Shown here piece by piece: positions 1 to 64,000 of a stretch of 64,000 bases of DNA. The stretch's first letter is position 1. Each line of letters starts with the position of its first letter. The notes under the pieces were generated by a model. The model saw only the letters and a program-made list of their open reading frames with translations, was not told the origin of the DNA and ran no database searches. Both the position numbers and the translations under genes were made by a program. This DNA comes from Minisyncoccota bacterium (GTDB taxonomy: Bacteria; Patescibacteriota; Minisyncoccia; UBA6257; UBA9933), in the NCBI GenBank assembly GCA_041653755.1, contig JBAZEU010000003.1, forward strand, positions 18,738-82,737, read 5' to 3'.

Positions 1-126
1 GAAAAAATCAGGAAATCGCCGCTGACTCAAAAAACCCAGAATATCGTTGATTCTTTGGGGTTTAGCTTATTGATAATTTTGTCTATAATAATAATGGTAA
101 AAGACATTAAAGGGCTATTTTAGAAA

Positions 127-1350
127 ATGCGGCAATCAAAACTTTTTACTAAAACTAAAAAAGAATTTCCCAGAGATGAAGAGGCGAAGAATGCCAAGCT
201 TTTGATCCGCGCTGGTTTTATAGACAAGCTGATGGCTGGCGTTTATTCTTTTCTGCCTCTCGGACTTAGGGTAATCCAGAAAATCGAAAATATAATCAGA
301 GAAGAAATGAATAATGCCGACGGGCAAGAAGTTCTAATGCCGGTTTTACATCCGAAAGAAAACTGGGAAAAAACCGGTCGTTGGGGATCCTTTGACGCTC
401 TATATAAATTAAAGAGCAGGTTTGATAAAGAATTTGCTCTTGGACCAACCCATGAAGAAATAATTGTCCCTTTAGCAAAACAATTTATAAATTCTTATAA
501 AAATCTGCCGTCCTATCTCTACCAGATTCAAACCAAACTTAGAGACGAAGAAAGGCCTAAATCAGGTTTGTTGCGAGGAAGAGAATTTTTGATGAAAGAT
601 TTTTACAGCTTCCATGAATCCGAAAAAGATTTGGATACTTTCTATAACAAAATGATTGAGGTTTATCAAAAAACCTTCAAGAAATTAGGGCTTGATACTT
701 TAGTCGTCGAGGCTTCTGGAGGAAGTTTTTCCAAATATTCTCATGAATTTCAGGCGCTTAACGAAAATGGAGAAGATAAAATTATTCATTGCGACTGCGG
801 TTTCGCTCAAAATAAAGAAATATGCAGCTTGAAAGAAGGGGATAAATGTCCGAAATGCAGCGGAAAAGTAAAAGTAGACAATGGCATTGAGGTTGGGAAT
901 ATTTTTAGATTAGGAACAAAATTTTCGGAAGCGTTTGATTTAAAATTTAAAGGAAAAGATGGCAAAGAAAAAATGGTTGAAATGGGATGCTATGGAATGG
1001 GAATCAGTAGAATAATGGCGGCAATCGCAGAGGTTTCATCCGACGATAAAGGGCTTGTTTGGCCAGAAAACGTTTCACCGTTTAAGATTCATCTAATGGC
1101 GTTAGGCAGTCAGAAAAAAGAAGCGGAAAAAATTTATCAATCTTTACAAAAAGAAAATATCGCTGTATTATTTGATGACCGCGACGATATAAGTGTTGGA
1201 GAAAAATTTGCCGATGCTGATTTAATCGGAATCCCTTATAGAATAGTAATCAGCGATAAAACCGTAAAAGAGAAGAAAGTTGAATTGAAGAAAAGAAAAG
1301 AAGAAAAAGCTCGATTGGTGACTCAACGACAATTATTAAAATTAATTTAG
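127..1350 (+). CDS. proS: prolyl-tRNA synthetase (short form with Cys4 zinc-ribbon insertion)
   Basis: N-terminus ...LLIRAGFI..GVYSFLPLGLRV and class II motif 2 LLRGREFLMKDFYSFH are ProRS-specific; HCDCG...CPKCSG zinc ribbon; 407 aa (no editing INS domain). Confidence 0.8.
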   Translation: MRQSKLFTKTKKEFPRDEEAKNAKLLIRAGFIDKLMAGVYSFLPLGLRVIQKIENIIREEMNNADGQEVLMPVLHPKENWEKTGRWGSFDALYKLKSRFDKEFALGPTHEEIIVPLAKQFINSYKNLPSYLYQIQTKLRDEERPKSGLLRGREFLMKDFYSFHESEKDLDTFYNKMIEVYQKTFKKLGLDTLVVEASGGSFSKYSHEFQALNENGEDKIIHCDCGFAQNKEICSLKEGDKCPKCSGKVKVDNGIEVGNIFRLGTKFSEAFDLKFKGKDGKEKMVEMGCYGMGISRIMAAIAEVSSDDKGLVWPENVSPFKIHLMALGSQKKEAEKIYQSLQKENIAVLFDDRDDISVGEKFADADLIGIPYRIVISDKTVKEKKVELKKRKEEKARLVTQRQLLKLI

Positions 1351-1364
1351 GATTTTTTCTATAG

Positions 1365-2408
1365 ATGACCTTTTTAAATTATCTTAAAAAAGATATCGGG
1401 ATAGATTTAGGCACAACCAATTCTTTGGTTTATTTGAAGCAACGGGGGATTATTATCAACGAACCCACCATTGTCGCCATCAATACTAAAAGCGGCCAAG
1501 TTTTAGCCATTGGCAATGAAGCTAAAAAAATGCTTGGTCGCACACCTAATCACATAAGCGTAATAAAGCCGCTGATTAATGGCGTTGTTTCAGATTTTGA
1601 GATGGCCCAAGAGATTCTCCGACATTTCTTCAAAAAAATAAATCAAAATTCTTTCTTTAATTACAATCGTTTAGTCGTTGGAATTCCTACCAATTTAACT
1701 GAAGTCGAAAGAAAATCCGTTGAAGATGCTGCTATGGCTGCCGGCGCCAATAAAGTTTTTTTGGTCGAAGAACCGGTAGCCGCAGTTTTAGGAGCAAGAT
1801 TGCCCGTTAACGAGCCGATCGCCAATATGATCGTTGACATCGGCGGCGGCACTACCGAAATTGCCATTATTTCATTAGACGGAGTAGTAACGGCTAAAAG
1901 CTTAAAAATAGCCGGCGATAAATTTAACGAAGACATTATCAGATATATTCGTGACGAATTTAAATTAGTGATTGGTGAACCGACCGCCGAAGAATTAAAG
2001 ATTACTATCGGTTCTGCGATACCGCTGGATGAAAGATTAGAGTTGGCAGTTCGCGGCAGAGATATGTCCACAGGCTTGCCTAAAGAAATTATGGTAAAAC
2101 ACGGCCAAATAAGAACTGCTTTAAATAACTCAATTGTTTCAATTATTGATACCGTGAAAGAAACGATTGAATCTACCCCTCCAGAACTTGTAGGAGACAT
2201 ATTAAAACAAGGCATTCATCTGTGCGGAGGCGGCAGTTTATTAAAAGGAATTGACCAACGAATTGAGAAAGAAGTAGGCGTTCCAACGACAATCGTAGAC
2301 GAGCCGTTAACCTGCGTGGTAAGAGGAACTGGCATTATCGCAGAGAATTTTTCCTTCTATACAAAAAATCTTTCTACTCCTTTAAAGCCGCTTGATATCA
2401 AGCTGTGA
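1365..2408 (+). CDS. mreB: rod shape-determining protein MreB (actin-like ATPase)
   Basis: IGIDLGTTNSLVY..GIIINEPTIVAI, DIGGGTTEIAIIS actin-fold motifs; followed by mreC/mreD. Confidence 0.9.
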   Translation: MTFLNYLKKDIGIDLGTTNSLVYLKQRGIIINEPTIVAINTKSGQVLAIGNEAKKMLGRTPNHISVIKPLINGVVSDFEMAQEILRHFFKKINQNSFFNYNRLVVGIPTNLTEVERKSVEDAAMAAGANKVFLVEEPVAAVLGARLPVNEPIANMIVDIGGGTTEIAIISLDGVVTAKSLKIAGDKFNEDIIRYIRDEFKLVIGEPTAEELKITIGSAIPLDERLELAVRGRDMSTGLPKEIMVKHGQIRTALNNSIVSIIDTVKETIESTPPELVGDILKQGIHLCGGGSLLKGIDQRIEKEVGVPTTIVDEPLTCVVRGTGIIAENFSFYTKNLSTPLKPLDIKL

Positions 2409-3118
2409 TGAAAAGAGCTTCATTTCTAATCTTTGCGATTTGTCTATTGGCAGTAATTTTTTTTACTAAGTTTTTTATAATAAAAACAAATTTCCCTTTG
2501 AACCGCTTTTTTTCCACGCAGAAAAGCCTTTACGATGAAAATCTTTCTTTAAAAAAACAAAATCAAGAGCTAAAAGCCCAAATTTTTAAATTTCATCAAG
2601 CGGTAGACTATAAGCTTATTGCTTCTTCTACCAGTGTTTGGCTCAGGCAATATCAATATGAAACCGCCAAAGTGCTTTCCAGCTATCCGTTCAATACCAA
2701 AAATGCTTTAATAGTTAATCTTGGAACCGTTGATAATGTAAAAAAGATGATGCCGGTAGTAATAAGTGAAAATGTTCTGATAGGGGAAGTAGAAGAGGTA
2801 TTCGATAGATATAGCGTCGTTAAAACCATTTTCGATCCATCTTTTCAGCTTCCAATCCGCATCGGCGAAAGCGAAATAGACGGCTTTTTAACTGGCGGCG
2901 ATAGAATAAAAATTTCTTTAGTAGAAAAAGAAAAAGAAATAAAAATCGGCGATGTCGTTTACTCGGCCTCTAAAGATTTTCCCTATGGTTTAAAAATCGG
3001 AGAAATCAACGAAATCAATGATTCGACCAATGGGAATTTTAAAGAGGCGTTTATTTCCCCGTCTTTTAATCTTAACGAGTTAAGAGATGTTTATCTGATT
3101 TTAAGCAATGGCAAATAA
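2405..3118 (+). CDS. mreC: rod shape-determining protein MreC
   Basis: N-terminal TM, coiled coil, beta-rich C-terminus; synteny mreB-mreC-mreD; overlapping stop/start with mreB. Confidence 0.7.
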   Translation: MMKRASFLIFAICLLAVIFFTKFFIIKTNFPLNRFFSTQKSLYDENLSLKKQNQELKAQIFKFHQAVDYKLIASSTSVWLRQYQYETAKVLSSYPFNTKNALIVNLGTVDNVKKMMPVVISENVLIGEVEEVFDRYSVVKTIFDPSFQLPIRIGESEIDGFLTGGDRIKISLVEKEKEIKIGDVVYSASKDFPYGLKIGEINEINDSTNGNFKEAFISPSFNLNELRDVYLILSNGK

Positions 3119-3560
3119 TAATTTTTTAACCATTTTTTGTTTAGTACTGACTATATTGCTGGCCATTATTCAGGTAACCGCTATTTCTTCCTTTGGCATT
3201 AAGCCAAACCTGGCTTTAATCGGCTTAATTATTTCAGCTGTTTTTATCAATTCTTTCTGGCTGTTTTTATGCCTAACAGCGGTAATTGCTTTTATCCTAA
3301 AGTTCCAACCGGGATTTGACTTGCAGATTATGGTTTTTTTATTAATCGCTTTAATTATTTATCTATTGATTAAATATTCTTCTTGGCAGCCGTTTTTGAG
3401 CATAAATGTTTTCGTTCTTATTTTTACGGCTACCTTTTATCTTTTAACTTCTTCCGAGCTTATTTTTTCAAGTATCTTTTTAAAAGAATTGGTCTATAAT
3501 GTGATTATTGCTAACTTTATTTTAATGCTCTTATGGCCAAAAACAAAGAAATCTACCTAG
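3108..3560 (+). CDS. mreD: rod shape-determining protein MreD (polytopic membrane protein)
   Basis: 150 aa, ~5 TM helices, position after mreC and before PBP2. Confidence 0.6.
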   Translation: MANNNFLTIFCLVLTILLAIIQVTAISSFGIKPNLALIGLIISAVFINSFWLFLCLTAVIAFILKFQPGFDLQIMVFLLIALIIYLLIKYSSWQPFLSINVFVLIFTATFYLLTSSELIFSSIFLKELVYNVIIANFILMLLWPKTKKST

Positions 3561-5365
3561 AAGAAGCTATCCTTGATGATTTTGCCAAAGATTTAGATCT
3601 CATTGAGCTACCGCTCTCTGAAAAAGCTTTTAAGCTGGTAAAAGTGCTTATTCTTTTTGCGGTTTTGGCTGCAGTGGGAGAAATTTTGTTTTTGGGAGTT
3701 ATAAAAGGCAAATTCTATCAAAACAGAGCTCTTCTTAACGCTGCGGAAAAAACAACGCTTTTAGCCGAAAGGGGATTAATTTTTGACAGATTCGGCAAAC
3801 CCTTAGTTTCGAATTCTTCAACTTTCCGCCTGAATCTAAAAATTTCCAATTTTATCAAAGATAAAAACGAAGAAGAACGAACGATAAAAACGTTGAAAGA
3901 AGTTCTTGGTTTCACGACTGCTGATGTCGAAGATTTTTTGAAAAAGATAAAAGAAGTTGATTTAGAAACCCAAAACTCAATTGTCGTTAAAGAAATAACG
4001 CCTGCTCAAGCGCTGACATTGAAAAATTTAAACCTTGATTCTCTTGAGGTGGAAGAAGGATTCAAAAGAATTTACAATGAACCAGAAACTTTTTCTCATT
4101 TAATCGGCTATACGACCTTCACTAGCGCAAAAGACCTAGAGAAAGATTCTTCTTTGTCTTTTAATGACTTAGTTGGCAGAAGCGGTCTGGAAGCATATTA
4201 CAATAATGAGCTTAAAGGAGAAAATGGCATTATTCTTAGCTACCGCAACACCAAAGGAGAAATTATCGAAAAGAAACAGCTTAATAATCCTATTTCCGGA
4301 GAAAATCTTAATCTGACTATTGATTCTGAATTTCAATCATATTTCTATAACCGTATGCAAGAAGGGTTAAGAAGCTTAGGCAGAGACGCCGGGATTGGCA
4401 TTGCCATAAATCCTCAAAACGGAGAAGTTTTATCTTTAATAAGCATCCCCAGTTTCAACAATAATAAAATAACCCAAGAGGCCTTAACTAATCCCTCAAA
4501 ACCATTTTTCGATCGTGCGATAAGCGGCGCATACTCGCCCGGATCAACCATCAAACCGTTGGTGGCTATTGCGGCATTAAAAGAAAAAATAATCAGCCCT
4601 TTAAAAGAAATTCTATCAACCGGCTACATTGAAGTTCCTAATCCATATTATCCGGATAAGCCATCCCGCTTTCTTGACTGGAAACCTAATGGCTGGGTTA
4701 ATTTTTATTCGGCTATTGCCCGTTCTTGCAATATTTATTTTTACGAAGTCGGCGGCGGGTTTGAAGATCAAAAAGGTCTTGGCATCGAAAAATTAAAAAG
4801 TTACTGGGAAAAATTCGGTTTAGGAGAAAAAACTGGAATTGATTTGCCAGGCGAAGTAACAGGATTTTTGCCAGACGCTTCAACTAAAAAAGGAGGAGAT
4901 AAAATCTGGCGCGTAGGGGATACTTATAACGTTAGCATCGGCCAAGGAGATCTTTTACTTACTCCAATTCAATTAATAAATTATATCGCCTTGATTGCTG
5001 ACAACGGGAAAAATTATCGTCCTTTCGTTGATAAAAATATGGGAGTAAAACCCTTGAAGGACCTTTCAGACCTATTGCCTGAAATTAAAGAAGTTCAGAA
5101 AGGGATGATTGATGCCGTCATAAAGCCCTATGGCACCGCATATTCTTTGAACGACTTGCCGGTTAGCGTAGCGGCCAAAACTGGTTCTGCTCAAACCCAA
5201 AATAATACTGTCACTAATGCTCTTTTTGTAGGTTATGCGCCAGTTGAAAATCCTCAAATTGCAATTCTTGTATTGGTCGAGAATGCCAGAGAAGGAAGCT
5301 TGAACACATTACCGATAGCAAAAGACGTTCTGCTTTGGTATTATAATAAGCGAATCGCTCATTGA
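3533..5365 (+). CDS. mrdA: penicillin-binding protein 2 (peptidoglycan D,D-transpeptidase)
   Basis: N-terminal TM anchor, SxxK motif (PGSTIKP), SxN and KTG(S) motifs (AKTGSAQ); elongasome synteny. Confidence 0.85.
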   Translation: MAKNKEIYLEEAILDDFAKDLDLIELPLSEKAFKLVKVLILFAVLAAVGEILFLGVIKGKFYQNRALLNAAEKTTLLAERGLIFDRFGKPLVSNSSTFRLNLKISNFIKDKNEEERTIKTLKEVLGFTTADVEDFLKKIKEVDLETQNSIVVKEITPAQALTLKNLNLDSLEVEEGFKRIYNEPETFSHLIGYTTFTSAKDLEKDSSLSFNDLVGRSGLEAYYNNELKGENGIILSYRNTKGEIIEKKQLNNPISGENLNLTIDSEFQSYFYNRMQEGLRSLGRDAGIGIAINPQNGEVLSLISIPSFNNNKITQEALTNPSKPFFDRAISGAYSPGSTIKPLVAIAALKEKIISPLKEILSTGYIEVPNPYYPDKPSRFLDWKPNGWVNFYSAIARSCNIYFYEVGGGFEDQKGLGIEKLKSYWEKFGLGEKTGIDLPGEVTGFLPDASTKKGGDKIWRVGDTYNVSIGQGDLLLTPIQLINYIALIADNGKNYRPFVDKNMGVKPLKDLSDLLPEIKEVQKGMIDAVIKPYGTAYSLNDLPVSVAAKTGSAQTQNNTVTNALFVGYAPVENPQIAILVLVENAREGSLNTLPIAKDVLLWYYNKRIAH

Positions 5366-5439
5366 TAAATGAGAGACCGCTTAATATATCGGACGGTCGT
5401 CCGCTATGAAAACAGGATTAAAAAATAATATTTATTCTT

Positions 5440-6429
5440 ATGAAAAGCGATTTGCGTCAAGATATAGTTTCCGGCGACTGGGTAATGATTGCTCCAGACC
5501 GGGCTAAAAGAGATAAAAAAGGACCCTTGGGATTAATCAAAGAAAGCAAAAGGAAAAGACCTCCTCAAAAAGGATGTGTTTTTTGTGACCCAAAGATAAA
5601 TCCCGGGAAACCAATTCTTCTTTATCCGAATAGAGAAGAATACTCAATCAGGGTTATCGAAAATAAATTTCCAGTGCTTACCCACGAAAAAAATCATGCC
5701 CGTTTTTTGAAAAAAGGACTTTATCGCGTAGTCGATGGAATAGGACATCACGAATTAGTCATTACTAAAAATCACGACAATAATTTCGCTCATTTAGAAA
5801 AAAATGTTGCTAATGACGTTTTCCAAGTTTTTCGTAGTCGGTATTCGACATTTTCTAAAGACTCTTGCTGCGCTTATGTTTCAATTTTTCATAATTGGGG
5901 ACCAAAAGCCGGCGCCTCAGTTTATCACCCTCATTATCAAATAATTTCAATGCCTGTTGTTCCGCCCGATATAAGACATTCTCTCGATGGCGCAATGCGG
6001 TTTTTTAATAAACATAAAAAATGTGTTCATTGTGAAATTATAAAATACGAGAAAAAAGAAAAAAAACGAATAGTTTATGAAAATGAAAACGCCATTGTTC
6101 TTGCTCCTTTTGTGGCTCGCGAACCGTTTGAACTGAGAGTATTCCCCAAAAAACATTTTCCTAATTTTGAAAGCACTCCGGAAAAAGATTTAGAAGGCGT
6201 GGTAGAAGCGCTGCAAAAAGCTTTATCAAAAATCGAGACGCGACTCCACGATCCTGATTATAACTTTTTTATCCACACGGCGCCGATAAAAGATGAAATC
6301 AAATATCCTTTTTATCATTGGCATATTGAAATTCAGCCGAAGATAAGCATTTCGGCCGGATTTGAATTAGCGACCGGCGTAGAAATAACCGTTGTCGATC
6401 CTAATGACGCCGCAAAAATACTGAAATGA
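5440..6429 (+). CDS. galactose-1-phosphate uridylyltransferase family protein (GalT-like, HIT superfamily)
   Basis: Cys-x-x-Cys zinc motif CVFCDP and His-Pro-His-x-Gln (HPHYQI) nucleotidyl-transfer motif characteristic of GalT. Confidence 0.6.
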   Translation: MKSDLRQDIVSGDWVMIAPDRAKRDKKGPLGLIKESKRKRPPQKGCVFCDPKINPGKPILLYPNREEYSIRVIENKFPVLTHEKNHARFLKKGLYRVVDGIGHHELVITKNHDNNFAHLEKNVANDVFQVFRSRYSTFSKDSCCAYVSIFHNWGPKAGASVYHPHYQIISMPVVPPDIRHSLDGAMRFFNKHKKCVHCEIIKYEKKEKKRIVYENENAIVLAPFVAREPFELRVFPKKHFPNFESTPEKDLEGVVEALQKALSKIETRLHDPDYNFFIHTAPIKDEIKYPFYHWHIEIQPKISISAGFELATGVEITVVDPNDAAKILK

Positions 6430-7148
6430 AAAAAATAATTGCTTTTAACTGGAAAATGAACCCAGCTTCTAATAAAGAAGTGAAAAAACTTTTTAAAATT
6501 GTTTCTAATTCTGATACCATTGTTTTCCCTCCTTTCGTTTATTTAAATACGCAACCAAAGCTTAAAAAGGCCCGATTGGGCGCACAAAACCTTTTCTGGG
6601 AAAATTCACCCCGCCAGCTGGCGGGTAGAGGAGCTTTCACCGGCGAAATTTCAGCATTAATGCTGAAAAATATGGGCGTTAAATATGTTATTATCGGTCA
6701 TTCTGAAAGAAGAAAATGGCAGCAGGAAACCGATTGGACAATAAATAAAAAAGTAAAAACCGCTCTAAAAGCAGGATTAAAGATAATCTTATGCGTTGGC
6801 GAAAATTATCAAATTAGAAAAAAGGGGATTAAAGCAGTTAAAAGCTTCATAAGAGCTCAACTCCAAAAAGATCTGAAAAAAGTTAATGGTCCGCTGATTG
6901 TGGCATACGAGCCGATCTGGGCAATTGGCAGCGGAAATTTTTGTAAACCCAAAGATGCTTTGGAAATAATAAAATTCATAAAAGAAATCATAAAACCTAA
7001 AACCCCAGTGCTGTACGGCGGTTCAGTCAACAGCAGAAACATTTTAGATTTCTTAAAATATGAAGAAATTGACGGCGTCCTGGTCGGCGGCGCCAGTGTC
7101 GACAAAAAAGAATTAAAATTAATATTGAAGAATATTTATGCTTACTAA
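6426..7148 (+). CDS. tpiA: triosephosphate isomerase
   Basis: FNWKMN, IIGHSERR, AYEPIWAIGSG signature motifs. Confidence 0.9.
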   Translation: MKKIIAFNWKMNPASNKEVKKLFKIVSNSDTIVFPPFVYLNTQPKLKKARLGAQNLFWENSPRQLAGRGAFTGEISALMLKNMGVKYVIIGHSERRKWQQETDWTINKKVKTALKAGLKIILCVGENYQIRKKGIKAVKSFIRAQLQKDLKKVNGPLIVAYEPIWAIGSGNFCKPKDALEIIKFIKEIIKPKTPVLYGGSVNSRNILDFLKYEEIDGVLVGGASVDKKELKLILKNIYAY

Positions 7149-7596
7149 GCTCGTAGCGCAAATCGCTAAGTTCGGAACAGTCGGCGTAATGAACACCGTT
7201 ATAGATATTCTGGTTTTAAATTTACTAACCCAGATTTTCAAATTCAGAAAATCTTTTTCCATAAAAGGGAAAAGATTTATGATCGCTAATGTAATTTCCG
7301 TTACTATTTCGCTAATAAACAGTTTTATTTTCAACAGATATTGGACTTTCCAGGCAACCGGGAATGTTGCTTTCCAAGGAATAAAATTTATGACCGTAGC
7401 GCTGATAGGCGCATATCTCATCCAGCAGCCGGCATTCAATAAACTCTACAACAGCTTCTATTCGATTTTGCCATTTTTAAGACCAAAAGAAGGGGAGAAA
7501 AAAGACTTTTGGAGAATGAATATCTCTAAAGTAATTGCGATTCTTCTGGCGGCAGTTTGGGATTTCTTGGGATACAAGCTTTTTGCATTCAAGTAA
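7138..7596 (+). CDS. GtrA-family membrane protein (polysaccharide synthesis/flippase-associated)
   Basis: 152 aa, 4 TM, N-terminal VAQIAKFGTVGVMNTVIDILVLNLL typical of GtrA family. Confidence 0.6.
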   Translation: MLTKLVAQIAKFGTVGVMNTVIDILVLNLLTQIFKFRKSFSIKGKRFMIANVISVTISLINSFIFNRYWTFQATGNVAFQGIKFMTVALIGAYLIQQPAFNKLYNSFYSILPFLRPKEGEKKDFWRMNISKVIAILLAAVWDFLGYKLFAFK

Positions 7597-7750
7597 ACTG
7601 GGCTTGCCCAGTAGTGAGCCGAGCACAGGAACGCCTAGTCGTTTTCCTTAATAAGGTGTAAGAAATTACCAAATCTATATTTTGTTAGGTTAAGACAATA
7701 TTTTGCCAAAGGCGTTCTGGAAAACGAAGTACTCGATCTACTAACTGGGC

Positions 7751-7780
7751 TTGACTTTTCTGAAACTATCATGCTATAAT
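7751..7780 (+). promoter_or_regulatory. sigma70-type promoter (TTGACT-18nt-TATAAT)
   Basis: near-consensus -35 at 7751-7756 and -10 at 7775-7780 within a 740-nt intergenic region. Confidence 0.5.
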
Positions 7781-7787
7781 ACCGTCA

Positions 7788-7888
7788 GTGAGCGCTAGTA
7801 TTCTTTCGATTAATCGGAGTCGCAAGACGCCAACGAAAGAATCTTTCTCCAAGTACAAAACTCCGACTTATGTCGGAGTTTTGTTTTG
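7788..7888 (+). ncRNA. candidate ~100-nt small RNA bounded by promoter and intrinsic terminator
   Basis: transcript start ~8 nt after -10; internal stem attctttcg/cgaaagaat; terminator hairpin aaaactccgac-ttat-gtcggagtttt followed by GTTTTG (7857-7888); no ORF. Confidence 0.35.
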
Positions 7889-8152
7889 ATATGCTAAGTT
7901 AAATTGATTACAATATATTTAACGAGTAATGCGAGCGGTTACGAGGCGAGCACTCACTAAACAAAAAACTTGGAGGTCACCACTCGTAACCGCTCCCGTT
8001 ACTGGTTAAAATTTTTTGCAAAAAAGTTATCCACAGTTGCATTTGAAATTAATTTTATATAATTAAGGTAGAAGTTCTTAGTCATCAAAAGTTAGCGGGG
8101 GTTGTTTGGTCGACCACCCAATGCTAACTAAAATTAACCTCTCTGCAAACAA

Positions 8153-8227
8153 ATGGCAAAAAAGAAAAAAGCCAAGAAAGCCAAAAAAGCAAAGAAGGCA
8201 AAAAAGGGAGGCAAAAAGAGAAGATAA
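8153..8227 (+). CDS. putative 24-aa poly-lysine/alanine mini-ORF (MAKKKKAKKAKKAKKAKKGGKKRR) upstream of hpf
   Basis: ATG-initiated AAA/AAG-rich ORF, no clear SD; followed by intrinsic terminator 8269-8305; may be regulatory uORF or noncoding. Confidence 0.2.
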   Translation: MAKKKKAKKAKKAKKAKKGGKKRR

Positions 8228-8268
8228 CTCTTGCCTCTATCTTAAACTGAAACATCAGCTTAAGACAT

Positions 8269-8305
8269 AAAACCGCGATGAGCTTTTCACCGCGGTTTTA
8301 TTTTG
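8269..8305 (+). terminator. rho-independent terminator
   Basis: aaaaccgcg-N13-cgcggtttt followed by ATTTTGG. Confidence 0.55.
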
Positions 8306-8337
8306 GTATGCTTAATCCATAAATCTAAATAAAACAA

Positions 8338-8664
8338 ATGAAAATTTCTATCAAACAAACCAATATAGAGGTCACACCAGCTCTCTCCGAATACATCGAC
8401 AAGAAGATTGGCTCTCTGGCAAAACTATTGAAAAAAGCAGAAGACAAATCAGAAGTTCTCCTCTATTTAGAAATTGCCAGAAATACCAAGCATCATCATT
8501 CTGGAAATGTTTTTTCCGCTGATGCCAAATTAGTTCTGCCTAAAAAAACTTTATATGCCAGTCATCCAGATTCGGATATAAGAACCGCTATTGATATCCT
8601 AGAAAAAAAGCTTCAGCAAGAAATCAAAAAGTACAAAGATAAATATTTAACAAAGCATGTTTAA
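8338..8664 (+). CDS. hpf: ribosome hibernation promoting factor (HPF/RaiA, short form)
   Basis: MKISIKQTNIEVTPALSEYIDKKIGSLAKLL matches HPF/YfiA N-terminal fold; located directly upstream of secA as in many bacteria. Confidence 0.8.
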   Translation: MKISIKQTNIEVTPALSEYIDKKIGSLAKLLKKAEDKSEVLLYLEIARNTKHHHSGNVFSADAKLVLPKKTLYASHPDSDIRTAIDILEKKLQQEIKKYKDKYLTKHV

Positions 8665-10993
8665 AAAACTTTTCGGCCGGCCTAATTTTTCTTTACTAAT
8701 AAAAAAAATAAACTCTCTCGAACCAACTCTTGAAAAATTATCCGATAGCGAGCTAAAAGCAAAAAACGAAGAACTCAAAAACAAATTCCAAGCTTCCGGG
8801 TTAAAAGAAGATTTTCTTCCTGACGCTTTTGCTTTAATCAGAGAGGTTTCCAAAAGAACTTTGAAGCAAAGACATTTTGACGTTCAGTTAATGGGCGGCA
8901 TTGCCCTTTCTCGCGGGCAAATTTCTGAAATGTTGACCGGTGAAGGAAAAACCTTAGCCGCAACAGCGCCGGCATATTTTCACGCTTTAACAAAAAAGGG
9001 AGTCCATATAATTACTGTCAACGACTATTTAGCCCGCCGGGATACTGTCTGGATGGGCCAAATATATGACTTTTTAGGCCTGAAAGTGGGTTGTCTTTGC
9101 CATGAAACCGCTTTTATCTATGATCCAGCATACAAACAGGAAACTAACCCCGAACTCGACAAAGAAAGAGATGTCTTGGGCGGCTTTAAGATTTTTCATG
9201 AATTTTTAAGACCAGTTTCCCGCCAAGAGGCCTATCGGGCTGATATTGTTTACGGAACCAACCATGAATTTGGCTTTGATTATTTGCGAGACAATCTAGC
9301 TTATAGCAGGAGCCAACAGACCCAAAGAAAACACTATTATGCCATTATCGATGAAATTGACAGCATCTTGATAGATGAATCAAGAACTCCTTTAATCATC
9401 GCCGCACCTGATTTAGAATCAAGTGATTTCTACAGAAAATTCGCCCGCATTGTCAGTTACTTAAAAGAAAACGAAGATTATACGATTGATGAAAAATCGA
9501 AAAGTGTTCAAATTACCAACGCCGGGATTGATAAAGTGGAAGAAATGACGAAGATACAAAATTTCTATGCTCCGGAAAATTTCCGCTTAGTTCATTATCT
9601 TGAAGAATCATTAAAAGCCAAAACATTATTCCATCGCGATAAAGATTATCTTATAAACGATGGCCAAATTTTAATTATTGATGAATTTACCGGTCGTGTG
9701 CTTCTGGGCAGACGTTATTCCGGCGGGCTCCACCAAGCCATTGAAGCGAAAGAAGGGGTAATTGTTCAACCCGAATCAAGAACTTTCGCTCAAATTACGC
9801 TTCAAAATTATTTTCGTCTTTATGAAAAAATTTCTGGGATGACCGGTACCGCTCAAACATCAGCTGAAGAATTTCACAAGGTCTATAATCTTGAGACAGT
9901 TTCCATTCCGTCAAATAAACCGATGATACGGAAAAATCTTCCCGATCTTATTTATAAAACTAAAATGGCAAAATATAAGGCCGTTATCGAAGAAATAAAA
10001 GATCGATATTCAGCCGGCCAGCCGATTCTGGTAGGAACGACTTCGGTGGAACAAAACGAAATTTTTTCAAAATTACTTACTGCCGCTGGCATCCCTCATG
10101 AAGTTTTGAACGCTAAAAATCATGAAAGAGAAGGAGAAATTATCGCCCAAGCCGGAAAATTAAAAGCTGTTACTGTCGCTACGAATATGGCTGGCAGGGG
10201 AGTAGACATAATTCTTGGCGGAAATCCTTCTACTCCTGAAGAAGCGCAAAAAATAAAGGATTTAGGCGGACTTCATATAATCGGTACTGAACGTCACGAA
10301 GCCAGAAGGATAGACGACCAGCTTAGAGGCAGAAGCGGTAGGCAGGGCGATCCCGGTTCTTCTCGGTTCTTTCTTTCTTTAGAGGACGATTTGATGCGCA
10401 TCTTTGGAGGAGATAGAGTAAGAAACTTGATGTCTGTCTTGAAAATCTCTGAAGACCACCCCATCGAATCAAAGATGATTTCGAAAGTGGTTACTGAGGC
10501 GCAGAAAAAAGTTGAAGGATTTAATTTTGACTTAAGAAAACATCTTTTGGAATATGACGATGTTTTAAACAAGCAAAGAAATGCCATTTATAAAAAACGC
10601 CAAGAAATTTTAGAGAAAATGTCGGAGAATAAAGCCGATGACATACTCGAAGAGTTACTCACTGACGATGAGAGCAATATTCCTGATAATTCGATAGATC
10701 AGGCCAGTCAGCAGGTTACTCCGCCCAAAGTAAAGCCGGAAGTTTTAGAAAAAATTAAAACCTTTAATAACGAACAAAAAAATATTCTTTGCCAGAAGAT
10801 ATTATCCGTCTTAGATATGCTTTGGATGAGTCATTTGGAAAATCTTGAAGCGCTTTCGGAATCAGTGCGTATCCGCGCCTATGGACAAAAAGATCCGCTG
10901 GTGGAATACAAATACGAATCCCGTGGGCTATTCAAAGACCTGCTTGATAATTTTAAAAACTCTATTAAGCAAAACATAGAGCAACTCATATAA
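8657..10993 (+). CDS. secA: preprotein translocase ATPase SecA
   Basis: 778 aa; SecA DEAD-like motor motifs (MLTGEGKTL, DEIDSILIDE, GTTSVE...), C-terminal scaffold region. Confidence 0.9.
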   Translation: MFKKLFGRPNFSLLIKKINSLEPTLEKLSDSELKAKNEELKNKFQASGLKEDFLPDAFALIREVSKRTLKQRHFDVQLMGGIALSRGQISEMLTGEGKTLAATAPAYFHALTKKGVHIITVNDYLARRDTVWMGQIYDFLGLKVGCLCHETAFIYDPAYKQETNPELDKERDVLGGFKIFHEFLRPVSRQEAYRADIVYGTNHEFGFDYLRDNLAYSRSQQTQRKHYYAIIDEIDSILIDESRTPLIIAAPDLESSDFYRKFARIVSYLKENEDYTIDEKSKSVQITNAGIDKVEEMTKIQNFYAPENFRLVHYLEESLKAKTLFHRDKDYLINDGQILIIDEFTGRVLLGRRYSGGLHQAIEAKEGVIVQPESRTFAQITLQNYFRLYEKISGMTGTAQTSAEEFHKVYNLETVSIPSNKPMIRKNLPDLIYKTKMAKYKAVIEEIKDRYSAGQPILVGTTSVEQNEIFSKLLTAAGIPHEVLNAKNHEREGEIIAQAGKLKAVTVATNMAGRGVDIILGGNPSTPEEAQKIKDLGGLHIIGTERHEARRIDDQLRGRSGRQGDPGSSRFFLSLEDDLMRIFGGDRVRNLMSVLKISEDHPIESKMISKVVTEAQKKVEGFNFDLRKHLLEYDDVLNKQRNAIYKKRQEILEKMSENKADDILEELLTDDESNIPDNSIDQASQQVTPPKVKPEVLEKIKTFNNEQKNILCQKILSVLDMLWMSHLENLEALSESVRIRAYGQKDPLVEYKYESRGLFKDLLDNFKNSIKQNIEQLI

Positions 10994-11052
10994 TAGGAAT
11001 AGCTCCTCTTTGATATATCTGAACGAAATTTGATATACTGGTCACTAATAGA

Positions 11053-11313
11053 ATGAGGATGGCAATTTTAGTTATTTTAGTGGTTGTTTTGATAGCCGTA
11101 GGTTGGCAGGTTTTTTCAATGGCAAAAGAAAACAAAAAAGTAAAAGACGAGTTTAACAAGCTGGCAAGCCAATTAGAAACGGTTAAAAAAGAAAATGACA
11201 CCCTAAAAGAAGAATTAGATTATTATTCAAAACCAGAAAACTTATTAAAAGAATTGCGTGCCCGATTTAATTATAAAATCTCTGACGAAAAGATGATCAT
11301 TATCACGCAATAG
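11053..11313 (+). CDS. septum formation initiator family protein (FtsB/DivIC-like)
   Basis: 86 aa, single N-terminal TM followed by coiled coil (LASQLETVKKENDTLKEELDYY), typical FtsB/DivIC architecture. Confidence 0.55.
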   Translation: MRMAILVILVVVLIAVGWQVFSMAKENKKVKDEFNKLASQLETVKKENDTLKEELDYYSKPENLLKELRARFNYKISDEKMIIITQ

Positions 11314-11381
11314 CGGAGTTCGTACCTGCCTGCCGGCAGGCAGGTAGTGGTAATATGTCCTTCTTTATGTACTAAATTTAT

Positions 11382-11452
11382 GCGAGAGTAGTTTAGTGGT
11401 AGAATAGTTCCTTCCCAAGGAACAGGTGGGAGTTCGATTCTCCTCTCTCGCT
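11382..11452 (+). tRNA. tRNA-Gly (anticodon CCC)
   Basis: cloverleaf folds by hand: acceptor GCGAGAG/CTCTCGC, D-arm GTTT..GAAT, anticodon stem GTTCC/GGAAC with loop TTCCCAA, T-arm GGGAG-TTCGATT-CTCCT; 71 nt. Confidence 0.85.
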
Positions 11453-11482
11453 CAGGTTAAAAGATTGCTGCGAGTAACGGAA

Positions 11483-12619
11483 ATGAAATACTTATCTATT
11501 TTAAAAAACAAAAACTTATCGAAAGAAACTTGCTTATTAAGGGTTGATTTGAATATCGAAGATATGAATCCAAGTAATCTCCGAATCCAAGCTATTTTAC
11601 CGACAGTTAAATTTTTGATCGACAAGGGGGCAAAAATAATAATTTTAAGCCATCGTGGACGTCCAAACGGAAAAAATAAGAAACTTTCACTAAAACCTTT
11701 CATGAAGATTCTTTTTAAATCACTAAAAAAACCGATTAGCTTCATAGAATTAAACGGCAAAGATTCAGCAAAAGTTAAAAACTCAAAACCGGGTAGCATC
11801 TTTTTGCTGGAAAATTTAAGATTTTTCAACGGCGAAGAAAAAAACGATCCAATTTTCGCTAAAAAATTGGCCGATTTAGGGACTTTTTATATTAATGATG
11901 CTTTCGCGGTTTCGCACAGGAAAAATGCTTCGATTGAAGCAATTACAAAATACCTACCGAGCTATGCCGGCTTTCAGCTTGAAAAAGAAATTGAAAATTT
12001 AAAATCAGTAATGGGAAAACCGAAAAAACCATTAATTCTTATTATGGGCGGAGCAAAAATCTCCGATAAGCTTTCCTTGGTGAATAGTTTTATTAAAAAA
12101 AGCGATTATTTTTTAATTGGCGGAGGAATCGCAAACACTTTTTTGGCAGCCTTAGGAATGCCGATAGGGGATTCGCTTTACGAAAAAGACATGACCTTAG
12201 AGGCAAGAAAAATATTAAAACAGGCTCCGAAAAAGATATTTCTGCCAATTGATTTTGCGGTTGATAAAAAACAAATTTTAGATATTGGAACGAAAACCGT
12301 AAAACTTTATGATAAAAAGATTCAATCTGCTAAAACTATTATCTGGAACGGACCAATGGGCAAGTTCGAAGACAAAAAATTTGCCAAAGGAACTCAAGAA
12401 ATAGCCAAAGCAATTCTACGAAATAAAAAGGCAAAAATCATTATCGGCGGCGGAGAAACTATCGCTTCGCTCCAACCAAAAACTAAAAACTACAAACCGA
12501 AAACTAACGTATTCCTTTCTACTGGCGGAGGTGCTATGTTGGAATATCTATCCGGGGAAAATTTACCAGGGATTGAAGCGTTACAACAAAATTCACTAAA
12601 AATCTATGGAAAACAATAA
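11483..12619 (+). CDS. pgk: phosphoglycerate kinase
   Basis: RVDLNIED...ILSHRGRP, GGGETIA, NGPMGKFE motifs; start moved to MKYLSIL (11483) because the longer ORF overlaps tRNA-Gly. Confidence 0.85.
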   Translation: MKYLSILKNKNLSKETCLLRVDLNIEDMNPSNLRIQAILPTVKFLIDKGAKIIILSHRGRPNGKNKKLSLKPFMKILFKSLKKPISFIELNGKDSAKVKNSKPGSIFLLENLRFFNGEEKNDPIFAKKLADLGTFYINDAFAVSHRKNASIEAITKYLPSYAGFQLEKEIENLKSVMGKPKKPLILIMGGAKISDKLSLVNSFIKKSDYFLIGGGIANTFLAALGMPIGDSLYEKDMTLEARKILKQAPKKIFLPIDFAVDKKQILDIGTKTVKLYDKKIQSAKTIIWNGPMGKFEDKKFAKGTQEIAKAILRNKKAKIIIGGGETIASLQPKTKNYKPKTNVFLSTGGGAMLEYLSGENLPGIEALQQNSLKIYGKQ

Positions 12620-13166
12620 CGGAAATTTGAATGAAAAAGAGGTAAATCTTGCTTTTGTCGACGTTGAAACAAGCGGACTTTCGTTGATAAACAGCGAACT
12701 TTTAGAAATCGGTTTAGTTTTAGTATCTCAACCTCATTTTAACGTTATTGAGGAATGGGATATAAAAATAAAACCTCAACATTTAGAAACAGCGGAAGAA
12801 GAAGGTTTACTGGTAAGCGGTTATAATGAAAGAGATTGGGAAGATGCCGTAGAGCTAGAAACAGCCCTTGAACAATTCTTGGAAAAAGTTCAGGGAGCAA
12901 TGGTTGTTGGCCATAATGTCAGCTGGGATCTAATGTGGTTAAGAAAGGCCATTGAAGAAAACGGATTTGGCAAAAAGTTCGCCCGAAGAAGCTTGGACAC
13001 AAACAGTATTGCCTATACCAAGCTTCAAGACAAAGCCTCTGAAATTAAATACTTCTCGCTTTCAAACTTAGCAAAATATTTTGGCATTGAAGAAAACAAC
13101 AAGCACCGCGCTTTGGCAGACGCTAAAACTACTTTCGAAGTTTTTAAGAAATTAATGGAAATCTAA
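12606..13166 (+). CDS. DEDDh 3'-5' exonuclease (DnaQ/epsilon-like)
   Basis: Exo I AFVDVETSG, Exo II HNVSWDLMWL, Exo III HRALADAKTT motifs. Confidence 0.75.
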   Translation: MENNNGNLNEKEVNLAFVDVETSGLSLINSELLEIGLVLVSQPHFNVIEEWDIKIKPQHLETAEEEGLLVSGYNERDWEDAVELETALEQFLEKVQGAMVVGHNVSWDLMWLRKAIEENGFGKKFARRSLDTNSIAYTKLQDKASEIKYFSLSNLAKYFGIEENNKHRALADAKTTFEVFKKLMEI

Positions 13167-13182
13167 ATCGTTTAGATAATAT

Positions 13183-14154
13183 ATGAAGTATGATATTTAC
13201 TTCCATAACGATTTAGACGGAATGGCATCAGCTGCCATTTTGTTTCATTTCTTAAAAAGCAGAGAAGATAAGGTTTTAAGTTTTTATCCCGTTGATTTCT
13301 TTTCCGTAACCCGGAAGAAATGGGCAAAATTAAAATTCGAAAATCCATCTGCCATAGTTGATTTTTTGCATCATCCCCAAGCCGAAATCTGGTTCGATCA
13401 TCATCCAACGACTTTCATAAAGCCGTCTTGGAAAAAAGATTTCCGGCATAAGAAACTAAATCACTGGGGAGTTATTTATAAATCATGCGCCAGGTTGATC
13501 GTAGAAAGCTTGAAAAAAGATTTTAACTTTAGGACGCCGAAATACCTGAAAGAACTCACTGAATGGATGGATAAGGTTGACGGATATTATTTCAAATCCA
13601 TAAAAGAATCCATTGATTTTAAAAAACCGGCCGTGAAGCTTGATCTATTGATAAGCAATTTCAAGCTGAATAATAAAATTATCGCAAAAATAATTTCAAC
13701 TTTGTCTTCTAGCCCTTTGAAAAATGTTCTGAAAATCAAAGAACTTCAGCCATATTTAAGAAGAATCGAAAAAGAGATAAAAAAATCGAAGAAGTTTTAT
13801 AAAACCAACATCAAAGTTATTAAAAATGTCAGCTTTATTGACGAAACCCAAAATGAAGCCATCAGTATAAGATCGCTCCTATATCATTTATATCCCCATA
13901 CTCCTTATTTTATAATCCTGCATCGTGAACGAGGTGGAGGAAAATATGCGGTGACGGCAGGGAAAAACCCTTGGTTAAAATCAATAAATCAAGCGCCTAT
14001 TGGAGAATACTTGAAAAAATTTAATGGAGGCGGGCATGACAAGGTTGGCGGAGCGGAATTCAAAACAAAAAATTTGGCTCTAAAAGCGTCAAAAGAAATT
14101 ACGCAATTCTTAAATAATCAATACAACAAAAACAATATCAAATCTAAGATTTGA
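13183..14154 (+). CDS. DHH-family phosphoesterase (NrnA-like oligoribonuclease/pAp phosphatase)
   Basis: DHH motifs HNDLDGMAS, FDHHP, and DHHA1 GGGH motif near C-terminus. Confidence 0.65.
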   Translation: MKYDIYFHNDLDGMASAAILFHFLKSREDKVLSFYPVDFFSVTRKKWAKLKFENPSAIVDFLHHPQAEIWFDHHPTTFIKPSWKKDFRHKKLNHWGVIYKSCARLIVESLKKDFNFRTPKYLKELTEWMDKVDGYYFKSIKESIDFKKPAVKLDLLISNFKLNNKIIAKIISTLSSSPLKNVLKIKELQPYLRRIEKEIKKSKKFYKTNIKVIKNVSFIDETQNEAISIRSLLYHLYPHTPYFIILHRERGGGKYAVTAGKNPWLKSINQAPIGEYLKKFNGGGHDKVGGAEFKTKNLALKASKEITQFLNNQYNKNNIKSKI

Positions 14155-14173
14155 TATATAAAGTAAACTTTCT

Positions 14174-14608
14174 ATGGAAAAAAGTAATACAATAATCGTT
14201 TATTGCGATGGGGGATCAAGAGGAAATCCCGGACCGGCTGCCCTTGGCATTGTCATTAGTTCGGAAAAAGAAGAAAAAGGATACAGCCATTATCTCGGAG
14301 AATCTACCAATAACGATGCTGAATATCAGGCAATTATTTTTGCGTTGAAAAAAATAAAACATTTGTTCGGAAACGAAAAAGCAGGAAAAATGATAGTAGA
14401 AATTAAAAGCGACAGCGAATTGGCAATTAATCAACTTAACGGAACAAATAAAATCAAAGAAAAAAATCTGCAAGAATTATTTGTAATGGTTTGGAATCTA
14501 AAACAGGACTTTAAAGAAGTAAATTTTTCCCATATCCCGCGAGAAGAGAACAAAAAAGCTGATAAGCTCGTGAATCAAGAACTGGACAGCCAAAAGGGAA
14601 TGTTTTGA
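14174..14608 (+). CDS. rnhA: ribonuclease HI
   Basis: IVYCDGGSRGNPGPAALGIVI, ...NNDAEYQAII..., HIPREENKKADKL match RNase H catalytic DEDD/His motifs. Confidence 0.85.
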   Translation: MEKSNTIIVYCDGGSRGNPGPAALGIVISSEKEEKGYSHYLGESTNNDAEYQAIIFALKKIKHLFGNEKAGKMIVEIKSDSELAINQLNGTNKIKEKNLQELFVMVWNLKQDFKEVNFSHIPREENKKADKLVNQELDSQKGMF

Positions 14609-14613
14609 CGATT

Positions 14614-14643
14614 TTGACAATATACAATAAATTCTGTTAAAAT
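14614..14643 (+). promoter_or_regulatory. putative promoter for RNase P RNA (TTGACA-17-TTAAAAT)
   Basis: consensus -35 at 14614-14619, AT-rich -10 at 14637-14643, positioned ~8 nt upstream of predicted rnpB 5' end. Confidence 0.4.
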
Positions 14644-14649
14644 TAGCGA

Positions 14650-15003
14650 AATCGGCAAGTCAAACGATAGCTCTTATCAGCTTTGTGCTGATAGGAGAGG
14701 AAAGTCCGGACACTCGCCAATTTGGCAAAAATAGTGGCTAACAGCCACCTAGCGAAAGCTAAGAGGTGCGATCAGAAACGTCCTGAGGCGAAAGCCAAAG
14801 GATAGCCCAATCCTAAGCTAGAAGGCTAAGCTCCACCATAGGGATAAGAAAGCGGAGATGAAACGGCTAAATTCCTTATTGAGTGCAAGGTCGTGTCGGG
14901 CATATAACTTGTTTATGTGCTTGGAGTACCGCAAGAGCCTGAGAGTAATCGAAGGCCCAGACAAATTATCGTATAAACAGAATCCGGCTTATGACTTGCC
15001 GGC
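14650..15003 (+). ncRNA. rnpB: RNase P RNA (bacterial type A)
   Basis: conserved P4 halves GAGGAAAGTCCGGAC (5') and ACAGAATCCGGCTTA (3'); P1 pairing cggcaagtca/tgacttgccg; GC-rich structured RNA; followed by terminator. Confidence 0.85.
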
Positions 15004-15006
15004 TTG

Positions 15007-15040
15007 CCCCGCACTAACTTAGTGCGGGGTTTTTGTTTGA
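15007..15040 (+). terminator. rho-independent terminator after rnpB
   Basis: ccccgcac-taactta-gtgcgggg followed by TTTTTGTTT. Confidence 0.7.
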
Positions 15041-15073
15041 AAATTCTCAAAAAAATGATACACTATAAAAACT

Positions 15074-16483
15074 ATGAAAAAATTAATCAAAAGACCAATT
15101 TTTATTATTTCCGTCATTATCGTTGTAGTAGTGGCAGGGTTGATAATTGTCGGGAATCTTAACAAGAAGCCCGTTTACCAAATCTCCTTAGTTCAAAAAG
15201 GCAATATCATCCAAGAAGTAAGCGAAACAGGGAAGATAAAACCAGCCGAAAGTGTTGATTTAACTTTTGATTACGGAGGCAAAATTTCGCAAATTTATGT
15301 AAGTGTAGGCGACAGAGTTTATGCCGGTCAAACATTAATGCAGCTAGAAAACTCAGATGCATATGCCCAAGTTCTTCAATCAGAAGCGAATCTAGAAACT
15401 CAGCAAGATAAACTCAATGAAGCTCAAAAAAATCTAAATAACGCCATTTTGGATAGCTACTCAAAAGCTATTGATGCCGTAAGGAACAAACTTGACCAAA
15501 TGTTTATTAAAAATGAAACAGTATATCAGGCCTCTTTAAATTTAAATTTTTATAATACTGGGGACTTCTCTATAAAATCAGATATAGAATCAAAAAGATT
15601 GACTATAGAATTAGGTTTAAGAAGTTGGAAAGCTTCTTTAGACAAGCTTAATAGCACCAGTAGCTTAGATGTTTATGCGTCAGAGGCAAAAACAAATCTA
15701 GGGCTGATAAGAGACCTTACCAATAGATTTAATGATTATTTTAACACCGTGGATTCGGTATCTTCGCTAGCAGTCAACTATTTAAGCGCTTATAGAATAT
15801 TGGTTTCTTCGGCGAACGCAGAAATCAACACTGCAATTTCTAGTATTCTGTCGGCAGAACAAACCAAGTCGCAACAATCCCAGATACAATCATCCGAAGC
15901 TAACCTTTTATCGGCCCAATCTCAGCTTTCGAAAACAATTTTAAAATCTCCTATTCAAGGAGTTGTCGCTAAGGTTAACGCTACTAAAGGAGAAATCATA
16001 AGTGCAAATGATGCAGCAGTCACAATAATTTCAGAATCAAAACTTGAAATAGAAACAAATATTCCGGAAGCGGATATCGCGAAAGTTAAAATAGGCAACG
16101 ACGCCAAAATTACCCTTGATGCTTACGGAAACGACGTAATTTTTAATGCCAAGGTTGCAGAGATTGACTTGGATGCAACAATTATCGAAGGTGTTCCAAC
16201 CTACAAAACTAAGCTTATTTTTACCGATAACGATGACAGAATTATTTCCGGGATGACTGCTAATATAACTATCACGACTATGACTAAAAACGACGTAGTG
16301 GTTATTCCTTATAAAGCGATTATTACGATAAATGGAGATAAATTTGTCGCTATAGAAACGTCAAAAAATAAAACAGAAAATAAAAAAGTTGTAATCGGCC
16401 TGCGCGGGTCAGACGGTAATATTGAAATTGTTGAAGGATTATCCGAAGGAAATAAAGTAGCCATCTATCCAACCTCTCAATAA
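15074..16483 (+). CDS. periplasmic adaptor / membrane-fusion protein (HlyD/MacA family)
   Basis: N-terminal TM, long coiled-coil region, C-terminal beta-barrel; immediately upstream of MacB-type ATPase and permease. Confidence 0.65.
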   Translation: MKKLIKRPIFIISVIIVVVVAGLIIVGNLNKKPVYQISLVQKGNIIQEVSETGKIKPAESVDLTFDYGGKISQIYVSVGDRVYAGQTLMQLENSDAYAQVLQSEANLETQQDKLNEAQKNLNNAILDSYSKAIDAVRNKLDQMFIKNETVYQASLNLNFYNTGDFSIKSDIESKRLTIELGLRSWKASLDKLNSTSSLDVYASEAKTNLGLIRDLTNRFNDYFNTVDSVSSLAVNYLSAYRILVSSANAEINTAISSILSAEQTKSQQSQIQSSEANLLSAQSQLSKTILKSPIQGVVAKVNATKGEIISANDAAVTIISESKLEIETNIPEADIAKVKIGNDAKITLDAYGNDVIFNAKVAEIDLDATIIEGVPTYKTKLIFTDNDDRIISGMTANITITTMTKNDVVVIPYKAIITINGDKFVAIETSKNKTENKKVVIGLRGSDGNIEIVEGLSEGNKVAIYPTSQ

Positions 16484-16500
16484 ATCGAGAAAAATTTGTT

Positions 16501-17220
16501 ATGGCTCTAATTGAAGTCAAAGATCTCGCAAAAATATATTCAAACGAAGGATTGGAAACTATTGCGCTAAATAAAGCTTCTTTCACTATAGATGAAGGCG
16601 AGTTTGTCGCGATAATGGGACCTTCAGGATCCGGTAAATCAACTCTTCTTCATATCTTGGGGCTTTTGGATAAACAGACAAAAGGGGACTATAAGTTTAA
16701 CGGTAAATCAATCGAAAATTACTCGACAGAGGAACTAGCTCATATCAGAAGCCAGCAGATGGGATTTATTTTTCAATCTTTCAATCTTCTGCCAAGAACT
16801 TCGGTTTTAGACAACGTACGTCTTCCTTTAGTATATTCGGGCAAGCCGGAAAAATTATGGGATAAAATCGCCCTAGATGCCATAGAATCAGTCGGTCTTT
16901 CTCATAGAATAAGTAATACTCCTTCACAACTTTCCGGAGGAGAACAGCAAAGAGCGGCTATCGCCAGAGCATTAGTAAATAATCCACGCGTAATTTTTGC
17001 CGATGAACCAACCGGAAACCTTGATTCGAAATCAGGGAGAATGATAATGGAAACTCTCCAGAAATTAAACGAAGAGAAAAAGCATACGATTATTTTGATT
17101 ACTCACGAAACGTTCACGGCCGAACATGCCCAAAGAATTATTCATATTTATGACGGGGAAATTATTTCAGATGAAAAAGTAAGAATCATAAGAAAAGCTA
17201 ACGAAGAATTTCACAAATAA
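16501..17220 (+). CDS. ABC transporter ATP-binding protein (MacB/LolD-type)
   Basis: Walker A GPSGSGKST, signature LSGGEQQRAAIARAL, Walker B IFADEPTGNLD. Confidence 0.9.
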   Translation: MALIEVKDLAKIYSNEGLETIALNKASFTIDEGEFVAIMGPSGSGKSTLLHILGLLDKQTKGDYKFNGKSIENYSTEELAHIRSQQMGFIFQSFNLLPRTSVLDNVRLPLVYSGKPEKLWDKIALDAIESVGLSHRISNTPSQLSGGEQQRAAIARALVNNPRVIFADEPTGNLDSKSGRMIMETLQKLNEEKKHTIILITHETFTAEHAQRIIHIYDGEIISDEKVRIIRKANEEFHK

Positions 17221-17221
17221 T

Positions 17222-18466
17222 ATGAATCTAAAATACAGCTTAAAAATTGCCGCCATTGGTTTGAAAACAAATAGATCTCGATCTCTTTTAACTATTCTCG
17301 GTATTGTCATCGGTATTATGTCGATTATTTTGGTAATGTCGCTGGGGAAAGGCGCTCAAGATCTAATTTTAGGAGAAATTCAAAGCATGGGCGCAAAAGT
17401 TATTGAAATACATCCGGGCCGAGAACCAAAAGGATTCAGCGACATCCTGCAAATGTTCGGCGATTCTTTAAAAGAAAAAGATTTAATCGCCCTTCAGAAG
17501 AAAGAAAATCTTCCTCACGCGAAAAGTGTGGAGCCATTGGTTTTTGGAGGAGCAACGGCTGTTTTCGAAAACGAAGCTAACAATATAAGCATTTACGGAG
17601 TAGGAGAAGAATTCATGAGAATGTTTAGCGTTGAGGTTAATAAAGGAAGATCTATAGACCAAGACGACGTAAAAAACCGCGCCGACGTGGTCATTATCGG
17701 TTCAAAAGTTAAAGAAGATCTCTTTGGCAACGATGAAGCTATCGGTCAAAAAATAAAAATAAAAAACAGGAATTTCAAAGTAATCGGAACATTAGCTAAG
17801 AAAGGGGGAGGTTCTATGGTCAATTTTGATGAAGTATCTTTAATCCCTTGGACTACGGCTCAACAGTATATTTTTGGCATAAAATATTACCAAGAAATTT
17901 TAGTTGAAGCCGAATCAGAAAGTTCAGTTGACGAAACAGTGCAAGACATCAAAATTACCCTAAGAAATTCTCACAACATAACCGATTCAGATCCAGAAAA
18001 AGACGATTTTAATGTTAGCACTCAAGCCCAAGCCATGGAACAAGTCGGAACCATTATGGGTATTCTGACTATGTTTTTAGCAGCGGTAGCGGCGATATCT
18101 CTCATCGTCGGTGGAGTAGGAATTATGAATATCATGCTTGTTTCGGTAACAGAACGAACTAGAGAAATCGGTTTGCGCAAAGCGATTGGTGCAACAGAAA
18201 AAGATATTTTAGCCCAATTTCTTTCAGAGGCAGTGCTCCTTACAATAATCGGCGGGCTAATTGGGATTATTCTTGGCGCTTTCTTCTCTTTTATTGCCTC
18301 TTTAATTTTAAGCAAAGTAGCTGGTCTTAATTGGACTTTTACCTTTCCTGTTTCGGCCGCTCTTTTAGGCTTGGGTGTCTCGGCCTTAATCGGATTGATT
18401 TTCGGAATCTATCCGGCGCGCAAAGCCGCTTTAAAAAATCCAATCGATGCGTTAAGATATGAATAA
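17222..18466 (+). CDS. ABC transporter permease (FtsX/MacB family, 4 TM with large periplasmic domain)
   Basis: N-terminal TM, ~250-aa extracytoplasmic domain, three C-terminal TMs; FtsX-like fold; adjacent to ATPase. Confidence 0.8.
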   Translation: MNLKYSLKIAAIGLKTNRSRSLLTILGIVIGIMSIILVMSLGKGAQDLILGEIQSMGAKVIEIHPGREPKGFSDILQMFGDSLKEKDLIALQKKENLPHAKSVEPLVFGGATAVFENEANNISIYGVGEEFMRMFSVEVNKGRSIDQDDVKNRADVVIIGSKVKEDLFGNDEAIGQKIKIKNRNFKVIGTLAKKGGGSMVNFDEVSLIPWTTAQQYIFGIKYYQEILVEAESESSVDETVQDIKITLRNSHNITDSDPEKDDFNVSTQAQAMEQVGTIMGILTMFLAAVAAISLIVGGVGIMNIMLVSVTERTREIGLRKAIGATEKDILAQFLSEAVLLTIIGGLIGIILGAFFSFIASLILSKVAGLNWTFTFPVSAALLGLGVSALIGLIFGIYPARKAALKNPIDALRYE

Positions 18467-19151
18467 TATGAACAAGAAAATAATTGCAGGTATATTAATA
18501 TTAATTATCATCGGTATCTGTTTAGCAATATATTTCAGAATATCTCATTTGAAAAATGATCAGCCAGAAAATATTGTCGTATCGAACTCATCGCCAACTA
18601 GCACGCCAACCAGTACAGAAGCGACATCAACAGAAAATAATCAAAATAAAAAAATGAACTATCACATTATTACGCTAAAAACTAATCTCGGAGAAATTCA
18701 AATTCAAACTTTCGATTCTGACGCTCCAAAGACAGCAAATAATTTCGTAACCTTAGCCCAAAAAGGTTTCTATAATAATTTAATCTTTCACAGAGTAATC
18801 AAGAGCTTTATGATTCAGGGAGGAGATCCTTCTTGCGGTATTACGCAAGATTCCGGAATGTGCGGCGCTGGAGGTCCTGGCTATCAATTTGAAGACGAAC
18901 TAAACCCCGATACGGCCTCATACAAAGCAGGTTATGTAAAAGGAGTAGTAGCCATGGCCAATTCAGGACCTAACACAAACGGCAGCCAATTCTTCATAAT
19001 GCTCGAGAACAATGATCTGCCGCATAATTACACAATATTCGGAAAAGTCATAAAAGGCCAAGAAGTGGTTGACGCGATAGGGAATGTTAAAACTAACCAA
19101 AACGACAGGCCAATAACGCCGGTAATAATAAACAGCACCAGCGTTAACTAA
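18459..19151 (+). CDS. peptidyl-prolyl cis-trans isomerase, cyclophilin type, membrane-anchored
   Basis: FHRVIKSFMIQGGDP, ...MANSGPNTNGSQFFI cyclophilin motifs; N-terminal TM plus Ser/Thr-rich linker. Confidence 0.85.
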   Translation: MNNMNKKIIAGILILIIIGICLAIYFRISHLKNDQPENIVVSNSSPTSTPTSTEATSTENNQNKKMNYHIITLKTNLGEIQIQTFDSDAPKTANNFVTLAQKGFYNNLIFHRVIKSFMIQGGDPSCGITQDSGMCGAGGPGYQFEDELNPDTASYKAGYVKGVVAMANSGPNTNGSQFFIMLENNDLPHNYTIFGKVIKGQEVVDAIGNVKTNQNDRPITPVIINSTSVN

Positions 19152-19159
19152 CGCAATCA

Positions 19160-19939
19160 ATGCTTAATCTCATAAACACCATAATCCTCGGAATAGTTGA
19201 GGGTTTTACCGAATTTTTACCCATATCTTCAACAGCCCACCTCACCCTTGCGTCTAATCTTCTTCATATAATACAAAGCGACTATATGAAGAGTTTTGAA
19301 ATTATTATTCAGGCAGGGGCAATTTTAGCGGTTGTATGTTTGTATTGGAAAAAACTTTTTAACTGGGAAATTTTTAAAAGAATCATCATAGCTTTCATAC
19401 CAACGGGCATACTCGGATTAATTTTTTACAAAGTAATAAAACATTATCTTCTCGGCAACACCAATGTCATCCTTTGGGCTTTATTTTTAGGAGGTATTTT
19501 GATTATTCTGTTTGAAAAATTACGAAGAAGCGCTGTCAGCGATAAAGAGATAACCGATATATCTTATAAACAATGTCTTGGTTTAGGACTTTTCCAATCA
19601 ATCGCAATGGTTCCGGGCGTTTCCAGATCAGCTGCGACAATAATCGGCGGCATGCTAATGGGGCTTAAGAGGGAAGTCATCGTTGAATTTTCTTTCCTTC
19701 TGGCTGTACCGACAATGATTGCTGCCACCGGACTCGACCTTGTAAAAAATGTCGGAAATTTTTCTCTGTCTCAAATACACTTTCTGCTTATCGGTTTTAT
19801 CGTATCTTTCATCATGGCGGTTATAAGCATCAAGTTCTTGTTAAATTATATAAGAAAACACACTTTTACAGTTTTCGGTGCATACAGAATTATCATAGCT
19901 ATAGTGTTCTTTATCGTTCTTACGCTTCAAATTAAGTAG
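19160..19939 (+). CDS. uppP: undecaprenyl-diphosphatase
   Basis: GIVEGFTEFLPISSTAHL N-terminal motif and 8-TM BacA architecture. Confidence 0.85.
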   Translation: MLNLINTIILGIVEGFTEFLPISSTAHLTLASNLLHIIQSDYMKSFEIIIQAGAILAVVCLYWKKLFNWEIFKRIIIAFIPTGILGLIFYKVIKHYLLGNTNVILWALFLGGILIILFEKLRRSAVSDKEITDISYKQCLGLGLFQSIAMVPGVSRSAATIIGGMLMGLKREVIVEFSFLLAVPTMIAATGLDLVKNVGNFSLSQIHFLLIGFIVSFIMAVISIKFLLNYIRKHTFTVFGAYRIIIAIVFFIVLTLQIK

Positions 19940-19951
19940 AAAATAATTATT

Positions 19952-20950
19952 TTGGACTTTGAATTATTAGAAAAACTTCTCGAAGAAGAGCCAAAATACC
20001 GCTTAAATCAAGCAAAAAAAGCGGTTTTTTGCGATTTAATAGAAGATTGGCACGAAGTAAAAGCACTGCCAAAAAAGTTGATGGAAAAATTATCCGAAAA
20101 CTTTTCTCTTGAAATAAAAAGCGAAATATTCAAAGCCGCTAACGGAAAAACCGCTAAAGCTTTACTAACTCTAAGTGACGGGCTACAAACAGAAACTGTT
20201 TTAATGGAACATGAAAAAGACAGAAACACCGTCTGTGTTTCTTCTGCGGTTGGCTGTCCGATGGGCTGTAAATTCTGCGCCACAGGAAAAATGGGCTTTA
20301 AAAGAAATCTTACGAAAGGAGAAATTCTGACTCAACTTTTAGTTTTTGCCAGATATTTAAAATCACAAGGTAAAAAAATCTCCAATGTAGTGTTTATGGG
20401 AATGGGGGAGCCGTTTATTAATTACGATAATGTATTATCCGCTATTAAAATCATTAATGATAAAAATGGTTTTGGCATTGGCGCCCGTAAAATTTCAATA
20501 TCAACCTCTGGCGTAATTGAAGGAATAAACAAACTCGCGGAAGAAAAGTTACAAATTAATCTTGCGATATCGTTGCACGCTCCAAATAATCAATTGCGTT
20601 CAGAAATAATGCCCATTAATAATAGATATCCATTAGAAAAAGTATTGGAGGCAGTTGATAGCTACATAAACAAAACTTCCCGAAAAGTTATGTTCGAATA
20701 TCTGTTGTTAAAAGACGTAAATGATTCCGAGATATATGCCGAACAACTAGCAAATATTATGGACAGACCGCTTTATATGGTGAACTTGATAAAATATAAT
20801 CCGACTGGAACTTTCTATTCTTCTGACACAAAGACCATTCAAAAATTCAAAAATATTCTTGAAAGTAGGGGAGTAGAAGTTACTCAACGCTATAGCTTCG
20901 GCACAGATATTAACGCCGCCTGCGGCCAGTTAGCAACCGATAAAGCTTGA
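19952..20950 (+). CDS. rlmN: 23S rRNA/tRNA (adenine-C2)-methyltransferase, radical SAM
   Basis: CVSSAVGCPMGCKFCATG radical-SAM CxxxCxxC plus RlmN/Cfr family body. Confidence 0.85.
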   Translation: MDFELLEKLLEEEPKYRLNQAKKAVFCDLIEDWHEVKALPKKLMEKLSENFSLEIKSEIFKAANGKTAKALLTLSDGLQTETVLMEHEKDRNTVCVSSAVGCPMGCKFCATGKMGFKRNLTKGEILTQLLVFARYLKSQGKKISNVVFMGMGEPFINYDNVLSAIKIINDKNGFGIGARKISISTSGVIEGINKLAEEKLQINLAISLHAPNNQLRSEIMPINNRYPLEKVLEAVDSYINKTSRKVMFEYLLLKDVNDSEIYAEQLANIMDRPLYMVNLIKYNPTGTFYSSDTKTIQKFKNILESRGVEVTQRYSFGTDINAACGQLATDKA

Positions 20951-21057
20951 AATATCTCGTTAAATCGCTAAGATATGAGTATTGCCGGATCGCCTGCCTG
21001 CCGGAAGGCAGGTCTAATGGTTGCGTCAAATTTAAATAGAGGTTTTCTCTTTAGAAC

Positions 21058-21128
21058 TGCGGGATCATCTAGTGGTAGGATGCGACTCTCTGGAAGTCGT
21101 CACCTTGGTTCGAATCCAAGTCCCGCAG
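21058..21128 (+). tRNA. tRNA-Gln (anticodon CTG)
   Basis: acceptor TGCGGGA/TCCCGCA (U1-A72 as in bacterial tRNA-Gln), D-arm ATCT/GGAT, anticodon stem CGACT/AGTCG loop CTCTGGA, T-arm CTTGG-TTCGAAT-CCAAG; 71 nt. Confidence 0.8.
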
Positions 21129-21272
21129 TTCTGCAGAGAAATAAATTTAGTGGGGTGGGTCGGACACATAAATCGTAATCTTGGGGAGTTTATCCCGAGC
21201 AAAATCGAGGGAAATCCAGGTCCCGCAGCCAATTAGTGCACGGCTCTGAGTGACCAAAATGCTTTAAATATT

Positions 21273-22061
21273 ATGAATCAAAAACAGTTTGAAATTTGGG
21301 AAAAACAGAAATGGCGTGAATATAGAATAGATCTCGATAAATTACAAAATGATTTAGCGGGGCGTGGTTTAGCGTATTCGGGAATTCGTATAAAGGAAGA
21401 AGATGATTTAAAAGCAAAATATGAAAGCGAAATCGAAATTAAGCGTTTAGAAATTAAAGAAAAAAAACAAAAAAATAACGGAGGAATGATTGGCATTTTA
21501 AATAAAGGTAGAAACAATACCTTTATAGGTAATACTTTTCAAAATCTTGCTGTTGGAATACAAGACGAGGGTGAGGGTACGATGGCGCAGAGTAATGTCT
21601 TTTTATCTTCCAATGAGAACAACAACCTATACGCAGAAGTTTTAGAATGGGCATCTAGTAAATTTAAATTTAGTGAGCAAGAGTTGTTTAATGAATTTCC
21701 GCAACTAAGCGATTCGGTTTTGAAAAACTGGTATTCAAACATTTTTAGAGGAGCTACCAATAACGATGAATGTTTAATCGGTGCTTATAATGACAAGAAC
21801 GGCTCTTTTTATTATTCATTAACAGCAAAAGGAAAATCTGCTTATTCACTTTCAAAACAAAGTCCAAAATTAAATATAGAAAAAATAGAATTGGTTGGGA
21901 GAGATAAAATAGAACAACACGAAGAGAATAGTAAGGTTGAAATAAATAATAGACAAGGAAAAGAAAGTTTTTGGAGTAATTTTTTTTGGTATTTTATTAT
22001 TGCGCTATTGGTTGTAGTAATAGGCGGACTTATACTTCATTATGGTTTTGATATAAAATAA
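21273..22061 (+). CDS. hypothetical protein with C-terminal TM anchor
   Basis: 262-aa ORF, no recognisable motifs; C-terminal hydrophobic helix FWSNFFWYFIIALLVVVIGGLIL. Confidence 0.4.
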   Translation: MNQKQFEIWEKQKWREYRIDLDKLQNDLAGRGLAYSGIRIKEEDDLKAKYESEIEIKRLEIKEKKQKNNGGMIGILNKGRNNTFIGNTFQNLAVGIQDEGEGTMAQSNVFLSSNENNNLYAEVLEWASSKFKFSEQELFNEFPQLSDSVLKNWYSNIFRGATNNDECLIGAYNDKNGSFYYSLTAKGKSAYSLSKQSPKLNIEKIELVGRDKIEQHEENSKVEINNRQGKESFWSNFFWYFIIALLVVVIGGLILHYGFDIK

Positions 22062-22076
22062 TCCTGACAAAGAAAT

Positions 22077-22658
22077 ATGCCTAAAATAATCTTAGCTACA
22101 ACTTCTCCATATCGTAAAGAAGCCTTCGCTTTTTTAGGAATCCCCTTTGAGACAGAAGGAAGCGATGTGGACGAATCCCAAATAGAAAGAAACAACCCAG
22201 AAGAGTTGGTAAGGAAATTATCTCAGTCAAAGGCAGAGGCAGTCGCTAAAAGTCATAAAGACGCTATCGTAATCGGAATGGATTGTGTCAATTATTTTAA
22301 CGGCCAGATCCTAGGAAAACCGCAATCAAAAGAAGAAGCATCCCAAAGGTTAAAATCTTTTTCTGGAAAAAATAATCAATTTTATACAGGAATCTTCATG
22401 ATTAACACTACTTCTAATAAGAAGATTTCAAGTATCGTAAAAACCGAAATATTTATGCGAGAACTTTCTGAAACGGAGATCAATAAATATCTCAACGAAG
22501 ATCCAAATTTCAATACTTATTCTCCGGGATACGATCCGCTCGGGCATTCCAGTTCAGCATTCGTTAAACGAATAGAAGGAAGCTATAACAATTTCACTAG
22601 GGGCATTCCTTTAGAAGAAGTAGTTGAGATGCTACACGAAATAGGTTACAAAAAATAA
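22077..22658 (+). CDS. maf: Maf-like nucleoside triphosphate pyrophosphatase / septum formation protein
   Basis: IILATTSPYRKEAFAFLGIPFE...GSDVDE Maf N-terminal signature. Confidence 0.8.
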   Translation: MPKIILATTSPYRKEAFAFLGIPFETEGSDVDESQIERNNPEELVRKLSQSKAEAVAKSHKDAIVIGMDCVNYFNGQILGKPQSKEEASQRLKSFSGKNNQFYTGIFMINTTSNKKISSIVKTEIFMRELSETEINKYLNEDPNFNTYSPGYDPLGHSSSAFVKRIEGSYNNFTRGIPLEEVVEMLHEIGYKK

Positions 22659-22667
22659 CAGCATTAT

Positions 22668-22928
22668 ATGTATTACGTCTATCTAATCCAATGCGAAGAC
22701 AAAAGTTTATATACCGGGATCACTAATGATTTAGATAGAAGATTTAAAGAGCACAAGGATAAAATCGGTGGGCATTACACAAGTTCTCATAAAGTAGAAA
22801 AAATTGTCCATATAGAAACATTCAAGACAAAAAGCGAAGCGTTAAAGAGAGAAATTGAGATTAAAAATTGGAAACGCAATAAAAAACTGGCTTTGATTAA
22901 CTCTAATAAAAAGCCTAAAAATCGCTAA
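22668..22928 (+). CDS. GIY-YIG nuclease-domain small protein (UPF0213/YhbQ-like)
   Basis: YYVYLIQCEDKSLYTGITNDLDRRFKEH = GIY-YIG core with catalytic Arg and Glu (EIEIKNW). Confidence 0.75.
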   Translation: MYYVYLIQCEDKSLYTGITNDLDRRFKEHKDKIGGHYTSSHKVEKIVHIETFKTKSEALKREIEIKNWKRNKKLALINSNKKPKNR

Positions 22929-22978
22929 AATAGCGATTTTTTGCTTGCCCTGAGCTCGTCGAAGGGTTAAGATAAGGC

Positions 22979-23977
22979 ATGCTTGTTGATGACATTACAA
23001 TAAAAGTTTCTGCTGGAAATGGCGGAAAAGGAGCTGTAGCTTTTAATAAAAATCTAAAAAGCTTAGGGCCTGTGGGCGGAAGCGGTGGTCATGGCGGAAG
23101 CGTTTACGCCGAGGGTTCTTCCAATTTGAATGCTTTGGGCCAATTTCGGTTTAAAAAGGTGCTTGTGGCAGAAAACGGGATGGACGGCAGAGGACAATTC
23201 ATGGACGGTCACGACGGTAAGGACTTAATTCTAAAAGTTCCCGTAGGCACTATCATCCATAATCTCAGCTTAAAAAACGAAGCAGAAATCACGAAAATCG
23301 GCGAGCGTGTCCTTTTGGCCAAAGGAGGCAAAGGAGGCAAAGGAAACTTTCATTTCCGATCTTCAAAAAATACTTCACCTAAGCAATCTCAACCGGGACT
23401 GCCGGGAGAAAATTTTGATCTTCGGTTAGAATTAAAATTTATTGCCGATATTGGTTTTATAGGACTTCCGAATGTAGGAAAATCCAGCTTATTAAACGAA
23501 CTCACAAATTCCAAAAGCAAAGTCGCGAATTACCAATTTACCACTCTTGAGCCGAATTTAGGAATCTACTACGAATTAATTCTTGCTGATATTCCTGGGC
23601 TAATCGAAAATTCATCGCAAGGGAAAGGGTTGGGAATAAAATTCTTGCGTCACATCGAGCGAACCCGTATTCTTTTCCATTTTATTTCAGCTGAATCAAT
23701 CGATCCCAAAAATGATTACGAAATAATCCGTAAAGAGTTAGGCGCTTACAACAAAACTCTTCTTCAAAAACCAGAATATCTATTTCTTACTAAAAGCGAC
23801 CTATTAACGCCAGAAGAGCTCAAGAAAAAATTATCAATATTATCCGCCCTAGGCGGATCCGCCTCGGGCGGAAAAAAGATAAACTCGAACGCAATCGTAA
23901 TTTCAATTCTCGACCCGGACAGTTTAAAGAACGTAAAAGATATTCTTAACAAGATTAAACTGGAAAAATCGAAATAG
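22979..23977 (+). CDS. obg: GTPase Obg/CgtA
   Basis: N-terminal Obg fold (glycine-rich GGKGG repeats), G1 GLPNVGKSSLL, G3 DIPGLIE. Confidence 0.9.
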   Translation: MLVDDITIKVSAGNGGKGAVAFNKNLKSLGPVGGSGGHGGSVYAEGSSNLNALGQFRFKKVLVAENGMDGRGQFMDGHDGKDLILKVPVGTIIHNLSLKNEAEITKIGERVLLAKGGKGGKGNFHFRSSKNTSPKQSQPGLPGENFDLRLELKFIADIGFIGLPNVGKSSLLNELTNSKSKVANYQFTTLEPNLGIYYELILADIPGLIENSSQGKGLGIKFLRHIERTRILFHFISAESIDPKNDYEIIRKELGAYNKTLLQKPEYLFLTKSDLLTPEELKKKLSILSALGGSASGGKKINSNAIVISILDPDSLKNVKDILNKIKLEKSK

Positions 23978-24063
23978 CTTGACATATCGCATGAATTAGT
24001 AATATAATGGTCTTGTATTAACTAGGGGACTTAGTCGGGTTTCTAAAAAATAACAATAAAACA

Positions 24064-24261
24064 ATGGAAGGAACAATTAAAACTCTTACAGAAAAAGGTT
24101 TTGGATTTATCACTATTGATGGTGAAGACAAGGATCTATTCTTTCACGGCAATGACCTTAAGGAAGTAGCCTATGCAGATTTGAAAGTAGGCGACAAGGT
24201 ATCTTTCGAGAAAGCTGATTCCGAGAAAGGACCAAAGGCAGTGAACGTAACCAGAAACTAA
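24064..24261 (+). CDS. cold-shock protein (CspA family)
   Basis: GTIKTLTEKGFGFITIDG...DLFFHGNDL RNP1/RNP2 cold-shock domain motifs. Confidence 0.9.
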   Translation: MEGTIKTLTEKGFGFITIDGEDKDLFFHGNDLKEVAYADLKVGDKVSFEKADSEKGPKAVNVTRN

Positions 24262-24277
24262 AGTAAGATTCAGTTAA

Positions 24278-24312
24278 AAAAACCACCTCGCTTAACGGGG
24301 TGGTTTTTAGTT
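24278..24312 (+). terminator. rho-independent terminator after csp
   Basis: aaaccacctcg-cttaa-cggggtggttt followed by TTAGTTTT. Confidence 0.6.
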
Positions 24313-24341
24313 TTGGGAATTTCGAGTAGAATAAAAACATA

Positions 24342-24863
24342 ATGAAAGGCATAACACTTATCGGTATGCCCGGGGCGGGCAAATCAACAATCGGAAAACT
24401 ATTGGCAAAACATTTAAGATTTAAGTTCCTTGACCTTGATATTTTAATCAACCAAAAAGAGGGGATTGATATTGACGAAATCCTGCAAAACAAAGGAGAT
24501 GAAGAAATTTTACGCTTAGAAACAGATTATACTCTTCAACAAAATCTTTCAGACACGGTATTTTCTCCGGGCGGCTCTATAATTTATTCGCCTCAAGCTA
24601 TGGAAAAAATAAAGCAAGAAACAACCGTTATTTATTTAGAAACGCCCCTCAAAGAAATTAGGAAACGTCTGAATGGAAAAATAAAAAGGCAAAACACGAT
24701 AGTTGGCCTCAGAGAAAAAGGAATTGATAAATTGTACGAAGAAAGAATTCCTTTATATAAATCTTATGCCGATAGTACCGTCAATTGTTGCCAGTCAAAT
24801 CGGTGTTTAAATTCAAAAATAATCGTAGCAAATATTCTTCAAACAATAGGTCAAAAAAGATAA
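24342..24863 (+). CDS. shikimate kinase-like P-loop kinase
   Basis: LIGMPGAGKSTIGKLLAKHLRFKFLDLDILI...GE.EILRLE pattern matches shikimate kinase (AroK) family; pathway context absent so function uncertain. Confidence 0.5.
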   Translation: MKGITLIGMPGAGKSTIGKLLAKHLRFKFLDLDILINQKEGIDIDEILQNKGDEEILRLETDYTLQQNLSDTVFSPGGSIIYSPQAMEKIKQETTVIYLETPLKEIRKRLNGKIKRQNTIVGLREKGIDKLYEERIPLYKSYADSTVNCCQSNRCLNSKIIVANILQTIGQKR

Positions 24864-24866
24864 TTT

Positions 24867-25712
24867 CTACAGAACAATCGAATTTTCTACCGGTTTTTTG
24901 CCTTCGGTTTGAGTTTTCGTAATTATAACTTTGTCGTCAGAAATCTTTGCCTCCAATAGTTTAACTCTTTTACCATCGATAAAAGTAAAAACACCGGGTT
25001 CGGGATTCAACGCCCGAATTTTTCTTTCGATCAATAGGGGATCGTCTTTTAGGTCAACTCGTCCATTTTCAGTAATAAATTTCTTGGTATAAGTAGCTTT
25101 ATCTTCGTCTTGAACAACTGGTTTTATTGCGTTATTTAAAAACTTCGGCAAGGTTTCAATTAATAAATCCGCTCCTAAATCAGCTAATTTTTGTTGTAAA
25201 ATTCTGCATTCTGCCTGCCTGCCGGTAGGCAAGGCATTCTTAATTTTTAATTCCCGTTTTGCCAAAACGGGCCCGTGATCCATTTTTTCATCAACCGAAT
25301 ACAAACTAACGCCAGTTTCTTCATCGCCGTTTAAAATAGCGGTTTGAATAGGGGAGGAACCGCGATATTTCGGCAAGAGCGATGGATGAACACCAATCGT
25401 CCCAAGCCGAGGAATTTCTAAAATTTCTTTTGGGATAATCTGCGAATACGCCGCTACAATAAATAAATCAGGCTGCAATCTTGAAACTTGAATCTTGAAA
25501 CTTGGATCAAAAGTTTCTGGTTGCAAAATTTGTATGTTCCATGATTTATGTTTCATGATCAATGATTTTGTTGGCGGGGGAGTGATAATCTTTTTTCTCC
25601 CAACCGGTCTGTCAGGATTACAAACAACCGTCTCCGGCATAAAACCAGCCTTAATCAATTTTTCTAGAATTATCGCCGCAAAATCCGGCGTCCCCCAAAA
25701 TAAGTACTTCAT
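24867..25712 (-). CDS. fmt: methionyl-tRNA formyltransferase
   Basis: MKYLFWGTPDFAA...NPDRPVGRKK..., HPSLLPKYRGSSPIQ formyltransferase motifs; downstream of def on same strand; contains an in-frame copy of the GC-rich palindrome (LPTGRQ). Confidence 0.85.
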   Translation of the reverse strand: MKYLFWGTPDFAAIILEKLIKAGFMPETVVCNPDRPVGRKKIITPPPTKSLIMKHKSWNIQILQPETFDPSFKIQVSRLQPDLFIVAAYSQIIPKEILEIPRLGTIGVHPSLLPKYRGSSPIQTAILNGDEETGVSLYSVDEKMDHGPVLAKRELKIKNALPTGRQAECRILQQKLADLGADLLIETLPKFLNNAIKPVVQDEDKATYTKKFITENGRVDLKDDPLLIERKIRALNPEPGVFTFIDGKRVKLLEAKISDDKVIITKTQTEGKKPVENSIVL

Positions 25713-25716
25713 ATCG

Positions 25717-26223
25717 TTATATTTTTGTTGTTTGCTCTGGCGTATCCTTAAAAACTTCTTTCGCTTTATCTATGAAAATAATACCGTTCAAATGATCTGT
25801 CTCATGCTGAAAAACCCGCGCTAATATTCCCCAGGCCTTAATTTTTATTCTCTTCCCGTTTTTATCCAACCCAATAAGCGTGATTTTTTCTGGCCTTTCT
25901 ACGATTCCTAACAGCCCCGGCACACTTAAACAACCTTCCATCAAAGAAGTTCTTTCTTTCGACGGCTTGGTAATTTCCGGGTTGAAAATAGCATAAGACT
26001 TTATTTGGCCGTCACTTGACGGCACCCGACCAACAAAAACTCTACAACTTAAACCAAGCTGATTTGCGCTAAGCCCGATACCTTCGGCTTCTTTCATTTT
26101 TTCTTTCATCGTCTTCAATAAATCGTTTACTTCTTTCTTGGAATGTTTTTTGAAGTCAAAAACCGACACTCGCTGCCTTAAAAATCTTTCTTCTCTTTTA
26201 TTATTGATTATATAGATATTCAT
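25717..26223 (-). CDS. def: peptide deformylase
   Basis: motif I GIGLSANQLG, motif II EGCLSVPG, motif III QHETDHLNG. Confidence 0.9.
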   Translation of the reverse strand: MNIYIINNKREERFLRQRVSVFDFKKHSKKEVNDLLKTMKEKMKEAEGIGLSANQLGLSCRVFVGRVPSSDGQIKSYAIFNPEITKPSKERTSLMEGCLSVPGLLGIVERPEKITLIGLDKNGKRIKIKAWGILARVFQHETDHLNGIIFIDKAKEVFKDTPEQTTKI

Positions 26224-26489
26224 TTCTTTTTGGATTTTTCTGTTCTCATAAGTATCGCCGTAAAATACGCTCCTTTGTTTTCGATGTTTTTTCTTTCGGA
26301 AATATCTTTCGCCAAAGAAATCAACTTACCGTCATTATGCTGTTGGGCTAATTTAATATAAAACGATTTATGTTTTTCATCATTTAAAAGCCGAGCAATC
26401 GCCAAACCAGTTAATTGAAATTTCTTATACACATGGCTTGTTTTTGATCGTTCTTTTAAAAGTTTTAGATATTCTTTGTTATTTAACAT
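26220..26489 (-). CDS. hypothetical small basic protein
   Basis: 89-aa ORF translationally coupled between NUDIX gene and def; no recognisable motif. Confidence 0.35.
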   Translation of the reverse strand: MLNNKEYLKLLKERSKTSHVYKKFQLTGLAIARLLNDEKHKSFYIKLAQQHNDGKLISLAKDISERKNIENKGAYFTAILMRTEKSKKK

Positions 26490-26925
26490 TTTCTAAAAAA
26501 GAGTTAGCGAATTTCATAAGCTTCTTGCTATTGTCATAAGTTAATAATTTTATCGCTTTCTTAAAGTCAACCCATTGATATTTATCATGCTCATCGTTCA
26601 ACTTAACTTTTCCGGAAATTTCGCAAACGTAACAAGCTGATATCTGGCCTTTTTTCTGGAAAACCGCCCTATGTTTTTCTGGATAATCAAATTTATCCTC
26701 AAACGGCAATTTTTTTATGTTTTTCGGCTTGCAACCAAGCTCTTCTCTGATCTCTCTTTTTAAAGCGCCGATATAGCTTTCGTTTGAAAACATTCCACCC
26801 TTTAACAATTCAAAGCCCTTCCATCGTTTTATACGATGCAAAACGAGAAATAAACGCCCTTTTTTGCTGTTTTTATAAATAACTGCTTTTATCCCTCTTC
26901 TGTATTTTTTGTATGTTTTCAGCAT
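26479..26925 (-). CDS. NUDIX hydrolase
   Basis: Nudix box GGMFSNESYIGALKREIREELG (Gx5Ex7REUxEExGU). Confidence 0.8.
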   Translation of the reverse strand: MLKTYKKYRRGIKAVIYKNSKKGRLFLVLHRIKRWKGFELLKGGMFSNESYIGALKREIREELGCKPKNIKKLPFEDKFDYPEKHRAVFQKKGQISACYVCEISGKVKLNDEHDKYQWVDFKKAIKLLTYDNSKKLMKFANSFLENVK

Positions 26926-26945
26926 TTTGATACACTAAATATACC

Positions 26946-27524
26946 ATGAAACGCCTTTTTATCGCCATTAATCCGCCGAAAGAAATAAAATACCAAATTG
27001 ATGCCATTTGCGAAGATTTAAAGCCAAAATTTCCTGAAGCAAGGTTTATTCCAGCGGAGAATCTCCACATAACTCTAACTTTTTTAGGCGACCAGTCGGA
27101 CGAATCAATCGGCCCAATTTTAGAATCTATAAAGAAAACTATTTTTGCCGTAGAACCATTGCAAATTGAGCTTGAAAATAGTATTTTTGCTTCGCCAAAG
27201 AAACCAGCAAATAAAATTTGGTTAATGGCCACCGAACAAACATCTAAAAAATTAAAAGAATTAAAAGATAAATTAGATAATGAACTCATAAAGAATTCTA
27301 TTCGATTCAATGCAGAGAATTGGGGGTTCAATGCGCATATCACTCTGGCGCGTTCTCACCAAAACACGGATATAAAAGGACTATCCGCTGAATCAAACAA
27401 AGCAATATCTGAAGAAAGAATTAATTTCGAAGCCACATCAATAGATCTAATAGAATCTATGCTTTATGAATCCGGCGCCGAATACGAAATTTTAGAAAAA
27501 GTGGACTTCAAAAGGCCTAAATGA
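26946..27524 (+). CDS. RNA 2',3'-cyclic phosphodiesterase / 2'-5' RNA ligase (LigT/ThpR, 2H family)
   Basis: two H-x-T-x motifs: HITLTFLG and HITLARS. Confidence 0.8.
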   Translation: MKRLFIAINPPKEIKYQIDAICEDLKPKFPEARFIPAENLHITLTFLGDQSDESIGPILESIKKTIFAVEPLQIELENSIFASPKKPANKIWLMATEQTSKKLKELKDKLDNELIKNSIRFNAENWGFNAHITLARSHQNTDIKGLSAESNKAISEERINFEATSIDLIESMLYESGAEYEILEKVDFKRPK

Positions 27525-27538
27525 TAAAATAAGCTCAA

Positions 27539-28801
27539 ATGCGTAAATTCATACAGAAAAATCTTCAGAGCATACTCACTATTATTTTTATCATTGTCAT
27601 TAGCGGCGCTAGTTTTTATTTTGGCTATAGAAAAGGTGTTCAGGTTCCTGCAACAACTACTATTCAGGGTGTTACTAATATCGACAAAGGCAAACCCCAA
27701 GGTGTTGATTTTTCTATTTTCTGGGAAACTTGGCAAAAATTAAAAGATAAATACGTTGATCAAAACATCGATGATCAAAAATTGGTTTATGGAGCAGTAA
27801 CCGGCTTAGTAAACAGTTTAGGTGATCCGCATACTAATTTTTTCCCGCCCACTGATGCCCAAAAATTCCAAGAAGACGTCAACGGCAGTTTTGGCGGCAT
27901 TGGCGCAGAAATTGATGTCCGCAACAACCAGCTTCAAATTGTTGCGCCGATGAAAGGTACGCCTGCCGAAAAAGCAGGACTTCGTTCTGGAGATAAAATC
28001 CTGAAAGTTGACGATCTTATCACTGACGGACTGACTACCGACGAAGCCGTTAAACATATCCGAGGCGAAGCAGGAACAAAAGTAACCTTAACGATAATGC
28101 GTGATGGCTGGTCAACATCAAAAGAAATCACTATAACCAGAGAAATTATAGAAGTACCGACTCTTGACTGGAAAATATTAGACAACAATATCGCTTACAT
28201 TCATCTTTACAATTTTTACCAAAATTCTCCTTCTAACTTCTATCAGGCAGCCGTTGAAATATACGCTAAAAATCCTAAGGCCATAATTTTTGACTTAAGA
28301 GACAATCCTGGCGGTTATCTAGAGGCAGCAACCAATATCAGCGGCTGGTTTCTGAACACTGGCGATTTAATTGTTTCAGAACAATTTCGTTCGGGTGAAA
28401 AGCAAGAATTCAAATCATCGGGCAATGGCGCGTTCAAAGACACGCCAATAGTGCTTTTAGTAAACGAGGGTTCGGCTTCAGCTTCAGAAATCTTAGCCGG
28501 CGCCTTAAGGGACGATAGAAAGATAGAGTTAGTCGGTACGAAAACCTTTGGTAAAGGAACCGTCCAAGAAGTAGTGGCTTTAACAGACGGATCTTCGTTA
28601 AAAGTAACCATTGCGCATTGGCTTTTGCCCAGCGGCCATGTAATCGAAAAAAATGGACTAACACCTGATTATGAGGTTAACTTAACCGAAGACGACATTA
28701 AAAATGGCAAAGATCCTCAACTCGATAAAGCAATCGAGGTAGCAAACAGCAAAATTCAAAACGGGTCATTTAAAACTCTTTTCGATTCAATAAAACTCTA
28801 A
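27539..28801 (+). CDS. carboxyl-terminal processing protease (S41, Ctp/Prc family) with PDZ domain
   Basis: N-terminal TM, PDZ ([20 protein letters not shown]), S41 catalytic region [18 protein letters not shown]...TFGKGT. Confidence 0.85.
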
Positions 28802-28829
28802 AAAATATAGAATTTGCCAATTATATATT

Positions 28830-29288
28830 ATGAAAGTAATTTTACTCCAAGACATTAAAGGATTAGGGAAGAAGCTAGACATTAAAAATGTAAGCGACGG
28901 CTATGCTCGTAATTTTTTAATTCCAAAAGGGTTAGTAGGACTCGCGACTCCTCAAAACATAAAAGCGATAGAAGCCAAAAGATTGGTTCTGGTTGAGAAA
29001 GAAAAAGAATTAAAATCTCAAGCAGAACAGCTTAAAAAACAAATTGAAAAGATAGAATTGATTTTTAAGGTTGCAGTAGGGGAGAAGCAAGAAATGTTTG
29101 CTTCTGTTGACGCTAAAGATATCAAAGAAAAAATAATGGAAGAGATTGGCTCCATAGAAGTTCTAAAAAATTCTGAAATTATTTTGGAAAAACCAATAAA
29201 AAAACTTGGCGAGCACCAAGTTGAAATAAATTTGAAGCAAGGCGTAAAAGCTAAAATAAAAGTGCTTATTCAGCCAGCTGAACTGTAA
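28830..29288 (+). CDS. rplI: 50S ribosomal protein L9
   Basis: [36 protein letters not shown] canonical L9 N-domain. Confidence 0.9.
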
Positions 29289-29547
29289 CGATCTTTACGT
29301 CTCTGATATTTCCGTCAAAACGAACTTTCTTCTTAGACAAAAACTTCACTAACCCTTTTTTGACGGCATAAATGGTGTCATCTTTACCTTTTCTCGTATT
29401 TAATCCGGGTACGTACTTGCTGCCTCTTTGACGCACTAAAACTTCGCCTGCATTTACTTTTTGCCCAGCGGATCTTTTTACTCCTAATCTTTGTGCCGCG
29501 GATTCTCTGCCTAACTTGGTAGAGCCTCCGGCCTTAGTATGTGCCAT
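29266..29547 (-). CDS. rpmA: 50S ribosomal protein L27
   Basis: [25 protein letters not shown]...[15 protein letters not shown] canonical L27. Confidence 0.9.
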
Positions 29548-29663
29548 TTTTATTTATGAGCGAAGCGATTAACTATAAAAATGAGCACCCCGTACATAAT
29601 TTATTATGTGCGTGGGTAGCCAACCACTCGCTATTCATTAGATTTTAAGCTATAATTTCTAAT

Positions 29664-30401
29664 ATGTCAACACAATTCTTCGACGCTAAACAAAATAATA
29701 AGCTAGTTTTTGATATCGAGACCATAGGGGTTAATTTCGATTCCTTAGACGAAGCATCTCAAGAATCTTTAACTCGTTGGATTAAAAAAGAATCTGATTC
29801 AGAAGAAGATTACGAAGAGGCCCTAAAAGAAATGAAAGACGGACTTGGTTTTTCCCCATTAACTGGAGAAATTGTAGCCATCGGAGTTTTAGATGTTGAT
29901 AAAAATCAGGGCGTAGTTTGCTTCCAAGCGCCAGAAAAAAACTTAAAAGAAACTACCGAAGATGGAATTATTTACAAGCCAATGACTGAAAAAGAAATGC
30001 TGGAAAATTTTTGGAAAGGAGCGATGCAATATCAAGAGTTTATAAGTTTCAACGGCCGTGTCTTCGATGTGCCTTTTATGATGATAAGATCTGCTGTCCA
30101 TGGGGTTAAACCAACCAGAAATTTGATGGAAGGAAGATATTTATATCAGCAAAGAAGCGCTAAGCATATAGATTTGTTAGACCAATTAACTTTTTATGGA
30201 GCGGTTCGAAAAAGAGGGAGCTTGCATTTGTGGAGCAAAATCTTCGGCATCAAAAGTCCGAAAGAAGATGGGATTACCGGTGATGAAGTTGGAAAACTTT
30301 TTAAAGAAGAAAAATTTTGGGAAATTGCAAAATATAACGCAGGGGACTTAGTAGCAACAAAAGAACTTTACAAGAAATGGAACGATTACCTTAATCTATG
30401 A
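29664..30401 (+). CDS. RNase H-like 3'-5' exonuclease related to PolB exonuclease domain (YprB/PF10108-like)
   Basis: Exo I LVFDIETIG, Exo II FNGRVFDVPF, Exo III YNAGDLV. Confidence 0.6.
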   Translation: MSTQFFDAKQNNKLVFDIETIGVNFDSLDEASQESLTRWIKKESDSEEDYEEALKEMKDGLGFSPLTGEIVAIGVLDVDKNQGVVCFQAPEKNLKETTEDGIIYKPMTEKEMLENFWKGAMQYQEFISFNGRVFDVPFMMIRSAVHGVKPTRNLMEGRYLYQQRSAKHIDLLDQLTFYGAVRKRGSLHLWSKIFGIKSPKEDGITGDEVGKLFKEEKFWEIAKYNAGDLVATKELYKKWNDYLNL

Positions 30402-30631
30402 GTTTTAAGACTTGGGTAGGGGAGCATAAAAAGGACATACTTCTATTCTTATTACTATTCCTTATGTGTTCCTTATCTTTTGGATTGGGTTATTTGGTCA
30501 ATCGTGAATTTAACCACGCTCCGATTATTATTGAGAAAAGTGCCAATTTTACCTCAGAGCAATAAACGATGAGCTGTAAAATTGAGCATCCGCCTAAGTT
30601 TTTATGAGAATAAAATCTGGGTGGATAAGTA

Positions 30632-30661
30632 TTGACAATTAATGCTGTTTTGTGCTATAAT
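30632..30661 (+). promoter_or_regulatory. consensus sigma70 promoter (TTGACA-18-TATAAT) driving small-ORF operon
   Basis: perfect -35 30632-30637 and -10 30656-30661; first ORF has AAGGAGGT SD. Confidence 0.6.
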
Positions 30662-30726
30662 TCTTATAACAGCTTGAAAATCTACTAACGAGATTTTCTT
30701 TTAAAAACAAAATAAGGAGGTAAAAC

Positions 30727-30942
30727 ATGGGATGGAAATTGGTAATATTGATTGTGACATTGGTTGTACTATTGACGGTGTTCCTTAGAACTGGCCTAAA
30801 ACTGTTTTTCGAAAAGGAAAATGACAATGGCGTTTTATTTATCGCCGCCGCTACATTAATCGCCATCGCTATAAACTGTCTTTTTGCAGTAGGATTAGCT
30901 CATTTAGCGCATTGGTTATGGCAATGGCAACCAATAAGATAA
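30727..30942 (+). CDS. small 2-TM membrane protein (71 aa), hypothetical
   Basis: strong SD AAGGAGGTAAAACATG; two hydrophobic helices. Confidence 0.5.
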   Translation: MGWKLVILIVTLVVLLTVFLRTGLKLFFEKENDNGVLFIAAATLIAIAINCLFAVGLAHLAHWLWQWQPIR

Positions 30943-30953
30943 GGAGGATTCTT

Positions 30954-31091
30954 ATGAAAAAGTCCGGCAAAAAAGGATTACTGAAAGGGATAAAAAATCG
31001 TGATTTACATTTAGCCGATTTGATCGGCGATAAAGTGCCGAAAAAACGGAAACAGCACAAAAGGAGGAAAACGTGCCAACCACAAAAGTAA
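30954..31091 (+). CDS. small basic protein (45 aa, MKKSGKKGLLKGIKNRDLHLADLIGDKVPKKRKQHKRRKTCQPQK), hypothetical
   Basis: SD TAAGGAGGATTCTTATG; not in ORF track (<60 aa); shares a duplicated AAAGTGCCGAAAAAACG segment with 31255-31275. Confidence 0.4.
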   Translation: MKKSGKKGLLKGIKNRDLHLADLIGDKVPKKRKQHKRRKTCQPQK

Positions 31092-31255
31092 TTAGAACAA
31101 TAGGATTAATAATTACATTTGCTGGAGTGTTTTTAATGATAAAATCTCCGCTGACCACCCTGAAAAGAAAAGTCCCGAAAAAATGGAAAATAGGATTCGC
31201 GATTTATCTTATCGGTTTCATGATCGTACTTTTATCACCAGCTTTCGAGCGGTGA
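31073..31255 (+). CDS. small 2-TM membrane protein (60 aa, GTG start), hypothetical
   Basis: SD AAAGGAGGAAAACGTG; two hydrophobic helices; overlaps preceding mini-ORF by 19 nt. Confidence 0.45.
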   Translation: MPTTKVIRTIGLIITFAGVFLMIKSPLTTLKRKVPKKWKIGFAIYLIGFMIVLLSPAFER

Positions 31256-31292
31256 AAAAGTGCCGAAAAAACGAAAACCAAATAAAGAGTAA

Positions 31293-31337
31293 AAAGCCCG
31301 TTCAAGGACAAAAACCTTGCGGGCTATTTTATTTTTG
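31293..31337. terminator. bidirectional intrinsic terminator between convergent genes
   Basis: agcccgttcaagg-acaaaaa-ccttgcgggct flanked by A-run (5') and ATTTTATTTTT (3'). Confidence 0.65.
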
Positions 31338-31350
31338 AATAAATTCGCTT

Positions 31351-32166
31351 CTACAAATATCCAACCTGCTTCAACCAATATTCATTTTCCCATTCCCAAA
31401 GTTTCTTAGCGCCCAAAAATGCCTGGTAGTCGCCTTGCCAATACGGAAATTCTTTTAATTCAATTTGCCCTTGAAGCGGAGACCATTCATGTTCACAGGT
31501 TTTAGATTTTTTATCGTAAGCGCCATTTTTATAAGGCAAACTAATTTTTTCTCTTCCGCCTTTCACACGTAAAGTCGCTCCGCATTTCGAACAAGTTTTA
31601 ATTTGATCAATTCTTAAAATCCAGCGCGTCTGAAGATTTTTTAAATCCTTTGCTAACGCCGCCACATAGGCAGAAGTTTGAAGATTATAATCCCGATAAA
31701 TTGCTTTTGATGTTTTGATGTCTAAAACTCCGAATTTGCCGTCAATCAAAGCAACGGCATCAATGGTTCCGGCATATTTTTCGTCGTGATTGGCAACTCT
31801 CTTTTCAATATATTCCGGGTCAACCTGAATATGATTTTGTTGATAAAAACTTATAAACGATTCAATAGCCGGCACAATTACAGGGTCTAAAATAGGGGAT
31901 TGGCCTAATAAAATTTGTTCTACGGCTTCGTGAATCTTCGTTCCTTCATCGGCCGATTTGTTTTTTACCGCTTCACTAGCGGCAAAATTATTCATTTCAG
32001 CGTAAAATTTGTACAACTGCGGTTTTGATTTAATATCAACTATTTTCGTTACTCGGGGATACCAAACGCCGTCAACATCATAGCCAGACATCCCTTTAAA
32101 ATGTTCGAGGTTAGAATAAAACATATATATTAAGCTTATTTTAACAGAAACAGGGGAGCCCCACAA
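31351..32166 (-). CDS. PD-(D/E)XK family nuclease (Cas4/RecB-like, phage-exonuclease-like) with inserted zinc ribbon
   Basis: YPRVTKIV N-motif, GTIDAVALIDGKFGVLDIKTSK (D..D-x-K core), QTSAYVAAL (QxxxY), CSKC...CEHEW Cys/His cluster; true start may be internal Met. Confidence 0.6.
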   Translation of the reverse strand: MWGSPVSVKISLIYMFYSNLEHFKGMSGYDVDGVWYPRVTKIVDIKSKPQLYKFYAEMNNFAASEAVKNKSADEGTKIHEAVEQILLGQSPILDPVIVPAIESFISFYQQNHIQVDPEYIEKRVANHDEKYAGTIDAVALIDGKFGVLDIKTSKAIYRDYNLQTSAYVAALAKDLKNLQTRWILRIDQIKTCSKCGATLRVKGGREKISLPYKNGAYDKKSKTCEHEWSPLQGQIELKEFPYWQGDYQAFLGAKKLWEWENEYWLKQVGYL

Positions 32167-32258
32167 TGGCTAAGTTGACCTTTTATCGTAAACTTGGTAT
32201 ATTGACAACAACGAATTATAAAAAGTTTATTTTATCTGTTCATTAAAAAAGGAGGAAT

Positions 32259-32564
32259 ATGAAAAGTAATCGGCAATGGATTTCAGATGACACGGCATAT
32301 TTGGTGTTTGCTATGGGAGCATGTATTTCCTGTATCGCTATGATGATTGGACCATGTTTATCAAACTGGTGGAAAATTTATAATCTATATTTTTTAACCG
32401 TTCTTATCTTTTTTCTTTCTACTTTGTCAGTAGCAATCATTATTAATCAACGAGAGAAAATCAAATACTGGATTTTAAGAACAGCTGATTTATTTATTGT
32501 TATATGTATTGGTCCCTTATTAGATCTTACCTCAGACGACGAGGCTGAAAATAATATCACCTAA
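32259..32564 (+). CDS. hypothetical 3-TM membrane protein (101 aa)
   Basis: strong SD AAAAAGGAGGAATATG; hydrophobic helices; acidic C-terminus. Confidence 0.5.
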   Translation: MKSNRQWISDDTAYLVFAMGACISCIAMMIGPCLSNWWKIYNLYFLTVLIFFLSTLSVAIIINQREKIKYWILRTADLFIVICIGPLLDLTSDDEAENNIT

Positions 32565-32699
32565 TGACCACGAACTTTCCCGAAGCGCGAAACGATGAGT
32601 GATTAGAAAGAATCACAAAGATGAGGGAAGGTTCTTGCTGCTTTTCTTACCGGCCCTTTGTCATTGTCAGCGCTTCGGGAAACCATTTCGGAGAAAATA

Positions 32700-32873
32700 A
32701 TGGAAAAAATATTGAAAGAGATTGCATTGGGGTTAATCCAACTTGCATTAGGATTTTTAGCGATAACGATTATATTCGGGCTTTGGATTAACATCGAAAA
32801 AATCTGGTCAAAAATAAAGTATTCTTTCCATCTTTGGTTAGGAAACTTACTGAATTCCATATACCCTTATTAA
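32700..32873 (+). CDS. hypothetical small membrane protein
   Basis: ORF 32658-32873; GGAG 8 nt upstream of internal Met at 32700; one TM. Confidence 0.3.
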   Translation: MEKILKEIALGLIQLALGFLAITIIFGLWINIEKIWSKIKYSFHLWLGNLLNSIYPY

Positions 32874-33320
32874 TTTCTCTTAAAAGGGGAGAAATCGAAA
32901 GGGGAGTCATAGCCGATTACAAACCCCGCAGAGAAGAAATGTCTACCAAAAAGGATCCACCTCCTTCTGGCTAAGACAATCTTTTTTTCTCTGCGGGGTC
33001 ACAAATTATAAACCCATAGCGAGCATACGGAGCTATATTGCGTAACGCAATCCACTCCTTTAAACCTCGCTATGGGTTTTGTTTTACCTACTGAAATTAC
33101 TATCTGTCGCAAAAGAATTATTTTGCGACAGATACAAGGCTCCTTTTTCTACTATAAAACCTCTCCCCCAGTGCTCGGAGAATATTGATTTTCAGAACGT
33201 CCCACAGGTAGCCGAAGCTTGGTATCAGCCGCGATGATTTCGGCTACCGAGGGAAAAGAAAATTTTGTCGCTGGAACAAAATTATTCTGGTTCTGAAAAA
33301 CAATTTACCAGAGCACTCAC

Positions 33321-33611
33321 CTATTTCGCTATCCCCTTGAGCAAAGAGATGATTTGTTCAAATATCCAAACGATTGCGTGCCAAACTAATTTGAAAATTT
33401 CTACCAAACTCATTCCCATACTGGTCTTAAACCACAAATTAATTTTTTGGAATATATTTAAACCGGTTTGTATCCCCTCTTTTACATTTTGCTGATTTAA
33501 AACCTGATTCGCTTTATCAAAATCAATTGAGCTGCTGGCCTGTTTAACCAAATCAATAGCGCTGGTAGCATGTTTAAATAAATCACCAAAAAATTGGTTT
33601 AAGTCAATCAT
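33321..33611 (-). CDS. hypothetical protein downstream of gltX
   Basis: ORF trimmed to internal Met (MIDLNQFF) to avoid overlap with gltX; no motifs. Confidence 0.35.
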   Translation of the reverse strand: MIDLNQFFGDLFKHATSAIDLVKQASSSIDFDKANQVLNQQNVKEGIQTGLNIFQKINLWFKTSMGMSLVEIFKLVWHAIVWIFEQIISLLKGIAK

Positions 33612-33621
33612 ATTATTTATC

Positions 33622-35088
33622 TTATGTCTTTTTAATGGCAATGTTAAGCCGTTCCAATGTTTCTTCTTTTCCTAACGCATCCATAATTTCAAACGGGCCC
33701 GGCGACGCTTCTTTGCCCGATAAAGCTACTCTCAACGGCCATAACAACTCCCCTTTCCCAAACGCTTCAGTCAAAGGCATAATTTTATTTTCAATCTTTT
33801 CTAAAATAAAATCTTTCTCTTCGATTTTTTCTATTTCAGCAATTAAAAGCTTCAAGTTTGAGATAACTCTTTCTTTTTCCATTTCTTTCCATGATAAAAG
33901 TTCCGCCCGATAATCCGGCAATTCAAAAAAGAAATCGGCCAGATTTTTGAATTCCGCAAGCGTGTTTATTCTTTCTTTTTCCAAATTAAACACTTTAAGC
34001 AACAGGATTTCATTCTCTAACCATTCTGCCGGGACAAAACCTTCCATTATTGCTTTTACTTTTTTTATAGGAATTTGCTTAATGTATTGTGAATTTAGCC
34101 AATCAAGCTTGGTTATATTAAAAATCGCTCCAGCTTTTTGGATTCTTTTCAAATCAAATTCTTGAATCAATTCTTCGCGACTCATTACGTCTTTTTCTTC
34201 TTTTGGATGCCAGCCCAAGAAAGCAATAAAATTTACCATTGCTTCTGGCAAATAACCAACCTTTTTATATCCATTCAACGATGTTTCAGCATAACGCTTA
34301 GAAAGCTTGCTCCTGTCAGCCGCCAAAGTTAACGGCATATGCGCATATTTCAATTCTGAAAACCCAAGCGCTTTTTGAATTAAAATTTGCTTCGGAGTAT
34401 TTGAAATATGATCCTCTCCCCTAATGACGTGAGTAATTTTCATTTCAAAATCATCGATCACTACGGCAAAATTAAAGAGCGGTTCTCGCAACCCTTTTGC
34501 GATAACAATATCCCCAAATAGATTACTATCGAATTTAACTTGACCTCTTATTATGTCGGAAAATGTTGTCTCCGTTTGTGGCACCCTAAAGCGGATAACT
34601 GCTTTTTCGCCTGATTTTAAGCGCTTTTCTGCCTCTTCTAAGGGTATTTTACCGCATTTCCCGCTGTATTTTGGCGCTAATCCTTGCGCTAACATGCTTT
34701 GACGCTCCATTTCCAGCTCTTCTTTAGTGCAAAAACACCAATAGGCCTTGTTTTCAGCCAAAAGGCGTGTAAGATACCCCTCGTAGATAGAAAGACGCTC
34801 AGATTGCCTGTAAGGGCCAAAATCACCCCTATACTGAGCCGGTTTGGCTGGATCTGGGCCTTCATCCCACTCTAAGCCAAGCCACTCGAGGTTCTCTAAA
34901 AGATCGGTTTCAAACTCCTTTTTTGACCGTTCTGTGTCAGTATCTTCTATACGTAATATAAACTTGCCACCTTGATTTTTGGCATATAGCCAATTAAATA
35001 AAGCAGTTCTAGCACTACCAATATGAAAATAGCCGGTTGGCGAAGGCGCAAACCGTACCCGGATCTCATTTTTCGGATCTTCAGTCAT
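33622..35088 (-). CDS. gltX: glutamyl-tRNA synthetase
   Basis: HIGH motif (PSPTGYFHIGSARTALFNWL), KMSKS-like KLSKR, class I catalytic core and anticodon-binding domain. Confidence 0.9.
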   Translation of the reverse strand: MTEDPKNEIRVRFAPSPTGYFHIGSARTALFNWLYAKNQGGKFILRIEDTDTERSKKEFETDLLENLEWLGLEWDEGPDPAKPAQYRGDFGPYRQSERLSIYEGYLTRLLAENKAYWCFCTKEELEMERQSMLAQGLAPKYSGKCGKIPLEEAEKRLKSGEKAVIRFRVPQTETTFSDIIRGQVKFDSNLFGDIVIAKGLREPLFNFAVVIDDFEMKITHVIRGEDHISNTPKQILIQKALGFSELKYAHMPLTLAADRSKLSKRYAETSLNGYKKVGYLPEAMVNFIAFLGWHPKEEKDVMSREELIQEFDLKRIQKAGAIFNITKLDWLNSQYIKQIPIKKVKAIMEGFVPAEWLENEILLLKVFNLEKERINTLAEFKNLADFFFELPDYRAELLSWKEMEKERVISNLKLLIAEIEKIEEKDFILEKIENKIMPLTEAFGKGELLWPLRVALSGKEASPGPFEIMDALGKEETLERLNIAIKKT

Positions 35089-35132
35089 TAAGAAAATTAT
35101 ACAATAAACACAACAAAATGCCTATATTATAT

Positions 35133-36296
35133 CTACGCTCTCGCTAACCTTAAAATTTCTTCTGCTAAAAGTTTTGCCGCGTCTGGCTTTGAGAAATTTT
35201 TGGCGGCTTCAGACATTTGTTTTAATAACTCCGGATTGCCGAAAAATTTCTGCGCCTGAACCATAAAAAGATGGGTTCTTAAATTACTTTGTTCTATCAC
35301 AACTGCGGCGCCGGTTTGGCTATATTCATAAGCATTTCTAATTTGATGGCCAGATGCTGCATCAGGCAAAGGAACTAAAATTGACGGTTCTCCCATAGCC
35401 GCTAATTCAAAAATAGAACCAGCGCCAGCTCGCGAAACCACTAAATCCGCGGCCAGTATCGCCTCTTTTAAATCCTTGTCCTCTAAATAAGGCACAACTT
35501 TATACCTTAATTTTTCTTCATCAAAAAAGTCACGGCTTAAAAATTGCCATTCCTTTTTTACTTGTTCGAAATTTTTTATACCGGTTTGATGAAGCACTTG
35601 ATAATCCTTTAATAACTCCCCTATCGAATCCAAGACAAAATCATTTATCGCTGTTGCACCTTGTGAGCCGCCGACAAAAAGAATCAACGGTAATCCTGGA
35701 TTAAATCCTAAAACCTTTTTCGCCAGTTCTGTATCATCGCCTGGTTCAAAAAATATTTTTCTTGCCGGATGGCCAACTAATGCAAATTCATTCTCGTCAA
35801 AGTTTTTGTTCTTTCTAAAATAATTAATTGCCGAATTAAAAGATAATCCAATTCTTCTTGCCCATTTAGCAGAAACTAAATTGGTTAACCCAGGGATGCT
35901 ATCTGATTCATGAATAAATATCGGAATCCGATAAAATCGACAAACTAATAAAACTGCCAGTGCACCTGGCCCGCCTTTTGAAAAAACCACATCAGGCATA
36001 AACCACAAAATTTTCCAGAGACACTGGAATAAACTAAAAATGAATTTGAAAAAATCAAAAAAGTTTCTGATATCAAAATACCGGCGGAGTTTTGATGAAG
36101 CAATTTTTACGACTCGGATACCGGAAAGCTCTAAAAGATTAAAATATTGTCCGGGTGCGCCAAAAAAACGGAGATCTGCTTCTATCCCCTTTTCTTTTGT
36201 TATTCTTTTCAATTCTTCGGCAACAGCAACTATCGGATAAATATGTCCGCCTGTTCCACCGCCAGTAAATAAAATTCTTAAGGATTTTTGACTCAT
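35133..36296 (-). CDS. murG: undecaprenyldiphospho-muramoylpentapeptide beta-N-acetylglucosaminyltransferase
   Basis: ILFTGGGTGGHIYPIVAVAEEL N-terminal G-loop; GT28 architecture; adjacent to ftsW. Confidence 0.85.
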   Translation of the reverse strand: MSQKSLRILFTGGGTGGHIYPIVAVAEELKRITKEKGIEADLRFFGAPGQYFNLLELSGIRVVKIASSKLRRYFDIRNFFDFFKFIFSLFQCLWKILWFMPDVVFSKGGPGALAVLLVCRFYRIPIFIHESDSIPGLTNLVSAKWARRIGLSFNSAINYFRKNKNFDENEFALVGHPARKIFFEPGDDTELAKKVLGFNPGLPLILFVGGSQGATAINDFVLDSIGELLKDYQVLHQTGIKNFEQVKKEWQFLSRDFFDEEKLRYKVVPYLEDKDLKEAILAADLVVSRAGAGSIFELAAMGEPSILVPLPDAASGHQIRNAYEYSQTGAAVVIEQSNLRTHLFMVQAQKFFGNPELLKQMSEAAKNFSKPDAAKLLAEEILRLARA

Positions 36297-36299
36297 AAG

Positions 36300-37418
36300 T
36301 TAATTGTATCTACTAATATTAACAACCACGCCCATCATCGTCAAAAAAATTGCCAACGCAGTTCCGCCATAGCTGATAAAAGGCAAAGGAACGCCGGTAA
36401 GAGGTATAAGGCCGGTATTAGCTCCGATATGAACAAAAGTTTGCAGTCCTATAATTGAAACCAATCCAACCGCTGTTAATCGCCCAAATTCATCTTTCGA
36501 ACGCTGGGCTATTTTAAAACCTCTCAAAATAAGCAAAACAAATAAGCCAACCGTGACTAAGCTTCCGATAAAACCAAGTTCTTCCGCAATTACCGGGAAA
36601 ATTGAATCTCCCACTGTTTCCGGCAAAGACCGGTATTTGATGGTTGAATTGCCGTAACCAACTCCCCACAGTTTTCCAGTACCAATAGCAATCAATGCCT
36701 GATTTTGCTGGAAGCCCTTGCCTAAAATATCCACGTTTTGTTTTAAAAACACCCTATTAATAAATGACTGGATCCTGTCGCTACGATAAGCTGTTTTGTA
36801 AATTACAAAAGACAAAAGAAGCAAACCGATCAAAACAGTAAGAATTACGTATTTGAATTTAGCGCCGCTGACAAAATAAACAATTAACGCCGCAACCATC
36901 ACGATACATAAAGTCGTAGTGGCCGGTTGCGCTAAAATTAAACCGGCAATTATTCCAGAAACAGCTATGAAAGGAAGATACCCTTGAACAAAATTTGTTC
37001 GTCTCTTTTTTTCTTTGCCAAGCCATGCCGCTAGATAAACTATGAAAGAAAATTTTAAAAGCTCTGCCGGTTGGAATGAAAACGATCCAAGCTTCAGCCA
37101 ACGGCTGGCACCACCCGAATGATAATTCAGCCCTGGAACAAAAACTGCAATTAAAAGCAAAATATTAAAAATCAAAAAGATAAAAGCTATTTTCTCCCAA
37201 TTATGATAATAAAGACTAGAAGCGATCAGAAAACCGATAACTCCAAAAATCAATCCTATCAATAACTGATGTTTCAAATAATAATAAGGATCGTTGAATT
37301 TCTTCTTACCTAAATCGAAAGAAGCGCTGGAAAGCATCACCAATCCAAAAATCACTAGAAAAATTACGCAAAAAAGAAATAAATAATCGGGATGATGTCC
37401 GGCTCTTGTTCTCATCAT
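36300..37418 (-). CDS. ftsW: SEDS-family peptidoglycan polymerase FtsW/RodA
   Basis: 10-TM SEDS protein (GLNYHSGGASRWLKLGSFSFQPAELLK...); synteny with murG and mraY suggests FtsW. Confidence 0.8.
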   Translation of the reverse strand: MMRTRAGHHPDYLFLFCVIFLVIFGLVMLSSASFDLGKKKFNDPYYYLKHQLLIGLIFGVIGFLIASSLYYHNWEKIAFIFLIFNILLLIAVFVPGLNYHSGGASRWLKLGSFSFQPAELLKFSFIVYLAAWLGKEKKRRTNFVQGYLPFIAVSGIIAGLILAQPATTTLCIVMVAALIVYFVSGAKFKYVILTVLIGLLLLSFVIYKTAYRSDRIQSFINRVFLKQNVDILGKGFQQNQALIAIGTGKLWGVGYGNSTIKYRSLPETVGDSIFPVIAEELGFIGSLVTVGLFVLLILRGFKIAQRSKDEFGRLTAVGLVSIIGLQTFVHIGANTGLIPLTGVPLPFISYGGTALAIFLTMMGVVVNISRYN

Positions 37419-37514
37419 AATCCATGAATCTTAAATCTTAAATCTTGAATCATAAAAATTTATTTTTTGTAACCGTTATTGTTTCGTATTGATACATGTT
37501 CCATGTTTTATGTT

Positions 37515-39032
37515 CTATGGTTCGCGCCTAAGCACTTTCCCGGCCAATATATTTGTGAACTGAGAATTATTCACCGCAATCTTGCCGTTCACGATAACCG
37601 TCTGAATTTTTCCGTCTTTAAAAATAGTTAAATCAGCGAAATTTCCGTCTCTTATTACTCCCCTACCTTTCAAACCTAAGATTTTTGCCGGCAAAGACGT
37701 AATTTTCTTAACCGCTTCTTCGACAGGCATTAACCCCTGCCTGCCGGCAGGCAGGCTTTTCTCTGCCATCTCCAAAAATTTTGGAAAAGTTTGAGTTGCT
37801 CTGTCCGGCTTTAAAACTTTAAAACTATCGGCAAAAGCGGCGCTATTCGAAGCAATAACCGCTTGGCTATGCTTTAACGCTTCTTTCACACCAACAATAC
37901 TGATATTTTTGTAAAACACCACTGCTTGAAAATTAGTCAGTTCCATCAAAGCCAATAAGCCCTCTCTGACTTCCGAATTCCTATTGTCAGAAAATTCTTT
38001 CAAGGTTTTCCCGACTAAATACGGATGCTTCGGCGCATGGGATATTAAAATTTCTTCTCCTTTCAGCCGGGGTAATTCTTTGATAATTTTTTCTCTAATG
38101 TCCGGATTTTTTAAATTTTCTTTAATCACTTCTTCTCCTCCTCTTAATACCCAGTTGGGCAAAAATGAATGGATTGAAACAGTGCTGGTTGAAAATGGAT
38201 ATAAATCAAAATATACATCTACGATATGCAAGCTCTGACTGATAAGTTCCAACGATTGTTCATAATCTTTTTTATAGCCCATGATCGGCCGGAAATGACT
38301 GATTAGAGTTTTCACTCTGCTTTCTTTGGCTAAATTAAGAGTTTCATTTATCGAAGACAAAAGTCCTTTCTTCTCGTCACGAAGATGACTGGCATAAAAT
38401 GCTTTATGTTTAGAAACAATCGATAATAAAGCTTTAATTTCTTCGTAAGGTGTTTCTATCCCTTGGCCATAACCCAAACCGGTAGAAAAACCGAAAGCCC
38501 CTTCTTTCAAAGATTTTTCCAAAATTGATTTGAAAACATTAATTTCGTTCTTTGTTAAATCCCTGAAGTCATCGCCGATTAAATCTCTCTTGATTGTTCC
38601 GTGGCCAACTAAAGTTCCGAAATTAACTCCCAACTGTCTTCTTGATAAAACCTTCAAGAATTCTCCAACTGTTCTCCATGAAATATTTACCGCATCTATA
38701 TCTGTCCAATGCTTTATCGCTCCTAATGATCCGTAAATTAACGGCGCCAAAGATGAACCGCACTGGCCACCGATGATTGTGGTTACCCCTTGAAGAAGTA
38801 AATCTTTTTGTGAAGGATTAGAAAAAATCGTTAGATAACGGTCAGAATCATTGTTTATATCAATAAAACCGGGCGCTAAATAAGCACCCATCCCGTCGAT
38901 AATATGGGCCGCTTTATAAGAAGGAAAGCTACCCATGGCAAAAATTTTATCGTTCTTAATTAAAACGTCTGCTTTAGCCGACGCCCTACCAGTACCATCG
39001 ATAAGCTGAACATTTTTAATTAAAGTAGTCAT
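37515..39032 (-). CDS. amidohydrolase-superfamily protein (D-aminoacylase-like); metal-binding HxH replaced by NND
   Basis: N-terminal IKNVQLIDGTG...GFIDINNDSD resembles N-acyl-D-amino-acid deacylase but lacks the two His; contains in-frame palindrome copy (LPAGRQG). Confidence 0.55.
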   Translation of the reverse strand: MTTLIKNVQLIDGTGRASAKADVLIKNDKIFAMGSFPSYKAAHIIDGMGAYLAPGFIDINNDSDRYLTIFSNPSQKDLLLQGVTTIIGGQCGSSLAPLIYGSLGAIKHWTDIDAVNISWRTVGEFLKVLSRRQLGVNFGTLVGHGTIKRDLIGDDFRDLTKNEINVFKSILEKSLKEGAFGFSTGLGYGQGIETPYEEIKALLSIVSKHKAFYASHLRDEKKGLLSSINETLNLAKESRVKTLISHFRPIMGYKKDYEQSLELISQSLHIVDVYFDLYPFSTSTVSIHSFLPNWVLRGGEEVIKENLKNPDIREKIIKELPRLKGEEILISHAPKHPYLVGKTLKEFSDNRNSEVREGLLALMELTNFQAVVFYKNISIVGVKEALKHSQAVIASNSAAFADSFKVLKPDRATQTFPKFLEMAEKSLPAGRQGLMPVEEAVKKITSLPAKILGLKGRGVIRDGNFADLTIFKDGKIQTVIVNGKIAVNNSQFTNILAGKVLRREP

Positions 39033-39049
39033 TAGAAGATAAATTTAAC

Positions 39050-39550
39050 TTATTTTACTAAATTCTTTCCTTTTGATAAAAATTTGAAAAGCTCCAAACT
39101 TTCGTTCCTCATAATATTCCCAGTTATTTTTATTGGGCTGCCACCAACGATTTTCATTTTCTTATTTGAAATAGTAAGTTCGTCAAATCCATATCTCTTT
39201 GAATCTTCTATTCTCATACCAAACACAATTTTAGAAATTTTTGCCCAATGGCAAGCGCTAAAACACATAGGGCAGGGTTCGCAGGTGGAATAGATTACAC
39301 AACCCGATAAATCAACAGTTTTAAGTTTCCTGCAAGCCCCTCTAATAGCGCAAATTTCTGCATGAGAGGTTATATCTTTGTTCCTCCGTACTTTATTGTG
39401 GGCACAAATAATTATCTTTCTATTTTTGACTATGCATGCCCCAAAAGGATTTTGACCGTTTTTAATGCCTTGCTTCGCCTTATTAATAGCAATTCCCATA
39501 AATTCACTATCATCCATTTTTTTCTTTTTTACGGCGGTAGTATAAGACAT
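39050..39550 (-). CDS. CMP/dCMP-type zinc deaminase (TadA/nucleoside deaminase-like)
   Basis: HAEICAI and PCPMC zinc-binding motifs. Confidence 0.75.
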   Translation of the reverse strand: MSYTTAVKKKKMDDSEFMGIAINKAKQGIKNGQNPFGACIVKNRKIIICAHNKVRRNKDITSHAEICAIRGACRKLKTVDLSGCVIYSTCEPCPMCFSACHWAKISKIVFGMRIEDSKRYGFDELTISNKKMKIVGGSPIKITGNIMRNESLELFKFLSKGKNLVK

Positions 39551-39556
39551 TAAAAC

Positions 39557-40600
39557 TTATAAATATCTTGCTAAGAAAAATATCGCTAACCCTAATCCGA
39601 CAGAAACCGCGGAAATAATCCAGAAACGCATTGTCACCTGGCTCTCCGGCCAACCTCTCGCTTCGAAATGATGATGAATCGGAGTGGAGAGAAAAGTTTT
39701 TCTCTTAAATAATTTTTTACTTGTTAATTGAATGATAACCGAAGCCGATTCTATTAATAGAATTACGCCGAAGAATGGCAACAGCAAAGTAGTGTTGGTC
39801 AACATCGCCATCACGCCTAAGGTAATTCCTAATGACATCGAACCGGTATCTCCCATAAAAAACCTTGCCGGATAAATATTGAACCACAGAAAAGCTAAAA
39901 GCGCGCCGGATAAAACCGACGAAAAAGCCGCCAAGTGATAACGATTGAGAATGAAAGCGACTACTGTCAAAGCGGCAAAAGCAAACAAAGAAACTCCTCC
40001 GAGTAAACCATCCAAACCGTCTGTTTCATTCGCCGAAAAAGCCGCAGCAATAATTACAAACATAAAAACCGGAACATACCAGCCGCCTATCGGAATATTC
40101 CCGACAAACGGGACGTATAGAACTGTCCATTGAAGCTTAAAATAAAACCACCATGCGCCGACAGCAGCAATCACAGCATAAATAATCAATTTATGAGAAA
40201 TTCGCAAGCCGCCACCATTAGGCCCGATTCTGAACTTACCCAACAAATCATCAACTAATCCGATTAAAGCGGCAAAAAGCAAAGCGGCAATAGGCAGATA
40301 TGTTTGAGCTCTATCAACGAAATTAAAATATTGGAAAAATCCGTCAAAAAAATGGCTCAAGATAAAAAATATCAAGGCCAGTCCCAAAACCGTTCCCCAA
40401 ATTATTATTCCACCCATTGTCGGAGTCCCTTCTTTCTTCTGATGGAACTTCGTGAAAATCGGCGTATCTGAACCGTTTCTGATTTGTTTTCCTATTTGAT
40501 GTTTGTGTAAAAATCTGTCGAGGAACGGCGTAAAAAATAACGCCGTTAAAAAACCTATTCCCCCTAAAATTAAAATTCTTGTTGCCTGTAAAATTACCAT
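39557..40600 (-). CDS. mraY: phospho-N-acetylmuramoyl-pentapeptide transferase
   Basis: 10-TM; conserved Asp motifs (NETDGLDGL, VDDLLGK), HHHFE. Confidence 0.9.
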   Translation of the reverse strand: MVILQATRILILGGIGFLTALFFTPFLDRFLHKHQIGKQIRNGSDTPIFTKFHQKKEGTPTMGGIIIWGTVLGLALIFFILSHFFDGFFQYFNFVDRAQTYLPIAALLFAALIGLVDDLLGKFRIGPNGGGLRISHKLIIYAVIAAVGAWWFYFKLQWTVLYVPFVGNIPIGGWYVPVFMFVIIAAAFSANETDGLDGLLGGVSLFAFAALTVVAFILNRYHLAAFSSVLSGALLAFLWFNIYPARFFMGDTGSMSLGITLGVMAMLTNTTLLLPFFGVILLIESASVIIQLTSKKLFKRKTFLSTPIHHHFEARGWPESQVTMRFWIISAVSVGLGLAIFFLARYL

Positions 40601-40731
40601 GATAATATAAATTCTAATCTCTAATATCTAAATTCTGAACAATATCTAATTATCTAAATTATAAACTTTTTGGATTTTGCTATTTTTGATTTGTTTAGAT
40701 TTTAGGATTTCGGATTTAGGGTTTACTGCTT

Positions 40732-41661
40732 CTAATTATTTAGAAGCAGGCGTGTATCTCCAAACCTATCCTCGCTCCCTAAGACAATTATCAAAATCGG
40801 GCCTCTGCCATTTGAGTCCTGAAATAATGAAATTAAATTACCTTTCGATTCATCAATAAATCCGGTTTTCCCGCCCAAGAAATTAGCTTGTCCGGCAAAT
40901 TCGTTGATGCTATTTAAAATTCTTGATTTTTCGCTTTGTGTTTCTGTAATAGAAATTATTTTCTGAGTGGTAATTTTAAAAATTTCCGGATTATTTAAAT
41001 AAATATAATTCACTAATTTTGCCAAATCATTTGCAGTTGATTGGTTCAGAAAAGAAATGCCGGTTGGATCAACAAATTTTGTTTCGGTCATTTTCAATTC
41101 AACCGCTTTTTGATTCATCGCTGTAATAAAATCCTGTTCGCCGTATGTTTCCGCTAATGCTTCTGCCGCGTCATTGCTTGATAAAGTAAGCATCGCTTTT
41201 AATAAATTACTGGCTTTATATGTATCGCCAACCCTAAAATCACCCGATACTCCTTCCGCTTCTATCGCATGCTCACTTAATTTAATCTCCGTATTTAAAT
41301 CAATTTTTTCTGTCACAATCAACGCTGTCATTAATTTTGTCAAAGAAGCAATTGGCCAACGATTTTCAGTTTTTTGTTCCGCTAAATCAACGCCAGTATT
41401 TAATAATCTTTTCAAAAAGACTTGAGCGTAAATTTTTGGCTGTAAATTTTGAGTAGTCGTTACGTTATCGCCCGCTGATGTTGTTTTTAAAACCGCAGCC
41501 GCTGATGAAGAATTTACTGCTTGAGTTTCCTGGCTTTTCGCTGTTTCAACTAAAAATTGAGGGTTATTTCCCCTTTCTTGGATCAAAAGACGTACATACG
41601 ACGAAGTGAAGAAAACAGAAACTAAAATTATTGCGGCCAGTAAAAGCCCTTGGAATTTCAT
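40732..41661 (-). CDS. D-alanyl-D-alanine carboxypeptidase (S11, PBP5/6-like)
   Basis: signal peptide; SxxK (ASLTKLMT), SxN (LSSNDAAEAL), KTG (GKTGF). Confidence 0.75.
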   Translation of the reverse strand: MKFQGLLLAAIILVSVFFTSSYVRLLIQERGNNPQFLVETAKSQETQAVNSSSAAAVLKTTSAGDNVTTTQNLQPKIYAQVFLKRLLNTGVDLAEQKTENRWPIASLTKLMTALIVTEKIDLNTEIKLSEHAIEAEGVSGDFRVGDTYKASNLLKAMLTLSSNDAAEALAETYGEQDFITAMNQKAVELKMTETKFVDPTGISFLNQSTANDLAKLVNYIYLNNPEIFKITTQKIISITETQSEKSRILNSINEFAGQANFLGGKTGFIDESKGNLISLFQDSNGRGPILIIVLGSEDRFGDTRLLLNN

Positions 41662-41706
41662 AATAACATCTTATCAAAAATAAATTGGCTTTACAATTGC
41701 TTATTT

Positions 41707-43062
41707 TTAGAAAAAGCTGTCCTTTATGTAGTTAAAAATTGTCTCGGTGTCTTTTCTGGCATCGCTAGATCCTAATACTTCAATAGCGATAGGTCTTATT
41801 GCGCCGTCTTTCTGGATTTCAAAAACCGATAACATCGATTCTTCGCCAGAATCAGTTTTCCCCCACTCCCCTCCAACAAATTCTTGCTCATTAATTGCGT
41901 TATAATTTTCTAAATTAGAAAATGACGGCTGACCATAAAAAGAATAGTCTAGTTTTTGTGAAGTTAGTTTAAATATAAAATTTTTATTGTTGTAGATATA
42001 TTTTGCCAAGGTAAATAAATCTTCTGCGTTAGAGATATCGTTGTTCCCACTTCCGGAAGCATCTTCAAGGCTGGAATTTTGCATTCCGATAGCTTTTACC
42101 TTTTCGTTCATTAATCCAACAAACCTTTCTTTTCCTAGCTGCAAAGACAATACTTCCGCTGCTTCATTTGATGACTCCAACAAAAGAGGATACAAAAAAT
42201 CATACAAATTAACCTTTTGACCAACTTGTAAACGCGGTTTAGAAGTTGGCACTATCATTTCTTTTTTCACTGTTATGGTTTTGTCTAGATTAATATAATC
42301 CATGGAAACCATTGCCGTGATGAGTTTTGCCGCAGAAGCCGCTGGCTTTATATCCCTTGAAGCTCCTTCGAAAAAAACAAAATTATCTTTTATATCAACC
42401 GCTAAATAGCTTTGAGCTGTTATGCCGGGGATTTTTTTCTGATATTGAAAACTGTCTTGAGCAGGCTGATTTGTAAAAACTAAAACTGGTTCGCCAACCA
42501 CCGTAATTTCATAAATCGCCTTTGCGTCTTCGTCTGAAAGACGAATACATCCTCCGGAATAAGCGGAAGAAACTTTCTGCCCATTTTTATAATAAGGCCA
42601 GCCGTGAATGAAAAAGTTTCCTTGAAACTCCATGCTCCAACGAAAATAAACTTTTGCAATCGAAGAAAAATGACTTGGCTCTTTTAAATCAATTTCATAC
42701 ATTCCGGCCGGTGTTTGCCACCAAGAACCTTCCATCCCTTTAGCCAAAATAGGAACTTGCTTAACAAGTCGTCCACCGATATAAGCGCTTAGTTGCATCG
42801 TGGATAAGTCCGCTTCCAAAAAAGCTGCTTTCTGTTCGATTAAACTATTAACAACATTTTTAAAATAATCAGGGTTGCTTAATGTCGGCTGCGAACCATA
42901 CTGCAAAGAAGAAACAACTACTTGCCCCTGCGGTAAAGGAAAGCTGTATTTATAAATAGTCTGGTTGAAAAAAATTATCCATACAGCAGCCGCAGCAACC
43001 AAAATAAAAACGATTAGAACAACAACCCAGAGATTTATTTTTTTTAAAAAAATATTTTTCAC
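41707..43062 (-). CDS. fusion protein: L,D-transpeptidase (YkuD) domain + D,D-carboxypeptidase (S11) domain
   Basis: YkuD catalytic HGWPYY...SGGCIRLSDEDAKAIYE; C-terminal ASAAKLITAMV (SxxK), ESSNEAAEVL (SxN); N-terminal TM. Confidence 0.7.
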   Translation of the reverse strand: MKNIFLKKINLWVVVLIVFILVAAAAVWIIFFNQTIYKYSFPLPQGQVVVSSLQYGSQPTLSNPDYFKNVVNSLIEQKAAFLEADLSTMQLSAYIGGRLVKQVPILAKGMEGSWWQTPAGMYEIDLKEPSHFSSIAKVYFRWSMEFQGNFFIHGWPYYKNGQKVSSAYSGGCIRLSDEDAKAIYEITVVGEPVLVFTNQPAQDSFQYQKKIPGITAQSYLAVDIKDNFVFFEGASRDIKPAASAAKLITAMVSMDYINLDKTITVKKEMIVPTSKPRLQVGQKVNLYDFLYPLLLESSNEAAEVLSLQLGKERFVGLMNEKVKAIGMQNSSLEDASGSGNNDISNAEDLFTLAKYIYNNKNFIFKLTSQKLDYSFYGQPSFSNLENYNAINEQEFVGGEWGKTDSGEESMLSVFEIQKDGAIRPIAIEVLGSSDARKDTETIFNYIKDSFF

Positions 43063-43077
43063 TTTAGTCGTAAATTA

Positions 43078-44361
43078 TTAATTTGGCAGTAACGCTCCTT
43101 TCGTATAAACATTCCTCGGATCCCAAAGCATCCAACCGTCTGATAATCCGGCATCATGGACTGCCTGAATCTGTTCTCTGACCATTTCTGCCGTGTAGTC
43201 CGCTCCCAAATCAAAATCCTGAAGCCAAGGACGAAGCTTGGCAATCGGAGCAACGAAACATTTCGGCGAATAAGCTGGCGTTGAAGTTGAGCTCGTCGCA
43301 CTGGTTGTAGATACCGTACCATTCCCTGATAAACAGTTTTTCAATCGTTGGTTCGCTATTTCCATCGAGTATTTTACCACTTCATACGGATAAAGGGCAG
43401 GCTTTTTATATCCTAAAAATCCAGACGCATAATGGCTCGGATAAACCATCGGACAAACATAATCAAAATACTGATAAGCGTTTTCTATGACTTGCCCAAT
43501 TCCCAAATCGTCTGAATTAACAGTTGTTAGCCCAAAAAGATCAGCGGAAATTTTATTACCGGCTGTCTGCTCTCTAAGATATTTCATGAAACTTCTAAGG
43601 ATTCCACTTTTGGTGTTTTTACCGTCATACACGGGATACGACATATCGCTCATTTTTCCATCAGAAGGGAAACGAATATAATCAAAATTTACTTCATCAA
43701 ATCCCCTACCAAACGCATCTTTGGCAATCATAATATTATAATCCCAAACTTCTTTTGAAGCCGGATCCATCCACGCCAAACCTTTATTGTCTTTCCATGT
43801 TGTTCCAGTTGATTTGCTTTGAACCGCTAGATCGGGTCGAGCTTTTGCTAAAACCGGATCTTGGAAAATTGTAATTCTCGCAATTGCATAAATTCCTTCA
43901 TCGTGAAGCTTTTTAATAACAGTATTTATTCTTGGAGTTCTTAATTCTTTCGCTTTGTATTTTTCAATATCGCTATTTTGAATATCATAAGTGATGTATC
44001 CAGAATAATCTTTTATATCGATTACCATCGCATTGATTTCTGTTTCTTTCGCTAGATTGATTAATCGGTTTAATTCTGTTTGGCCACCGGCAACCCAGCT
44101 TGTTACGTAAATTGATTTAATAACGCTTGGCGGATTTGCCAATGGTTTTTGGTTTTCGATATCTCCTGTTCCGTTCGTGGTTTTTATTGGATCAGTCGCT
44201 TCCGCCTCTGTTGTGCTTGGCAAAGTTGAAGTAACAGTTGATGTACTATTTATTGATGCTAAATTTTGGCTAGGCGAAACTTCAAAGTTTGTTGTCTTTG
44301 AAAAAACAAAAAATAGGCCAGCGCCTACGACAACGACTAAAGATAAAATCAGATATTTCAT
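43078..44361 (-). CDS. secreted putative glycoside hydrolase-like TIM-barrel protein (GHL10/DUF4015-like) with Ser/Thr-rich linker
   Basis: N-terminal TM/signal, STVTSTLPSTTEAEAT linker, ...SIYVTSWVAGG...AMVIDIKDYSGYITYD... pattern. Confidence 0.45.
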   Translation of the reverse strand: MKYLILSLVVVVGAGLFFVFSKTTNFEVSPSQNLASINSTSTVTSTLPSTTEAEATDPIKTTNGTGDIENQKPLANPPSVIKSIYVTSWVAGGQTELNRLINLAKETEINAMVIDIKDYSGYITYDIQNSDIEKYKAKELRTPRINTVIKKLHDEGIYAIARITIFQDPVLAKARPDLAVQSKSTGTTWKDNKGLAWMDPASKEVWDYNIMIAKDAFGRGFDEVNFDYIRFPSDGKMSDMSYPVYDGKNTKSGILRSFMKYLREQTAGNKISADLFGLTTVNSDDLGIGQVIENAYQYFDYVCPMVYPSHYASGFLGYKKPALYPYEVVKYSMEIANQRLKNCLSGNGTVSTTSATSSTSTPAYSPKCFVAPIAKLRPWLQDFDLGADYTAEMVREQIQAVHDAGLSDGWMLWDPRNVYTKGALLPN

Positions 44362-44449
44362 TTAGTTAAATTTAACAATAAATTTGACGGTTTACAATAA
44401 ATAAAATGCCCCTGAATCGAATGAGATTCAAGGGCATTCTTTATGCTTG

Positions 44450-45106
44450 TTAGCGAGGGCAGAATCCTATCCCGAAGCCGTAAAAGTTTTCCTTGTCGGT
44501 AAACTTTGTTCTCAGCTCAGGTATGATCGTACCCCACTTTGTTTCAAAACATTTGGATGCTCTTACAACAGTGATTTCTTCTCCGCAGGCTACGTCCACT
44601 CTCGTTCCTTTCTTGGAATAGCTCAACCCATAAAGAGGATCACTGTCCTCAGAAAAAGTCGCATAGGCTGTGAAATCACTTATTTTCACCCGTGGACCTA
44701 CTTGCACTTCTTCTTCGGACTGCATCGGGATAAGAACGCCTAAGCCAAGTTTCGCGTTGTGAAAATCAACGGCGATTTCTTGCCTTGTCGTAAACGTTCC
44801 CGCATCCCATTCCCCTTCATTGTTAAGCGCGACATCGAGCCAAGATGTAAACTTCTTAGATACTGTTAAATCGAAAACTCGATCCGTGCTCATTTCATTC
44901 TCCCAGCTGCAAAAAGACACGTTTACATCTTTAGCAACAGGAAGAATCGCCAACGCCCACTTCGGTCCCCCATCATAAACCAATTTGTAAAACTGGCCAT
45001 CAGAGAACCTGTACGAATCCGTGACGTCAGCAGGGTTACCGGCGAAAGCACTTTGCGCAATCCCGGCCACCAGAAGAATCGAAAAAAGAATTTTCCACAG
45101 CTTCAT
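44450..45106 (-). CDS. hypothetical secreted beta-rich protein (signal peptide MKLWKILFSILLVAGIAQSAFA)
   Basis: cleavable signal peptide; no recognisable motifs; GC-richer than flanks. Confidence 0.5.
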   Translation of the reverse strand: MKLWKILFSILLVAGIAQSAFAGNPADVTDSYRFSDGQFYKLVYDGGPKWALAILPVAKDVNVSFCSWENEMSTDRVFDLTVSKKFTSWLDVALNNEGEWDAGTFTTRQEIAVDFHNAKLGLGVLIPMQSEEEVQVGPRVKISDFTAYATFSEDSDPLYGLSYSKKGTRVDVACGEEITVVRASKCFETKWGTIIPELRTKFTDKENFYGFGIGFCPR

Positions 45107-45146
45107 TGTTTCCTCCTTAATTATGTCGGAGGAAACCTTCCTCCGA

Positions 45147-46340
45147 CTATTTGATTAAACAAACTGATCCAATCAAATAGTCGTTAAGAGGAACATGGTC
45201 AATTCTCTTCAGCAAAATCTTCCGGGGTAATAATTTTATCAAAGGATAAATCCTGCCGAGAAACTTTGGCTTTGAAACTTCCATAGTTCCTACCGGCAAA
45301 CACCATTGACCCGAATCAACAATTTTCAAACTTAAATTATGAATTGTTTGCGAAGTTGCTAATTGATCTGTTGGCATACTTATTGCCGTGCAATGGATCG
45401 GGCCGTTTCTCGTTGACGCTTCGACAAAAGTAACTGGCCATACCACTCGCAGGCAAAGGATTGCTAACAAAGCTATAATCAGCCCTCGCTGAAACCTGCC
45501 TTCATTTTTCACTCTAAAGGCATTTATCCAGCTGAAATACTGATCACTGTTAGCAACTTTCCTGATTGTTTCTCGTTCTTGAATGGTTAATTTCCGAAAG
45601 ACTTTTCCTAGTCTTCGGAGCTCTGCTTCCACTCTTATTTCCCTCACAACATTGTAGGGATATTTATGGAAATAGAGAGGCCATGCAAGAACTGCCAGCG
45701 CGAATTTTCTTTTCTCTGCCAGAACGGTTTCGAGAATTCCACTTCCCTCTGCCATTCTTACTAGAAAAAAAGCAATAGCCAAGAAAATTGATCGACGGTA
45801 GAAAACCAAGAGCCACGTGAAGAAATCAGAAAAGTTTTTTGGCGCGCGGCTTTTTGCAGAAGAACGTACAGTTTCACGAAACTGCTCTCCTTCTGCTTTT
45901 CCACCATCACGCCATTCTTTATAATCTTTCTGAGCTTCAACAATTTCATTCTCTGTAAAAAGTTTTCTCTTGATGTTCGAACCAACGATACTGTTCATAC
46001 GACTGAGCTGTGGATCAGGGTCAAATAAAGCGGTATAACATTCCAATTTTTTCTCGTCGATTTTTTTCAAATCTCCAAAATAATCCTTAGGACTGTATGC
46101 CTCCCCTTTTTTCTCCGCTTCTTTCGCAAGTTGCTCAGCGAATGCTACTAGGCCTCTACCATGCTGAATTTCTAAGTTGACGTTCCTGTTCCTTTGATGT
46201 TCTGCTCCATCCCTTATACCGTCAGCAAATGGCTTTGACAATCCGGCTGCCCAGAATATCCAAAAAATAATTAAGACAAATTTGAATATTCCTCCGTTAT
46301 TACCTAAAATCCGTTCCAAATGTTTTATTATCTTCATTTT
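45147..46340 (-). CDS. hypothetical membrane protein (398 aa from MKIIKH start)
   Basis: SD AAGGAGAG 6 nt before ATG at 46340; N-terminal TM, charged middle, multiple TMs; promoter-like TTGACA..TATATT on minus strand at ~46390-46423. Confidence 0.5.
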   Translation of the reverse strand, partial: KMKIIKHLERILGNNGGIFKFVLIIFWIFWAAGLSKPFADGIRDGAEHQRNRNVNLEIQHGRGLVAFAEQLAKEAEKKGEAYSPKDYFGDLKKIDEKKLECYTALFDPDPQLSRMNSIVGSNIKRKLFTENEIVEAQKDYKEWRDGGKAEGEQFRETVRSSAKSRAPKNFSDFFTWLLVFYRRSIFLAIAFFLVRMAEGSGILETVLAEKRKFALAVLAWPLYFHKYPYNVVREIRVEAELRRLGKVFRKLTIQERETIRKVANSDQYFSWINAFRVKNEGRFQRGLIIALLAILCLRVVWPVTFVEASTRNGPIHCTAISMPTDQLATSQTIHNLSLKIVDSGQWCLPVGTMEVSKPKFLGRIYPLIKLLPRKILLKRIDHVPLNDYLIGSVCLIK

Positions 46341-46475
46341 TCTCTCCTTATATTTAAATTGCAAAGAACAGCTTAACCGTGGTAAATATAACATATAAAT
46401 TATTAATTGTCAATATAATCTACAGCTTCTTTTTGATTTGAATCTACTTCTAAAAACCTGTAAACTAAACCTATT

Positions 46476-47579
46476 ATGGCTCTCGCTATTTATAGAAAAT
46501 ATCGACCGAGAACTTTTGAAGATGTTTTAGGGCAAGAGAATATCACAGAGCTTCTAAAAAATGCCGCGGCTTCAAATCGATTGGCGCATGCTTATCTTTT
46601 TTTCGGACCAAGAGGATGCGGAAAAACAACTACTGCTCGTTTGATTGCCAAAATCGCCAATTGCGAAACTCGTCAGCAAGACGAAAATTTTAGAAAAAAA
46701 GGCGAACCTTGTAATCATTGCCGAGTTTGTAAAGAAGTCGATGAAGGGCATGCTCTAGACATTATTGAAATTGATGCCGCTTCAAATCGTGGTATTGATG
46801 AAATCAGAAATTTAAAAGAAGGGATAAACCTCTCCCCTACTTCTTATCAATATAAAGTTTTTATTATTGATGAAGCACATCAATTAACCAAAGAAGCGTT
46901 TAATGCTTTATTAAAAACCTTGGAGGAACCGCCAGCTCACGCAATTTTAATTTTAGCCACAACTCAAATAGAAAAAATCCCGGCAACGATCGCCTCTCGA
47001 ACTCAAAGATTTCAATTTAAAAAAGTTCCGCTTTTAACGATTGTTGAAAAATTAAAGAAAATTGTTGAACAAGAAAAAATTGAAATCACTAAAGATGCTT
47101 TGGAAATGGTGGCGGCTGCGGCTGAAGGAAGTTTCAGAGACTCAGAAAGTTTATTGGAACAACTAGCAAGTTTGTCAGAAAAAATAAACCTGGAAAATGT
47201 TGAACAAACATTGGGCCGGGTTGGATTCTTAAAAACAGCCGGATTAGCAGAATTATTGGTTAAAAAAGATATGAAAGCGGCTTTGGAATATTTATACGAA
47301 ATAAACGAGAGCGGATATAATCTTGTCCAATTTAATAAAGATCTAATTCATTATTTGAGGCGGGTTTTATCCCTGAAATTAAATCCCCAACTCGAAAATA
47401 TGTTTAAAAAGGAAATCACTGACTCCGAGCTTGAAATTATCAAAAAACATAGTAAAATAGCCGAAGATCAACAATTGATAAAATTGATAAAATCTTTGAT
47501 TGAAGCATACACTGAAATGCGCTATTCACCGTTTACGGTAGTACCACTGGAAGTAGCAATCGTAGAAAACTTAAAGTAA
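46476..47579 (+). CDS. dnaX: DNA polymerase III subunit gamma/tau (clamp-loader AAA+ core)
   Basis: YRPRTFEDVLGQE..., Walker A GPRGCGKTT, zinc module CNHCRVC, DEAH-like IIDEAHQL, SRT motif. Confidence 0.85.
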   Translation: MALAIYRKYRPRTFEDVLGQENITELLKNAAASNRLAHAYLFFGPRGCGKTTTARLIAKIANCETRQQDENFRKKGEPCNHCRVCKEVDEGHALDIIEIDAASNRGIDEIRNLKEGINLSPTSYQYKVFIIDEAHQLTKEAFNALLKTLEEPPAHAILILATTQIEKIPATIASRTQRFQFKKVPLLTIVEKLKKIVEQEKIEITKDALEMVAAAAEGSFRDSESLLEQLASLSEKINLENVEQTLGRVGFLKTAGLAELLVKKDMKAALEYLYEINESGYNLVQFNKDLIHYLRRVLSLKLNPQLENMFKKEITDSELEIIKKHSKIAEDQQLIKLIKSLIEAYTEMRYSPFTVVPLEVAIVENLK

Positions 47580-47583
47580 TTAT

Positions 47584-47657
<74 letters not shown>

Positions 47658-47697
47658 TCAACATTTTTTATCCCAAGGCCGTATCACATAAATTTAA

Positions 47698-47731
47698 AAA
47701 GGGCGATCGTGATGACCGCCCTTTGTTTTTT
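47698..47731. terminator. bidirectional intrinsic terminator (tRNA-Gln / helicase gene)
   Basis: aaagggcg-atcgtgatgac-cgcccttt with T-runs on both strands. Confidence 0.65.
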
Positions 47732-47757
47732 ACCTCCTTTCAATATTTGAAGTTATC

Positions 47758-49803
47758 TTACTTTTCTTTGCCTAAGAATTTCTTCCAGCCTGGAAAATCT
47801 TTGTACGTTCTATCAGGGGCAGAAGGCAATTTGCAATCTTGCTTGTATCTTTTAACGTATTCTCTGGAGTTTAATGCTTTCAATTTTTTCGCAATCTCGC
47901 TAGCCTCTTGCCACGTCCGATAGAAGTCTGTTCCGAGAAAGATTTTCCAGCCTGGGAAATCTTTGTATTGCCTATTAGGTTGGCGACGAAGCCTACGATC
48001 TCGCTTATACTTTTGAAAATATTCTGATTGAGTTAATATTCCCAATTTTTTCGCAATCTCGCTAGCCTCTTGCCACGTACCATAAAGCCCTCTTTCTCCC
48101 CTTAGAAAAACTGCGAAGCCAGGGAAATCTTTGTACAAGTCTTCCGGATGATGACAAAGCATACGATCTTTCTTGTACTTCTTAAGATATTCTGATTTGC
48201 TTGAGATGCCTAATTTTCTCGTAGTTTCGCCTGCCTCTTGCCATGTTGCATAGAACACTCTTTTTGTTCCCAGAAAAGCTGCAAAGCCAGGGAAATCTTT
48301 ATATGTGTAAGGCCTGCCAGGAAGCTTACTGTCTTGTTTACGCTTTCTCGCATATTCCTCTAAACTAGATATCCCCAATTTTCTCGCAGCCTCGCCTGCT
48401 TCCTGCCATGTTGTATAGACTTCTTTTGTTCCGAGAAAAACTTTCCAGCCAGGAAAATCTTTATATATTTCATTGGGGCAAGCAGGTAATTTATAATCTT
48501 GTTTGTACTTTTTCCCCCATCTGTATTCTGTAACGCTAGATATTCCTAACTTTCTCGTAGCTTCGCCTGCCTCTTGCCAGGTCTTATAGAAAGGCTCATT
48601 AATTCTTTTGATCACATTGAGGATATCAACCTGATCATCGGAAAAAATGAAGTCAAAGGCTTTACCGCTGACGTGAAGAACCTCTTTGTCTAAAACAAAG
48701 TGGTTGCCAGCGAACTCTTTGACTCTCCCGGCCATTTCCTTGACCATAGCTAATCTTTCACAATTAGCCACAAAATCAAGAACAACGACTTTGGATTTAC
48801 CAAGAACCTTTCTTAATCCTCGGCCAAGTTGCTGGTAAAAGATAGTTCTGGAGTCAGTGCAACGTAGGAACACAATTACTTCGACATCAGGTATATCAAT
48901 GCCCTCGTTGAATTTATTCACAGCTAAAATATATTGCTGTGAATCTTCACGGAAGACACTGAGTCTTCTTCTGCTCTCTTTCTCCTGTATGCCTGAATGA
49001 TAAGTTAAGGCGTTAGGAAAAAAAGATTTGAAGGTTTCCACGTGTTCTATCCCTTCACAGAAGATAACTGCCTTTTTGTCTGTTCCTGCGTATTGCTGAA
49101 TCTGGCGGGCAATCTCATCGTCTCTTCGCTTAATAAAGATTGTTTCGTTAAGCTGTTTGATGTAGATACGTCTGCCCTTTCTCAAAATTCCCTTAAGAAT
49201 CTTCTTAAGTTTCCAGTGGCTTAACCGATCGTTGAGTATGTGATACTCAACCTGGGTCAGCCAACCCTTGGCAATTGCTTCTTCTAAAGAATAATTAACT
49301 ATCTCTTTGCCAAAAAATTCTCGGATATCTTTTAAATCCATTCTGTCAGGAGTAGCGGTGATTCCGAGAAGTTTTTTCGGCTTGAAATAGCAAATTACAT
49401 CTTTAAAAGTAGAAGCCTGACCGTGATGAGATTCATCAACAATGATAAAGCCGAACTCATCTTCAAAGAAAACATGTTTCCAGTTCCTATAGGTCTGAAA
49501 AGAAGCAAAGACAACGTTGGCTTGATCGGCATTAAAATCTTTACTTGAACCATAGAAAGGTTTAAGTATAACTTGTTCGCCCAAAACTTTTCTGAACTCA
49601 AGCATTGCCTGATCGAGAATCCCGTTGTTGTGACAAAGGAATAATCCTTTGTGACCATTATTTATTTCTTTCTGGGCCCAGAAAGCAGAAACGATAGTCT
49701 TGCCTAGTCCGGTAGCCATAACTACCAATGCGGTTGCTTTTTCTTTGAAAGCATTAACGATCAAATCAAGAGCCTTTTGCTGATAATCAAACAAATTCAT
49801 CAT
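47758..49803 (-). CDS. SF2 helicase (ResIII/XPB-like DEAH) with five C-terminal ~55-aa tandem repeats
   Basis: motif I ATGLGKT, II DESHH, III TATPDR, VI QQLGRGLR; C-terminal repeats TWQEAGEAxRKLGISSxxEYxxKYKxDxKLPxxPxxxYKDFPGWxxFLG x5 (47758-~48590). Confidence 0.75.
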   Translation of the reverse strand: MMNLFDYQQKALDLIVNAFKEKATALVVMATGLGKTIVSAFWAQKEINNGHKGLFLCHNNGILDQAMLEFRKVLGEQVILKPFYGSSKDFNADQANVVFASFQTYRNWKHVFFEDEFGFIIVDESHHGQASTFKDVICYFKPKKLLGITATPDRMDLKDIREFFGKEIVNYSLEEAIAKGWLTQVEYHILNDRLSHWKLKKILKGILRKGRRIYIKQLNETIFIKRRDDEIARQIQQYAGTDKKAVIFCEGIEHVETFKSFFPNALTYHSGIQEKESRRRLSVFREDSQQYILAVNKFNEGIDIPDVEVIVFLRCTDSRTIFYQQLGRGLRKVLGKSKVVVLDFVANCERLAMVKEMAGRVKEFAGNHFVLDKEVLHVSGKAFDFIFSDDQVDILNVIKRINEPFYKTWQEAGEATRKLGISSVTEYRWGKKYKQDYKLPACPNEIYKDFPGWKVFLGTKEVYTTWQEAGEAARKLGISSLEEYARKRKQDSKLPGRPYTYKDFPGFAAFLGTKRVFYATWQEAGETTRKLGISSKSEYLKKYKKDRMLCHHPEDLYKDFPGFAVFLRGERGLYGTWQEASEIAKKLGILTQSEYFQKYKRDRRLRRQPNRQYKDFPGWKIFLGTDFYRTWQEASEIAKKLKALNSREYVKRYKQDCKLPSAPDRTYKDFPGWKKFLGKEK

Positions 49804-50014
49804 TTTCCACCTCTCCTTTTGTCATTTTAAATTTTGAAAGTACTTCTTAAACTAAAAAAGCCTAATATTCTTGTAGGCTATTCCGTATACAATAACAGGA
49901 AATATTTATTGTGTCAATTTTAATCCAAAGCTTATTCTAATCACTTAGAAAAATTACTAATGGTCTTATTATAATGAGTACCAAAACGGGGCATACAGCA
50001 ATTAGGAATGGAAA

Positions 50015-50050
50015 ACAAAAGCCGCTTAGCAGATTTACTGCAAAAGCGGC
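50015..50050 (-). terminator. intrinsic terminator after P-loop kinase gene
   Basis: minus strand aagccgctt-N16-aagcggctt followed by TTTT. Confidence 0.5.
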
Positions 50051-50068
50051 TTAATGTCTATGGATTAC

Positions 50069-50629
50069 TCAAATCAAAGAAATAAGTTCCTTTTTCGGAT
50101 CGATCCTGATAACTTTATCGAAGCCGTCAGAATTAATCTGTGATGCATTCTCATGAAAGAATTCGTAATCATGAGATGGGGCATCCTTGGAAAAAAATAC
50201 AAACCCTTTTCCTTGCCGTGCTTTCATTTCTTCAGCCTTTGCGATTCCTGGCTTTTCCCAAAACCATATATTTACAGTCTTGAGCGAAGTCACGAAATAA
50301 AGGGCTACAATACGAGTAGCTCCGTACTGTCTCAATTTTTTTACAAGAGACCTTCGCTCCTCACTATAGCCAGTCCAGGTATCAAGAATTAATTTTAGCC
50401 CCGTTTGAGTTGATAATTTACGCCTCAGAAGGCGATACATAATCTCTTGGGCAAAATACTGTCCTCCAGTATACGGGCTCATATGAACCGAACCGAAAAG
50501 GCGTACAAGAATCTCATCGCGACTCACTGCAGATATTTCCGGTTGTCTTTCGATAACCTGCTTAGCATAATGACTTTTGCCTGATCCTCGTTGACCAACC
50601 AACAGATAAACAGTATTATTTCTCCCCAT
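50069..50629 (-). CDS. P-loop NTPase / small kinase (AAA_33 / zeta-toxin / polynucleotide-kinase-like)
   Basis: Walker A LVGQRGSGKS at N-terminus; 186 aa; Walker B-like hydrophobic stretch LILDTW. Confidence 0.5.
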   Translation of the reverse strand: MGRNNTVYLLVGQRGSGKSHYAKQVIERQPEISAVSRDEILVRLFGSVHMSPYTGGQYFAQEIMYRLLRRKLSTQTGLKLILDTWTGYSEERRSLVKKLRQYGATRIVALYFVTSLKTVNIWFWEKPGIAKAEEMKARQGKGFVFFSKDAPSHDYEFFHENASQINSDGFDKVIRIDPKKELISLI

Positions 50630-50778
50630 GTGGTATCCTCCTTTCTCTGTATGGATTAACTGATTTTAGATGAACTATTTATATTATAACTATTATTAAA
50701 GAATTAGGCAAATTTTATTCCTCCTCACATAAAATTTGTTTTAAGCCAAAAATAATCTTACTAGAAACAACCAGTTAT

Positions 50779-51666
50779 TTATTCCTGATCGTAATATTTG
50801 AGAAGCGCTTTGATACCTGCTAAATTTTTATCCCACTCGATAGCTTCATGAGTTTTAAGTTCTACTGTAATCGCTGGAATGTTAATTGAAGCTAACCACC
50901 CTTCAGCGTCTCCAGTAACATCATACTGATCAAATGTTTTAACTGCCGTGTATCCTGACGCTTGAGCATAAGCATTCATAATATCAAGTGTCTTGGTGAG
51001 AATCCCGTCTTCACATTTTGATGCATAGACAGCATTTGCTTGGCTGTGCCAAAAAATAACGGCACTTGGAGTATTTTTCAAAATAAAATCTCGAATGGCT
51101 ACTGTTTCTGGCTCAGAAAATACTTTTGATCCAGCACTTACTATAGTATCCCGCCAGGTACTTTTTGATTTCCAATTACAATCAAAATTACGATTAAGAT
51201 CAACGTTATCTGCATTGAGACGCCCTGTTCCATCAGTTTGATTTTTTGTCTGTACATCTGAAATTGTAAAACGACCCCCCTTTCCGATTACCTTGTAAAC
51301 TCCATCTGGATTAGCGGACGGAATCACCGTAATAATTAAATTTTCCGGAATGACGTCCGGAGTTTTTTCCAAATAATCCATAACTTGATACGCCAAAAGA
51401 ACACTATTCCACTCATAGCCGCCATGGATACCGCCAATAAAAATCAAACGGGTATCCCCTTTTCCATATGTATAAGCATCAATATCACGACCTTCTACGG
51501 ATTTACCGATAATCGTATGTTGAGATTGAAAATTATTTGATTCCGGAAGCGCCACCGGTGTTAACTCATGCGCTTTTTTATAACCCACAAACACAAATAC
51601 ACCAGTAACAATTACGGCAAAAATAAGAAGAATTATTACATTACGCCTCGTAAAGAGAACCCTCAT
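50779..51666 (-). CDS. M14-family zinc carboxypeptidase (gamma-D-Glu-DAP peptidase/MpaA-like), membrane anchored
   Basis: IGGIHGGYEWN (HxxE zinc ligands), NPDG, DLNRNF substrate-binding motif; N-terminal TM. Confidence 0.7.
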   Translation of the reverse strand: MRVLFTRRNVIILLIFAVIVTGVFVFVGYKKAHELTPVALPESNNFQSQHTIIGKSVEGRDIDAYTYGKGDTRLIFIGGIHGGYEWNSVLLAYQVMDYLEKTPDVIPENLIITVIPSANPDGVYKVIGKGGRFTISDVQTKNQTDGTGRLNADNVDLNRNFDCNWKSKSTWRDTIVSAGSKVFSEPETVAIRDFILKNTPSAVIFWHSQANAVYASKCEDGILTKTLDIMNAYAQASGYTAVKTFDQYDVTGDAEGWLASINIPAITVELKTHEAIEWDKNLAGIKALLKYYDQE

Positions 51667-52565
51667 TATTTAGCGTAGTGCTTTAGTAACGCATTAATAC
51701 CTAATAAATTTTTGCTCCATTCAGTATCTTCGTGATTAGAAAGAAGCACGCTAATTGCGGGAATGCTTTTCTTAGCAAGCCAATTTACCATATCGCCCGT
51801 TGTCTCATAAAAGTCAAAGCTGTCATATGCTTTATAACCAGAAGCAATTGCATATGTATTAGTAAGCGTACGGGTTTCAGCTAAAATCCCGTTATGACAG
51901 TTTGAAGCGAACACACCGCCAGCAGCACTATACCATACAACAACCGCGGCAGGTTTGTTAATTTCTATATAACTTTTAATTGCCTGACTTTCTTTTTCAG
52001 AAAATACCTTACTTCCGCCACTCACTGTTGTATTTTGCCAGACACCTTTAGATTGCCAATCACAGTCAAAGTTACGATTGAGGTCTACGTCGTTAGCGTT
52101 AAAACGACCTGCTGTTAAAATACTTTTTGAAGTTGATACATCCGCTTGCACAAAACGTCCAGTAGCACCAATAACTTTATAAAGACCATCAGGATTCAAT
52201 ACTGGAATAACAGTGACTTTTACATTCTTGGGAATAACGTTGGGATTTGCTTCCAAATAATCCATAAGATTATAAGCAACAAGCACTGTGTTCCATTCAT
52301 AACCGCCATGAATACCGCCAACAAACAAAAGTTCTGTATTGCCAGTACCATAATTATATGCAGTAATGTCACGATTTTCAGTAGATGTCCCAATAACTGT
52401 TTTATTCGTATCTGCTAAATTCTGATTTTGCGTCTCAACAGTACTGGTTGTCGTACCCTGGTTCTCTGTCACGGGTACGGTATTAAGCGAACGATGGGTG
52501 AAAAAATACACGCCAGCGATAATAATAGCTATAATAATAATTGCGCTAATAATGATTTTCTTCAT
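51666..52565 (-). CDS. M14-family zinc carboxypeptidase, tandem paralog
   Basis: VGGIHGGYEWN, NPDG, DLNRNF; ~45% identical to downstream paralog. Confidence 0.7.
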   Translation of the reverse strand: MKKIIISAIIIIAIIIAGVYFFTHRSLNTVPVTENQGTTTSTVETQNQNLADTNKTVIGTSTENRDITAYNYGTGNTELLFVGGIHGGYEWNTVLVAYNLMDYLEANPNVIPKNVKVTVIPVLNPDGLYKVIGATGRFVQADVSTSKSILTAGRFNANDVDLNRNFDCDWQSKGVWQNTTVSGGSKVFSEKESQAIKSYIEINKPAAVVVWYSAAGGVFASNCHNGILAETRTLTNTYAIASGYKAYDSFDFYETTGDMVNWLAKKSIPAISVLLSNHEDTEWSKNLLGINALLKHYAK

Positions 52566-52667
52566 AGTAATATTATTTTAGCATAAATATATTTATACAA
52601 CTACCCCCTGACCGAGACAAGTTAATTTGATATAATACAACCAACTGAAAATTTAGTGTTATAAAAT

Positions 52668-53570
52668 ATGAATAAAAAAATTTTGTTGATAATTTTGATA
52701 GTTTTATTGATAATCATTTCTGGTTTCGGAGCATGGTATTTCATAAATAAAGAAAAGATAGTTCAACCCCTCAAACCAATAGCGCAAGCTAATTATCTTT
52801 GTAACGGGGGTAAAACAATAGATGCGACTTTTTACAAAGAGGAACAAAAACCGGTACAACCGGGACAACCACCAATTCCTTCTGGAAGCGTAATAGTCGT
52901 TTTGAGTGATGGACGAACTTATAATTTACTTCAGACCATTTCCGCAGACGGATCACGATACGCTAACAGTAATGAGTCATTTGTTTTTTGGAGCAAAGGG
53001 AACGGCGCACTTGTTTTAGAGAATAATGTTGAAAAAAGTTATACAGGATGTATGGTGTTATCCCCTGACCCGGGAGGATTACCGCAAACTTATTCTAACG
53101 GAACTGTCGGTTTTTCTATTCGTTATCCGGCAAATTATTCAATAAATGCTTCTTATGTATATCAAGAATTAGGCCCGGGTAAAAATATTAGCGGAATAAA
53201 GTTCACTATTCCTTCCAGTACTGCTTTAGGGACTAATTTATCAAGTTTTGATACCGGCGTTTCAATAGAATTTATCCCTGCGACTCAAGATTGCAATGCA
53301 AACCTTTTTTTGTTTGGTAATAATAACGCTCAGAACATAACTGACAACGGCAGAGATTATTCTTTTGCTTCAACCACCGGAGCCGGTGCCGGAAACCGTT
53401 ACGAAGAAGACGTTTGGGCAATTCCATACACCAACCCATGTATTGCTGTCCGTTATCTTGTTCATTCGACCGTTCTTGAAAATTATCCGACCGGAACTGT
53501 AAAAATTTTTGACAGGCAAGCATTACTTTCTCAATTCGATGATATTCGCCAAACGCTTGTAACACAATAA
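52668..53570 (+). CDS. membrane-anchored protein with MliC/PliC-like lysozyme-inhibitor domain plus unknown C-terminal domain
   Basis: YLCNGGKTIDATFYK...VVLSDGRTYNLLQTISADGSRYANSNESFVFWSKGNGALVLENN closely follows MliC family pattern (C..G....Y...VTL.DG....L.QA.SASGARY....EFWSKG.EALL). Confidence 0.6.
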   Translation: MNKKILLIILIVLLIIISGFGAWYFINKEKIVQPLKPIAQANYLCNGGKTIDATFYKEEQKPVQPGQPPIPSGSVIVVLSDGRTYNLLQTISADGSRYANSNESFVFWSKGNGALVLENNVEKSYTGCMVLSPDPGGLPQTYSNGTVGFSIRYPANYSINASYVYQELGPGKNISGIKFTIPSSTALGTNLSSFDTGVSIEFIPATQDCNANLFLFGNNNAQNITDNGRDYSFASTTGAGAGNRYEEDVWAIPYTNPCIAVRYLVHSTVLENYPTGTVKIFDRQALLSQFDDIRQTLVTQ

Positions 53571-54085
53571 TGTCAAAACAAATTAATACAATTTCTGTTT
53601 CCCCTGAAAGGAAATTAATTTGGAACAACAAAGAATACAAATGTTCCTTGGGAGAAAACGGTGTTTCAGAAAACAAAAAAGAAGGAGATAAGACTACTCC
53701 TGTTGGTTGTTTTTCTTTAAGAGAAGTATATTTTAGATCTGACCGTATCGAAAAACCAATGACAGAACTTCCGACAAAAGCTTTAACTCCGAACGATGGT
53801 TGGTGCGACAATCCAAATGATCAAAACTATAATAGGTTTATTAAGCTCCCCTATTCTGCCAATGCAGAATCATTATGGCGTGAAGATAACCTATACGATG
53901 TTATCGTTGTGATTGGCTATAATGATGACCCAATTTTTCCAAACAAAGGCAGCGCTATCTTCATACATATAGCTCGAGAAGAGTACAAACCTACTGCTGG
54001 TTGTATTGGCCTTGCTTTGCCAGATTTATTAGAAATCCTCGCTACGATCGAAAAAAACACAATAATTTGTATTAACAAATCATAA
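53570..54085 (+). CDS. L,D-transpeptidase-fold protein (YkuD/Tlde1-like catalytic motif), cytoplasmic
   Basis: GSAIFIHIAREEYKPTAGCIGLALPDL resembles His...Gly-Cys-Ile catalytic dyad region of L,D-transpeptidases; no signal peptide. Confidence 0.45.
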   Translation: MSKQINTISVSPERKLIWNNKEYKCSLGENGVSENKKEGDKTTPVGCFSLREVYFRSDRIEKPMTELPTKALTPNDGWCDNPNDQNYNRFIKLPYSANAESLWREDNLYDVIVVIGYNDDPIFPNKGSAIFIHIAREEYKPTAGCIGLALPDLLEILATIEKNTIICINKS

Positions 54086-54102
54086 TTGCTAGCATCAGCT
54101 AT

Positions 54103-54360
54103 ATGGAAAACTTCGAAAAACAACCAGAAAAAATAGAAGACATTGAAGCAGAGATTAAAAAACTTCATGAAAAAGCAGAAGGTCTTCTCTTAGAAATTCC
54201 TGAAGAAAAGATGTCCGATAAGGTATACGACGCATGGTGGGCAGCTGATTCAGCCGTAGACGCTGGAATAAATCCAGAAGAAATAAAAGGACTGTTATTA
54301 AATGCGATAAAACTTTTTGAAAGGGAAATCGAAGCAGAAAAAGCTGAAACTAAAGAATAA
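54103..54360 (+). CDS. hypothetical small acidic protein (85 aa)
   Basis: highly acidic helical ORF; followed by terminator. Confidence 0.4.
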   Translation: MENFEKQPEKIEDIEAEIKKLHEKAEGLLLEIPEEKMSDKVYDAWWAADSAVDAGINPEEIKGLLLNAIKLFEREIEAEKAETKE

Positions 54361-54373
54361 ATATATCAAAACA

Positions 54374-54410
54374 AAAACCACTCCGATAAATACCGAAGTG
54401 GTTTTTATAT
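54374..54410. terminator. bidirectional intrinsic terminator
   Basis: aaaaccact-ccgataaataccga-agtggttttt. Confidence 0.6.
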
Positions 54411-54424
54411 TCGATATATCTCTG

Positions 54425-55336
54425 CTATATCTTCAAATATTTTCTGACCGCAATGACACTAGAGGTAACTCCCACTACTATGCCGAACAAAATTTGTTGG
54501 AGTAAGATGAGGAAAAAATGAGAATCAAAATATTGTTTTAAATTCATTTCAGGGACAAAAACTTTCACATACGGACTGCCAAAATAAACTATCGGGAAAA
54601 GTATAATCATTGATAAAATCGCCGAAATCAAACCATAAGTGATGCCTTCCACAATATAAGGACCTGATGTAAAAAAATTAGAAGCGCCTACCAACCGCAT
54701 AATTCCTATCTCATCTCTGGAAGAATGGATAGCCAAGCCGATAGCCGCAAGAGTTACAAGTACCGCTATTAATGTCAGGAAAATCGTCACCAGTAGACCG
54801 AACAATCTTGTCGTATCGATAATCTTTATTAACCGGTCTATCATCTGCGAATTTCGTTCGTCGTAAGAAACTTTTTCAACGCTGTTTTTAAATTCGTCTC
54901 CTCCTAAAAACGAAGCTATCATCTGATACTGTTTTGGGTCTTGCGCCTTGATACTTATTGAGGCCAAAAGCGGATTTTCTCCTGCCTGATCAATAGCCTG
55001 CGTAATTGTTTCATCTCCTTGATGCTGTTCTTTAAAAATTTCCAGCGCTTTATCACGCGAAATATATTCAGTGTTTTTTACTTCAGGCATCGCTTTAAGT
55101 GTGCTTTGAATTTTCAAGATTTCATCTTCCGGCGTAGTACTTTTAAAAAATACGCTGATGTCAATTTTATCCTGAATCGAAGTAAGGGTGGTTCTTGATA
55201 TAACGTTAAAAAGATTAATGCCACCAAAAACAATCAAAGCCAAAAACATAATGGCGATAGTAGCGGTTGAAAGAGAAGCGTTCCTCCAAAATCTCTGTAA
55301 ACCAAATTTTATAATTCTTGAAAGATTAGTAAGCAT
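54425..55336 (-). CDS. ftsX: cell division ABC transporter permease FtsX
   Basis: 4-TM FtsX topology with periplasmic loop; downstream of ftsE. Confidence 0.85.
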   Translation of the reverse strand: MLTNLSRIIKFGLQRFWRNASLSTATIAIMFLALIVFGGINLFNVISRTTLTSIQDKIDISVFFKSTTPEDEILKIQSTLKAMPEVKNTEYISRDKALEIFKEQHQGDETITQAIDQAGENPLLASISIKAQDPKQYQMIASFLGGDEFKNSVEKVSYDERNSQMIDRLIKIIDTTRLFGLLVTIFLTLIAVLVTLAAIGLAIHSSRDEIGIMRLVGASNFFTSGPYIVEGITYGLISAILSMIILFPIVYFGSPYVKVFVPEMNLKQYFDSHFFLILLQQILFGIVVGVTSSVIAVRKYLKI

Positions 55337-55367
55337 ACTTCTTATATCATAAATCTTAAATCATAAA

Positions 55368-56066
55368 TCATATTAATATGTATTTTCCTTTTTCTTCGTC
55401 CCGAACAATTTTTCCGCTTTCCAATAGAATAACTCTCCTTTCTAAATTATTAATAATATCTTTATTGTGAGTGGCAAGAATTACCGTAGTCCCCATTTCA
55501 TTAATAGTTAAAAGCAGTTTGATAATATCGGCGGAATTAATCGGATCCAAATTGCCAGTCGGCTCATCGGCCACTAAAACATCAGGATTGTGAATTAAAG
55601 CTCTAGCAATTGCCACTCTTTGTTGTTCCCCTCCGGAAAGCTCTTTCGGAAAATTGCTTACTTTTTCTTTCAACCCTACCAGTTCCAAAATTTTCGGGAC
55701 AAAATCCTTGATTTCTTTGTCTGGCCGGCCAGCCACCTCCAAAGCAAACGCAACATTTTCATAAGCAGTTTTATTGGTCAACAATTTGAAATCCTGGAAA
55801 ACTACTCCGATATGCCGACGCAAACTCGGCAGCTCTTTAGGCTGTAATTTATTCACATCATAAGAGCCAAAAATTATACGGCCCTTATCCGGTCCTTCTT
55901 CGCCGACTAATAATTTAATAAGCGTTGATTTTCCTGCCCCTGATTTGCCCACCAAAGAAACAAATTCTTTAGGATTTACCTTAAAAGATACATCATCTAA
56001 GGCAATTGTTTCTGTCCCCTTGCCATTACCGTTATAAAACTTTGTGACGTTTTGAAAAGCAATCAT
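55368..56066 (-). CDS. ftsE: cell division ATP-binding protein FtsE
   Basis: Walker A GKSGAGKSTL, signature LSGGEQQRVAIARAL, Walker B VLVADEPTGNLD; start chosen at MIAFQNV abutting prfB stop. Confidence 0.85.
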   Translation of the reverse strand: MIAFQNVTKFYNGNGKGTETIALDDVSFKVNPKEFVSLVGKSGAGKSTLIKLLVGEEGPDKGRIIFGSYDVNKLQPKELPSLRRHIGVVFQDFKLLTNKTAYENVAFALEVAGRPDKEIKDFVPKILELVGLKEKVSNFPKELSGGEQQRVAIARALIHNPDVLVADEPTGNLDPINSADIIKLLLTINEMGTTVILATHNKDIINNLERRVILLESGKIVRDEEKGKYILI

Positions 56067-56067
56067 A

Positions 56068-57103
56068 TTACTGTCTAAGTATATCACTTTCAATGAAGAT
56101 TTCAATCTCGCCTTCTAAAACTTTTTCCGCTTGGGTTGTTTCCACGCCAGTTCTTGTGTCTTTTACCAATTTATACGGGTTTAAAACATAAGAACGAATC
56201 TGATTCCCCCACTCTGGTTTAACTTTTGTCCGCAGTTTCGATAATTCCTGCTCTTGCTGGCCTTCCATTAATTTAATCAACTTAGCTTTCAGAATTTTTA
56301 AAGCTCTCTCTCTATTTTGCGCCTGTGATCTTTCAACTTGGCATGCGACAGAAATATTTGTCGGAAGATGAATAACCCTTACGCTGGTCTCAACTTTATT
56401 TACGTTTTGGCCGCCAGGACCGGAAGACCTGAAAAATTCAAATTTTAAATCCTCTTCCGGAATTTTGAATTCTTTTTCATCAATTTCCGGCAGTTCCGGC
56501 AAAACTTCTACTAACGCAAAAGAAGTGTGCCGTTTTTGCTCTGGTGAAAAAGGAGAAATCCTGACCAAGCGATGAACTCCGGCTTCTTTTTTTAAATAGC
56601 CATAAGCATAATCGCCTTCTATCTCTACGGTAACATCGCCCGAACCCTCATCAATTGTTTTTACTTTCCAGCCCTGTTTCTGACTGTATTTAGAATACAT
56701 TTCACAAAGCATCCTAGCCCAATCCTCCGCATCTTTACCGCCAGCGCCGGCAAAGACAGATAAAATCGCCGACTGCTTGTCGTATTTTCCAGTAAAAAGA
56801 GTTTTGAGTTCTAATTTAGTGATTACCCGTTTTACCTCGTAAAATTTATCTTCATTGAAATCAACTTCCAACTCAACCAAAGATTTCTGGATTTTTTCAA
56901 ACTGCTCAACCAATTCTTTTATTTCTCCGAATTCTTTCAATTTTTCTTCGGCTCTCTGGCGTTCCTTCCAAATATCCGGATCGCTTATCTCGAATTCAAG
57001 TTCTTTTAAACGGATTTTTTTAGCGGCGATGTCAAAGCCGCCCGCCTAAGCGGCGGGTTTGCTCTTGCAGTTCTTGAAATTGTTGTAATAAAGTCTCGTT
57101 CAT
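56068..57103 (-). CDS. prfB: peptide chain release factor 2 with programmed +1 ribosomal frameshift
   Basis: ORF0 MNETLLQQFQELQEQTRRLGGRL ends at CTT TGA C (plus-strand 57031-57037) preceded by SD-like GGCGGGCGG; +1 frame continues LDIAAKKIRLKE...; SPF and GGQ motifs. Confidence 0.9.
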
Positions 57104-57218
57104 AATGTACTTTTATATTTTACCACAAACTCTTGACACCATCAAAGAATCTTTGCTATGATTTATTTTTTATAGTAACTGAACCTTACAAAATTAAAAA
57201 CGAAAGGAGGTGAAAACC

Positions 57219-57362
57219 ATGATACACGGCTGTAGAGGTCACACGGCAACGCAGATCAGCGGAAGAAGAAGCCACGCCAGCGGCACGAAAACGAAAGCAG
57301 TACACGGCGCAGCCCACCTGCGGATACAGGGCTCAAGCGTCCATTGTTGTCTAACGCTCTGA
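57219..57362 (+). CDS. putative 47-aa Cys/His/Gly-rich small ORF (MIHGCRGHTATQISGRRSHASGTKTKAVHGAAHLRIQGSSVHCCLTL) at the 5' end of a GC-rich noncoding unit
   Basis: perfect SD AAAGGAGGTGA 5 nt before ATG; not in ORF track (<60 aa); coding status uncertain, may be leader peptide or fortuitous ORF inside a structured RNA. Confidence 0.3.
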   Translation: MIHGCRGHTATQISGRRSHASGTKTKAVHGAAHLRIQGSSVHCCLTL

Positions 57363-57652
57363 CGACGGAACCGGCCAAAAGGCCTTGGAGGAAGCGGAAT
57401 GCCATTTTTGACTTACCGCTGTAGAGATCCTTAAATCCCTTATAGAAAAATTTTTCAGGGAGTCGTCTATAAGGGTAATAACGTTTCCGATGGATTTCTA
57501 TCCATCCCTAGCCTGCTCCGTGTTCAGCATTCGCTAACACAGAGCAGGCCCCACATCATTATTCATTCATACCTTTCACCTTTCCGCCGTTCCGCTGAGA
57601 ACTCAGAATTTATTTACTGGAGGTACAAATCCTCCTCTGGCGGAACCAAACC

Positions 57653-57695
57653 ACGAGCGTGTGTTGTCTCAGACAATTACACGCTCGTTTTTTTA
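57653..57695 (+). terminator. strong intrinsic terminator ending the 57.2-57.7 kb GC-rich unit
   Basis: acgagcgtgt-N16-acacgctcgt followed by TTTTTTTATTT. Confidence 0.75.
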
Positions 57696-57762
57696 TTTAT
57701 TAACCAAAAAATATTTACTGTCTATTATTAACGATCGTTAAAGATAGACAGTAAAATAAAAA

Positions 57763-57800
57763 GAGCGCAGACCAATATGGTTACGCTCTTTCTTTTTTAT
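57763..57800. terminator. bidirectional intrinsic terminator (serves minus-strand tRNA cluster)
   Basis: agagcg-cagaccaatatggtta-cgctct with T-runs on both strands. Confidence 0.6.
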
Positions 57801-57828
57801 CTCCTTTTTAAGGAGAAGAGGCCGGGGC

Positions 57829-57922
57829 AGGATTCGAACCTGCATGGACTTATCGTCCTGCGAGTTTGCAGCCCGCTTTGCCTGTGCCTTATTACTCTTC
57901 GGCTACCCGACCGTTAATTATT
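57829..57922 (-). tRNA. atypical 94-nt tRNA-like gene, candidate anticodon GCA, long variable arm and ~10 extra nt in D region
   Basis: acceptor GGTCGGG/CCCGGCC, T-arm GCAGG-TTCGAAT-CCTGC, variable arm GGAC-GATAA-GTCC, anticodon stem GCGGG/CTCGC loop CTGCAAA (U33, A37), D-arm GCC-12nt-GGC; 5' half too long for canonical cloverleaf. Confidence 0.45.
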
Positions 57923-58007
57923 TTTTAACGAACTAAGAAACAAAAAAATCTAAAAATTAGATCATTTTTATGATAATACTATAAAATTCGAGAAAAGTCA
58001 ACTATCT

Positions 58008-58082
58008 TGGAGCCGGAGGTGAGATTTGAACTCACGACCTTTGCTTTACGAAAGCACTGCTCTACCACTGAGCTACTCCGGC
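58008..58082 (-). tRNA. tRNA-Thr (anticodon CGT), CCA encoded
   Basis: minus-strand GCCGGAG-TA-GCTC-AGTGGTA-GAGC-A-GTGCT-TTCGTAA-AGCAA-AGGTC-GTGAG-TTCAAAT-CTCAC-CTCCGGC-T-CCA. Confidence 0.85.
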
Positions 58083-58086
58083 AGTA

Positions 58087-59436
58087 TTAAAAAGACAAAT
58101 AATTTTCCAATTTATCGATAGCCACTCTTTCTTGCTTCATCGTGTCTCTGTCTCGGACCGTAACAGTATTATCTTCCAAAGTTTGAAAATCAATAGTTAC
58201 GCAATAAGGCGTTCCGACTTCATCCTGTCTTCGGTAACGGCGACCAACAGAACCGCTTTCATCGTATTGAGTTAAGAATTTTACTTTTAATAAATCAAAA
58301 ACCTCTTGCGCTTTTTTCGTGATTCCCTCTTTGTTTTTAACCAACGGCAAAACCGCCACTTTAATCGGTGAAAGTTTTTTATTTAACTTCAAAACGGTTT
58401 CTAATTCTTTGGTGGCCTCGGTTGTTTCGGTTCTGCCGCCTTCCACCTCCGAATAAGCGTCAATCAAAAACGCTAGCGAGGTTCTATCAGCGCCAGCCGA
58501 TGTTTCAATGACATAAGGAATATATTTTTCTTTTGTTGCCTCGTCAAAATACGACAAATCCTTCCCGCTAGCTTTAGAATGATTCGACAAATCCCAATCG
58601 CCTCTATGATGAATGCCTTCAATCTCATTCCACCCAAACGGAAAGTTATATTCAATATCAAAGGCCTTTCGGGCATAATGAGCCAATTCATTTTTTTCAT
58701 GTTCGTGGAACCTCAAATTTTCTTTTTTCATACCCAAACTTAAATACCAATTCATTCTTTGCTCTTTCCAATAATCAAACCATTTATCCGCCTCGTCCGG
58801 TTTTACAAAAAACTGCATTTCCATTTGTTCAAATTCACGGGTTCGATAAGTAAAATTTCCCGGCGTGATTTCGTTTCTGAAGGCCTTGCCGATTTGGGCA
58901 ATACCAAAAGGAGTTTTTAATCGCATCGAATTCTTGACCCATTCGAAATTCATATAAATACCCTGGCAGGTTTCAGCCCGCAAATAAGTGACAGCTGCAT
59001 CTTCTTCAACTGGCCCGATAAATGTCTTCATCATCAAATTAAACTTTTTCGGTGCAGCTAATTCACCGCCGCAATCCGGACAAACCACCTCTTGAATCTT
59101 AGAACTTGAATCTTGGATCTCTTTCAAATCGTCTTTTTTAAATCTTTTGTGGCATTTTTTACATTCCACTAATTCGTCGGCAAATCCAGCAGTCAAATGT
59201 CCTGATGCTTCCCAAACTTTCGGCGACATCAAAATTGACGCGTCTAAACCAACGATATTTTTCTGCAAACGGGTCATTTCATCCCACCACGCTTTCTTGA
59301 TGTTATTTTTAAGCTCAACGCCTAAAGGACCATAATCATAACAACTAGAAAAACCGCCATACGGCTCCGATGATAAATTAATAAATCCCCTGCTCTTAGC
59401 GAGATTTACTATTTTTTCCATTAAATCTTTTTTCAT
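58087..59436 (-). CDS. glyQS: glycyl-tRNA synthetase (alpha2 dimeric type)
   Basis: YDYGPLGVELKNNIKKAWW, class II motifs, C-terminal anticodon-binding domain; 449 aa. Confidence 0.85.
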   Translation of the reverse strand: MKKDLMEKIVNLAKSRGFINLSSEPYGGFSSCYDYGPLGVELKNNIKKAWWDEMTRLQKNIVGLDASILMSPKVWEASGHLTAGFADELVECKKCHKRFKKDDLKEIQDSSSKIQEVVCPDCGGELAAPKKFNLMMKTFIGPVEEDAAVTYLRAETCQGIYMNFEWVKNSMRLKTPFGIAQIGKAFRNEITPGNFTYRTREFEQMEMQFFVKPDEADKWFDYWKEQRMNWYLSLGMKKENLRFHEHEKNELAHYARKAFDIEYNFPFGWNEIEGIHHRGDWDLSNHSKASGKDLSYFDEATKEKYIPYVIETSAGADRTSLAFLIDAYSEVEGGRTETTEATKELETVLKLNKKLSPIKVAVLPLVKNKEGITKKAQEVFDLLKVKFLTQYDESGSVGRRYRRQDEVGTPYCVTIDFQTLEDNTVTVRDRDTMKQERVAIDKLENYLSF

Positions 59437-59450
59437 GATAAAATATATCT

Positions 59451-60974
59451 ATGTCTAAAATGAAAACTTTTCTTAAATCCCCTACTTTTTATCTTTTATT
59501 GATAATTATTATAGCTACTTTTCTGCGCTTTTACAATTTTACGAATGTGCCGCCCGGACTTTATCCAGATGAGGCAATGAATGGAAATAACGCATTGGAA
59601 TCATTGTCTACCGGTCATTTCAAGGTTTTTTATCCTGAAAATAATGGCCGTGAAGGATTATTCATCAACATTCAGGCATTTTTCATTTGGCTCTTTAAGG
59701 TCACCGAACCGTGGGTTTTGCATATTCCCAGTGCGTTATTCGGAATATTCACTGTTTTAGGAATTTATTTTTTGGCAAAAGAATTATTTAAATCGACCTC
59801 TGTCGGACTACTGTCTTCTTTTTTCGCGGCTACAAGTTTTTGGCTTATTAATTTTTCCCGCATCGGTTTTCGCGCCATCATGGCTCCATTTTTTCTGGTC
59901 TGGGGACTATATTTCCTAATTAAGGCCTTTCGTAATTCTAGATTCTTAATTCTTAATTCTGTATTAGCCGGAATCTTTTACGGCTTGGGTTTCCATTCTT
60001 ATATCGCCTACCGCGTAACACCATTATTAATTTTATTCGTTTTAATCTATTTTCTTATCCGCTCAATAAAAGAAAATTGGCAAAAAAAGTTTTGGCTGAT
60101 TACATTATTATTTATGGTCGTTACTATTGCCGTGTTTTTGCCCCTTGGAATGTATTTTTTGAAGAATCCCCAAGATTTTCTTGGCAGGACTTCTCAAATT
60201 TCAGTTTTCAGTTCTCCACAGCCGTTAAAAACTCTTTTATTAAATACCGCTAAAACATTTGGGATGTTTAATGTCGCTGGTGATTTTAACTGGCGGCATA
60301 ACTATAGCGGCAGACCGGAACTATTTTGGCCAGTGGGAATTTTATTTTTAATAGGAGTGTTTCTCGCTATTAAAAACTTAATTCAAAATTCAAAAATCAA
60401 AAATCAAAATGACAATTCAAAAATTTTTAATTTTCCATTTTGCATTTTAATTTTGTGGCTTCTCATCACTTCTCTCCCCGTTGTCGTTTCTAATGAAGGA
60501 TTACCTCACGCACTCCGAGCAATATTGATGGCTCCGGCATTTATTATTTTAGCTGGGCTTGGAGGTGTTTGGCTCTATGGATTTATTAAATCAAAAATAA
60601 TCACCCACAACCTAAGAACTTTAAATATCTTCATCGGTCTCTTTCTAATTATTTTGGTCTGTGAAGCCTACTTAACCTACTTTGTTTTATGGGCGAAAAA
60701 CCCGAATGTTGCCGGCGCTTTTAACCAAGATTCAACAAGAATTGGTCACGAATTAAAATCAACCTGCGGTGAGAATTGCGCTGCCTTGCCAAAATACGTG
60801 ATCGTTGAAGCGGGCGGAACAGATGTTCGAGGCATTCCAATGCCAGCCCAAACCGTAATGTTTATAACCGATACTTTTACACCTGAAAAACAAAACGCAA
60901 AAAATTTACACTACGTTTTACCAAGTCAAATTTCTCAAATCCCTCAAAACTCTCTGATTTATTCCATAAAATAA
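59451..60974 (+). CDS. PMT/ArnT-family (GT39/GT83-like) membrane glycosyltransferase
   Basis: N-terminal LRFYNFTNVPPGLYPDEA loop with catalytic Asp-Glu, ~12 TM helices. Confidence 0.7.
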   Translation: MSKMKTFLKSPTFYLLLIIIIATFLRFYNFTNVPPGLYPDEAMNGNNALESLSTGHFKVFYPENNGREGLFINIQAFFIWLFKVTEPWVLHIPSALFGIFTVLGIYFLAKELFKSTSVGLLSSFFAATSFWLINFSRIGFRAIMAPFFLVWGLYFLIKAFRNSRFLILNSVLAGIFYGLGFHSYIAYRVTPLLILFVLIYFLIRSIKENWQKKFWLITLLFMVVTIAVFLPLGMYFLKNPQDFLGRTSQISVFSSPQPLKTLLLNTAKTFGMFNVAGDFNWRHNYSGRPELFWPVGILFLIGVFLAIKNLIQNSKIKNQNDNSKIFNFPFCILILWLLITSLPVVVSNEGLPHALRAILMAPAFIILAGLGGVWLYGFIKSKIITHNLRTLNIFIGLFLIILVCEAYLTYFVLWAKNPNVAGAFNQDSTRIGHELKSTCGENCAALPKYVIVEAGGTDVRGIPMPAQTVMFITDTFTPEKQNAKNLHYVLPSQISQIPQNSLIYSIK

Positions 60975-61036
60975 TATTTTGCAAAGAAAAAGCCCCGAGT
61001 GATAAAACCTCGGGGCTTTTAAAAACTTTTAAAAAA

Positions 61037-62380
61037 TTACATCAACTCCGCCACCAGTTTGGCAATCGGCGACCTTACGCTGGCGTCTTTAAGCAAAACA
61101 TGCCCAAAACACGCTTGCCCTTTAAATCTCTCGACAGTATAAACTAGTCCGTTGGAAATTTCATCGACATAAGGATTCGCTCTTTGCTTAACGTCCCCTG
61201 TCAAAACAATCTTTGATCCTTCACCCGCTCTTGCCTCAATAATCTTTGTCTGGCTTGGAGTGAAATTCTGCATTTCATCAAAAATAATAAACGTGTCGTG
61301 TATCGTCCTCCCCTGTAAGTAATTGATTGGTTCTATTGAGATCAACCCATTTCCCAACATCATCGCTATCGGCGAAGAATCTTTCTTCCCGGGTTTGTCA
61401 GTCCCCTGTTTTTTCCCATTTGCATCGCCGTTCATAATCAATTCAAGATTATCAAAAATAGGCTTCATCCAGGGCGCAAATTTCTTTTCAACAGTTCCCG
61501 GTAAAAATCCAAGCTCTTGGCCTAATTCGAAATTCGGCCGATAGACCTCAATTCTTTTGAATCCTTTTCCAAGTTGCTCATAACCAGCAGCCAACGCCAA
61601 AAGGGTCTTGCCAGTACCACCATCTCCTACAAGCGTCACTACTGAAACATTCGAATCTTTTAGAAGCGCATACGCAAAAGATTGTTCTTTGTTCAGCGGC
61701 AATATCTTTTTCTGTTCACCCTCTTTTGTAGATTTAGCGACAAGCTTAAAATGATCTCCTTTATACAACGCCAGGACGGTTTTTATATTCGACAAGTTGT
61801 CATATAAAAAAGTACAACACTGATTTAAAAACAATTCCTTGGAAGAAATGAACTCTTCCAATTCTTTCGTTCCAAATATTCCGTCCCGATATATCTTTTC
61901 TGCAAAAATCTGACCAACAGAACTTTCAAGTTTTATTATCTTCCCGCCGGTATACATTTCATCTATGGAGCTTATCATTTTGTCATTCTTATAATCTTCT
62001 GCCGAGATATCATTAATTTTTGCATTCAGACGCAAACGTGGACTTTTCGTAACCAGAATTGCTTCCCCTTTTCCCCTTTCTTCCCATTTTCGAACAACAG
62101 TAATTATGTCTCCTTTATTGTCATCAATAAAAACCTTTCCTCCATTAGAAAGATCAGCCCCTTTTCTTGGGTCATTCCCGTTTGTGAAAATTTTATCCAA
62201 CATCTGTAAAGCTTTCCTAGAATTCAGCCCATCACCATCTATACTTCTTTTAAAAGAGTCCAATTGATCGACAACCGATATTGGAATTACTACAACGTTA
62301 TCGCCAAAACTTAAAAGCGCATCAGAATCATGGACAAGAACACTTACATCTAACACATACGTCTTCCTATTCATAAACAT
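61037..62380 (-). CDS. PhoH2-type protein (N-terminal PIN domain + PhoH-like ATPase)
   Basis: PIN: YVLDVSVLVHDSDALL...; PhoH: VTLVGDGGTGKTLLALAAG, IFDEMQN, VLTGDVKQ. Confidence 0.85.
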   Translation of the reverse strand: MFMNRKTYVLDVSVLVHDSDALLSFGDNVVVIPISVVDQLDSFKRSIDGDGLNSRKALQMLDKIFTNGNDPRKGADLSNGGKVFIDDNKGDIITVVRKWEERGKGEAILVTKSPRLRLNAKINDISAEDYKNDKMISSIDEMYTGGKIIKLESSVGQIFAEKIYRDGIFGTKELEEFISSKELFLNQCCTFLYDNLSNIKTVLALYKGDHFKLVAKSTKEGEQKKILPLNKEQSFAYALLKDSNVSVVTLVGDGGTGKTLLALAAGYEQLGKGFKRIEVYRPNFELGQELGFLPGTVEKKFAPWMKPIFDNLELIMNGDANGKKQGTDKPGKKDSSPIAMMLGNGLISIEPINYLQGRTIHDTFIIFDEMQNFTPSQTKIIEARAGEGSKIVLTGDVKQRANPYVDEISNGLVYTVERFKGQACFGHVLLKDASVRSPIAKLVAELM

Positions 62381-62459
62381 CCTCCTATTTACAAAATTGT
62401 TAAATTAGCCTCTAAAAGGATAAAATACTTCTTCAAAGGTGTCAAACAAGAGAGTTAAC

Positions 62460-63473
62460 TTATCCGTGTCTTATTTCCATCACGTCGCCGTCTTGAACAA
62501 CATATTCTTTGCCCTCTAAACGCAACCATCCTTTTTGTTTGGCCTGAGTCCAACCACTGGCTTCTAATAACTTTTGCCAATTTATAACTTCGGCTCGAAT
62601 AAAATTCTTTTCAAAATCGGTATGAATCACGCCTGCTGCTTGCGGCGCTTTTGCGCCTTTCTCAATCGTCCAAGCTCTTGTTTCGTCTTCACCGGTTGTC
62701 AAAAAACTGATTAAATCTAAAACTCCGTAGGCCTTTTTGATTAATTCGCTCAATCCCGTTTCGTTCCCCTCGTCTCCCAGATCAACGATTAGATAATCCG
62801 AGTTTAAAGATTTTATTTTATTTTTTAATTCCTCAGAAACATCTTCTGGCTTACCATTTAAAAGATAAATTTGTTTTTTTATTGTCAAAAGATTCGTTTC
62901 TTTAACAACCGGCATATCTAATATTTCTTCGCCGACATTAGAAGCTAATATGTTTTTTTCTAAAATCTCTACAACTTTTTTAATTGCTTCAAAATCTTTT
63001 TGCTTTTGTTTATCAGTTTTAGCTTCGCCTTCTAATTTTTTTAATCGTCTTTCCGCTGTGTCTAAGTCCTTCAAAATTAATTCCATATTCACGATTTCTA
63101 AATCCCTCACAGGATCCACTCCTTGCTCCACATGAATAATTTCTGATGACGGAAAACACCTTACCACCTGAACAATAGCATTAACGTCTCTGATATGAGA
63201 CAAAAATTGATTACCTAAACCCTCACCTTTATAAGCGCCTTTTACAAGCCCGGCAATATCGTAAAATTCAACAACCGCTGGAACGATTTTCTTCGAATTG
63301 CTTAATTTTGCCAATTTTTCTAATCGTTCATCAGGAACAACAACCACGCCCACATTAGGATCAATGGTGGCGAAAGGATAATTAGCGATATTCACCTGCT
63401 GTTTTGTAATTGCTTTGAATAAAGTTGATTTACCGACATTAGGCAAGCCAACAATTCCGATTGATAAATTCAT
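62460..63473 (-). CDS. ychF: ribosome-binding ATPase YchF (Obg-family, TGS domain)
   Basis: G1 GIVGLPNVGKSTLF, NYPFATIDPNVG, C-terminal TGS (KEYVVQDGDVMEIRHG). Confidence 0.85.
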   Translation of the reverse strand: MNLSIGIVGLPNVGKSTLFKAITKQQVNIANYPFATIDPNVGVVVVPDERLEKLAKLSNSKKIVPAVVEFYDIAGLVKGAYKGEGLGNQFLSHIRDVNAIVQVVRCFPSSEIIHVEQGVDPVRDLEIVNMELILKDLDTAERRLKKLEGEAKTDKQKQKDFEAIKKVVEILEKNILASNVGEEILDMPVVKETNLLTIKKQIYLLNGKPEDVSEELKNKIKSLNSDYLIVDLGDEGNETGLSELIKKAYGVLDLISFLTTGEDETRAWTIEKGAKAPQAAGVIHTDFEKNFIRAEVINWQKLLEASGWTQAKQKGWLRLEGKEYVVQDGDVMEIRHG

Positions 63474-63501
63474 GGTTATTAATTATACTGTGTCTGGAAC
63501 A

Positions 63502-64000
63502 ATGAAACAAATTTTAAAAATAATCTTTTTGGGTCTGGTAATCACCAGTATTTTTCTGCCGAATATAATATTTGCGGCAACCAAAACCCCTTTTTACTAT
63601 GCGGGTTGGATTCCTTTTTGGAAAGATCAAGCCGGCGCTCACGACCTCTCAATCCATCTTAATTCAATCTACGAAATAAGCCCTTTTTCCTATGAAGTTA
63701 ATTCCAAGGGCAAGCTTATCGATTCGATTCAAATCAATAAAGGTTTTTGGCCCGGTTGGCTTACGGCGGTTCGTGGCACTAAAACGAAAGTTATTCCCAC
63801 AATCGCCTGGTTTGACGGCGATAATATCCATAAAATACTTTCCAATAAAACCAGCCGCATCAATCAAGAAAACGCCATAACAAAATTGGTAAAAGACCAG
63901 AAATTTGACGGCATTGATATCGATTACGAAGCGAAATTGGCTGACACAAATAAATATTTTGCTCTTTTTATAGAAGGACTTGCCATCCGGCTTCATCCTT
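63502..64000 (+). CDS. secreted GH18-family glycoside hydrolase (chitinase/peptidoglycan hydrolase-like), 3'-truncated by window edge
   Basis: signal peptide; catalytic DxxDxDxE motif FDGIDIDYE; continues beyond window. Confidence 0.7.
   Translation, partial: MKQILKIIFLGLVITSIFLPNIIFAATKTPFYYAGWIPFWKDQAGAHDLSIHLNSIYEISPFSYEVNSKGKLIDSIQINKGFWPGWLTAVRGTKTKVIPTIAWFDGDNIHKILSNKTSRINQENAITKLVKDQKFDGIDIDYEAKLADTNKYFALFIEGLAIRLHP

Follow-up and report, generated by a model that had tools for sequence, protein, structure and literature searches.

The GC-rich block beside prfB in the 64,000-nt stretch of DNA analyzed here (the window) is, as far as comparison between genomes can tell, a real, separately transcribed and structured RNA gene that had not been described before. 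Its host belongs to the Patescibacteria and is Paceibacteria/Wolfebacteria-like. We tentatively read the product as an independently transcribed, structured, mRNA-like sRNA of a very small, lineage-restricted family, in which a first reading frame (ORF1) would open a second one (ORF2), and which possibly has a dual function.

The prfB gene is encoded by the minus strand; it starts at 57104 and has a classic frameshift site, CTT TGA C, at 57023-57029. A preliminary description, made from the window sequence alone, had placed the block downstream of prfB, which is wrong: the unit is upstream of the gene and divergently transcribed. That description had also reported a GC-rich block poor in ORFs, and indeed no ORF of at least 60 aa exists on either strand between 57105 and 57817, while the GC content is 0.575 at 57215-57400 and 0.48 in the core (57170-57565), against 0.37 for the whole window. 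The real 5' boundary of the unit, absent from the earlier list of features, is a sigma-70 promoter, from which we infer a transcription start near 57169. From there, the RNA core measures ~390 nt and the RNA of the window genome ~525 nt. The parts of the unit shared with at least one relative in position or sequence, and the variable parts between them, are as follows.

57133-57162, + strand: sigma-70-type promoter, TTGACA-18-TATGAT with a TG extension (11/12 match)
57183-57213, + strand: A-rich leader followed by the first Shine-Dalgarno motif (SD1), GAAAGGAGGTGA, at 57202-57213, with 12 nt complementary to the 16S tail
57219-57362, + strand: ORF1, 47 aa, open behind SD1, its protein not conserved
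57229-57247, + strand: hairpin hp1, GCUGU-AGAGGUCAC-ACGGC, within the conserved block GGCTGTAGAGGT
57248-57386, + strand: variable region V1, rich in GC and in purines, which does not align from one member to another
57387-57434, + strand: second Shine-Dalgarno motif with its start codon (SD2-AUG2), GGAGGAAGCGGAATG, a 15-nt identity at 57387-57401, and ORF2 (57399-57434, MPFLTYRCRDP*)
57437-57549, + strand: 3' domain of hairpins Ha (57437-57475), the conserved AATAACGT (57477-57484), Hb (57489-57506) and Hc (57511-57549), described by covariance model R1 and showing compensatory changes
57760-57798, + strand: terminator 2, the ancestral family terminator, possibly bidirectional, homologous to the terminators of L081 and L165

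The G.U pairs in hp1, in Hc and in the Ha hairpin of one relative (L162), together with the orientation of promoter and terminator, indicate that the RNA is made from the + strand, since these G.U pairs would become A.C on the other strand; folding energy alone did not distinguish the strands. A consensus scan of the minus strand revealed no antisense promoter inside 57170-57700, and the sole nearby minus-strand promoter-like site (57145-57117) points toward prfB. The unit is flanked by prfB, two tRNA genes and the GlyRS gene; the features downstream of it, tRNA-Cys and tRNA-Thr, are on the opposite strand, past two terminators and a palindrome. Self-comparison of the window showed the unit to be single copy, and a repeat or MITE was thereby ruled out.

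We scanned 172 loci anchored on prfB or on the GlyRS gene (~1.2 Mb, from GTDB genomes, JGI metagenomes, ENA and Logan) by nhmmer, blastn, regular-expression motifs and a covariance model. Homologues of the RNA were present in only three of the 172, namely, L081, L162 and L163, giving four members with the window copy (W). The automatic searches recovered only L081, whose prfB product is ~84% identical to that of the window, and L162, whose RNA copy is truncated on the 3' side, where the contig stops. L163, with a prfB ~76% identical and an AT-rich, very diverged RNA copy, was missed by nhmmer and by the covariance model (5.9 bits) and was spotted by eye; it would belong to the family on the basis of synteny, the promoter, the 5' block (GGAAAGGAGGTT...TGGCTGTAATAGGTC) and its hairpins, which come in the same order as in the other members. 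All three copies occupy the interval from the prfB start to tRNA-Thr(CGU) and follow a conserved promoter block, TTGACAyyMTCAAAG...TAwrAT, that is common to five loci (W, L081, L162, L163 and the empty site of L165). In L162 and L163, prfB is followed by genes for an ABC_tran (FtsE-like) protein and for FtsX.

Several close relatives lack the RNA. In L165, whose prfB DNA is 88 to 89% identical to that of L081 and L162, the promoter is followed ~25 nt later by the shared terminator. L161 and L167 have neither RNA, promoter nor terminator, and a partial tRNA-Thr copy occupies the place of the RNA, accompanied in L167 by a GIY-YIG ORF at the same position; L001 likewise lacks all three, and its tRNA-Thr directly abuts prfB. 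Since close relatives do without it, the gene is not essential. Judging by these loci, it is lineage restricted and dispensable and resides in a variable, tRNA-adjacent spot. No homologue was found by blastn in phage and plasmid collections; in viral contigs, exact-pattern scans returned chance 15-mers only, and nhmmer gave no real homologue.

A comparison of L081 and L162 separated conserved from variable segments. The prfB DNA of the two is 89.9% identical and the promoter/leader region 81% identical. From SD1 through hp1, 59 of 60 positions are identical, and the SD2-ORF2-Ha-base, Hb and Hc blocks reach ~90 to 97%. V1, in the hypervariable center of ~100 to 150 nt, and the tip of Ha are only ~43% and ~48% identical, respectively, with indels in both. 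Because the conserved blocks (98%) exceed both the promoter region (81%) and the prfB DNA (90%), the comparison indicates that the RNA scaffold is under purifying selection, while V1 and the Ha tip evolve faster than the adjacent promoter/leader DNA. A 27-nt tandem duplication occurs in the V1 of L162; as it is found in that member only, tandem repeats were rejected as a feature of the family.

The full unit (57170-57700) folded better than 100 of 100 shuffled sequences (z = -5.3; core, z = -2.9), and across W, L081 and L163 the z-scores ranged from -2.9 to -5.3. Folding recovered the nested stems proposed in the preliminary description, that is, cctgctc/gagcagg (corresponding to Hc, 57511-57549), ctga/tcag, and ggagg-tacaaat-cctcc (57619-57635). 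The GGCTGTAGAGGT block around hp1 is invariant in W, L081 and L162, and in L163 hp1 reads GGCTG-TAATAGGT-CAGCC, a U.G pair having become U-A. In the 1.2 Mb of loci, covariance model R1, which spans Ha-Hb-Hc, matched only W, L081 and L162. In the alignment of these three sequences, 83% of the cells are paired and five pairs change on both sides, compared to 28 to 48% and zero to two in slid controls, and the compensatory changes are seen in Ha, Hb and Hc alike; with four members, of which two are close and one is truncated, the statistical power of covariation is close to nil here. Whole-length alignments by MAFFT with RNAalifold were unreliable, as V1 cannot be aligned. The unit had not been matched by eye to tmRNA, SRP RNA, 6S RNA or a riboswitch, and the Rfam 15 scan agreed, with no hit at the gathering score in 57105-57817; at an E value of ≤10 only chance-level, terminator-type matches appeared, the best being MicX with 26.5 bits against a gathering score of 75. 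Neither did L081, L162 or L163 give an Rfam match, and ARAGORN detected no tmRNA anywhere in the window and no tRNA within the unit. It had been considered that the region might be unconserved in relatives, or might match a known family; instead, it is conserved in a few relatives, shows some compensatory changes and corresponds to no known RNA family.

We then considered whether the RNA is translated. The perfect Shine-Dalgarno motif reported earlier is indeed present (AAAGGAGGTGA at 57203-57213, followed after 5 nt by an ATG at 57219), and 57219-57362 encodes exactly the 47-aa peptide that had been quoted. The whole of SD1 is complementary over 12 nt to what we take to be the canonical 3' tail of bacterial 16S rRNA, the window itself carrying no 16S gene. 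In L081 and L162, SD1 reads GAAAGGGGGTGA, an A-to-G change that would still pair as G.U, and in L163 it reads GGAAAGGAGGTT. ORF1 is open behind SD1 in every member, yet it is unconserved in length, frame and sequence: its counterparts are MRFTGCRGSPAGKIKHRSLCIVSEPGRR (28 aa) in L081 and MRFTGCRGSPVRIMFAKRKSHTGK (24 aa) in L162, while that of L163 has no ATG. The homologues share only the first ~8 codons, beyond which frame-breaking indels and unrelated sequence follow, and the peptides, which are basic and polar, have in common only G-C-R-G, encoded by the block conserved at the RNA level. Over its first 30 nt, ORF1 does not differ between L081 and L162 at any codon position, which points to a constraint at the level of RNA and not of protein. 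A word search of 5.8 billion sequences and a complete HMMER run against 1.84 billion representative proteins gave no homologue of ORF1, and Pfam gave neither domain nor homologue. Codon usage in the ORF1 frame was no better than in shuffles, and codon-usage scoring supported no frame that is consistently open in all members. Of the two interpretations offered in the preliminary description, the one that takes the ORF to be fortuitous within a structured RNA gene is thus supported as far as the 47-aa ORF is concerned, whose protein is not conserved; a RiPP-like or metal-binding peptide did not hold up, its Cys/His pattern being unconserved, homologues being absent and the visible neighbors not being maturation genes.

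ORF2, which had been missed in the preliminary description, behaves differently from ORF1 in that it is the only part of the unit with a coding-type signal. The GGAGGAAGCGGAATG block is identical at 15 of 15 positions in W, L081 and L162, W having GGAGG-N7-AUG, and L163 has GGAGG-N9-ATG; Shine-Dalgarno motifs of the GGAGG type precede genuine genes in the window genome. The predicted ORF2 peptides are the following.

W: MPFLTYRCRDP
L081: MRRKFFLTDRLKII
L162: MFFLTDCLKII
L163: MKHFY

The frame is 11 to 14 codons long in W, L081 and L162 and only 5 in L163. L081 carries a 9-nt, in-frame insertion, the stop codons of the three members that can be aligned share one column, and ORF2 ends 2 to 3 nt before hairpin Ha. 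Four of the five changes between L081 and L162 are synonymous (P ~0.01), compared to one of five in each other frame. The C-terminal half differs in W, and codon usage did not favor the ORF1/ORF2 frame. These observations are suggestive of translation and make ORF2 a candidate for it; given this coding-type signal, the unit may include a small-peptide component.

ORF1 and ORF2 are also related in frame. The conserved GGC-TGT codons and AUG2 are in one frame in all four members, despite the unalignable spacer and distances of 171, 129, 138 and 84 nt, for which the chance is ~0.01 to 0.04. Between them lies one in-frame stop in W (UGA), L081 (UAA) and L163 (UGA) and three (UAA) in L162. The shared frame could reflect in-frame duplication dynamics, frame coupling or coincidence. 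In L163, the frame starting with TTG ends in ATGA, overlapping AUG2. In the predicted ensembles SD2 is mostly paired, with an unpaired probability of 0.19 to 0.41. Its predicted partner lies inside ORF1 in L081; in L163, SD2 is predicted to be masked by a CUCC:GGAG hairpin across which the TTG-started frame runs. The predicted masking partner thus differs between members, and such thermodynamic predictions are soft.

The window copy differs from the others by its 3' end. Compared to L081, W has an insertion of ~200 nt at 57557-57759, which contains four elements, all of them W specific.

57568-57585, + strand: anti-SD-like segment, CATACCTTTCACCTTTCC, whose predicted pairing partners are SD1 and AUG1
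57583-57648, + strand: tRNA-like element, -20.9 kcal/mol, z = -2.65, single copy in the window
57653-57694, + strand: intrinsic terminator 1, -22.3 kcal/mol, z = -7.5, U7 tail
57714-57755, no strand assigned: 42-nt palindrome, -19.5 kcal/mol, z = -8.2

Terminator 1 is the very strong terminator that had been placed at the end of the unit and was confirmed as such (57653-57694, -22.3 kcal/mol, z = -7.5, followed by seven U); the simple terminator scan skipped it because its loop and inner stem are beyond the limits of that scan. Homologues of terminator 2 end the RNA in L081 and come directly after the promoter in L165. In the predicted full-length fold of W, 13 bases from SD1 through AUG1 pair with the CATACCTTTCACCTTTCC segment, and the unpaired probability of AUG1 is 0.10 with this segment and 0.77 without it. 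The segment is absent from L081 and L163. The tRNA-like element consists of a 7-bp stem (UCCGCCG/UGGCGGA), a 4-bp mini hairpin, a T-arm-like hairpin (GGAGG-UACAAAU-CCUCC) and A-CCA. Its acceptor stem is local (57583-57589 with 57638-57644), with C-G at 3:70, and over 25 nt the T-arm and acceptor share 92% identity with the tRNA-Thr of L026. The tRNA-like 3' end noted in the preliminary description is therefore real by folding but is specific to W and not part of the family: L081 and L163 lack the module, and L162 ends before that point. As a tRNA, 57583-57648 was rejected, with no ARAGORN call, no RF00005 match and no D or anticodon arm. It is best read as a degenerate tRNA-derived module that is not a family feature and perhaps serves as a processing handle.

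Several other explanations have to be weighed against an mRNA-like sRNA. A purely noncoding RNA, in which the small ORFs are incidental and SD1, the hp1 loop AGAGGU and SD2 act by titrating the 30S subunit or a protein that binds SD motifs, or by pairing with CU-rich targets, is a possibility we take seriously while doubting it. It would account for three GGAGG motifs within 420 nt of one strand, where the window has about one per 2 kb, for the identity of the first 30 nt of ORF1 at all codon positions between L081 and L162 (an RNA-level constraint), for codon usage devoid of coding signal and for the conserved, structured scaffold. The resemblance is to RNAs of the CsrB/RsmZ type, which likewise are structured and highly expressed and carry several SD-like purine motifs. 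Here, however, there are few such motifs and start codons come after them, both SD-like motifs preceding an AUG at the canonical 5 to 9 nt in three of the four members, and ORF2 has its synonymous bias, in-frame indel and aligned stop. Moreover, the conserved loop motif is AGG(U) and not the GGA of CsrA-type A(N)GGA sites. The 64-kb window, outside which most of the genome is unseen, contains no csrA, hfq or smpB gene, and weak as this evidence is, a CsrB-like sponge was not retained. A hok-like type I toxin mRNA, or another small addiction or defense module, locked by long-range pairing and opened by processing, would explain the patchy presence, that is, the presence/absence polymorphism among loci whose prfB DNA is 80 to 90% identical, as well as the variable, tRNA-adjacent site with a GIY-YIG element in another relative. 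In hok/sok, the mok frame acts as an opener, fold-back inhibits translation and 3' processing activates it. Like hok mRNA, the present RNA is a structured, patchily distributed mRNA of ~400 nt with an opener ORF followed by an effector ORF, and in W and L163 a 3' segment is predicted to pair with the 5' initiation region carrying the first ribosome-binding site. We nevertheless consider a toxin module unlikely: the peptides are not hydrophobic, ORF2, at 5 to 14 aa, has no stretch of transmembrane length, the scan of the unit gave no antisense promoter, the segments that fold back are not homologous from one member to the next, and there was no match to Rfam type I toxins or antitoxins, no partner by PADLOC or other protein partner and no copy in phage or plasmid collections.

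Improbable, too, is a protein gene of ~60 to 72 codons running from AUG1 to the ORF2 stop, either decaying as a pseudogene or recoded by readthrough, bypassing or termination-reinitiation. The common frame of GGC-TGT and AUG2 in all four members (chance, ~0.01 to 0.04) speaks in its favor, as do the single in-frame stop between them in three members and, as a post hoc observation, the in-frame cognate of the pre-stop codon beside SD2 in four of four. The stops, however, are not homologous in position, differ in kind (UGA, UAA, three UAA and UGA) and number three in L162; the conceptual protein is unconserved across V1, with codon usage no better than in shuffles, and ORF1 has no homologue in any database searched. 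Blocks conserved at 98% further argue against a decaying pseudogene. Slightly less probable still is a translation-gated device in which ORF1 and ORF2 would be coupled by recoding (readthrough, bypass or reinitiation), with V1 and the Ha tip as conflict-driven specificity determinants; were this true, V1 and the Ha tip would act like guide or recognition segments, and the tRNA-like CCA tail of W would be a later addition on top. A tmRNA-like or tRNA-derived RNA is highly improbable. The size is similar to that of tmRNA (SsrA), and the W copy, alone in the family, combines a short internal ORF, followed by hairpins, with an acceptor-like stem of 7 bp, a T-arm-like hairpin and A-CCA. Against this, L081 and L163 have no tRNA-like module, neither ARAGORN nor the Rfam models for tmRNA and tRNA gave a match even at an E value of ≤10, the acceptor stem is local and not formed by the 5' and 3' ends of the RNA, 3:70 is C-G instead of the G.U pair of alanine identity, ORF2 starts from an SD and AUG of its own, which a tag frame does not, and no smpB lies in the window. 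Membership in the tmRNA family was thus refuted on every defining feature tested (ends, 3:70, ARAGORN/Rfam, tag ORF and conservation). We regard as equally remote a RiPP or metal-binding peptide precursor encoded by the Cys/His/Gly-rich, 47-aa ORF. A perfect SD and ATG do precede this Cys/His-rich frame in W, but the length, frame and Cys/His positions of the peptide are unconserved, it has neither homologues nor domains, and the visible neighbors are prfB, tRNA genes and the GlyRS gene, without maturation, export or immunity genes.

The mRNA-like sRNA that we tentatively prefer has its closest parallels in dual-function sRNAs, namely, RNAIII/hld from Staphylococcus aureus, SgrS/SgrT from Escherichia coli and SR1/SR1P from Bacillus subtilis. 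These are likewise promoter-to-terminator units of a few hundred nucleotides that combine stable, conserved hairpins with an internal, SD-led micro-ORF. In contrast to them, the RNA described here has no sequence or Rfam relationship to these sRNAs and no known target, contains two SD-AUG units and a hypervariable center, belongs to another phylum (Patescibacteria) and has an extremely narrow and patchy distribution. Leader-peptide attenuators (pheL and trpL) also have an SD-led ORF, with Phe codons, in front of hairpins and a terminator. Unlike in those systems, no same-strand gene follows here, convergent tRNA genes coming next, there is no run of regulatory codons, and two or three serial terminators block readthrough.

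To our knowledge, very few regulatory RNAs are known from Patescibacteria, whose genomes are tiny, and among the titles and abstracts listed by literature searches none was relevant to an RNA of this kind in the group. A structured RNA that has a strong promoter and ribosome-binding sites of its own would be a rare sRNA/micropeptide candidate in these bacteria, gained and lost among near relatives in a tRNA-adjacent hot spot that elsewhere holds a GIY-YIG element. Its general importance is limited by the very narrow distribution, and it may serve as a small model of mutual gating between translation and RNA folding. What is odd about it are the hypervariable modules, the frame-locked ORFs and the tRNA-like add-on; it is otherwise an ordinary kind of RNA.

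If the RNA is indeed an mRNA-like sRNA in which ORF1 opens ORF2, ribosomes would enter at the A-rich leader and 12-nt SD1 and translate ORF1, whose peptide would be irrelevant, ORF1 serving as an opener frame in the way that mok does for hok. The passage of ribosomes through V1 would melt the pairing that masks SD2-AUG2 and so allow translation of the 11- to 14-codon ORF2. Ha, Hb, Hc and the terminator would stabilize the transcript and may carry a separate function at the RNA level. In W, a later 3' insertion would have added the anti-SD fold-back onto SD1/AUG1, the degenerate tRNA-like module, which RNase P might plausibly cut, and a terminator of its own, and together these 3' additions might keep the RNA translationally closed until it is processed.

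The structured RNA gene lies between prfB, which is divergent from it, and the tRNA genes, and the features recorded in and around it, elsewhere in the window and at the loci of relatives are as follows.

57714-57755: near-perfect 42-nt palindrome between the two terminators
57818-57912, minus strand: tRNA with anticodon GCA (Cys), atypical form
57020-57062, minus strand: prfB +1 frameshift site with hairpin
14652-15006, plus strand: RNase P RNA of bacterial class A, scoring 125.7 bits
30716-31260, plus strand: three small ORFs in succession (71, 45 and 60 aa), each led by GGAGG
L162:207-262: tandem duplication of a 27-nt unit, present in 2.1 copies that match at 83%
L167:4347-5121 and L161:1-230: GIY-YIG ORF locus and ORF-less variant

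Local duplication seems to be a way in which the variable region, the central part of the structured RNA gene, evolves. The tandem duplication sits within this region in the homologue on the relative's contig L162, and the motif ACACGGC occurs three times in the window copy of the gene (57224, 57241 and 57302). The palindrome, with arms TTTACTGTCTAT...ATAGACAGTAAA and inner sequence TTAACGATCGTTAA, is present only in the window genome and might act either as a further hairpin terminator, the third, or as a site for protein binding. Since RNase P RNA is present in the window, the genome encodes the enzyme potentially capable of cleaving at the tRNA-like element.

The neighboring tRNA-Cys(GCA), 87 to 94 nt long, scored only 36.4 bits against the Rfam tRNA model. 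Its D stem has 3 bp and a loop of 12 nt, about 9 additional nucleotides separate the D and anticodon arms, and the variable arm is long (GGAC-GAUAA-GUCC). No tRNA-Cys(GCA) was found at the corresponding position in L081 and L163, which carry homologues of the structured RNA gene, or in L165, which lacks it.

On the other side, prfB harbors CTT TGA C (57023-57029, plus-strand coordinates), its classic site for +1 frameshifting, directly preceded on the mRNA by the GC-rich hairpin GCCCGCCTAAGCGGCGGGT, a layout kept in L081, L162 and L165. Small mobile elements have a hot spot in the tRNA-Thr/prfB intergenic region. In L167, a close relative's locus lacking the structured RNA gene, this gap is occupied by a 72-aa GIY-YIG ORF flanked by a partial second tRNA-Thr(CGU) copy and inverted AAAGCTGGCGGGG repeats, and L161, likewise lacking the gene, represents the ORF-less variant.

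Elsewhere in the window, two of the three successive small ORFs look membrane-embedded, and the remaining one is very basic.

Follow-up and report, generated by a model that had tools for sequence, protein, structure and literature searches.

The window analysed here, a 64-kb stretch of DNA taken as a whole, carries on its minus strand, in this order, the genes for YchF, a PhoH/PIN protein and GlyRS, a tRNA-Thr(CGT), an odd tRNA gene, hairpins, a GC-rich stretch of 540 nt, and the genes prfB, ftsE and ftsX. The upstream GlyRS is identical to NCBI protein MFA5386451.1 (Candidatus Paceibacterota). The window has a GC content of 36-39% and encodes an RNase P RNA (Rfam). A Pfam scan of its 30 larger ORFs identified ordinary chromosomal genes: MreB, PBP2, SecA, PGK, GluRS, MurG, FtsW, DnaX, FtsEX and RF2. 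The prfB gene, which encodes RF2, contains a CUU UGA C frameshift site, indicating that UGA serves as an ordinary stop codon here. The canonical tRNA-Thr(CGT) that an earlier note on this DNA had described as adjoining the odd gene is indeed located at 58011-58082 on the minus strand, where the Rfam tRNA model scores 70.6 bits. The intergenic segment that follows it up to prfB, of about 907 bp (57104..58010, not assigned to a strand), is lineage-specific by comparison with relatives and contains both the odd tRNA and the structured GC-rich region.

The odd tRNA gene itself occupies 57819..57912 on the minus strand and comprises 94 nt, with the anticodon GCA, the discriminator U73 at 57819 and no encoded CCA. 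The earlier note was right in placing a tRNA-like gene on the minus strand, while its coordinates (57829-57922) are displaced by 10 nt. Other tRNAs of the window, namely tRNA-Gly and one tRNA-Gln, are likewise devoid of an encoded CCA, so that enzymatic CCA addition is required. The GC content of the odd gene reaches 58.5% and that of its flanks 20-32%. Directly after tRNA-Thr, and about 60 nt upstream of the odd tRNA, there is a sigma-70-like site, TTGACT-17 nt-TATTAT (57973..58001, minus strand), which matches 10 of 12 positions in a promoter scan and is a candidate promoter by consensus match only. The terminator reported previously corresponds to a terminator-like hairpin at 57752-57799 on the same strand, 20-70 nt downstream of the gene, found by inverted-repeat search and inspection of the sequence; its core AGAGCG/CGCUCU encloses a 16-nt loop and is followed by the U-run UUUUUAUUUU. 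A simple terminator scan missed this hairpin because its loop exceeds 8 nt. The 540-nt GC-rich stretch is strongly structured, has a promoter and a terminator of its own according to the scans, is oriented convergently to the odd tRNA and contains no credible ORF; homologues of a 50-aa ORF within it were not found, and the region returned neither an Rfam match, nor a second copy, nor a viral match. A repeat search at the odd tRNA revealed neither a second copy of the tRNA-Thr end nor direct or att-like repeats on its flanks, and thus lends no support to the remnant of an integration site that had been suggested as one possible origin.

The odd sequence is a genuine tRNA gene, far beyond chance. 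The Rfam tRNA family (RF00005) matches 57819..57912 with 36.4 bits (gathering score 29; E = 5e-4, calculated over the full 64 kb) and is the top match within its clan. The match is full-length: it runs from position 1 to position 71 of the model, and the gene has additional bases in three places, namely the D-loop, the point following position 26 and the variable region. Together, Rfam, a covariance model of our own (R1, described below) and ARAGORN support a whole tRNA gene of class II architecture over these coordinates. ARAGORN calls tRNA-Cys(gca), although with a start at 57904 and an internal acceptor, AGCCGAA, in which 4 of 7 pairs form; it takes this inferior acceptor because the extra bases do not fit its model, and GGUCGGG/CCCGGCC was preferred. 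The minimum-free-energy fold, at -36.8 kcal/mol (z = -2.6), is a cloverleaf in which the variable arm is long and the D and anticodon arms are separated by 9 unpaired nucleotides.

Numbering the tRNA so that position i equals window coordinate 57913-i, the acceptor stem begins with GGUCGGG (positions 1-7; 57906..57912; pair probabilities 0.98-1.0), followed by UA (8-9), and ends with CCCGGCC (87-93; 57820-57826), forming 7 bp with a single U3-G70 wobble and a G1:C72 first pair; U94 is the discriminator U73. The D-region reads GCC (10-12), GAAGAGUAAUAA (13-24), GGC (25-27), ACA (28-30), GGC (31-33) and AAA (34-36). The anticodon arm (57860..57876) is found in the sequence, in the minimum-free-energy fold and in the ARAGORN drawing alike, and consists of GCGGG (37-41), the loop CUGCAAA (42-48) and CUCGC (49-53): 5 bp including one G-U, with C32, U33, the anticodon GCA (44-46; 57867-57869), A37 and A38. 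The long variable region of 16 nt (positions 54-69; 57844..57859) is made up of A, a 4-bp stem GGAC/GUCC around the loop GAUAA, and AU, the stem having a pair probability of 0.99. The T-arm (70-86; 57827..57843), supported by the sequence and by the covariance-model alignments, has a 5-bp stem, GCAGG (70-74) with CCUGC (82-86), and the canonical T-loop UUCGAAU (75-81). All these elements, on the minus strand, agree with the earlier description of acceptor stem, T-arm, variable arm and an anticodon arm with U33, GCA and A37, and all are fully paired: the stems contain 24 pairs, every one of a standard type and no more than 2 of them G-U. In silico folding assigns the anticodon and T stems a probability of only about 46-48%.

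The irregular part is the D-arm (57880..57903, minus strand), aberrant both in its fold registers and under the covariance models. The D-stem strand GCC (positions 10-12; 57901-57903) can pair with GGC at either 57886-57888 or 57880-57882. Closing on the first GGC leaves a 12-nt D-loop that reads G18-U19, with G19 lost, and an 8-nt bulge, CAGGCAAA, before the anticodon stem; closing on the second gives an 18-nt D-loop in which A14 is kept and a GG is able to act as G18G19, followed by a purine before the stem and then AAA. In energy the registers are equivalent (-36.8 and -36.4 kcal/mol), and the ensemble is divided about 50:50 between them; the second GGC is the one chosen by both covariance models (Rfam tRNA and R1). 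In both alignments an 'aa' insertion appears at the junction of the D and anticodon arms, where AAA (57877..57879) stands between the two stems in place of the single nucleotide 26. The earlier count of about 10 extra nucleotides between the acceptor and anticodon arms holds, the D-arm side being longer than normal by some 8-10 nt; in the covariance-model alignments the surplus bases all fall in a loop or junction and leave the helices free. Within the D-region, AGGCAC is followed by AGGCAA, an imperfect tandem repeat with a 6-nt unit that, as far as its sequence goes, looks like a slippage lesion in the D-arm. We know of no active tRNA with an 18-nt D-loop and a 3-nt junction, or with loss of G19 and an 8-nt bulge.

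Class II tRNAs for serine normally carry G73 as discriminator, and those for leucine and tyrosine A73. The possibility that an alternative fold hides a standard tRNA-Ser, -Leu or -Tyr, raised earlier as a way of disproving the cysteine anticodon, was checked by hand and fails: whichever GGC is taken to end the D-arm, the next 17 nt form no stem. By the same manual inspection, GCGGG/CUCGC, which presents the anticodon GCA, is the only stem downstream of the D-arm that has 5 bp and encloses 7 nt, two other registers being unpaired. The most fitting description is that of a class II tRNA, one with a long variable arm, which bears the nucleotides of cysteine identity, namely GCA, U73, G1:C72 and A37. 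In this regard, U73 and GCA are given as the chief CysRS identity elements, and G1:C72 as the most frequent first pair in tRNA-Cys (PMC5389517).

A long variable arm combined with a cysteine anticodon had been regarded as non-canonical. This statement needs to be qualified, since at least 71 distinct long-variable-arm GCA tRNAs occur in viral and metagenome loci and plain tRNA-Cys annotations in cultured phages cover such genes. Viral contigs were scanned for CTGCAAA followed after 19-30 nt by GGTTCGAATCC, which gave at least 120 matches; ARAGORN was then applied to the listed viral loci and to six metagenome loci, and the 71 GCA tRNAs that it found there measure 80-93 nt. Among the matches listed, U73 is present in 67 of the 71 (94%), and compensatory changes affect 18 of 20 pairs, in all four stems, across 66 aligned sequences. 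Since CysRS recognizes its tRNA chiefly by U73 and GCA (PMC5389517), these covarying long-arm tRNAs make up, by their sequences, a true family of class II cysteine tRNAs, abundant in phage contigs. An 84-nt member from Rhizobium phage B1VFA (MT770738.1, bases 344-427) is annotated as tRNA-Cys-GCA; weaker, partial matches overlap tRNA-Cys annotations of two further phages, Pseudomonas phage D6 and Xanthomonas phage XacN1, and on some contigs (L030) a long-arm and a short-arm tRNA-Cys are adjacent.

The covariance model R1, built from the 66 class II tRNA-Cys sequences, scores the odd tRNA at 56.1 bits (E = 2e-14), which exceeds the score of the generic tRNA model by about 20 bits and makes it the best R1 match of the window. 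Family members score 72-93 bits with R1 and unrelated class II tRNAs of the same phage arrays about 55-75 bits. The value for the odd tRNA falls in the range of the unrelated class II tRNAs, and its membership in the family consequently rests on GCA and U73. On these grounds the odd tRNA is similar in kind to the phage family, in body plan and identity nucleotides, and shows no close kinship to the sampled members. The D-loop insertion occurs in 0 of the 66 aligned sequences, and the odd tRNA stands outside the D-region norm of the phage type (a 9-13-nt loop GAGYGG...GAA and a single nucleotide 26).

Comparison of the locus in relatives, as had been proposed, reveals that the odd tRNA and its insert are missing from all retrieved syntenic relatives; the closer GlyRS relatives do have tRNA-Thr(CGT) downstream, in no case accompanied by the odd tRNA. 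The closest of these (L001; GlyRS 83% identical) keeps the order YchF...GlyRS-tRNA-Thr...prfB-ftsEX, and its gap between tRNA-Thr and prfB, of 305 bp, holds a GIY-YIG gene and no odd tRNA; this gene is flanked by a complete tRNA-Thr(CGT) and by a partial (3'-half) tRNA-Thr copy. In L133/L134 and L136/L137 (77-79% identity), GlyRS-tRNA-Thr(CGT) is kept and other sequence comes directly after tRNA-Thr. As judged from these loci, the tRNA-Thr/prfB gap is a demonstrably variable spot and the odd tRNA is an orphan in a lineage-specific insert.

Homologues of the odd tRNA were sought with exact-match patterns in which GGTTCGAATCC had to be accompanied by a fixed motif of the anticodon stem or the D-arm, and which would detect only close relatives. 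Within this scope, metagenome contigs searched for GGCTGCAAACYC...GGTTCGAATCC yielded only 6 unrelated GC-rich class II tRNA-Cys genes; 185,579 species-representative genomes searched for the enlarged D-side pattern yielded 2 chance matches, neither of them a tRNA; and viral contigs gave 0 matches to the metagenome and genome patterns of the odd tRNA, and only an unrelated giant-virus tRNA-Met for its 3' half. In addition, a BLAST comparison with cultured phages gave no significant match, either to the odd tRNA or to the complete insert.

Building on what the analysis shows, namely the gene with its stems and identity nucleotides, the fact that no other lineage has it, and a phage family of the same kind, we infer a course that leads from origin by transfer through expression, processing and cysteine charging to translational use. 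The insert is confined to this Paceibacterota lineage, which makes horizontal gain into a hot spot beside a tRNA gene, here next to tRNA-Thr, the most likely origin of the odd tRNA on the present comparison. The gene would be transcribed from its own promoter, with transcription stopping at the downstream hairpin; the transcript would be trimmed by RNase P, the RNA component of which is encoded in the same window, and would receive its CCA post-transcriptionally. CysRS would then charge it through U73 and GCA, and the resulting accessory cysteine tRNA would decode UGC and UGU. With the second GGC closing the D-stem, the contacts of the L-shape may be possible, involving U8, A14, G18G19, the T-loop and A15:U48.

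We give about an even chance to the proposal that the gene is a class II tRNA-Cys which still serves as an accessory cysteine tRNA. The points that we count for function are the 24/24 pairs, the promoter-like site, the hairpin with its U-run, the GC contrast, the placement of the surplus outside the helices, the nucleotides for tertiary contacts that one register offers and the absence of an encoded CCA in tRNA-Gly and one tRNA-Gln as well; those counted against it are the unmatched D-region, the relatives without the gene, the score below the range of the family and the lack of a homologue from which covariation could be read. The appreciably less probable, though serious, competing explanation is that of a young, decaying relic, a class II tRNA-Cys of phage or mobile-element origin disabled by slippage in the D-arm while a canonical tRNA-Cys elsewhere does the work. 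The short insertion and the pseudo-tRNA mentioned in the earlier note correspond to these two explanations, which are the live ones. Decay would agree with a D-region that is unlike that of 66 out of 66 relatives and carries the AGGCAC/AGGCAA repeat, and with the missing G19 in one register. Moreover, all syntenic relatives manage without the odd tRNA, which is hence dispensable and could be decaying; the exact-match scans of three collections brought up no homologue, and the closest retrieved relative has a different mobile gene (GIY-YIG) at the same intergenic site. Against decay, the helices are whole (24/24 pairs) and GC-rich in a genome of 37% GC with intergenic DNA of 20-32% GC, and all changes have spared the stems. 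The identity nucleotides, the T-loop and the promoter-like site are also preserved, and a register with A14 and G18G19 exists and is the one picked by both covariance models. An unlikely third role is that of a tRNA-like RNA acting outside translation, as a processing signal, decoy or recombination target tied to the 540-nt RNA region or to the mobile element that would have delivered both. The odd tRNA does share its lineage-specific insert with this structured GC-rich region, which has its own promoter and terminator and is convergent to it, and irregular tRNAs that are charged without serving in translation, or linked to toxin-antitoxin systems or transposable elements, have been described (PMC5389517). 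Nevertheless, a complete anticodon loop (U33, GCA, A37) and U73 would be needless for such roles, att-like repeats were not found at the locus, and no second pairing of the odd tRNA with the structured region was found.

The remaining explanations concern the amino acid that the tRNA would carry. It seems quite improbable that SerRS loads serine onto the odd tRNA through its long arm, giving a mischarged or dual-identity tRNA that would cause Cys-to-Ser ambiguity or provide a Ser-tRNA(Cys) intermediate for a tRNA-dependent synthesis of cysteine. The pairs C11:G24 and G2:C71, which we take to be identity elements of E. coli tRNA-Ser, occur in the odd tRNA. The elements that SerRS uses are reported to be a long variable arm together with G73 or U73 as discriminator (PMC5389517), and some Parcubacteria make Cys-tRNA indirectly by means of SepRS and SepCysS (PMC5424206). 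Against serine stands the combination of U73 and GCA, the CysRS set, found in 94% of the long-arm GCA tRNAs among the matches listed, and the Pfam scan of the 30 larger window ORFs identified none of SerRS, SepRS, SepCysS, PSTK and SelA. The stronger version must be rated very improbable: an active odd tRNA with an 18-nt D-loop of record size would, by joining a serine-type long variable arm to the cysteine anticodon and U73, be recognized by both SerRS and CysRS. This bacterium with its reduced genome would thereby have either a deliberate ambiguity between Cys and Ser or, through Ser-tRNA(Cys), a way into tRNA-dependent cysteine synthesis. Finally, an allo-tRNA, selC*-type or Sec-like tRNA (8/4, 9/3 or 8/5) that would recode Cys codons shares with selC* tRNA-Cys a long variable arm, U73 and GCA (PMC5389517); nonetheless, this explanation is refuted structurally and its probability is close to nil. 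The acceptor/T branch is an unambiguous, clean 7/5; for an eighth acceptor pair U8 would have to pair with the C that it faces, and the 8/4, 9/3 and 8/5 folds are therefore excluded. The odd tRNA has a 3-bp D-stem with a large loop instead of a 6-bp D-stem with a tetraloop, and its anticodon stem, beyond which A faces A, has 5 bp and not 6. These features overturn both the allo-tRNA (8/4, 9/3) and the Sec-like tRNA-Cys readings that had been entertained at the outset. As for tRNA-Sec proper (8/5, 6-bp D-stem, UCA, G73), 0 of these features are present. Homologues of selA, selB and selD were absent among the 30 larger window ORFs scanned against Pfam, and the UGA frameshift site of RF2 points to ordinary UGA stop use.

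If the accessory cysteine tRNA is active, a long-arm cysteine tRNA design that is found here mainly in phages and tRNA arrays would have been adopted by a candidate-phylum bacterium, and the tRNA core would tolerate a D-loop or hinge far beyond textbook limits. Such tolerance of a large D-loop would be relevant for tRNA engineering and for annotation pipelines facing odd tRNAs. If the gene is instead a relic, it would show that insertions into these small genomes have a hot spot between tRNA-Thr and prfB. In either case, the large covarying family of phage class II tRNA-Cys, undescribed in the searchable literature, merits a separate study.

Among known tRNAs, those of the phage class II tRNA-Cys family come closest in design. 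They share with the odd tRNA the 7/5 branch, the 3-bp D-stem, a variable arm of 13-22 nt, the CUGCAAA loop, U73, the T-loop UUCGAAU and, in most of them, G1:C72; the closest members also have the 5' end GGUC.GG-UA-GC and the T-stem GCAGG/CCUGC in common with it. The odd tRNA differs in being about 10 nt longer, with a D-loop of 18 vs 9-13 nt and 3 vs 1 nt before the anticodon stem, and in being chromosomal in Paceibacterota, whereas the family members reside in phage tRNA arrays. With canonical class I tRNA-Cys it shares GCA, U73, G1:C72, A37, the 7/5 branch and the canonical T-loop, whereas the class I form has a variable loop of 4-5 nt, a 4-bp D-stem, a D-loop of 7-11 nt and a length of about 71-75 nt, against 94 nt in the odd tRNA.

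In the searchable literature we found no description of a 7/5 class II tRNA-Cys, the nearest published types being selC* tRNAs, allo-tRNAs and nev-tRNAs. According to PMC5389517, selC* tRNA-Cys likewise combine U73 with a variable arm that is long, their anticodon being GCA or UCA, and mimic tRNA-Sec with longer acceptor and anticodon stems, those of delta-proteobacteria being 8/4 with a bulged A51a; their genomes contain a full Sec system, with selB* and/or cysS* downstream in some groups. The odd tRNA, in contrast, is 7/5 with a 5-bp anticodon stem; the Pfam scan of the 30 larger window ORFs identified no Sec genes. The same source reports long variable arms, often with U73 or G73, in allo-tRNAs and in the 'E-loop' irregular tRNAs of soil metatranscriptomes, the 'E-loop' group combining an 'extra loop' with U73; allo-tRNAs are defined there by 8/4 or 9/3 and a Sec-like D-arm, and the odd tRNA has neither (PMC5389517). 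The nev-tRNAs of nematodes likewise join a class II body to an anticodon foreign to Ser, Leu and Tyr, in their case one for Gly or Ile; they are eukaryotic and are reported to follow an alternative code for leucine, in which the body plan prevails over the anticodon (PMC3333845). In the odd tRNA, U73 is co-adapted to GCA, which suggests that, unlike nev-tRNAs, it would be charged correctly, with cysteine.

Phage contigs and tRNA arrays hold a large family of class II tRNAs, in which a long variable arm is combined with a 7/5 acceptor/T branch, anticodon GCA and U73. The family is drawn from viral loci L005-L124, among the matches listed of a pattern scan for CTGCAAA-containing long-arm tRNAs in viral contigs, from the metagenome loci L125 and L127-L130, and from Rhizobium phage B1VFA (L138, bases 344-427). 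Compensatory changes across these tRNAs affect all four stems. One member is labeled in GenBank as a plain tRNA-Cys, and no published account of a 7/5 class II GCA/U73 family was found in the searchable literature. In one viral contig (L030), an 88-nt long-arm tRNA-Cys (9858-9945) lies only seven bases from a 71-nt short-arm tRNA-Cys (9952-10022), and therefore both designs are able to coexist in one genome.

Other viral loci match the scan pattern and are not called as tRNAs (L111, L124, L015, L017, L049, L067, L096, L099 and L112). In L111 and L124 the sequence concerned lies around the match. Judged solely by eye, one type seems to lack a D-arm and to combine an 8-bp acceptor stem with a 6-bp anticodon-like stem and a variable arm. 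A further type, which recurs, has a terminal stem of about 10 bp around a CUGCAAA loop and a T-arm.

In the window, the odd tRNA, a class II tRNA-Cys(GCA)-like gene, shares a single lineage-specific insert with a convergently oriented, GC-rich structured stretch of about 540 nt (57165-57705). Its GC content is 50%, compared with 37% for the genome, and it folds much more stably than shuffled sequences on both strands (z = -5.8 on the plus strand and -4.6 on the minus strand). On the plus strand, the stretch has a promoter-like site with an 11/12 match and an extended -10 (57133-57162), as well as an intrinsic terminator consisting of a hairpin and a T-run (57648-57700). The sole notable ORF encodes 50 aa and is preceded by a strong Shine-Dalgarno sequence; a homologue search with it found none. 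Likewise, the Rfam search of the stretch gave no match, and neither a further copy nor a viral match to it was found. The stretch may represent a large, so far undescribed structured RNA adjoining the tRNA.

The neighboring prfB gene, encoding release factor 2 (57103-56068, minus strand), opens with a first frame of 23 codons, after which comes CUU UGA C (57037-57031, minus strand), the well-known site of programmed +1 frameshifting, and therefore UGA is a stop codon in the source organism. In the closest retrievable relative (L001), the corresponding gap between tRNA-Thr and prfB holds a small GIY-YIG endonuclease gene (region 7350-7790). On one side of this gene lies an intact tRNA-Thr(CGT) and on the other a copy of the 3' half of that tRNA, with a short sequence resembling a 5' fragment upstream. 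This arrangement is suggestive of a tRNA gene into which a homing endonuclease has inserted.

A further resemblance concerns a 498-kb viral contig (L139, region 4634-4760), where GGTCGGG recurs near 4757, upstream of a tRNA-Met called by ARAGORN (4634-4707). Taken from GGTCGGG to the CCCGGCC 3' end, this span would equal the odd tRNA in acceptor and T-arm sequence; unlike the latter, however, it would carry A73, and a long insertion would lie within it. The likeness is probably a coincidence.
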